From positions 1-14,465 of the forward strand of contig JAJRYM010000156.1 in assembly GCA_024275775.1 (NCBI GenBank): a DNA stretch of 14,465 nt, written 5' to 3'. The DNA is from Nitrospirota bacterium. GTDB lineage: Bacteria; Nitrospinota_A; UBA7883; JACRGQ01. Both the position numbers and the translations under genes were made by a program. How positions within the stretch are numbered: position 1 is the first letter of the stretch; the number at the start of each line of letters is the position of its first letter. This document shows, in pieces, positions 1 through 14,465 of this stretch. The notes below the pieces were generated by a model that did not search any database, was not told where the DNA came from, and worked only from the letters and a program-made list of their open reading frames with translations.

Positions 1-25
1 CGGTTCATTCGCGTTTCTCATAGGC

Positions 26-1237
26 ATGAGCCGCGCTCCCGGAGTGTCGAGGTTTTTCCCCGAAGATTATTTCAGAAGGGCGCTCGTAGGCCATGTCGAT
101 CTTGCCATAGTTTGCTGGCTGTTGATTTCCGCCATAGTGCTCTGGAACCATTTCCTCGAAAGCCCGCAGTATAAGAACAGTTTCCGCATCGGCGCGCTTG
201 GCGTTGCGCTGATTTTCCTTTCGGCTCTGCCCGGTTCCGGAGAGGCCGTTTTGAACAACTACGTGCCGGTCATTACCAGCCCATTTTTCTTTACCGGGAT
301 TTGCCTGTTCTTTCTCGCTTTTTGCCTTTCCGTTTTCGACTTTTTGGGAGAAGGCATTCTGGGTCTTTCATCGGAAAACCAGTATAAGAACATACTCTCC
401 GTATCGGTGATTATCGCTTTGATAATGATGGTCGCCGTGCTGGCATCTCTGCTCCTGCTGGGAGGGGATAAACTGGACGACCAGCATTTCTATTACGAGC
501 GGCTTTTCTGGGCGCCCGGCCATATTCAGCAGATACTCAACGCTTCCCTTCTGGTTATCGTTTGGTACGCGCTTTTGCGGGAAACAATCGGCAAGGAGCC
601 GGAATTCTGGGGGTTTCTCGAATACGCCAACAGAATCCTGATAATCTCGGCTCTTCTCCTGCTGGCGATGCTCTTTTTCTTCGACCCGCTAGACAGGGTT
701 TTCAAAATCGGCGCGGAGGTAATCTACGGGCTGGGGATAGGCATTCCGCTTTTTATGCATATAGCCAATATTTTTCGCCAGTATATTTTTGTAGCCCGCA
801 AGCCGGCCTCATCCGCCTTGCTGATTTCGATAATTATTTATCTTTACGGCATATTCATAGCCTACGGAGGGTTTGATAACGATACCCGCGTGCCTGCCCA
901 CTACCATGGCGCGGTTACCGCGCTTACCCTCGCGCTGATGGGCTTTGCCTTTCATATGATTTCCGGTTTCAGAATGAAAATCGCTTTTGAAAAACTGGCG
1001 CGTTATCAGCCATACCTCTACGGTCTCGGCATGGTGTTTTTTATATCGGGGCTTTTCGTTTCCGGGCTTTTCGGAGCGCCGCGGAAAACGCCCGGCACGG
1101 ACTGGACGGATAATCCGGTGGTGTTAACCGCATTGTCGTTTATGGGAATTGGCACTTTGCTGGCCGTTGCCGGCGGAGCTTTGTTTGTCGTTTATGTCGG
1201 CGTTACCATTTACAGGGAAGAAACAGAGGATGAGTGA
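26..1237 (+). CDS. Polytopic integral membrane protein of about 11-12 predicted TM helices. It carries heme-copper-oxidase-like histidine motifs (LFWAPGH, AHYHGAV) and may be NnrS-like or a divergent HCO subunit-I homolog. The reading frame is open back to nt 2, so the true start may lie upstream of the window.
   Basis: It is a 403-codon ORF made of alternating hydrophobic helices. Every reverse-frame ORF across it is short. The motif FWAPGH (nt ~506-523) resembles COX1 helix VI WFFGHPEVY, and HYH (nt ~899-907) resembles helix X HFHYV. The spacing between them, about four helices, also fits. There is no stop codon between nt 2 and the first ATG at 26. Confidence 0.7.
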   Translation: MSRAPGVSRFFPEDYFRRALVGHVDLAIVCWLLISAIVLWNHFLESPQYKNSFRIGALGVALIFLSALPGSGEAVLNNYVPVITSPFFFTGICLFFLAFCLSVFDFLGEGILGLSSENQYKNILSVSVIIALIMMVAVLASLLLLGGDKLDDQHFYYERLFWAPGHIQQILNASLLVIVWYALLRETIGKEPEFWGFLEYANRILIISALLLLAMLFFFDPLDRVFKIGAEVIYGLGIGIPLFMHIANIFRQYIFVARKPASSALLISIIIYLYGIFIAYGGFDNDTRVPAHYHGAVTALTLALMGFAFHMISGFRMKIAFEKLARYQPYLYGLGMVFFISGLFVSGLFGAPRKTPGTDWTDNPVVLTALSFMGIGTLLAVAGGALFVVYVGVTIYREETEDE

Positions 1238-1349
1238 AAAGGAAAACAAAAAAAACAGGGGCAAGTGGGTAATGCTTTTTACTCTGCTGGCTATCGCCGT
1301 TGCCATGTATTTTAGCATTATCTGGAAGATATCTACCAAAGGCCCCTGA
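1230..1349 (+). CDS. 39-aa single-TM miniprotein (MSEKENKKNRGKWVMLFTLLAIAVAMYFSIIWKISTKGP), a possible small accessory subunit in the CydX/CcoQ style
   Basis: Its ATG at 1230 overlaps the upstream stop in the sequence ATGAGTGA, giving an 8-nt overlap suggestive of translational coupling. GGGAAG sits 9 nt upstream. The product has a basic N-terminus, one hydrophobic helix and a short polar tail. The ORF ends 105 nt before the ABC ATPase gene. Confidence 0.45.
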   Translation: MSEKENKKNRGKWVMLFTLLAIAVAMYFSIIWKISTKGP

Positions 1350-1453
1350 CTCTTCTGCAAACCGGCTTTTTTCTTTTACGAGGCCGGAGTGATACTATCT
1401 CAGGATAGCGCACAGACTTAATTCACAACCAGTCGGCACGAAAGGGTTTTTGC

Positions 1454-2407
1454 ATGACAGCTGTTCAAATAACCGCACTACGCCACACCTACCCCGGCAA
1501 AAAGAAAACCGGCGCTGTAGAAGTATTGCGCGGGATAGACCTGACCGTTAAGAAAGGCAAAATTTTCGGGTTTCTTGGGCCTAACGGTTCCGGCAAAACA
1601 ACGCTTTTTAAAATACTGTCCACCCTGTTTCCTCCGTCTTCCGGCCGCGCCGAAATTCTGGGGATGGACATCGTTAAAAACCCGAATGAAATAAGACGCA
1701 GAATAGGCATCGTTTTTCAAAACCCGAGCCTGGACGGCAAACTGACCATCGAAGAAAATCTCGTTCATCAGGCGCATCTCTACGGCCTTTCGGGCGTCCC
1801 GATGCAAGAGAGAATAGATTTTCGGCTTAAACAGTTCTCACTTTCCGACAGGCGCAACCAGTTTGTGGAAACGCTTTCGGGCGGGCTTAAAAGAAGGGTG
1901 GAGCTTGCCAAAGGGCTTCTTCATAACCCGGAACTGCTTATACTGGACGAGCCTTCCACAGGCCTCGATCCTGCCGCGAGGCGGTCGTTATGGTCGGCCC
2001 TTACAGCCCTCAGGTCGAACGACGGGGTTACCATTCTCGTTACCACCCACCTTATAACCGAGGCGGAGCAGTGCGACAGGCTGGCGATTCTCGACCGAGG
2101 TCAGGTGGTTTGCGAAGGCTCTCCTGAAGAGCTTAAAAGCGAAATCGGCGGGGATGTGATAACCATTTCAACTCCCTCGCCGGCTGAATTCGCGGAGAAA
2201 TATTCTCAGAAGTTCCACGAAAAACCGATGCTCGTTAACGGAAAAATAAGAGTGGAAAAGGCCAACGGGCATCGTTTTATTCCGGAAATAGTGGAAGCGT
2301 TGCCGGCTCTCGTTCAGGGAGTGTCGTACGGCAAGCCGACGCTCGACGATGTTTTCGTTCATAAAACAGGCCATTCGCTGGCCGCCGAAGCGGAGGAAAA
2401 AGCATGA
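1454..2407 (+). CDS. ABC transporter ATP-binding protein of the ABC-2/DrrA-NatA-CcmA-like exporter class, with a C-terminal DUF4162-type extension
   Basis: Walker A GPNGSGKTT, ABC signature LSGGLKRRVELAK, Walker B LLILDEPSTGLD and an H-loop TTH are all present. An AAAGGG ribosome-binding site lies 7 nt upstream of the ATG. Confidence 0.93.
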   Translation: MTAVQITALRHTYPGKKKTGAVEVLRGIDLTVKKGKIFGFLGPNGSGKTTLFKILSTLFPPSSGRAEILGMDIVKNPNEIRRRIGIVFQNPSLDGKLTIEENLVHQAHLYGLSGVPMQERIDFRLKQFSLSDRRNQFVETLSGGLKRRVELAKGLLHNPELLILDEPSTGLDPAARRSLWSALTALRSNDGVTILVTTHLITEAEQCDRLAILDRGQVVCEGSPEELKSEIGGDVITISTPSPAEFAEKYSQKFHEKPMLVNGKIRVEKANGHRFIPEIVEALPALVQGVSYGKPTLDDVFVHKTGHSLAAEAEEKA

Positions 2408-3180
2408 GCGGAACAATGCTTACCGTAACGACTCTCTGGAAGCGCGAGATGGTACGTTTTTATCGTGACCGTAGCCGGGTTATAGGCGGGCTCGTTCCGC
2501 CGGTGATTTTCTGGTTCTTTATAGGTTCCGGTTTCAGCGGCTCTTTCCGCGTAGGCGAAGGGGAGGGGATATCCTACCTTCTTTACTTTTTCCCCGGCAT
2601 CCTTACGCTCATATTTCTTTTCACCGCAATTTTTTCGACCATCTCCATAATAGAAGACAGGAAGGAAGGTTTTCTTCAGTCGGTTCTTGTGGCGCCTGTT
2701 CCGAGAACATCGATAGTTCTTGGCAAGGTGCTTGGAAGCGCGTCGCTGGCTTTTCTGCAGGGGATACCGTTTCTTATATTGGGTTATTTCGGCGGCATTC
2801 GGATACATCACGGGATGGTTCTGCAAACCATGATAATACTTTTCGCCATCTCTTTCGTATTCGCGTCGATAGGGTTTCTTCTGGCCTGGATTCTGGAATC
2901 CGCGCAAGGTTTTCACGCGATAATGAACATGTTTCTTATCCCAATGTGGCTGTTGTCCGGGTCGCTGTTTCCGATAGGTAATCTTCCGGGCTGGCTGGCG
3001 TGGCTTGTAAAGGCCAACCCGCTAACTTACGCCGTGGCCGCTTTGCAACGGGTTCTTTTCGACCCCGGCGTCATAAGCTCCCTGCCGACGATGAGGCAGT
3101 GCGCTATCGTAATATTTGTTTATTGCGCCGTCTGTTTCGCGGGCGCTCTTTATGTCGCTAAAAAAAGGGTAAATTACTAA
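2404..3180 (+). CDS. ABC-2 family transporter permease with 6 predicted TM helices
   Basis: Its start overlaps the ATPase stop in an ATGA junction at 2404-2407. The 258-aa product is hydrophobic throughout and has the size and topology typical of ABC-2 exporter permeases. Confidence 0.88.
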   Translation: MSGTMLTVTTLWKREMVRFYRDRSRVIGGLVPPVIFWFFIGSGFSGSFRVGEGEGISYLLYFFPGILTLIFLFTAIFSTISIIEDRKEGFLQSVLVAPVPRTSIVLGKVLGSASLAFLQGIPFLILGYFGGIRIHHGMVLQTMIILFAISFVFASIGFLLAWILESAQGFHAIMNMFLIPMWLLSGSLFPIGNLPGWLAWLVKANPLTYAVAALQRVLFDPGVISSLPTMRQCAIVIFVYCAVCFAGALYVAKKRVNY

Positions 3181-3608
3181 TGAATCTCACAGTTCTGCCG
3201 CATTTTCAGGCTTCGATGAACACTGTTTCCACCATCCTTTTGCTCACAGGTTTTTATTTCATTAAAAACGACAACCGCAGCGCCCACATGAAATGCATGA
3301 TTTCGGCGCTTGGCACGTCCAGTCTGTTTCTGGTCTCCTATCTCACCTATCACTATTACGCCGGAACGACCCGCTTCGGCGGCGAGGGGTGGATAAGGCC
3401 GGTTTACTTCACGATTCTTCTTACGCACACCATCCTCGCTATAGCTATCGTGCCGCTGGTGCTGGTAACGGTCTGGCGCGCCGCTAAGGGGAGATTCGAA
3501 ACGCACAGGAAAATAGCCAGGTGGACACTGCCGATATGGCTTTATGTGTCGGTCACCGGCGTTATAATCTATTGCATGCTCTATCATCTTTATCCGCCCG
3601 CAGGCTGA
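3180..3608 (+). CDS. DUF420 family membrane protein, CtaM/YozB-like (4 TM)
   Basis: Its start overlaps the permease stop by 1 nt (TAATG). It has the DUF420-like signature segments LFLVSYLTYHYY, ILLTHTILAIAIVPLVL, HRKIARWTLPIWLYVSVTGV, and is about 140 aa long. Confidence 0.78.
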   Translation: MNLTVLPHFQASMNTVSTILLLTGFYFIKNDNRSAHMKCMISALGTSSLFLVSYLTYHYYAGTTRFGGEGWIRPVYFTILLTHTILAIAIVPLVLVTVWRAAKGRFETHRKIARWTLPIWLYVSVTGVIIYCMLYHLYPPAG

Positions 3609-3616
3609 CGGGACGC

Positions 3617-4993
3617 GTGAAAAAAAACCGGTATCATCTGGTTACGTTTGGTTGCCAGATGAACCAGTACGATTCCGAAAAACTGGAAGGGATTCTTTCT
3701 GCGCGGGGAATGGAGCCGGCCGGCAGTCCCGATAAGGCGGATGTAATCTTCGTAAACAGCTGTTCCATACGGGAAAAAGCCGAGAGCAAGGTTTTCTCGC
3801 TTATCGGGAGGCTCGCTGGCGCAGGAAACGGCAGGAAACCGGTAATAGCTTTGGGCGGCTGTATCCCGACTCTTAGGGGGAAGGAAATTTTCCGTTCGGC
3901 GCCCGCTGTAGATTTGCTCTACGGCCCCGATTCGCTGGAAAAACTGCCGGCCATGCTGGAGGAATATTTCTACACCGGCAAAAAACAGATTGATCTGGAA
4001 TTCAGCGATTCCACCGCTTGGGACGGGCCCGACCCGTGTGTAAGGCCGAGCGACGTTACAGCGTGGGTTGGAATAATGAAAGGGTGCGACAACCGATGTT
4101 CCTACTGCGTGGTGCCGGACACGCGCGGGCCGGAGGTAAGCAGGCCGGTGGAATCCATCCTTGCGGAAGTGAAAGCTCTTGCGAAAAAAGGATACAGGGA
4201 AATAAACCTGTTGGGGCAGAACGTAAATTCGTACGGCAAAACCCTTCCCGGTTCGGTTACGTTCCCGGAGCTATTGGGGATGGCGGAAGAGATTGAAGGG
4301 ATAGAGCGGATTCGGTTTATGACCTCTCATCCGAAAGATCTTACCGACAGGCTTATCGAGCGGATGGCCGGGTCTCAAAAAATCTGCCCTTCATTGCATC
4401 TTCCGCTTCAGGCCGGTTCCGACCGGATACTTGAGATGATGAACCGGGGCTACACGGCCGGCGACTACCTGGAAAAAATCCGAAAACTCAAATCGGCCGT
4501 ACCCGGAATAACCATATCAACAGACCTGATGGTGGGATTCCCGACGGAAACCGACGATGATTTCAAAAAAACTATCGGGGTGATGGAAAAAGTTAATTTT
4601 GACTCGCTTTATCTTTTCATCTATTCCCGGCGCCCGGCAACTCCCGCCGCCGATTTTGACTGCCAGGTTCCACGCGATGCCGCCCACGCCCGGTTTGAAC
4701 AAGCGTGGGCGCTCCACCGCAAAACGGTTTCCAGGAAACTCGCCGAGTTGGAAGGAAGCACGGTTGAACTGCTGTGCGAAGGGGAATATGGTGTAAAATC
4801 TACGAAAGAAAAAGACGATGCGCTAATAACGCAGTTCGGCCGGTCTGCAGGCGGCCATAAGGTTATATTTGAAGCGGAGAAGAATTTAACAGGCAAAATA
4901 TTATCGGTTCTGGTTACCCGTTCGGCCGGTTTCAATCTTTACGGAAAGCCGGCCGCGGAAAGGAATGCACATGGGAGAAGAGACAAGAATTGA
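3617..4993 (+). CDS. miaB: tRNA-2-methylthio-N6-dimethylallyladenosine synthase (radical-SAM methylthiotransferase, MiaB family)
   Basis: N-terminal MTTase motif VTFGCQMNQYDSE. Radical-SAM cysteine triad CDNRCSYCVVP. It shows strong colinearity with E. coli MiaB (VSRP..IL.E...LA..G.REINLLGQNVN, SLHLPLQAGSDRIL, C-terminal TRAM region). The true start is the GTG at 3617, 9 nt after the DUF420 stop. The ORF-track start at 3521 would overlap DUF420 and adds a non-homologous N-terminus. Confidence 0.9.
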   Translation: MKKNRYHLVTFGCQMNQYDSEKLEGILSARGMEPAGSPDKADVIFVNSCSIREKAESKVFSLIGRLAGAGNGRKPVIALGGCIPTLRGKEIFRSAPAVDLLYGPDSLEKLPAMLEEYFYTGKKQIDLEFSDSTAWDGPDPCVRPSDVTAWVGIMKGCDNRCSYCVVPDTRGPEVSRPVESILAEVKALAKKGYREINLLGQNVNSYGKTLPGSVTFPELLGMAEEIEGIERIRFMTSHPKDLTDRLIERMAGSQKICPSLHLPLQAGSDRILEMMNRGYTAGDYLEKIRKLKSAVPGITISTDLMVGFPTETDDDFKKTIGVMEKVNFDSLYLFIYSRRPATPAADFDCQVPRDAAHARFEQAWALHRKTVSRKLAELEGSTVELLCEGEYGVKSTKEKDDALITQFGRSAGGHKVIFEAEKNLTGKILSVLVTRSAGFNLYGKPAAERNAHGRRDKN

Positions 4994-5474
4994 AATGAAA
5001 GTGGAAGGGTTGGTTCTGGACCCCGCCACAAGCATGCCGATAATAATCCTTAAGGATATGGAAGACCAGTGGACTCTTCCGATATGGGTTGGGATTTTTG
5101 AAGCCAACGCCATCGCCCTGGAAATGGAAAAAATACAGACGCCCCGGCCGATGACGCACGACCTGATAAAAAATATCTTCAATGGGTTCGAAGCCACCGT
5201 AAACCACATCTGCGTAAACGATCTGCGGGATAACACCTTTTACGCGCTTATTTCCGTTAATGTTAACGGAGAGGAAAAGATAATCGACTCGCGCCCGTCC
5301 GACGCCATCGCCATTTCCCTGCGCGTCAACGCAAAAATTCTTGTTGAAAAAAAGGTGCTTGAAGAAGCGAAGAGCTTCGATTTCGCGGGAGAGGCGGAAC
5401 TGGGTAACGACGACCAGTGGAAAAAATGGCTCGACGAGGTAAAGCCGGACGATTTCGGCAAGGACGATCAGTAA
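4971..5474 (+). CDS. DUF151 / BFN 'bifunctional nuclease' domain protein with an acidic C-terminal tail
   Basis: The N-terminal ~130 aa have the BFN-domain pattern (LVLDPATSMPIIILKD...WTLPIWVG..EANAIA...........HDL.........ICVNDL..NTFYA.I.....EE.IIDSRPSDAIAISLR). It overlaps the miaB 3' end by 23 nt in a different frame. The ATG at 4971 has AGGA 6 nt upstream. An in-frame ATG at 4965 is the alternative start. Confidence 0.8.
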   Translation: MGEETRIEMKVEGLVLDPATSMPIIILKDMEDQWTLPIWVGIFEANAIALEMEKIQTPRPMTHDLIKNIFNGFEATVNHICVNDLRDNTFYALISVNVNGEEKIIDSRPSDAIAISLRVNAKILVEKKVLEEAKSFDFAGEAELGNDDQWKKWLDEVKPDDFGKDDQ

Positions 5475-5532
5475 TCGAACCTTGTTTTCAGTTGAGCGGT
5501 CAGGGGGAAATGTTTTTTAGGGAGGTACGGGC

Positions 5533-6645
5533 ATGGCGATAATGATGGAGGTAATCGAATGGACGGATCCATCTCCGGAAGACATGATTTCCCGCTATCC
5601 CGGAAGGGGTTCGGCCGATATAAAGCTCGGCGCACAGCTTATCGTACGGGAAACGCAGTCGGCCGTATTTTACCGCGATGGCAAGGCCTGCGATTCGTTC
5701 GGGCCGGGCAGACATACTCTTAAAACCGTAAACCTGCCGATAATCACTAAACTGTTCTCCGCACCGTGGGGCTTTGAAAGCATATTCAAGGCCACGGTCT
5801 ATTTTATAAATCACAAAACCTTCACGAACATGAAGTGGGGCACCAGAGATCCCGTGGCGTTCCGCGACCGTGAGCTGGGCCTTGTCCGATTGCGGGGCTT
5901 CGGCGTTTACAGCATGAAAGTAACCGAGCCTCTTCTCTTCATAAACCAGCTCGTCGGAAGGGAAGCCCAATACTCTACAGACCAGATAGGCGACTATTTA
6001 AGGGACATAATAATATGCAGGCTTAACGACCTTTTCGGCGAAAAGCTGGATACAATTCTCGATCTGCCGGCGCAATACAAGGAGCTCGCGGCCGAACTCA
6101 AGGATATTCTGCAGAAAGAGTTTGGCAAATACGGCATAACCCTGCTCGATTTCTACATATCTTCCATCACGCCGCCCGAAGAGGTGCAGAAGATGATAGA
6201 CGAAAGAAGCGGAATGGCGGCCGTAGAGAATCTGGATCAGTTTCTCAAGTTCAAGGTGGCGAAATCGATGGATGCCGGCGGAGGCGCCGTATCCGGCGGA
6301 GCCGCGGCCGGAATAGGCATGGGAGTAGGGATGATGATGCCGGGCTACATGAGCAAAGCGTTTGCCCCGGAGCAGAGGGACTTGGAAAAGGAGTCGATAC
6401 CTACGGTGCAATGCCCCGAATGTCTGGCACATACGCCGGAAAACAGCAGGTTTTGCTACCGGTGCGGGCACCAGATGACTGCGGCCAGCATGTGCCAGAA
6501 CTGTTCCAAGGTGGTGCCGGTGCATTCCAAATTCTGCATGAACTGCGGTCATAGCCTTTCGGAAAAGCCGCACTGTTCAAAATGCGATATCGATCTTCCG
6601 TCCGGCACAAAATTCTGCCCCGGTTGCGGGGAGAAAATAGGCTGA
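5533..6645 (+). CDS. SPFH/band-7 domain protein of the COG4260 'YdjI / putative virion core protein' type with three tandem C-terminal zinc ribbons
   Basis: The N-terminus (IEWTDPSPEDMISRYPGRG...GAQLIVRETQSAVFYRDGKACDSFGPGRHTL.T.NLP...KWGTRDP) matches the COG4260 SPFH family as I recall it. A Gly/Met-rich low-complexity linker lies at nt 6268-6351. Three CxxC-x9-11-CxxC units follow at nt ~6412-6642. A GGGAGG ribosome-binding site sits 7 nt upstream of the start. Confidence 0.88.
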   Translation: MAIMMEVIEWTDPSPEDMISRYPGRGSADIKLGAQLIVRETQSAVFYRDGKACDSFGPGRHTLKTVNLPIITKLFSAPWGFESIFKATVYFINHKTFTNMKWGTRDPVAFRDRELGLVRLRGFGVYSMKVTEPLLFINQLVGREAQYSTDQIGDYLRDIIICRLNDLFGEKLDTILDLPAQYKELAAELKDILQKEFGKYGITLLDFYISSITPPEEVQKMIDERSGMAAVENLDQFLKFKVAKSMDAGGGAVSGGAAAGIGMGVGMMMPGYMSKAFAPEQRDLEKESIPTVQCPECLAHTPENSRFCYRCGHQMTAASMCQNCSKVVPVHSKFCMNCGHSLSEKPHCSKCDIDLPSGTKFCPGCGEKIG

Positions 6646-6668
6646 AGCCTTTTTGAAAGAGGGGCGGT

Positions 6669-8069
6669 ATGCGAAACCCTCTGCTTGTATCAACCAAATG
6701 CCGCGAATGCGGCGCCCCGATAAGATACCCCGAAGGAGCCTACACGTTCAGATGCGGTTTCTGCTCGTCGGCGCTTAGAACCTCAACGGAGGGACGGGAA
6801 CTTAAATACATCATTCCCGTTAGGCTTTCCCGAAAAGACGTTCTTTTGAGCGTCAAGCGGTTAATAACAACGAACAGGAACGAATACGGCGGTTTGAAAA
6901 AAGTCAGGCATATCAGAAATATCTATAAACCGTTCTGGTACTTCAAAGGGATGGTCTACAGTGCTTGGGCGGAGGCGGGTAAAAACAAAGCCGAGCTACT
7001 GTCAAAACTGTGGTTTCATACTTTTCAGGCGAACACCGAACATATTCCATGGCTTTTTTCGCTCGGGATCAGCTCGGAAGTTCTTACGCTCGAACCTTAC
7101 GACAGCGACCGCTTCCGTGAAGAAGGAACAGTTCTGCCCGTAACTCTTAACAGGGAAGAAGCTGAAGAACAGGCGTTGCTAATAGCGGGAAGGAGCGCGA
7201 GGATAGCGGCTCCCAACGCCCCTTACTTCAGGAATTTCCTAATAGGCGAGCGGTTCTTCCTTCTATATTATCCGCTGGTGCAGGTTGTCTGTTCGGGAGA
7301 GGCCGGTTTGCAAACTCTCTATTTCGACGGCGTAACGGCTAAGTGTGTCGGTGGGGAGGAGGGGGGGAATGCTCTTACGGCGGGTCAAGAGGAAAATTAC
7401 CATATAAAATTTCTGGTGCACAGATGTAAAAACTGCGGGCATGATCTTCAGTCGGCCGATTTCGACCTGTTCTATTATTGCCGTCACTGTTTTCGCCTCT
7501 GGGAGCTGAAAGGGGACGACTATATTTCCCGCAAAGTCCGGATTATCGAACCGTCCGGCAAAGGGAAAACTTTTTACATCCCTTTCTGGCGGTTTGCTGT
7601 GGAAATCGACTCGCCCGGAACCGGAAACCATTTTGCAACGGTGGGGGATTTGAGCAGGTTCATGAAGATGGGCCGCCATCTTTTAAGAAACGAGAATCCC
7701 GATAGGCCGTTAAAGTTTTACATCCCTGCTGTCGTGGCGCGAAACGCCAGGGCTGTGATGAAACTGGCCACCCGGTTGAGCATGTTTCAGAAAGATGTTC
7801 CTCTTTCCGGTTTTTCCGAGTTCCCCTATGAAAATATCCTCAACGTGTCACTGCCTGAACAGGAGGCGGTGGAGATGCTCGAACCGCTTGTCTTCTCAGT
7901 CATAGGAAGGGCCGACCCGCAGGCGGTTTCTTTCTATAAGGATTTTCAAATTAAAACGATTGCAAGAGAGCTGATCTGGTATCCGTTTGAGGATAAGGGA
8001 GCTATGCTTGCGGATCATTATCACGATTATTATTTTCCAAGGAAATCACTCGATATCAGAGCTTTCTAG
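6669..8069 (+). CDS. Zinc-ribbon protein built from an internal tandem duplication (two units of [CxxC..CxxC ribbon + ~200-aa domain with a PFW(Y/R)F motif]). Its function is unknown. It is the likely partner of the upstream SPFH protein.
   Basis: It starts 23 nt after the SPFH gene, with GAGGGG as ribosome-binding site. Ribbon 1 is CRECGAP..x14..CGFC (nt ~6699-6770). Ribbon 2 is CKNCGH..x14..CRHC (nt 7425-7490). The halves carry matching motifs: YKPFWYF vs YIPFWRF, LNREEAEEQALLIAGR vs LPEQEAVEMLEPLVFSVIGR, and FLLYYPL vs LIWYPF. Confidence 0.8.
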   Translation: MRNPLLVSTKCRECGAPIRYPEGAYTFRCGFCSSALRTSTEGRELKYIIPVRLSRKDVLLSVKRLITTNRNEYGGLKKVRHIRNIYKPFWYFKGMVYSAWAEAGKNKAELLSKLWFHTFQANTEHIPWLFSLGISSEVLTLEPYDSDRFREEGTVLPVTLNREEAEEQALLIAGRSARIAAPNAPYFRNFLIGERFFLLYYPLVQVVCSGEAGLQTLYFDGVTAKCVGGEEGGNALTAGQEENYHIKFLVHRCKNCGHDLQSADFDLFYYCRHCFRLWELKGDDYISRKVRIIEPSGKGKTFYIPFWRFAVEIDSPGTGNHFATVGDLSRFMKMGRHLLRNENPDRPLKFYIPAVVARNARAVMKLATRLSMFQKDVPLSGFSEFPYENILNVSLPEQEAVEMLEPLVFSVIGRADPQAVSFYKDFQIKTIARELIWYPFEDKGAMLADHYHDYYFPRKSLDIRAF

Positions 8070-8438
8070 AGCTTTGCCGTTTTCAGTAGAGTCCGGGCAG
8101 TCGCAGCCTAAAAGCTCTTTGGCTTTAGCGCGAGCTTTTTCTTTTTCTACCGGCGTGATGTATTTTAAGGCTATCGAAATGGCGTACGCCAGCACGCCGA
8201 GGTCGTCGGAGTAGCCTACGGCCGGGATGAAATCCGATATCGCGTCCATGGGCACTATGAAATAAATCAACGCTCCGTATATCGTGGTTCTAACCCACGC
8301 GGGGAGGTCGGGTTTTTCCAGCGTGTAAAAGAGGATGAGCGCTTTGCAAATTACTTTACAGCCGATATCTTTCGCGTACTTTTTAAGCTTTTGCCAGAAA
8401 CGCTTTTCCGAGAATTTTTCTTCTTCCAGCGTATTCAT
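8046..8438 (-). CDS. DUF1232 (YkvA-like) small membrane protein
   Basis: Family signature LILFYTLEKPDLPAWVRTTIYGALIYFIVPMDAISDFIPAVGYSDDLGVL, which matches YkvA ...[30 protein letters not shown].... It begins 3 nt after the NUDIX stop on the minus strand. Its last 24 nt overlap the convergent plus-strand gene. Confidence 0.75.
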   Translation of the reverse strand: MNTLEEEKFSEKRFWQKLKKYAKDIGCKVICKALILFYTLEKPDLPAWVRTTIYGALIYFIVPMDAISDFIPAVGYSDDLGVLAYAISIALKYITPVEKEKARAKAKELLGCDCPDSTENGKALESSDIE

Positions 8439-8441
8439 CGG

Positions 8442-8888
8442 CTACTGTTTACGGGAAAAGTAATCTTCAAGAATCCAGGCGTGGTCGAATCCCAGAACAT
8501 CCGGCAGATTTTCGCGCGTAAAGACCCCTATATCGTCGGCATCGTCGTCGGCTTTCGGAGTCCCGTCGGCTGTGGCGGTGAAAACCGTAGAGATTGTATG
8601 CAGGCGCGGGTCGCGCTTCGGGTTGGAATATACGTGAAACTGTTTCAGGTCGCGCAGATCCAGCGAGGTTTCCTCTTTAGCTTCGCGCGCGGCGGCGGTT
8701 TCCACCGATTCGCCGTAGTCCACAAAACCGCCGGGAATAGCCCATACTTTCGGTTCGTTCTTCCGATGGATAAGGATGATTCCGCCGCCTTCCATCTCGA
8801 TGATGATATCCACCGTAGGTTTCGGATTTTGGTAAACCTCTACCGTCTCCCCGCATGCGGGACATTTCACGGAACGCTTTACAGCCAT
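8442..8888 (-). CDS. NUDIX hydrolase with an N-terminal CxxC motif
   Basis: Canonical Nudix box [24 protein letters not shown] (Gx5Ex7REUxEExGU). The protein is 148 aa. CPACGE lies near the N-terminus. Confidence 0.88.
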
Positions 8889-8932
8889 GCCGTTAAGTTT
8901 ACACTTTCCGGCGCGATTTTCGAGGAATCGCC

Positions 8933-9808
8933 TTACTGAATGAGCCCGTACCGCCGGAGAATTTCCTCGAGTTTTGTCCTGTTGCCTTCCGCCATCGGCG
9001 AGAGCGGCAGGCGGAACTCTTCGTTTATCTTCCCCATAAGCGCCGCGGCGGTCTTTACCGGAATCGGGTTAGTTTCCAGAAACATCGCGTGGTGGAGCTC
9101 GCGCATTTCCATGTGCAGTTTAAGCGCCTCATCATGTTTGCCTGCGAAAAACAGGTTGTGCATCTCCGCCATTTTGCCGGGCAGAATGTTCGCCGTTACG
9201 GATATCGACCCACTGGACCCCACGGCAAGGAGAGGGTAATTGATAAAATCGTCTCCCGAAAGCAGAATAAAATCATCAGGGCAGAGGGCAAGCACGTCTA
9301 TCGCTTGGCCGACGGAGCCGGAAGCTTCCTTTATGCCGACTATGTTCGGATGCCCGGCAAGCCGTGCGACAGTTGCCGGCAGAACGTTCAGCGCTGTTCT
9401 GCCCGGAACGTTGTAGAGAATCTGCTGGATATCGGCGGAATCGGCTATCGTCATGTAATGGCGATACACTCCCTCCTGCGTCGGCTTGTTGTAATAGGGA
9501 GAAATCAAAAGCGCGCCGTCCGCTCCGAGGTCTTTTGCCGCGCGGGTAAGCGCTATGGCCTCGCTGGTGGAATTGCTTCCCGTCCCGGCTATGATTTTTA
9601 CCCGTCCGTTAGCGGTTTTTACCGAAATGTCAATCAGTTCCAGGTGTTCTTCGTGGTTCAGGGTGGCCGATTCCCCCGTTGAGCCGCACGGCACTATTCC
9701 CTGGGTTCCGTTTTCTATAAGCCACTCCAGATGGGCGGTGAACCGGCCTGCGTCGATTTTGCCGTTATCGAACGGCGTAACCGAGGCTACGATGGAACCT
9801 TTAAACAT
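8933..9808 (-). CDS. dapA: 4-hydroxy-tetrahydrodipicolinate synthase
   Basis: It shows full-length DapA colinearity: [26 protein letters not shown], the active-site Lys context GIKEASG, and [13 protein letters not shown] ribosome-binding site lies 9 nt upstream on the minus strand. Confidence 0.95.
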
Positions 9809-9834
9809 TTATGGTTTCTCCTGATAAAAACAGT

Positions 9835-9864
9835 AGTATAGTTTGCCTTATGGGGATTTCGCAA
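9835..9864 (-). promoter_or_regulatory. Candidate sigma70-type promoter for the dapA operon (minus strand: TTGCGA-N18-TATACT)
   Basis: Read on the minus strand, the -35 TTGCGA is the complement of 9859-9864. An 18-nt spacer follows. The -10 TATACT is the complement of 9835-9840. This puts the TSS about 18-25 nt upstream of the dapA ATG at 9808. Confidence 0.35.
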
Positions 9865-9942
9865 TGTTTTTCAGCTTGCGGGGTCTGCCGGAATTCTCTG
9901 AAAAAGTGCCATGTTGGCAGTATTCTAGCTTCATCAAACGAG

Positions 9943-10007
9943 AAAACGTAAAAAATAGCAGAAAATCGGCAAAAAATAGTCAAAAAGTTGCAAAAAAGTC
10001 CAAAAAA
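9943..10007. repeat. Helically phased A-tract array (7 A4-6 tracts at ~10-11-bp spacing), predicted intrinsically curved DNA in the dapA/efp divergent promoter region
   Basis: A-tracts start at 9943, 9950, 9962, 9971, 9982, 9992 and 10002. The units are degenerate GCAAAAAAT(A)G-type repeats, e.g. ggcAAAAAAtagtcAAAAAgttgcAAAAAAgtccAAAAAAtgc. Confidence 0.6.
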
Positions 10008-10016
10008 TGCTTCAAT
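9988..10016 (+). promoter_or_regulatory. Candidate sigma70-type promoter for efp-accBC (TTGCAA-N17-TTCAAT), embedded in the A-tract array that may act as an UP-like element
   Basis: TTGCAA at 9988-9993, then a 17-nt spacer, then TTCAAT at 10011-10016. The efp ATG follows about 35 nt downstream, with GAGGAG 5 nt before it. Confidence 0.35.
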
Positions 10017-10051
10017 TTGGCTAAAAGTAGATTTCCAGCAGAGGAGTTTTT

Positions 10052-10615
10052 ATGATTTCGATGAATGATTTGCACACCGGGCGTAAAATTGAGATAGACG
10101 GTGATATTTTTATAGTTACGAATTTTAAGCATACGAATCCCGGCAAGGGGCAGGCGTTCGTAAAAGTTAAGATAAAAAACCTGAAAACCGGCCAGGTGCT
10201 GGAAAAGACGTTCAAGGGCGGCGACTCAATCAAACTGCCGGATTTTGAAGACAAGGAGATGCAATATCTCTATAAGGATGAATCCGGCTATCACTTTATG
10301 GATACCAGCAATTATGAACAGACTTTCCTTACCGAGGAACAGCTGGGCGACAATGGAAAATTTTTGCAGGAAAACTCCAATGTGAAAGTCCTTTTGCATA
10401 ATGACGAGGTAATAGATATCCAACTTCCGATGCACGTGGTTCTGGAAGTCACGGAAACGGAGCCCGGATTCAAGGGCGATACTACAGGGGCCGCATCCAA
10501 GCCCGCCACGCTGGAGACCGGCGCGGTAATTCAGGTGCCTCTTTTTGTGAATCAGGGCGAGAAAGTAAAAGTTGATACCCGAACGGGTGAATATATTGAA
10601 AGAGCCAAAACCTGA
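10052..10615 (+). CDS. efp: Translation elongation factor P
   Basis: EF-P is colinear over the full 187 aa, including the conserved modification loop NPGKGQAFVKVK and the C-terminal OB domains. Confidence 0.95.
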   Translation: MISMNDLHTGRKIEIDGDIFIVTNFKHTNPGKGQAFVKVKIKNLKTGQVLEKTFKGGDSIKLPDFEDKEMQYLYKDESGYHFMDTSNYEQTFLTEEQLGDNGKFLQENSNVKVLLHNDEVIDIQLPMHVVLEVTETEPGFKGDTTGAASKPATLETGAVIQVPLFVNQGEKVKVDTRTGEYIERAKT

Positions 10616-10638
10616 GGATGTATTGAAAGGGCGGTTTC

Positions 10639-11109
10639 ATGAAACTTGAAGAAATAAAGAAGCTTATAAAGCTTGTTGAAAAAAGCAAAATAAGCAAGCT
10701 TGAAATCGAGGAAAACGACCGGAAGATAAGCATTACGAAATCGGAGGTCGGTACGGCTATTGCTCCGCCCATGCCTTTCGCCGTTCCGCCGCCGCCGGTG
10801 GCTCCAGCCGCGCTGGCCGCGGAAGATGCCAAACCGGCAACAGCTCCGGCAGAGGGAACAGCAAAAAAATATCATGAAATAAAGAGCCCGATGGTGGGAA
10901 CTTTTTATCAGGCTCCGGCCGAGGACGCGGAACCTTTCGTCAAGATCGGCGATAATGTGGAAAAAGGGCAGACGCTTTGCATAATCGAGGCGATGAAACT
11001 CATGAACGAAATAGAGTCGGATGTTCGGGGCGAAGTGATTGAGATTCTTCCCGAAAACGGCGCGCCCATCGAATACGGCGAAGTTCTTGTGAAAATAGAT
11101 CCGGCCTAA
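10639..11109 (+). CDS. accB: Acetyl-CoA carboxylase biotin carboxyl carrier protein
   Basis: Biotinylation motif EAMKLMNEIE. A Pro/Ala-rich linker. N-terminal IKKLIKLVEKSKISKLEIEE. 156 aa. Confidence 0.93.
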   Translation: MKLEEIKKLIKLVEKSKISKLEIEENDRKISITKSEVGTAIAPPMPFAVPPPPVAPAALAAEDAKPATAPAEGTAKKYHEIKSPMVGTFYQAPAEDAEPFVKIGDNVEKGQTLCIIEAMKLMNEIESDVRGEVIEILPENGAPIEYGEVLVKIDPA

Positions 11110-11160
11110 AACCGTGAATTTACCACTCTTTTATTTGCCGCTTTTATAGGATTCGACACG

Positions 11161-12498
11161 GTGTTCAAAAAGGTTCTTATAGCCAACCGCGGCGAGATAG
11201 CCATGCGGATAATTCGCGCCTGCAAGGAGCTGGGTATAAGGTCGGTCGTGGCTCATTCGGAACCGGATGTAGATTCATTGCCGGTCAGATTCGCCGATCA
11301 GGCCGTTTGCATCGGCCCGAGGGAAGCCGCCAAAAGTTATCTTAATATTCCAGCGATTATATCCGCCGCGGAAGTAACTGATTGCGACGCCATTCATCCC
11401 GGGTACGGTTTTCTGTCCGAGAACGCCGGCTTCGCCGATATCTGCGAGTCGTGCAAGATTACCTTTATCGGGCCGTCGGTTAACAATATCCAGTTGATGG
11501 GAAACAAAGTTAAAGCTCGCGAGACAGCCGTGCAGGCTGGTGTTCCCGTTGTGCCGGGGAGCGACGGAGCGATTACGGACGATACGGATGCCGTAAACAC
11601 CGCCAGGGAAATCGGTTTTCCGGTAATGCTGAAAGCCGCCGCCGGGGGTGGCGGCAAAGGTATGCGAGTCGTGCATGATGAGGACGAGCTTCTTGACTCG
11701 CTCAATCTCGTGCGTGCGGAAGCCATGGCCGCTTTCGGAAGCGGCGTCGTATATCTTGAAAAATTCATAGCCGAGCCGAGGCATATCGAGGTGCAGGTGA
11801 TGGGAGACAAACATGGAAACGTGGTGCATATGTTTGAAAGGGACTGTTCCATTCAGCGCCGGCATCAGAAAATCATCGAGGAAGCCCCATCGGCAGGCCT
11901 GGGCGAAGATATCCGCAGGGAGATGGGCGAGATGGCCATAAAACTTGTGAAACATATCGGCTATTACACGGCGGGAACCATCGAGTTCCTTCTGGACGGA
12001 GATAAGAACTTTTATTTTATGGAGATGAATACCCGCTTGCAGGTTGAGCATCCGGTGACGGAAATGGTAATCGGTTTAGACATCGTGAAAGAGCAGATAA
12101 AAACCGCCGCAGGCAGGGAGCTTGGAATCAGCCAGGAGGATATCAAGCTGGACGGCCACAGCATCGAATGCCGGGTAAACGCTGAAGATCCGGAAAACTT
12201 TCTTCCTTCGAGCGGAAAAGTCGAGGAAATCTATTTCCCCGGCGGGCCTGGCGTTAGGGTGGATACGGCTCTGTTTGCCGGGTATGTTGTTACGCCTTTC
12301 TACGATTCCCTTATAGCTAAAGTCATCGTGAAATCCCGCACCCGTCAGGAGGCGATTGCCAGAATGAGGCGGGCGCTGGGAGAGTTCCATATAACCGGCA
12401 TAAAAACCACCATCCCGATTTTGTATCGGATACTTCATTCGGAGCAGTTTGTGGCTGGAAACCTGACTACGCGGTTTCTGGAAGAATTTATGGAATGA
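11161..12498 (+). CDS. accC: Acetyl-CoA carboxylase biotin carboxylase subunit
   Basis: GTG start. N-terminus KVLIANRGEIAMRIIRACKELGI. It matches AccC throughout (ATP-grasp region, HIEVQ..D..GNVVH, EMNTRLQVEHPVTE). Confidence 0.95.
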   Translation: MFKKVLIANRGEIAMRIIRACKELGIRSVVAHSEPDVDSLPVRFADQAVCIGPREAAKSYLNIPAIISAAEVTDCDAIHPGYGFLSENAGFADICESCKITFIGPSVNNIQLMGNKVKARETAVQAGVPVVPGSDGAITDDTDAVNTAREIGFPVMLKAAAGGGGKGMRVVHDEDELLDSLNLVRAEAMAAFGSGVVYLEKFIAEPRHIEVQVMGDKHGNVVHMFERDCSIQRRHQKIIEEAPSAGLGEDIRREMGEMAIKLVKHIGYYTAGTIEFLLDGDKNFYFMEMNTRLQVEHPVTEMVIGLDIVKEQIKTAAGRELGISQEDIKLDGHSIECRVNAEDPENFLPSSGKVEEIYFPGGPGVRVDTALFAGYVVTPFYDSLIAKVIVKSRTRQEAIARMRRALGEFHITGIKTTIPILYRILHSEQFVAGNLTTRFLEEFME

Positions 12499-13967
12499 GC
12501 GAAAAGCGCGAGTTTTTTTCTTCCCGGTGGGGCCTGCTGGCGGCGTCTCTGGGATGCGCCATAGGCGTCGGCAATATATGGCGATTTCCGAGGATGGCGG
12601 CGGAAAACGGCGGCGGCGCTTTTCTTCTGCCGTGGCTGATTTTTCTTTTCGCGTGGTCAATTCCGCTGATAATCGCGGAATATTCTCTCGGCAGAAAAAC
12701 GAGGGAAGGCGTGGTTGGTACCTTCGCGAGTTTCGGAAGAAAAAACAGGGCGTGGATGGGCGCTTTCATAGCGTTCGTCGCGTCGTCGGTTCTTTTCTAT
12801 TACGCGGTGATAGCGGGCTGGTGTTTTTATTATTTTTTCGAGTCTTTAGGCGGGGCTTTCGTAGCGATGAATCCGGGCGAAGCAAAAACCTTTTTTATCG
12901 CCTTTACCGGCGCTCCTGAAAAAACGTTCCTTTTCATGCTGTTGCCGCTTCTTATATGCGGCGGGGTTCTTTTCGGCGGGGGAGTTAAGGGAATAGAGCG
13001 AATGAACTCCATAATGATTCCACTGCTCTTCGTGCTTATGATAATAGCCGCCGTTTACGCATGCAGTCTGCCGGGCGCTATGAAAGGAGTGGAATATCTT
13101 TTCATACCGCGATGGGAGTTTCTGGCAAAATCCGAAACATGGATAAAGGCGCTCGGCCAGTCGGCATGGTCCACGGGCGCGGGGTTCGGCCTTTTCCTTA
13201 CCTACGCCGTTTATGTGAAAGAGGAGGAAGATATAGTCGCCAACTCCATCTTCACCGCCGTAGGCAATAACATCGCCTCGGTTATCGCCGCGCTCTCGGT
13301 GATACCTACGGTCTTCGCCTTCATGCCCGAAGCCGAGGCTACGGCCTCGCTTCAGTCCGGGTCGATAGGTCTTACTTTCTTCACGCTACCGGAACTGTTC
13401 AGTCAGATGCCGATGGGCAGAATTTTTGCGGCTCTCTTTTTTCTTACGCTTATTTTCGCGGCTCTCAGCTCGATGATTTCCCTTGTGGAGCTTCCTGTAA
13501 GAGTGGTGATGGATTTTGGCGTACCCCGGCGGAAGGCCGTTATCATAGTTGTGGCGGTTGCTATTGCTTTGGGTCTGCCTTCGGCGCTGAGTCTCGATTT
13601 TCTGGACAATCAGGATTTCGTATGGGGGCAGGGGCTGATCATCTCCGGCTTTCTTTTCGCTGTTCTGCTCATAAAATACGGCGCGGAACGGTTCCGCCAC
13701 GAGCTTCTTAATACTCAAAGCGGGCTTCATGTGGGAAGCTGGTTCGATAAGGCGATAACCTATTTGATTCCTCTGGAATTCGCCGCGCTGATGATATGGT
13801 GGTTCGTCGAAACCATAAACAGCGAACCGAACTGGTGGAAACTTACCGCCCCGAAAAGTCTTGGAACCTGTCTGCTTCAATGGGGTATAGCTTTTGCGGT
13901 GTTCTATCTTCTTAACGGGTTTCTTAAGAAAAAGATCGCTTCGCAGGAAGAGATGGAACAATCGTAA
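12495..13967 (+). CDS. Neurotransmitter:sodium symporter (NSS/SNF) family transporter
   Basis: NSS signature GVGNIWRFP...NGGGAFLLPW and a 12-TM hydrophobicity pattern. Its start overlaps the accC stop in an ATGA junction. Confidence 0.92.
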   Translation: MSEKREFFSSRWGLLAASLGCAIGVGNIWRFPRMAAENGGGAFLLPWLIFLFAWSIPLIIAEYSLGRKTREGVVGTFASFGRKNRAWMGAFIAFVASSVLFYYAVIAGWCFYYFFESLGGAFVAMNPGEAKTFFIAFTGAPEKTFLFMLLPLLICGGVLFGGGVKGIERMNSIMIPLLFVLMIIAAVYACSLPGAMKGVEYLFIPRWEFLAKSETWIKALGQSAWSTGAGFGLFLTYAVYVKEEEDIVANSIFTAVGNNIASVIAALSVIPTVFAFMPEAEATASLQSGSIGLTFFTLPELFSQMPMGRIFAALFFLTLIFAALSSMISLVELPVRVVMDFGVPRRKAVIIVVAVAIALGLPSALSLDFLDNQDFVWGQGLIISGFLFAVLLIKYGAERFRHELLNTQSGLHVGSWFDKAITYLIPLEFAALMIWWFVETINSEPNWWKLTAPKSLGTCLLQWGIAFAVFYLLNGFLKKKIASQEEMEQS

Positions 13968-14096
13968 AATGGCTGTTTGTTTTCGGTAAAAGCAACCCGG
14001 CTGAAGGGGTTTCGCAAAAACAGCCGATTGTTTAAAAGTTCTGCGAGCTGAATCGATAAAAGTGTAAAATATCCTTTCGATTTTCAGGAGGGAACA

Positions 14097-14465
14097 TTGG
14101 ATTACTTTGAATACAAGAACGGCTCTCTTTACTGCGAGGAAGTGCCGCTTGAAAAAATAGCCGAAGAGGTTGGGACGCCTTTCTACTGCTATAGCCAGCG
14201 GACTCTTGTGCGCCATGTAAGGGTGTTCGACGAAGCTTTCAGCGGGATTGAGCATCTTGCCTGTTTCGCCGTTAAAGCCAATTCAAACCTCGCCGTACTG
14301 CACGAGCTCATAACCGCCGGCGCTGGTTGCGATACTGTGTCCGGTGGGGAGATTTACCGCGCACTGAAGGCTGGATGCAGTCCGCAAAAAATCGTTTACG
14401 CCGGAGTCGGCAAAACGATCGAGGAAATCGAGTACGCCCTTGAACAGGGTATCCTTATGTTTAAC
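14097..14465 (+). CDS. lysA: Diaminopimelate decarboxylase, 5' portion. The gene runs off the window's 3' edge.
   Basis: TTG start with AGGAGGG 4 nt upstream. The N-terminus LYCEEVPLEKIAEEVGTPFYCYSQ..L..H...F.......HLACFAVKANSNLAVL is the typical fold-type III PLP decarboxylase (LysA) opening. There is no stop codon before the window end. Confidence 0.8.
   Translation, partial: MDYFEYKNGSLYCEEVPLEKIAEEVGTPFYCYSQRTLVRHVRVFDEAFSGIEHLACFAVKANSNLAVLHELITAGAGCDTVSGGEIYRALKAGCSPQKIVYAGVGKTIEEIEYALEQGILMFN

Follow-up and report, generated by a model that had tools for sequence, protein, structure and literature searches.

The locus and its first gene

The first 3.6 kb of the window (the whole 14,465-nt stretch of DNA that was analysed) raise the question of what is encoded by a cut-off gene with oxidase-like histidine motifs, hereafter HCOL, and whether this gene belongs with the four ORFs that follow it. 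All five ORFs of a first-pass annotation were recovered on the plus strand at the positions it had given (Table 1), and the FWAPGH, HYH and FMHIANIF motifs that it had pointed out in the first one were all present.

ORF 1 stayed open up to nt 2, where the window edge cut the gene, and the ATG at position 26 was an internal codon and not the HCOL start. Compared with homologues of about 431 aa, some 21 N-terminal codons were missing from the window, as the suspected extension beyond its first nucleotide had implied. In total, 233 homologues were collected, each of about 430 aa. In the closest relative ctaB lay directly upstream of HCOL, and the true start was found 19 nt past the end of ctaB in a 92%-identical relative (L090).

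COX1 was the sole Pfam family found in ORF 1 (PF00115, 45.5 bits for a gathering cut-off of 34.8 bits). The AF2 model of P0001, a protein 92% identical to the window HCOL, displayed 12 helices with a pLDDT of 94, and Foldseek comparison of the model with A/B-type subunit I gave TM-scores of 0.75 to 0.78. Together with alignments to the ba3 oxidase and to eNOR, these results bore out the early suspicion of a non-canonical relative of the haem-copper oxidases (HCO): HCOL is a true HCO subunit-I homologue and a non-canonical paralogue.

Table 1. Coordinates of genes and HCOL sites in the first 3.6 kb of the window
Feature	Position	Strand	Remarks
HCOL (ORF 1)	1..1237	+	3' 411 codons, frame of nt 2; COX1-family, ~431 aa when whole
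TM2 His codon	92..94	+	His31 in window, His51 in P0001; predicted low-spin haem axial ligand
TM6 motif W-A-P-G-H-I-Q-Q	509..532	+	Trp170, His174, Gln177; sole retained CuB-type His
Helix VII	617..679	+	Wholly hydrophobic; no counterpart of the His-His pair; boundaries from AF2 model
Helix VIII His codon (FMHIANIF)	758..760	+	Position analogous to K-channel; restricted to some clades
TM10 H-Y-H	899..907	+	Predicted high-spin and low-spin haem ligands
R-K pair, TM11-12 loop	1082..1087	+	Counterpart of haem-propionate Arg pair (PRR)
Miniprotein, 39 aa	1230..1349	+	Basic N-terminus, one TM helix, conserved (Y/F/W)KI..KGP tail
ABC transporter ATPase (DrrA-like)	1454..2407	+	PF00005, E=1e-33
ABC-2 type permease (DrrB-like)	2404..3180	+	PF01061, E=3e-33
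DUF420 (CtaM-like), 4-TM	3180..3608	+	PF04238, E=1.2e-47, profile positions 1-130 of 130

Predicted haem and metal sites of HCOL

Residue conservation was counted over 266 diverse members of the HCOL family (about 254 to 266 scored per site). The TM2 histidine, conserved in 254 of 254 sequences, aligned with His72 of ba3. The three residues of the TM10 H-Y-H motif were conserved in 264/264, 263/264 and 263/264 members, its two histidines (His320 and His322 in P0001) aligning with H384 and H386 of ba3. All three axial histidines, one in TM2 and two in TM10, were kept in HCOL and are predicted haem ligands. The R-K pair (262 of 263 at each position) aligned with the ba3 PRR.

The W-x-x-G-H-x-x-Q motif of TM6 was near-absolute in the family (W and G 264/264, H 263/264, Q 263/265; Trp190, His194 and Gln197 in P0001). 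Its Trp and His aligned with W229 and H233 of ba3, and the motif also aligned with GHSSQQ of eNOR. The cross-linked active-site Tyr of O2-reducing HCOs (A, B and C families), expected four residues past the TM6 His or, for the C family, in TM7, was absent from HCOL; the TM6 motif reads G-H-I-Q-Q-I/F, with Ile or Phe at this position, or Gln when a gap is allowed.

Histidines were found in the helix VII core in 0 to 3 sequences per column among the 266 family members, and none in the window HCOL; H282 and H283 of ba3 and the AHH of eNOR fell opposite Leu/Phe in the alignments. The histidine of FMHIANIF had at first been taken for a single remaining helix VII ligand, which proved wrong: the AF2 model (in P0001, TM6 181-216 with His194, TM7 226-246, TM8 252-280 with His273) and both alignments placed it in helix VIII, where it aligned with Thr312 of ba3 and with a His in eNOR. 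Because FMHIANIF sits in helix VIII and helix VII is without His, the loss amounts to two of three CuB ligands and not to one, leaving in HCOL an incomplete three-His CuB/FeB site to which only the TM6 His belongs. Conservation of the histidines among homologues, on which the first reading depended, was near-invariant for those of TM2, TM6 and TM10 but did not extend to the helix VIII His, present in only 130/266 members of the wider family. Tyr262 of the same helix occurred in 157/266.

Genes downstream of HCOL

The miniprotein ORF overlapped the HCOL stop (1237) by 8 nt, as previously described, and had no match in Pfam or NCBIfam. About 40 loci from Nitrospinota, Thermodesulfobacteriota, Nitrospirae and Aquificales carried an equivalent ORF of 36-44 aa in this place or close to it, with within-clade pN of 0.13-0.23 against pS of 0.37-0.84 (pN/pS about 0.2-0.35). 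To judge from these comparisons of sequences, the miniprotein is a real, conserved gene.

The overlaps reported further downstream were both present, with ATGA (2404-2407) at the ATPase/permease junction and TAATG, a 1-nt overlap at 3180, between permease and DUF420. The ATPase scored 289.5 bits against NCBIfam TIGR01188 drrA (cut-off 312.45) and the permease 177.8 bits against TIGR01247 drrB (cut-off 223.05). Having missed these DrrAB subfamily cut-offs, the ABC-2 pump is by its profile scores a generic exporter. Only Nitrospinota loci had the pump downstream of HCOL, inserted before DUF420; it is a lineage-specific insertion lying outside the conserved module. The DUF420 family call was upheld by a match along the full length of the profile; the alignment displayed three invariant histidines (His36, His83 and His109), and in 28 loci DUF420 was the next gene after the HCOL-miniprotein pair.

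A respiratory-biogenesis operon

The order ctaA-ctaB-HCOL, on the same strand, was found in about 63 of 80 related loci under five phylum-level labels, and a complete cox operon of the A2 type, SCO1 included, often came before it. The full form of the operon was COX3-SCO1-COX2-COX1 (A2-type)-ctaA-ctaB-HCOL-miniprotein-DUF420/CtaM, and the first 3.6 kb of the window is the distal part of this conserved respiratory-biogenesis operon. CtaB adjoined HCOL in more distant clades too, and SURF1 shared a cluster with HCOL in some. The Thermocrinis/Hydrogenobacter clade displayed a unit of three genes only, ctaA-ctaB-HCOL, around which no oxidase gene lay for about 9 kb upstream and 4 kb downstream. 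An HCOL paralogue was encoded inside eNOR-NirS operons, between the catalytic subunit and SCO1, and in Aquificaceae it directly followed eNOR subunit I.

Known fusions joined HCOL to CtaB (P0134), SCO1, cytochrome b (P0155) and TPR. At one locus (L084), which has neither cox nor cta genes, HCOL overlapped a gene for a monohaem cytochrome c. Many loci, with the closest full-length one (L001) among them, had no gene for cox subunit II/III nearby, and no cupredoxin gene belonging to HCOL was found in the window or in ctaAB-type loci.

The tight coupling first proposed for the whole set of genes held for HCOL, the miniprotein and DUF420, which were conserved together across phyla, but not for the ABC-2 exporter, confined to Nitrospinota. 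The idea of a respiratory or haem-handling module was sound for these three genes, tied across phyla to genes of haem and oxidase biogenesis. The most informative partners, ctaA-ctaB and often the cox operon with SCO1, lie upstream past the window edge, out of view of the first-pass annotation, and DUF420 may therefore serve the A2-type oxidase rather than HCOL.

Comparison with known systems

The closest relative of HCOL was eNOR subunit I (hhalign probability 99.7%, E=2e-26, 26% identity). eNOR, a member of the HCO superfamily with kinship to the B family, is an NO reductase (Murali et al. 2024, PMC11214002) whose activity was proven biochemically. It carries haem As in both sites, and ctaA is often found in its operon (PMC11214002). 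The two proteins share the TM6 pattern G-H-x-x-Q-Q-(I)-N...V-W-Y without cross-link Tyr, a genomic link to haem A synthesis and, for HCOL of the window's clade, Y-x10-H in helix VIII. However, eNOR keeps the helix VII His-His and a CuA cupredoxin subunit II, both missing from HCOL, which is about 125 residues shorter than eNOR subunit I.

The B-family ba3 oxidase from Thermus thermophilus was the only solved structure reached by the HCOL sequence profile (E=2e-5) and matched the fold of the HCOL model with a TM-score of 0.78. Its haem ligands, TM6 Trp-His and Arg pair all aligned with HCOL, while its His282, His283 and Tyr237 had no counterparts and HCOL lacks a subunit II. In architecture, the miniprotein resembles ba3 subunit IIa (about 34 aa, one helix). 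Subunits IIa are defined by a length of about 34-70 aa, one helix, the motif PX1-3G(T/A), a conserved Trp and a gene upstream of subunit II (PMC3128077). The miniprotein was rejected as such a subunit, since PX1-3G(T/A) was absent from the miniproteins of all clades and no subunit II gene lay downstream.

Precedents for HCO members with an altered three-His metal site are found in gNOR and NOD. One FeB His is replaced by Asn in NOD. In gNOR, called the first such altered-site HCO, one His is changed to Asp and the cupredoxin-fold subunit is kept (PMC11214002). HCOL differs from both in that two ligands gave way to hydrophobic residues, so that a whole helix contributes nothing to the site.

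The window DUF420 is likened to CtaM from Bacillus subtilis and Staphylococcus aureus by its PF04238 match over the full length. In S. aureus and B. firmus the DUF420 gene is a near neighbour of ctaB and of cox genes (PMC9145763), as it is in HCOL loci, but HCOL and the miniprotein, which precede DUF420 in the phyla considered here, are absent from Bacillota. The role of CtaM is known from genetics of B. subtilis and S. aureus (PMC4958251, PMC9145763, PMC13344008): CtaM/DUF420 is needed for active haem-A oxidases, and haem A is inserted even without it (PMC9145763, PMC13344008). A proposed kinship between DUF420 and CtaA found no confirmation, with an hhalign probability of 22%.

Possible functions of HCOL

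The reading that we prefer, tentatively and short of calling it probable, is that HCOL may be a haem-A-dependent redox membrane protein with the miniprotein as small subunit, and not a canonical oxidase. HCOL would bind two O/A-type hemes made by the adjacent CtaB and CtaA; the ctaA-ctaB adjacency, the 19-nt ctaB spacing and the HCOL-CtaB fusion argue for such a dependence on haem O/A. It would be unable to hold a canonical CuB or FeB, which would debar it from acting as a proton-pumping O2 reductase or as a standard NO reductase. Its electrons would come from quinol, or in other clades from cytochrome b or c, and a small oxidant would be turned over in a pocket of His, Gln and Trp at a haem without copper. 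The one-helix miniprotein would work with HCOL, DUF420 and SCO1 would be maturation factors of the operon, and the Nitrospinota ABC-2 pump would be an add-on.

A redox role is hinted at by the cytochrome b-HCOL fusion, the cytochrome c partner at L084 and the conserved His194, Gln197 and Trp190. Against it stands the constant placement of HCOL among biogenesis genes (ctaA, ctaB, SCO1, DUF420). In the window, and in most of the 80 loci, HCOL had no electron-entry partner (cupredoxin, cytochrome c or recognised quinol site) encoded with it, and the helix VIII Tyr and His are not conserved family-wide, so that there is no obvious route for protons to the active site.

The main rival, possible if somewhat doubtful, takes HCOL for a subunit-I-shaped biogenesis factor, a scaffold for haem A insertion that would receive haem O/A from CtaB/CtaA and, acting jointly with the miniprotein and CtaM, pass it to nascent A2 oxidase, ba3 or eNOR subunits. 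The ctaA-ctaB genes were the most constant neighbours of HCOL, the Thermocrinis/Hydrogenobacter unit has no oxidase gene nearby, HCOL of eNOR operons lies between catalytic subunit and SCO1, and catalytic metal ligands were lost with haem ligands kept, all of which favour a scaffold. The fusions to SCO1, CtaB and TPR and the biogenesis setting suit an assembly factor at least equally. NifEN, a scaffold paralogue of nitrogenase NifDK encoded with cofactor-synthesis genes, has kept cofactor binding and not catalysis; it belongs to an unrelated protein family, and the analogy illustrates the scaffold model and is not evidence for it. How haem A passes from CtaA into subunit I is stated as unknown (PMC9145763), which was counted in favour of the scaffold. 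However, hemes are deeply buried in the HCO fold and therefore hard to release, and storage gives no obvious need for the invariant distal His, Gln and Trp. That some clades have SURF1 clustered with HCOL also weighs against a scaffold, and a chaperone role does not suit the fusion to cytochrome b or the cytochrome c partner at a cta/cox-free locus.

It is unlikely that HCOL is an alternative subunit I isoform that joins the operon's COX2/COX3, or eNOR subunit II, under particular conditions, with the miniprotein as a CcoQ-like companion. A parallel exists in Pseudomonas cbb3 oxidases with their orphan CcoN-CcoQ pairs; in many loci HCOL shares its operon with either a full A2-type cox set or both eNOR subunits, I and II, and a small one-helix companion gene is present. 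Nevertheless, the many loci without cox subunit II/III nearby, L001 among them, do not suit an isoform, HCOL and the A2 subunit I encoded alongside are no more than distant relatives (no tblastn match at 1e-5), and the binuclear site that such a complex needs could not be formed by a protein whose helix VII histidines are gone.

Very unlikely is also that the five genes, with a generic drug or lipid ABC-2 exporter among them, are chance neighbours, their overlaps reflecting a compact genome and no functional unit. The Nitrospinota-specific ABC-2 pair would fit this, as would the unrelated housekeeping MiaB and BFN, equally syntenic in Nitrospinota loci, and the MiaB start (most likely GTG 3617, not 3521) only 9 nt past DUF420. 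Yet HCOL-miniprotein-DUF420 recurred in Thermodesulfobacteriota, Nitrospirae and Aquificales, always behind ctaA-ctaB, at 35-50% HCOL identity, far past what shared gene-order ancestry keeps, and chance is largely refuted for these three genes. An NnrS-type haem/copper membrane protein in NO response, suggested at first pass from the histidine pattern with no tool support, is already refuted and practically untenable, as PF05940 had no match at E ≤ 1 while COX1 passed its cut-off and the 12-helix HCO-fold model had a TM-score of about 0.77 to oxidases.

The HCOL family encompassed at least 564 clusters at 50% identity (cluster representatives, E ≤ 1e-30), a threshold at which the HCOL profile leaves out the bulk of canonical HCOs, and no published description of HCOL was found. 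Since its place behind the haem A genes and before the miniprotein/CtaM recurs across phyla, HCOL belongs to a large, unnamed and apparently undescribed branch of the HCO superfamily.

Gene content of the window

Nucleotides 1-3608 were read as five ORFs, all on one strand, the first encoding the haem-copper oxidase (HCO) subunit I paralogue termed HCOL. The junctions described in the first-pass annotation, namely an 8-nt overlap (1230-1237), an ATGA (2404-2407) and a TAATG (3178-3182), were all present, and Pfam agreed with its family calls for the HCO-like ORF, the ABC pair and the DUF420 protein. HCOL scored 45.5 bits against COX1 (PF00115; cut-off 34.8). The HCO-like, miniprotein and DUF420 products had no NCBIfam model, and the ABC pair scored under the DrrA and DrrB cut-offs of NCBIfam.

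Features of the window with their positions and annotation
Feature	Position (nt)	Annotation
HCOL (HCO-like ORF)	open at window edge, frame of nt 2, stop 1237	Pfam COX1
Miniprotein (39-aa ORF)	1230-1349	
ABC ATPase	1454-2407	Pfam ABC_tran, E=1e-33
ABC-2 permease	2404-3180	Pfam ABC2_membrane, E=3e-33
DUF420 protein	3180-3608	Pfam DUF420, E=1e-47, full profile
MiaB	most likely start GTG 3617	9 nt past the DUF420 stop
SPFH/Band-7 protein	5533-6645	C-terminal double zinc ribbon
466-aa protein	6669-8069	weak N-terminal zinc-ribbon (HypA-like) match alone, no family
DUF1232 membrane protein and NUDIX hydrolase	8046-8888, minus strand	tail-to-head with dapA

The remaining genes of the window were housekeeping genes (BFN nuclease, SPFH protein with zinc ribbons, DapA, EF-P, AccB, AccC and SNF transporter). 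The SPFH/Band-7 and 466-aa proteins (5533-8069) may form an uncharacterised pair, and the N-terminus of the NUDIX hydrolase resembles a CxxC zinc ribbon. The longest MiaB ORF opens at GTG 3521, within the DUF420 gene, and homology starts at its residue 37; the downstream GTG is the likelier start. Scanning 1-5600 for promoters and terminators returned in-gene noise only, and none between genes.

Structure and conserved residues of HCOL

HCOL is a genuine homologue of HCO subunit I whose metal site has been largely dismantled. As previously suspected, its ORF extends upstream of nt 1, since homologues measure about 431 aa and place the start about 21 residues before the window. On L090, the contig of the 92%-identical homologue P0001, the HCOL start codon lies 19 nt past the end of a gene with 70% identity to the C-terminus of CtaB (haem O synthase) from L001, the closest long contig; by this similarity, the gene just upstream of HCOL is ctaB.

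The AlphaFold2 model of P0001 (81 homologues; pLDDT 94, pTM 0.93) displayed twelve helices, in line with the earlier prediction of about 12 transmembrane segments (TM), and Foldseek matched it to A- and B-family subunit I structures (TM-scores 0.75-0.78). A single-sequence search of the PDB returned no match, while the family profile retrieved the Thermus thermophilus ba3 oxidase alone (E=2e-5). Profile comparison with subunit I of the eNOR type, the eNORs being an NO reductase family of the HCO superfamily, gave a probability of 99.7% (E=2e-26). The suggestion that the first ORF encodes NnrS was abandoned, as no Pfam NnrS match was obtained even at E<=1.

In these alignments, which all agreed (residue numbers follow P0001; window numbering is P0001 minus 20), His51 of TM2 corresponds to ba3 H72, W190 and H194 of the TM6 W-x-x-G-H motif to W229 and H233, H320 and H322 of the TM10 H-Y-H motif to H384 and H386, and R381-K382 to the haem-propionate PRR. 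Leu and Phe replace the helix VII His-His of ba3 and eNOR, and no Tyr was found at the cross-link position. Among 266 family members, helix VII showed 0-3 His per column and zero acidic residues in the membrane core. Residues conserved in at least 93% of the 266 included R31, H51, Y107-x-P109, W190-x-x-G-H-x-x-Q197, W208, P-A-H-Y-H (318-322), Q356 and R381-K382, and the Gln after the TM6 His was invariant (263/265). Judged from these residues, HCOL has preserved its haem surroundings and distal pocket, not the CuB/FeB cage.

The single His of FMHIANIF, formerly taken as a helix VII ligand, was relocated to helix VIII (252-280) by the AlphaFold2 boundaries and two independent alignments. It occupies the position of ba3 Thr312 (K-channel analogue), is common to eNOR and occurs in 130/266 of the wider family. 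Helix VIII His273 and Tyr262 were rejected as universal substitute metal ligands, being present in just 130/266 and 157/266 members, respectively. One lineage without His273 (P0115, apparently from locus L051) nevertheless keeps the miniprotein and DUF420.

Distribution of the HCOL family

A word-indexed search retrieved 233 close relatives of HCOL from Nitrospinota (56-62% identity), Thermodesulfobacteriota, Nitrospirae and Aquificaceae, the latter including cultured Thermocrinis, Hydrogenobacter and Pampinifervens. Across 1.84 billion cluster representatives, exhaustive searching with the family profile matched 564 at E<=1e-30, rising to just 1435 at E<=1e-3; with so few extra matches, the profile delineates a discrete clade that does not merge into canonical HCOs. 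The family spreads over at least 564 clusters at 50% identity, from Aquificota, Nitrospinota, Nitrospirota, Thermodesulfobacteriota and other groups. HCOL from the window is an ordinary member, from an uncultured Nitrospinota-like organism.

Gene neighbourhood of HCOL

Neighbourhoods were surveyed by tblastn and clustering in 80 loci from species-representative genomes. The genes for haem A synthase (ctaA), haem O synthase (ctaB) and HCOL were adjacent on the same strand in about 63 of the 80 loci, with every lineage represented. An upstream COX3-SCO1-COX2-COX1 set opened the operon in roughly 19-24 loci (L005, L009 and L010 being those from Nitrospinota), and COX1 was of the canonical A2 type in inspected representatives (FWFYSHPAVY, VWxHH, HFHY). 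The Thermocrinis/Hydrogenobacter clade harbored ctaA-ctaB-HCOL alone.

In the Nitrospinota-like metagenome-assembled genome (MAG) of contig L001 (L001:1-7100), a complete ccoNOQP-ccoGHIS cbb3 cluster and DsbD_2 were followed by ctaA-ctaB-HCOL. No A-type cox gene was present within 10 kb on L001, so that the haem A genes of this lineage adjoin HCOL only. Across the aligned CtaA proteins from genes adjoining HCOL (loci L001-L079), only three His were invariant (His56, His123 and His203, Thermocrinis albus numbering); Thermocrinis-type CtaA has been listed with an H278D substitution at the fourth haem ligand (PMC8239418).

The tightly coupled unit proposed in the first-pass annotation held in part: a ctaA-ctaB-HCOL-miniprotein-DUF420 module was conserved, while the ABC-2 pair, found between miniprotein and DUF420 in Nitrospinota only, was a lineage-specific insertion. 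As MiaB and BFN are equally syntenic in Nitrospinota, gene order alone does not link this pump to the module. Searched against the PDB, the ABC-2 permease gave one weak match. In some Aquificales DUF420 is followed by an ABC ATPase gene; it was judged unrelated, with no adjoining permease and the sole ORF checked being Der/EngA on the other strand.

About 40 loci carried, overlapping or close to the HCOL stop, an ORF of 36-44 aa whose product combines a basic N-terminus with a single TM helix. Within clades, its pN (0.13-0.23) was well under its pS (0.37-0.84), which indicates purifying selection. The miniprotein lacks the signature motif of ba3 subunit IIa (criterion from PMC3128077) and was not assigned to it. 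In a Nitrospinales MAG (L006:11272-12764), two unrelated genes (SLT-like and FliL) split HCOL from the miniprotein, which still lies directly upstream of the ABC ATPase; this arrangement hints that the miniprotein may partner the downstream genes, not HCOL.

DUF420 came next after the miniprotein in 28 loci. It displayed three invariant His in the alignment and had no match in the PDB search. DUF420 has been proposed to be a half-CtaA homologue (PMC8239418); hhalign against CtaA gave a probability of 22% (E=1e-3), short of confirming this. Active aa3 and caa3 oxidases need DUF420/CtaM, though haem A still enters without it, and copper export has recently been proposed as its role (PMC9145763, PMC13344008). 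In loci that also encode an A2 oxidase, DUF420 may act for the oxidase instead of HCOL.

eNOR-linked paralogues, fusions and distant members

In Aquificaceae and two groundwater MAGs, an HCOL paralogue was encoded directly after an eNOR-type enzyme. CuA subunit II of these loci bears CNEFCGIGHHMM, and subunit I displays GHSSQQ and a helix VII AHH. TM10 reads HFK in the Aquificaceae copies and locus L042, and HFH in the groundwater copy L012. SCO1 came next after the paralogue in most eNOR-type loci, followed by NirS in those of Aquificaceae.

The order in one Aquificaceae locus (L062:7747-15268) was CuA subunit II, eNOR-type subunit I, HCOL paralogue (overlap of 31 nt), SCO1, NirS and a second cytochrome d1/c protein, with a divergent cytochrome b/Fe-S fusion upstream. 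This operon type was also found in L063, L074, L077, L080 and L081, and partly in L042 and L012. HFK of its subunit I corresponds to a His/Lys low-spin ligand, a ligation reported for some eNORs (PMC11214002). Both eNOR-linked and ctaAB-linked copies were present in single genomes of Hydrogenobacter sp. Uz 6-8 (L048, L074) and Ca. Pampinifervens sinense (L040, L062).

Among distant family members, fusions were found that join HCOL to the copper chaperone SCO1 (P0126, P0146), to CtaB (UbiA family; P0134), to an N-terminal, quinol-oxidising cytochrome b (P0155, P0269) or to C-terminal TPR repeats (P0160, P0224, P0245, P0255). As Rosetta-stone pointers, they hint at biogenesis on the one hand and at electron transfer on the other. 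In a hydrothermal-vent metagenome (L084:8001-9682), the gene for a distant 452-aa HCOL was followed by an overlapping gene for a 114-aa monohaem cytochrome c, a layout akin to NorC/NorB, with no cox or cta genes nearby. Another locus, L087, had the order COX2-COX1-miniprotein-HCOL-CtaB-SCO1, while other distant members were lone HCOL genes beside convergent CtaB-(CtaA)-SURF1 cox clusters.

Possible functions of HCOL

We infer that HCOL binds O/A-type haems and cannot be a canonical O2 or NO reductase, since of the residues that serve as criteria for such enzymes (PMC11214002), the Tyr is absent and only one of the three His ligands is left. Evidence is divided between two models. The one tentatively put first is a redox-active protein working without canonical CuB; in its favour are the fusion to cytochrome b, the partnership with cytochrome c, and distal His, Gln and Trp residues that are almost absolutely conserved. 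The other, only a little less favoured, is a subunit-I-shaped biogenesis factor, to which the constant neighbours (ctaA, ctaB, SCO1, DUF420), the fusions to CtaB, SCO1 and TPR, and the placement of HCOL after catalytic subunits point. As a scaffold or chaperone, HCOL might pass haem O or A from CtaB-CtaA to nascent aa3, ba3 and eNOR-type catalytic subunits, a role that could be likened to that of NifEN for nitrogenase. An alternative isoform of subunit I appears improbable.

Significance of the family

According to a 2024 superfamily survey (PMC11214002), the active-site His are fully conserved in every HCO family but gNOR, the first family to swap even one of the three metal-site His. HCOL has dropped two of these ligands while keeping the haem environment almost perfectly, in a widespread family. 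The literature, with most subscription journals outside the scope of the search, yielded no description of a CuB-His-deficient subunit I family or of ctaAB-linked HCO-like genes, and HCOL was taken as a new family within a known superfamily; an earlier mention of the family is possible.

HCOL raises the questions of whether an HCO scaffold can carry out chemistry without CuB or FeB, and of how haem A moves on from its synthase into subunit I, a step listed as unknown by a 2022 review (PMC9145763). Because HCOL is so closely linked to ctaA and ctaB, both are directly testable. If the scaffold model is true, HCOL would be the missing haem a insertion step; were it instead a catalytic protein, it would be an equal novelty, as the first such member of the superfamily to work with haem only and no copper. 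The NCBI label of family members, 'cbb3-type cytochrome c oxidase subunit I', is generic and Pfam-derived, and would cause aerobic respiration or NO reduction to be overpredicted in MAGs.

Follow-up and report, generated by a model that had tools for sequence, protein, structure and literature searches.

To our knowledge, few bacterial systems connect an SPFH scaffold with the ESCRT-III-like protein PspA, and YdjGHI (SamGHI) is one of them. Operons of the pspA-ydjGHI type belong to the sigma-W regulon in Bacillus and are induced by envelope stress. In B. subtilis, two-hybrid experiments revealed direct contacts between YdjG and YdjH, YdjH and YdjI, YdjH and PspA, and YdjI and PspA, but not between YdjG and YdjI (PMC8581546). 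Genetic work, which is from B. subtilis only, indicates that YdjI (SamI) brings PspA to the membrane and keeps the SamGH complex in check (PMC8581546; bioRxiv 10.64898/2026.02.06.704340), and that the developmental phenotype of SamI is independent of PspA (bioRxiv 10.64898/2026.02.06.704340). The core of YdjG has been likened in print to a YpeB/PepSY-type fold (PMC11237479). The operons of two other kinds of unit, HflK/HflC–FtsH and SPFH–NfeD (QmcA–YbbJ), likewise encode an SPFH protein together with a partner dedicated to it.

The window analysed here, the whole stretch of DNA of 14,465 nucleotides, contains two adjacent genes whose products, which we call P1 and P2, are homologues of YdjI and YdjG, respectively. 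The features of the pair are as follows.

5519–5525, + strand: Shine–Dalgarno-like AGGGAGG, from reading of the sequence, with the start codon of P1 7 nt further on
5533–6645, + strand: P1 gene, an ORF of 370 aa coding for a YdjI/SamI-like SPFH protein with no predicted transmembrane helix
5593–6219, + strand: SPFH (Band_7_1) domain of P1, aa 21–229, from the Pfam envelope and from AF2 and Foldseek
6277–6351, + strand: Gly/Met-rich hydrophobic segment of P1, aa 249–273, GGGAVSGGAAAGIGMGVGMMMPGYM, from its conserved pattern and length
6412–6465, + strand: P1 zinc ribbon 1, C294, C297, C308 and C311 (Pfam DZR/Zn_Ribbon_1)
6493–6546, + strand: P1 zinc ribbon 2, C321, C324, C335 and C338 (Pfam DZR/Zn_Ribbon_1)
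6574–6627, + strand: P1 zinc ribbon 3, C348, C351, C362 and C365 (Pfam DZR/Zn_Ribbon_1)
6658–6664, + strand: Shine–Dalgarno-like AGAGGGG, from reading of the sequence, within the spacer and 4 nt from the start codon of P2
6669–8069, + strand: P2 gene, an ORF of 466 aa coding for a tandem-duplicated YdjG/SamG-like protein without the C-terminal transmembrane helix
6669–7373, + strand: P2 N-module, aa 1–235, with ribbon C11–C32, PFW (aa 88–90), LEPYD motif and YYP strand
7404–8066, + strand: P2 C-module, aa 246–466, with ribbon C253–C274, PFW (aa 305–307) and WYPF strand

A sequence-only reading of the window had placed the second ORF 23 nt downstream of the first, between housekeeping genes and convergent with a NUDIX/DUF1232 operon, and we verified this layout, including the coordinates of both ORFs and the 23-nt spacer (6646–6668). 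On its 5′ side the pair is preceded by a MiaB-like gene of the radical-SAM type and by a gene with a BFN domain, and DUF1232 and NUDIX genes, convergent with it, lie on the 3′ side. The DUF1232 gene (8046–8438, minus strand) shares 24 nt with the 3′ end of P2. A terminator scan found no terminator-like site in the gap between P1 and P2, and a sigma-70 consensus scan around the pair, together with promoter and terminator scans and Rfam and tRNA searches in and around it, gave nothing above chance.

P1 matched the Pfam families Band_7_1 (PF13421; aa 21–229, E = 3.9e-66, with a bit score of 223 where the cut-off is 24), Band_7 (PF01145; E = 3.8e-12), DZR (E = 6.7e-17) and Zn_Ribbon_1. BLASTP aligned it with B. 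subtilis YdjI over 323 aa at 25% identity (E = 4e-27), and the two proteins are collinear over their full length, from the SPFH domain through a low-complexity region to the ribbon. The AF2 model of P1, searched with Foldseek, matched HflK/C best (9cz2, E = 2.7e-9), followed by stomatin, prohibitin, flotillin and QmcA, all of these with a probability of 1.00; the vault particle, which is soluble, was also represented among the structural matches, by its SPFH-like shoulder domain. These results bear out the earlier description of P1 as a YdjI-like SPFH protein, the fold being assigned by both Pfam and Foldseek, and the three consecutive CxxC..CxxC ribbons of that description were all located. 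The ribbon cysteines are invariant in 44 sequences, three ribbons are present in 65 of 65 full-length P1 homologues, and the homologues in other phyla are 55–79% identical to P1.

YdjI and P1 both lack a membrane anchor and have a Band_7_1 SPFH domain, a low-complexity region rich in Gly and Met and, at the C-terminus, a CxxC..CxxC ribbon, and each protein is encoded beside one of the YdjG type. However, P1 has three ribbons and YdjI only one, and the P1 gene is the first of two, whereas ydjI comes last in an operon of four. The P1 model also superposes on HflK/C and QmcA, but the SPFH proteins of the HflK/C and SPFH–NfeD units have N-terminal transmembrane anchors, whereas P1 has no transmembrane helix and hydropathy analysis showed no hydrophobic N-terminal segment.

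The Gly/Met-rich stretch of P1 had been taken for a flexible linker. Its composition was as described, but it is not freely variable, because both its pattern and its length are kept across 65 P1 homologues from several phyla. In 51 of 65 homologues no other 19-mer of the protein is as hydrophobic, and in P1 the segment is hydrophobic and conserved, in contrast to the polar, N/Q-rich region of YdjI. The segment may have a role at the membrane. Its assignment as a transmembrane helix would be speculation only, given that hydropathy is below the threshold in most homologues and that the AF2 monomer model leaves the segment disordered (pLDDT 28–43). The Kyte–Doolittle window is a weak discriminator, the real transmembrane segment of YdjG scoring 1.56 compared with a maximum of 1.43 for P2.

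P2, which begins with a ribbon, had been read as a duplicated zinc-ribbon protein lacking recognisable enzymatic motifs, and both points hold. Its two ribbons (C11/14/29/32 and C253/256/271/274) have all eight cysteines invariant in 43 homologues, two ribbons are present in 69 of 69 full-length homologues, and hhalign relates the N-terminal half to the C-terminal half with a probability of 91% (E = 1e-6, 188 columns). The AF2 model has a pLDDT of 86.6 and a pTM of 0.85. P2 matched no family of Pfam, NCBIfam, PADLOC or PHROG, the last three giving only ribbon-level noise, and among the PDB sequences its profile retrieved nothing but zinc ribbons of a generic ribosomal or RNA-binding kind, all at E > 0.1. 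There was no match to an enzymatic family, and the invariant residues in the alignment do not make up a set that looks catalytic; in contrast to the HflK/C and SPFH–NfeD units, in which the partner is FtsH or NfeD, P2 gave no NfeD or protease match and no Pfam domain above threshold. Hydropathy predicted no transmembrane helix in P2; its C-terminus is polar, and its most hydrophobic window (aa 190–208) contains Glu and Arg and forms a confident β-hairpin in the model.

Profile comparison indicates that P2 is homologous to YdjG, with HHalign probabilities of 93–96%, not above 99%. The N-module aligned with YdjG residues 52–318 over 228 columns (96.0%, E = 4.1e-9) and, profile to profile, with the YdjG family (96.3%, E = 1.7e-9), and the C-module aligned with YdjG over 70 columns (93.2%, E = 3e-7). 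The resemblance to YdjG (hhalign approximately 96%, E approximately 1e-9, 216–228 columns) covers a zinc ribbon followed by an α+β core, with the same motif order of IP..EA, PFW, LEPY, YxLLPVW/YYPV and NGxTGK/DGxxK, at an identity of only approximately 20%. The P2 core resembles the PepSY-type folds of YpeB and YpmB, and P2 thus has the YpeB-related (NTF2/PepSY-like) core homologous to that of YdjG. However, YdjG has one core after two ribbons in 341 aa, whereas P2 has two modules of ribbon and core in tandem in 466 aa, and YdjG is an integral membrane protein with a C-terminal transmembrane helix that P2 lacks, the alignment stopping short of this helix at YdjG residues 309–318 of 341. P2 would thus be the cytoplasmic part of YdjG (zinc ribbon and YpeB/PepSY-like α+β domain) present twice in one fused chain, and so may be a built-in pseudo-dimer without a membrane helix. 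Because P2 is itself a YdjG homologue, the likeness to the Psp/YdjGHI system is closer than the sequence-only reading knew.

The pairing of the two genes extends well beyond the window. Of the 76 loci that have upstream DNA, which come from Zixibacteria, Ignavibacteria, Nitrospinota, Nitrospirota, Thermodesulfobacteriota and Calditrichota, 75 have an SPFH gene directly 5′ of the P2 gene, confirming across genomes that the downstream gene is co-conserved, and at least 125 species of uncultivated bacteria have the two genes as a strict unit. The P2 gene is degenerate in only one (L015) of approximately 76 loci. We found no conserved third gene: the next-best ORF cluster occurs in only 18 of 80 loci, the Pfam domains of 62 downstream neighbours are heterogeneous (FlgD_ig in 11 and ODP/flavodoxin in six), and the MiaB-like, BFN, DUF1232, NUDIX and DapA neighbours in the window are conserved beside the pair only in close relatives. 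At one locus (L008), a gene for a CHAT protease/STAND NTPase lies between the P1-type and P2-type genes, and at another (L014) a large SF1-helicase-like gene follows P2.

The resemblance to a Psp-type system without pspA, proposed from the sequence alone, was upheld in that homologues of YdjI and YdjG are paired with no PspA or TPM (YdjH) gene within 6–10 kb at the approximately 85 loci checked. B. subtilis PspA found no phmmer match among the 721 ORFs of the window and 80 loci, nor did YdjH in the window and 80 loci, and the loci scanned with Pfam contained no PF04012 (PspA_IM30) within 10 kb and no PF04536 (TPM). Firmicute operons searched in the same way as positive controls yielded both PspA and PF04536. 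The Firmicute operon and the pair have homologues of both proteins in common, and probably the theme of a sub-membrane SPFH scaffold with zinc-ribbon partners, but the Firmicute order is PspA–YdjG–YdjH–YdjI, whereas here the I-like gene precedes the G-like gene, and the PspA_IM30 protein and TPM-domain membrane protein of the Firmicute operon are both missing from the two-gene unit.

On balance, we favour the view that the pair is an autonomous operon representing the SamI/SamG-like core of the PspA–YdjGHI (SamGHI) membrane-stress module, without PspA and YdjH, and we infer for it a function in envelope stress. The sequence-only reading had suggested that the unit may scaffold or protect the membrane, or sense nucleic acid or metal ions. 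P1 would be a soluble SPFH protein which, as other SPFH proteins do, is expected from its fold to oligomerise into a ring or a cage-like structure on the cytoplasmic side of the membrane. P2 would bind P1 and control where or when the SPFH assembly forms, or link the assembly to a client protein, in parallel with the mutual control of SamG/SamH and SamI in B. subtilis. A direct P1–P2 contact is not simply transferable from B. subtilis, because no YdjG–YdjI contact is reported there (PMC8581546). As P2 has no anchor, contact with the membrane would have to be made by P1 or by an unlinked partner, and P1 offers two candidates, a hydrophobic loop of the SPFH domain and the Gly/Met segment, which is hydrophobic and conserved. 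Because the Gly/Met segment is modelled as disordered and no transmembrane helix is predicted, we infer, rather than observe, the membrane association of the pair.

The occurrence of a strict two-gene unit far from the Firmicutes, with no nearby PspA or TPM gene and with a P2 lacking a transmembrane helix, points to the G–I relationship as the conserved core, in agreement with the PspA-independent SamI phenotypes (bioRxiv 10.64898/2026.02.06.704340). A bolder version, which we hold only tentatively, is that the pair is an ancient, self-sufficient and PspA-independent core of the Sam/Psp-linked SPFH module and that the Firmicute PspA–YdjGHI system is a later elaboration. Contacts between zinc ribbons would then unite the soluble, duplicated YdjG-like adaptor and the three-ribbon SPFH protein in an SPFH complex of a new type, either attached to the membrane through a glycine/methionine zipper of P1 or fully soluble; a membrane anchor, a TPM protein and ESCRT-III would have come later, with the Firmicute operon.

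PspA/IM30 is very widespread among bacteria, and the pair might instead be the local half of a dispersed Psp system, with the ESCRT-III-like PspA/IM30, and perhaps TPM or another anchor, encoded elsewhere in the genome. P1, which is collinear with YdjI, would act like it in bringing PspA to damaged membrane, and P2 would be the adaptor; abbreviated band-7 operons have indeed been suggested to work with PspA homologues encoded elsewhere (Ravi et al., PMC11237479). We consider this arrangement conceivable but rather unlikely, because PspA and TPM genes are missing within 6–10 kb of the pair at the approximately 85 loci although they are tightly operonic in Firmicutes, the gene order differs, the transmembrane helix has been lost from P2 and the SamI phenotype in B. 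subtilis does not depend on PspA.

A non-membrane cage or scaffold of SPFH protein, with the five zinc ribbons serving to hold it together or to load it and with nucleic acid or clients bound in the cytoplasm, would suit the lack of a predicted transmembrane helix in both proteins, the vault match of P1, the NCBI name of YdjG relatives ('TFIIB-type zinc ribbon-containing protein') and the N-terminal GYF_2 peptide-binding domain of some distant P2-type proteins. It is nevertheless improbable, in that the best structural matches of P1 are all membrane-attached SPFH complexes, the nearest characterised homologues act at membranes (PMC8581546), P1 keeps its conserved hydrophobic Gly/Met segment, and the only nucleic-acid-binding domains that Pfam finds in the pair are generic ribbons.

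The Psp system was named for its response to phage, and defence genes typically diversify fast. A role of the pair in anti-phage defence or another conflict, with the SPFH protein as a membrane-directed effector or sensor, would accord with that name and with the CHAT/STAND and helicase-like genes at two loci, but we regard it as very improbable, because PADLOC gave no match for P1 and only ribbon-level noise for P2 (E = 0.012–0.03), PHROGs gave none for P2, the flanking genes are housekeeping and heterogeneous rather than defence islands, and the identity of P1 across phyla is far above that usual for defence genes. A tblastn search with P2 against 50,697 phage and 72,556 plasmid records also gave no match, and an origin in a mobile element or phage was rejected.

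Read as an autonomous SamI/SamG-like core, the pair offers a simpler, two-component system in which to ask how a YdjG-type protein affects an SPFH oligomer. P2 belongs to a protein family that no curated family covers: its close homologues form 49 clusters, and an exhaustive search at E ≤ 1e-30 extended the family to 188 clusters at 50% identity, whose members are currently annotated as 'hypothetical' or under misleading ribbon-based names.

P1, a YdjI/SamI-like SPFH protein gene, and P2, the zinc-ribbon protein gene downstream of it, are taken here, with moderate confidence, to form an autonomous SamI/SamG-like unit, and the overall interpretation given in the sequence-only reading is supported. 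Both ORFs were recovered exactly where that reading had placed them, on one strand and separated by a 23-nt spacer; a Shine-Dalgarno-like sequence precedes each start, and no terminator-like hairpin was seen between the genes. The flanking genes were also as described, with a MiaB-like radical-SAM gene and a bifunctional-nuclease-domain gene upstream, and DUF1232 and NUDIX genes downstream on the opposite strand.

Features of the pair and its convergent neighbour
5533..6645, same strand as P2: P1, ORF of 370 aa
6277-6351, within P1 (aa 249-273): Gly/Met-rich segment, glycine-zipper-like, hydrophobic, of fixed length
6669..8069, same strand as P1: P2, ORF of 466 aa
8046-8438, minus strand: DUF1232 gene, convergent, with a 24-nt tail-to-tail overlap with the 3' end of P2 (8046-8069)

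The tail-to-tail overlap is also present in a 90%-identical relative (L087). Read as its longest ORF (3521-4993; 490 aa from a GTG start), the MiaB-like gene overlaps the DUF420-like gene that precedes it; in L087, which is syntenic, the called protein has 444 aa, so the true start probably lies further downstream.

P1 matches the Pfam family Band_7_1 (PF13421; aa 21-229, E=3.9e-66), as well as the general Band_7 and double-zinc-ribbon models, and direct reading gives three CxxC-x10-CxxC ribbons (aa 294-311, 321-338 and 348-365). BLASTP aligns it with YdjI (E=4e-27, 25% identity) collinearly through the SPFH domain, the Gly/Met-rich region and the first ribbon, and the two proteins have identical Pfam architectures. 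The predicted AF2 model (pLDDT 68 overall, 70-88 in the SPFH core) gave structural matches to HflK/C (E=2.7e-9), stomatin, prohibitin, flotillin and QmcA, all at probability 1.00 and all ring or cage oligomers on membranes. The earlier assignment of P1 as a YdjI-like SPFH protein with three ribbons thus holds; its current annotation is the generic 'SPFH domain-containing protein'.

The Gly/Met-rich segment of P1 had been read as a flexible linker. It is indeed rich in both residues, but it is no variable linker: pattern (aGaGmGmaaGVGlMmPgmm.K.F.PeQ.eL) and length alike are kept across phyla. In 51 of 65 homologues no other 19-mer is as hydrophobic, whereas the corresponding part of YdjI is polar and N/Q-rich. 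The stretch may serve in membrane contact or in oligomerisation; the membrane-contact role is offered as a hypothesis only, since the AF2 monomer model leaves the stretch disordered.

P2 had been described as a duplicated ribbon protein with no enzymatic motifs, and profile analysis agrees. Searches of Pfam, NCBIfam, PADLOC and PHROG gave no family above noise. The protein has two CxxC..CxxC ribbons (aa 11-32 and 253-274), and the profile of its N-half aligns with that of its C-half (91% probability, E=1e-6, 188 columns), pairing ribbon with ribbon, PFW with PFW and the YYP strand with the WYPF strand; P2 is therefore a tandem duplication of a ~220-aa module of ribbon plus domain. A collection of 5.8 billion proteins yielded 49 clusters of homologues, nearly all of 465-515 aa, with full-length coverage and 38-90% identity, and one relative that is 23% identical. 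Across 43 aligned homologues, the invariant positions are the eight ribbon cysteines, both PFW motifs (aa 88-90 and 305-307) and a handful of aromatic and proline residues; no conserved set of residues looks catalytic. When 1.84 billion cluster representatives were searched exhaustively with an HMM, 188 clusters matched at E<=1e-30 and 790 at E<=1e-10, and most of the top 150 are full-length matches of 450-520 aa; the family is sizeable and is covered by no curated database. Some distant two-module proteins of 560-618 aa (P0062, P0100 and P0104, also P0113 and P0184) carry an N-terminal extension of ~100 aa, consisting of a GYF_2 domain (PF14237) and one extra zinc ribbon.

A P2 relative turned up at 125 loci when one genome per GTDB species was scanned, and 80 of these loci were fetched. 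They are spread over Zixibacteria (30), Ignavibacteria (25), Nitrospinota, Nitrospirota, Thermodesulfobacteriota, Calditrichota, GN15 and unclassified MAGs. A full-length P1 homologue was found by tblastn in all 76 loci with upstream DNA, and it lies directly upstream of P2 on the same strand in 75 of them, mostly with gaps of -60 to +30 nt. P1 is much the better conserved (55-79% identity, against 20-46% for P2); exactly three ribbons occur in 65/65 full-length P1 partners and exactly two in 69/69 full-length P2 homologues. Clustering of all 721 ORFs from these loci revealed no third conserved gene, the next commonest cluster occurring in 18 loci, and the genes downstream of the pair are functionally heterogeneous. 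A reverse search from P1 agrees: homologues on contigs of 1.4 Mb and 230 kb each precede a gene of 465 or 490 aa that lacks any Pfam domain, and the most divergent P2 homologue lies 2 nt after a Band_7_1+DZR gene.

The pair had been called pspA-less, and this was confirmed locally: no PspA or YdjH (TPM) homologue was detectable in any ORF of the window or the 80 loci, and neither had a Pfam match in precomputed annotations up to 10 kb from the pair. Those annotations do show the order PspA_IM30 - Zn_Ribbon_TF - TPM - Band_7_1 around a Clostridia YdjG homologue, which served as positive control. In Bacillus subtilis, the operon is pspA-ydjGHI, now samGHI; YdjI reaches the membrane only with the membrane proteins YdjG and YdjH, and PspA foci require YdjI (PMC8581546). 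That the pair belongs to a full Psp system dispersed in the genome, with PspA encoded elsewhere, is an unlikely alternative to the autonomous unit.

For a direct test of homology, the B. subtilis operon was recovered from metagenome contigs by searching with a published cloning primer for ydjG in which third codon positions were left degenerate. The P2 family profile matches YdjG (95.3% probability, E=2.3e-8), placing P2 aa 9-231 on YdjG aa 54-309, that is, the second ribbon and the core, stopping just short of the TM helix; against the YdjG family profile the match is 96.3% (E=1.7e-9, 216 columns). The common motif order is ribbon, 'IP..S..EA', 'Y(K/I)PFW', 'LEPY(D/S)', 'Y(Y/L)LPV' and '(D/N)G.(T/N).K..G'. 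Each half matches YdjG separately (N-half 96.0%, C-half 93.2%), and a single YdjG query recovers 57 P2 homologues among the locus ORFs (phmmer). A hydrophobic C-terminal tail is absent from P2, and its most hydrophobic window (aa 190-208) is a well-modelled beta-hairpin with charged residues inside. P2 therefore consists of two fused YdjG cytoplasmic parts, anchorless. According to Ravi et al. (PMC11237479), YdjG comprises two zinc ribbons, an NTF2-like domain related to YpeB and a TM segment, and YdjH carries a TPM domain; P2, in contrast to YdjG, has the [ribbon + core] module twice, rather than two ribbons and one core, and has no membrane anchor. A soluble scaffold mediated by the zinc ribbons, which would sit with an anchorless P2 and less readily with the membrane-bound relatives of P1, seems improbable.

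If the pair is an autonomous SamI/SamG-like unit, P1 would oligomerise in the manner of SPFH proteins and P2, in effect two YdjG-like modules built into one pseudo-dimer, would bind P1 and control how it assembles, where it localises or which clients it binds, any membrane contact coming from P1 or from an unlinked partner. What the analysis establishes is the homologies, the duplication, the folds and the co-conservation, whereas binding, oligomerisation, membrane association and a role in stress are inferences. Two-hybrid contacts in Bacillus are G-H, H-I, H-PspA and I-PspA, with G-I absent (PMC8581546), which counts against simply carrying the Bacillus scheme over to the pair. A defence system is very improbable, PADLOC giving no match for the pair and phage or plasmid collections no relatives.

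Each of the two proteins is of a known kind. In the literature searched, we found neither the identification of P2 as a YdjG homologue, nor its tandem duplication and TM-helix loss, nor a strict two-gene unit without PspA and TPM, nor the distribution of the pair in FCB-group, Nitrospinota/Nitrospirota and Thermodesulfobacteriota lineages.

Two further gene pairs, an ABC transporter pair (ABC_tran + ABC2_membrane) and DHDPS + NUDIX, occur close to P1 and P2 both in the window (1454-3180 and 8442-9808) and in a more distant relative (L085, GCA_040960095.1; 1229-2596 and 8347-9928); neither is conserved in other phyla, and their proximity looks like residual synteny, not a functional link. Degeneration of the 466-aa ORF in relatives, named earlier as telling against the unit, was seen at one locus only (L015:6043-7115), where P2 is frameshifted into two overlapping ORFs that lack the first CxxC of ribbon 1 and, through an internal deletion, ribbon 2. 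The SPFH gene next to it is intact, and either a pseudogene or an error of assembly could account for the degeneration. At L014 only, a same-strand gene (7580-11881) for a 1433-aa SF1-helicase-like protein (AAA_11/AAA_12/AAA_30, weak nSTAND3) starts 32 nt 3' of the P2 homologue. The only split pair (L008:1753-5822, Nitrospinota MAG JACRGO010000075) has two inserted same-strand ORFs, one for a 195-aa protein without any Pfam match, the other for a 1109-aa protein that combines a CHAT protease domain with a STAND (AAA_16/NACHT) NTPase, a combination typical of conflict systems.

What the first reader, a model, noticed from the sequence alone, without database searches (positions are those of the whole stretch)
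9943..10007. Phased A-tract array predicting strongly curved DNA between the divergent dapA and efp promoters
Seven A4-A6 tracts recur every 9-12 bp, in phase with the helical repeat. They are built from degenerate GCAAAAAAT-like units and lie immediately upstream of, and overlapping, the candidate efp -35. This is the classic architecture of intrinsically bent, UP-element-like DNA that enhances transcription of translation-factor genes. It could equally be a binding array for a nucleoid protein (Fis, IHF or H-NS-like). It is the only clearly non-coding repetitive structure in the window.
Basis: seen in the sequence. Interest (0 to 1): 0.5.

Follow-up and report, generated by a model that had tools for sequence, protein, structure and literature searches.

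The report
Curved A-tract array in efp promoter
A run of seven helically phased A-tracts is built into the predicted promoter of the efp-accBC operon and is predicted to bend the DNA strongly around RNA polymerase; its register is conserved in uncultured Nitrospinota-like relatives, but it is a well-known kind of promoter architecture, not a new one.

Summary
Seven A4-A6 tracts lie at 9943-10007 with centre spacings of 8-11 bp. No other place in the 14.5-kb window has 5 or more same-strand tracts within 65 bp.

My wedge-model calculations make it the top curvature peak of the window: about 105-147 degrees over 63 bp, about twice the next peak. It was reached by 0/1000 dinucleotide shuffles and by 0-2/1000 re-dealings of the spacer lengths.

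Five relatives (EF-P 72-90% identical, nearest named ones Nitrospinota MAGs) carry the tracts at the same positions relative to a conserved TTGCAA -35 hexamer, with no indels. The bases between tracts have drifted (37% pairwise identity against 85% in tract columns).

The array stays next to efp when dapA is not the neighbour, so it belongs to the efp promoter. Two tracts lie inside the -35/-10 spacer and five lie at -37 to -80.

It does not match the E. coli UP-element consensus in register (2-4 of 15 positions). The models put the -35 major groove on the concave side.

Best reading: a promoter-integrated, pre-bent upstream element that aids RNA polymerase binding. I found no support for an IHF site, a sigma-54 promoter, an RNA leader or coding sequence.

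Verdict: a new member of a known kind. Function is untested.

The parts
9943..10007 (+). Phased A-tract array of seven tracts. With the -35 hexamer numbered -35..-30 (TSS about 10023): 9943-46 (-80..-77), 9950-55 (-73..-68), 9962-65 (-61..-58), 9971-76 (-52..-47), 9982-86 (-41..-37), 9992-97 (-31..-26), 10002-07 (-21..-16).
   Evidence: sequence, tract list, period-10 repeat. (top curvature peak; shuffles). (same tract positions in L081, L082, L083, L085, L086).
9988..9993 (+). Predicted efp -35 hexamer TTGCAA.
   Evidence: Conserved as TTGCAA or TTGCAT in all six close species, pairwise identity 0.94. TTGCA columns are invariant in MAFFT alignment A1. This is a prediction; no TSS data exist.
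10008..10017 (+). Predicted extended -10 region TGcTTCAATt. The hexamer is TTCAAT (10011-10016, 17-bp spacer) or TCAATT (10012-10017, 18-bp spacer).
   Evidence: Conserved block, consensus aTGcTTaAAT. G10009, T10012 and A10015 are invariant. Relatives read TAAATT, TAGAAT or TAAAAT at the 18-bp register. The window copy lacks A at -11 in either register, so the strict scan did not list it.
10023..10026 (+). Predicted transcription start (about 10023, give or take 1) and a further A4 tract 20 bp (about two helical turns) downstream of the last array tract.
   Evidence: Inferred from the hexamer positions. The tract is listed. It is present as A5 in L081 only. Weak evidence.
10040..10046 (+). Ribosome-binding site AGAGGAG, 5 nt before the efp ATG.
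   Evidence: Read directly. Conserved GGAG-type motif in the relatives.
10052..10615 (+). efp (elongation factor P, 187 aa), first gene of the unit served by the promoter.
   Evidence: Pfam EFP_N, EFP and Elong-fact-P_C.
10639..13967 (+). Downstream co-directional genes: accB (10639-11109), accC (11161-12498) and an SNF-family transporter gene (12495-13967, start overlaps the accC stop). Probably the same operon.
   Evidence: Pfam. Synteny is conserved in L082, L083, L085, L086. Operon status is inferred from spacing only.
9835..9864 (-). Separate, compact dapA promoter candidate TTGCGA-18 bp-TATACT. It lies 79-143 bp from the array and is not part of the element.
   Evidence: Promoter scan. 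TATACT and TTGCnn are conserved in L081, L082, L085, L086 by eye.

Best explanation
The array is a cis-acting structural part of the sigma-70-type promoter of the efp-accB-accC(-SNF) unit.

Anatomy: five A-tracts at -37 to -80 and two inside the -35/-10 spacer repeat once per helical turn. Their small bends therefore add up to roughly 100-150 degrees, with a radius of about 70-135 A.

The tracts flank the -35 hexamer symmetrically, with centres at -39 and -28.5. As a result the major groove that sigma region 4 reads faces the inside of the curve, and the upstream DNA is pre-bent towards the polymerase.

Inferred mechanism:
- The pre-bend lowers the cost of wrapping upstream DNA around RNA polymerase.
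- It also offers narrow minor grooves to the alpha C-terminal domains or other polymerase surfaces.
- Both effects would raise polymerase recruitment or isomerisation at a promoter whose -10 element is weak (no A at -11).

Shown here: the tracts, their phasing, the predicted curvature, their conserved register with the promoter hexamers, and their association with efp.

Inferred only: the promoter assignment, the activating direction of the effect, and the polymerase contacts.
For: Curvature:
- Top curvature peak of the window under two parameter tables.
- The code behaves correctly on synthetic in-phase versus out-of-phase arrays, and 0-2 of 1000 shuffles reach the observed value.

Conservation:
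- In all 11 lineage loci (EF-P identity 56-100%) the region 59-85 bp upstream of the efp ATG is the top curvature peak of its locus, at 84-153 degrees.
- In 78 distant efp loci the upstream peak averages 72 degrees with a maximum of 115.
- Anchored on the -35 hexamer and without gaps, the tracts fall at -21/-16, -31/-26, -41/-37, -52/-47, -61/-57, -72/-68 and -80/-76 in six species.
- Tract columns are 85% identical pairwise and inter-tract columns 37%.
- L085 has T-tracts at two of the same positions, which fits shape readout better than base readout.

Association with efp:
- The array stays next to efp when dapA is absent (L083/84) or 640 bp away (L086).

Geometry:
- In three models and six species, the major groove at the centre of the -35 hexamer points within about 0-53 degrees of the centre of curvature.

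Literature:
- Upstream phased A-tracts activate bacterial promoters through the alpha subunit, and polymerase wraps upstream DNA (Aiyar 1998, Ellinger 1994 and Rivetti 1999, as cited in PMC4081817).
Against: - There are no transcript, expression or gel data. The TSS and the hexamers are predictions.
- The window's -10 lacks the near-universal A at -11 in either register, and the strict promoter scan did not call this promoter.
- In-register match to the E. coli UP consensus is only 2-4 of 15.
- In the models, the minor grooves at the canonical alpha-CTD positions -43 and -53 face outwards. The alpha-CTD part of the mechanism is therefore uncertain.
- Ellinger 1994 (cited in PMC4081817) showed that upstream A-tracts can inhibit as well as stimulate, so the sign of the effect is not established.
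- The wedge-angle tables were entered from memory. Absolute angles are approximate, although a roll-only model gives the same direction.
- I could not examine other promoters of this lineage, so specificity to efp rests on about 67 kb of sequence.
Confidence: 0.7

Rival explanations
1. The array is a binding array for a nucleoid-associated or regulatory protein (IHF/HU-like, H-NS-like or an unknown factor). That protein would coat or bend the A-tract DNA to repress or activate efp, and the curvature would only be a by-product of the binding sites.
For: A/T-rich curved DNA is a known preferred substrate of several nucleoid proteins (general knowledge). There is one 1-mismatch match to the IHF consensus at 9978-9990. 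A C often precedes each tract, giving GC-AAAAA units.
Against: The IHF-like match takes its TTG from the -35 hexamer, has 2 or more mismatches in the relatives, and the window holds fewer such matches than chance (6 against 12 expected). Inter-tract bases are only 37% identical and L085 swaps A-tracts for T-tracts, which argues against base-specific sites. The exact register with the -35 hexamer points to polymerase as the partner. From general knowledge, Fis and H-NS proper are largely proteobacterial, whereas the nearest named relatives here are Nitrospinota.
Confidence: 0.12
2. The array is a shared element of the divergent dapA and efp promoters. For example, it could be a curved spacer or a supercoiling buffer that couples or insulates the two transcription units.
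For: It lies in the 243-bp dapA-efp intergenic region. The divergent arrangement is conserved in L082, L085 and L086.
Against: The array is retained unchanged next to efp in L083/L084, where the upstream neighbour is a co-directional unrelated gene. It is also retained in L127-L133 with other neighbours. The dapA promoter candidate is compact, separately conserved and 79 bp or more away. The distance from dapA to the array varies from about 130 to more than 500 bp, while the distance from the array to the efp -35 is fixed.
Confidence: 0.06
3. The array is transcribed from a promoter further upstream and acts as an A-rich RNA leader, for example a translational enhancer or a site for an A-rich-RNA-binding protein.
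For: A sigma-54-like motif, TGGCAG-N5-TAGCT, lies at 9915-9930 just upstream. In L083 the upstream gene is co-directional, so read-through transcripts could include the array.
Against: The sigma-54-like match is at chance level (7 found, 5.0 expected) and is not conserved beyond the 90% relative. There is no Rfam hit even at E<=1. The RNA fold is not distinguishable from shuffles (z = -1.6). The 10-10.5 bp period and the fixed register with conserved -35/-10-like hexamers are DNA-helix properties with no obvious meaning in RNA.
Confidence: 0.05
4. The array is a neutral product of tandem duplication or slippage of a 10-11 bp (or 21 bp) A-rich unit in AT-rich intergenic DNA and has no function.
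For: TRF finds period-10 and period-21 repeat structure at 70-82% match. The intergenic region is AT-rich (GC 0.35-0.37 against about 0.55 in the flanks).
Against: Tract positions are retained without indels in six species, while inter-tract bases have diverged to 37% identity. Every one of 11 lineage loci has its top curvature peak there. Re-dealing the spacer lengths almost never reproduces the curvature.
Confidence: 0.05

Closest known systems
Phased upstream A-tracts acting as UP-element-like activators of sigma-70 promoters (Aiyar, Gourse and Ross 1998; Ellinger et al. 1994; both cited in PMC4081817)
   Same: A4-A6 tracts repeat once per helical turn directly upstream of a -35 hexamer, on one face of the helix. 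They sit upstream of a gene expected to be highly expressed.
   Different: There are five upstream tracts reaching -80, plus two inside the spacer. The tract positions sit about 4 bp closer to the promoter than the canonical subsites. Alpha-CTD dependence is untested. The host is an uncultured Nitrospinota-like lineage.
Canonical UP element of E. coli rrn P1 promoters (consensus -59 NNAAAWWTWTTTTNNAAAANNN -38, Estrem 1998, as quoted in PMC5664571)
   Same: An A/T-rich element between -38 and -59. The tract at -52..-47 coincides with the distal T-tract position.
   Different: In-register consensus match is only 2-4 of 15, and the best match needs a 4-bp shift. The element consists of discrete tracts separated by G/C-rich spacers, not a continuous A/T block.
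[quoted passage not shown]
   Same: The A-tract periodicity runs through the core promoter, not just upstream of it, and is locked to the promoter elements.
   Different: Those are genome-wide statistical tendencies. Here it is one very strong single-locus array with a clear -35 hexamer. No other array was seen in about 67 kb of lineage sequence.
Helicobacter pylori sabA T-tract 'rheostat' next to the -35 (PMC4081817)
   Same: [quoted passage not shown]
   Different: sabA uses one long, length-variable repeat (13-18 T) that changes by slippage. Here the tracts are short and their lengths and spacing are conserved between species.
Kinetoplast minicircle bent DNA, CA5-6T tracts at 10-bp intervals (from my own knowledge: Marini 1982; Wu and Crothers 1984)
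   Same: Very similar sequence style: C-A5-6-T/G tracts every 10-11 bp, the textbook intrinsically curved DNA.
   Different: An unrelated biological context with no promoter attached. The resemblance is physical only, and I recalled it from memory rather than testing it.

Membership tests
Intrinsically curved phased A-tract DNA | At least 3-4 A/T tracts of 4 bp or more on one strand, without TpA interruptions | tested here: met
   Seven A4-A6 tracts at 9943-10007.
Intrinsically curved phased A-tract DNA | Tract spacing equal to the helical repeat (10-11 bp), so that the bends add up | tested here: met
   Centre spacings are 8, 11, 10, 10.5, 10.5, 10 bp. R/n = 0.94 at period 10.2. Spacer re-dealing reaches the observed curvature in 0-2 of 1000 trials.
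Intrinsically curved phased A-tract DNA | Predicted curvature well above the background sequence | tested here: met
   147 or 105 degrees per 63 bp against a window mean of 25 or 19 and next peaks of 78 or 56. 0/1000 dinucleotide shuffles reach it. The parameter tables were entered from memory.
Intrinsically curved phased A-tract DNA | Anomalously slow, temperature-dependent gel migration | not testable with these tools
   This needs polyacrylamide gel electrophoresis of the fragment at low and high temperature.
UP element (alpha-CTD-binding upstream promoter element) | A/T-rich element located between about -38 and -59 of a sigma-70-type promoter | tested here: met
   Tracts lie at -41..-37, -52..-47 and -61..-58 relative to the conserved TTGCAA hexamer. 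The promoter itself is a prediction.
UP element (alpha-CTD-binding upstream promoter element) | Match to the consensus -59 NNAAAWWTWTTTTNNAAAANNN -38 or its subsites (proximal A-tract -44..-41; distal -57..-47) | tested here: not met
   2-4 of 15 specified positions match in register in six species. The best score, 9-11 of 15, needs a 4-bp shift. Consensus as quoted in PMC5664571.
UP element (alpha-CTD-binding upstream promoter element) | Stimulation depends on the alpha C-terminal domain, and alpha protects the element | not testable with these tools
   This needs in vitro transcription or footprinting with wild-type and alpha-CTD-deleted polymerase.
IHF binding site | WATCAANNNNTTR core, conserved among relatives | tested here: not met
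   There is one 1-mismatch match at 9978-9990, whose TTG is the -35 hexamer. The window holds 6 matches against 12 expected by chance. The relatives have 2 or more mismatches at that position.
Sequence-specific repeat array (iteron or operator-like) | Repeat units conserved in base sequence, including the non-A positions | tested here: not met
   Inter-tract columns are 37% identical pairwise against 85% for tract columns. In L085 there is an A-to-T strand swap at two tract positions.
Sigma-54 promoter upstream of the array | TGGCAC-N5-TTGCW above chance and conserved | tested here: not met
   The match at 9915-9930 has 2 mismatches. There are 7 such matches in the window against 5.0 expected. 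It is not conserved in L082-L086.
Known structured RNA (Rfam) | Covariance-model match | tested here: not met
   No match at gathering thresholds over the window. No match at E<=1 over 9780-10120.

The most novel reading that the evidence does not exclude
In this uncultured Nitrospinota-like clade the efp-accBC promoter may use an A-tract superstructure of about 85-100 bp (-80 to about +4). It runs through the -35/-10 spacer and is locked to both hexamers. Its tracts are about 4 bp out of register with the canonical alpha-CTD subsites and it wraps towards the sigma-4 face. On this reading it is a distinct promoter design that compensates for a -10 lacking A-11. Because A-tract curvature melts with temperature and responds to supercoiling, it could also act as a protein-free physical sensor that tunes a translation factor and fatty-acid synthesis together.
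Probability: 0.15. Interest if true: 0.55.

Novelty: new member of a known kind. Interest (0 to 1): 0.3.

Why it matters
Helically phased A-tracts upstream of bacterial promoters have been known since the 1980s, so the class is not new.

What this case adds is an unusually clean natural example:
- It has seven tracts and a predicted bend of 100-150 degrees.
- Comparison across species separates selection on tract position (kept to the base pair relative to the -35) from the drift of everything between the tracts.
- It occurs in a poorly studied phylum-level lineage with no promoter data.

It gives a usable promoter model (TTGCAA, 17-18 bp, TG-n-T(T/A)NAAT) for annotating these MAGs. It is also a good substrate for asking whether curvature or wrapping, as opposed to canonical alpha-CTD docking, drives activation, because the tracts are out of register with the E. 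coli UP subsites.

If the array turned out to be temperature- or supercoiling-responsive, it would link EF-P and acetyl-CoA carboxylase expression to physical DNA state.

Tried and rejected
1. The genome-contig scan with EF-P returned only distant relatives (56% identity or less, mostly Firmicutes). It was useless for conservation, but I reused those loci as a control set.

2. The metagenome scan with the promoter-core pattern TTGCAAAAANNNNNNAAAAATGNTTNAAT gave 39 hits. All were unrelated AT-rich sequences or a repeated palindromic element from one sample, and none had an upstream phased array or efp downstream. It therefore says nothing about whether this promoter style is general in the lineage.

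3. Sigma-54 promoter at 9915-9930: chance level and not conserved.

4. IHF site: rejected.

5. RNA element: no Rfam match and a fold z-score of -1.6.

6. Coding: the mechanical ORF 9843-10055 is open only in the window. Every frame through the array is interrupted in at least two of the six species.

7. Naming the source organism: the window's EF-P cluster carries no name. Only the relatives at 72% identity or less are labelled Nitrospinota.

8. The primary papers (Aiyar 1998, PMC24504; Estrem 1999, PMC316962) are not held, so I cite them through papers that quote them.

9. A review (PMC2613000) and PMC6501063 did not give the consensus text. PMC5664571 did.

Full report
**Observation**

The window carries dapA (8933-9808, minus strand) and efp (10052-10615, plus strand), followed by accB, accC and an SNF-family transporter gene (Pfam). 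The 243-bp intergenic region drops to about 35-37% G+C, against about 55% in the flanks.

Within it, A-runs lie at 9943-46, 9950-55, 9962-65, 9971-76, 9982-86, 9992-97 and 10002-07. Centre-to-centre spacings are 8, 11, 10, 10.5, 10.5 and 10 bp. No other place in the 14,465 bases has five or more same-strand A4+ tracts within 65 bp. Tandem Repeats Finder reports period-10 and period-21 structure there.

**Is it more than chance?**

I wrote a wedge-model trajectory calculation using two parameter tables entered from memory (Bolshoy-Trifonov and a simple AA wedge). I checked it on synthetic DNA: period 10-11 arrays give 76-157 degrees per 63 bp, and period 15-16 arrays give 17-32 degrees.

| Test | Bolshoy-Trifonov | AA wedge |
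|---|---|---|
| Array, degrees per 63 bp | 147 | 105 |
| Next peak in the window | 78 | 56 |
| Dinucleotide shuffles reaching it (whole intergenic region, or array alone) | 0/1000 | 0/1000 |
| Tracts kept, spacer lengths re-dealt | 2/1000 | 0/1000 |

The phasing itself, not just the A-richness, is therefore non-random.

**Relatives**

The genome collection held nothing closer than 56% EF-P identity. The protein database gave relatives at 90, 78, 75, 73, 72, 66, 65, 64, 62 and 56% identity, and the named ones are Nitrospinota MAGs. I fetched their DNA.

All of them have an A/T-tract-rich region directly upstream of efp. In all 11 lineage loci that region is the single highest curvature peak of the locus, at 84-153 degrees, and in the 10 distinct loci re-examined it is 1.1-2.1 times the runner-up.

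In 78 distant efp loci the upstream region is often curved too: it is the locus maximum in 31-44% of them. The curvature is weaker, though, with a mean of 72 and a maximum of 115 degrees. So curved DNA upstream of efp is common, and this lineage is an extreme case.

**Anatomy**

The six closest sequences share TTGCA(A/T), then 17-18 bp, then a -10-like block with consensus aTGcTTaAAT. Anchored on the -35 hexamer with no gaps, the tracts occupy the same positions in every species: -21/-16, -31/-26, -41/-37, -52/-47, -61/-57, -72/-68 and -80/-76. A few tracts are missing in L082 and L086.

MAFFT independently gives an essentially gap-free alignment. Its invariant columns are almost entirely tract A's, TTGCA, the G of TG, and two -10 positions.

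Tract columns are 85% identical pairwise and inter-tract columns only 37%. L085 carries T-tracts where the others carry A-tracts, at -60/-57 and -71/-68. This is the signature of selection on tract position, meaning shape and helical phase relative to the promoter, and not on base sequence.

Two of the seven tracts therefore lie inside the -35/-10 spacer, and five lie upstream.

The array belongs to efp. It is retained next to efp where the upstream gene is not dapA (L083/84; L127-L133) and where dapA is 640 bp away (L086). dapA has its own compact, conserved TTGCnn-17/18-TATACT promoter candidate.

**Caveat on the core promoter**

The -10 register is ambiguous by 1 bp: TTCAAT with a 17-bp spacer, or TCAATT with an 18-bp spacer. 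In the window and in L083 neither register supplies the usual A at -11, whereas L081, L082, L085 and L086 read TAAATT, TAAATT, TAGAAT and TAAAAT. For this reason the strict scan did not list the promoter.

The assignment rests on conservation, not on transcript data. A weak -10 would make upstream contacts more important, but that is inference.

**Mechanism**

Published work establishes three relevant points:
- Upstream phased A-tracts can raise promoter activity through the alpha subunit.
- They can also inhibit, depending on the rate-limiting step.
- Polymerase wraps upstream DNA.

These come from Aiyar 1998, Ellinger 1994 and Rivetti 1999, as cited in PMC4081817. [quoted passage not shown]

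Tested against the UP consensus quoted in PMC5664571, the array matches only 2-4 of 15 positions in register, and matches best after a 4-bp shift. It should not be filed as a canonical UP element.

A geometric calculation with three models and six species shows that the major groove at the centre of the -35 hexamer faces the centre of curvature to within about 0-53 degrees, with a radius of about 70-170 A. The grooves facing inwards at -39 and -49.5 are the tract minor grooves, and those at the canonical -43 and -53 positions face outwards.

My best reading is a pre-bent promoter whose upstream DNA curls towards the polymerase bound at the -35. This would favour wrapping and possibly non-canonical alpha-CTD contacts. 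The direction of the effect (activation) and the contacts are inferred.

**Rivals**

| Rival | Result |
|---|---|
| IHF site | One 1-mismatch match that borrows its TTG from the -35; not conserved; fewer matches in the window than chance |
| Sigma-54 promoter at 9915-9930 | Chance level and not conserved |
| RNA leader | No Rfam match even at E<=1; fold z = -1.6 |
| Coding sequence | Every frame through the array is interrupted in at least two of the six species |
| Neutral repeat expansion | Contradicted by indel-free conservation of tract positions while inter-tract bases drift |
| Shared dapA/efp element | Contradicted by the loci that lack dapA |

**What did not help**

The metagenome pattern scan returned only unrelated AT-rich sequences. 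I could not reach other promoters of the same genomes. Whether this is a lineage-wide strong-promoter style or an efp-specific device therefore remains open. Within about 67 kb of lineage sequence it is unique to efp.

**Verdict**

The element is a strongly supported, conserved example of a known architecture: phased A-tract curved DNA integrated with a sigma-70-type promoter. It is a new member of a known kind, of modest interest, and its function is untested.

Noticed in passing
window 9908-9920: A perfect 5+3+5 palindrome, TGCCA-TGT-TGGCA, lies between the dapA and efp promoter candidates. The scan flagged it as a terminator-like hairpin on the minus strand. It overlaps the chance-level sigma-54-like motif and is not preserved in the 90% relative L081. 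It could be an operator or could be chance.
   Followed up: partly
window 12495-13967, and L082, L083, L085, L086, L128, L131: An SNF-family (sodium:neurotransmitter symporter) gene starts 4 bp before the accC stop codon. It follows efp-accB-accC in all close relatives. In L128 and L131 it follows efp directly, with no accBC between. This is a conserved and unexplained efp-transporter linkage.
   Followed up: no
L088, L089, L091, L092, L096, L101, L110, L123, L124 (all from metagenome Ga0209679): At least nine contigs from one metagenome carry a near-identical element of about 70 bp, GGTTACATGTAAAAtAAAACAT-TTGCAAAAATGTTGTAAAAATGTTTTAAT-GTTTTATTTTACATGTAACC, with inverted-repeat ends. It looks like a dispersed palindromic repeat or a miniature mobile element and is unrelated to the window.
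   Followed up: no
L001-L080 (distant efp loci, mostly Firmicutes MAGs): In 31-44% of 78 distant efp loci the highest predicted curvature of the locus (about 6.5 kb) lies within 150 bp upstream of efp, and in about 65% it is above the 99th percentile. Curved upstream DNA may be a general trait of efp promoters, or simply of AT-rich promoter regions. I ran no control with other genes.
   Followed up: partly
window 5533-8069: An SPFH/Band-7 protein with C-terminal double zinc ribbons (5533-6645) is followed by a 466-aa protein (6669-8069). The second protein's only Pfam signal is a sub-threshold HypA-like zinc-ribbon match at its N-terminus. This is an uncharacterised gene pair.
   Followed up: no
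window 13386-14255 (minus strand): A 289-aa ORF with no Pfam match overlaps the 3' end of the SNF transporter gene by about 580 bp. Its true start is probably further downstream, or it is spurious.
   Followed up: no
L086 and L087, about 2440-2570: The unusually long (640-bp) dapA-efp intergenic region of the 72% relative holds a second predicted curvature peak of 103 degrees near 2503, and in L087 a called 43-aa ORF at 2544-2675. I did not examine its content.
   Followed up: no
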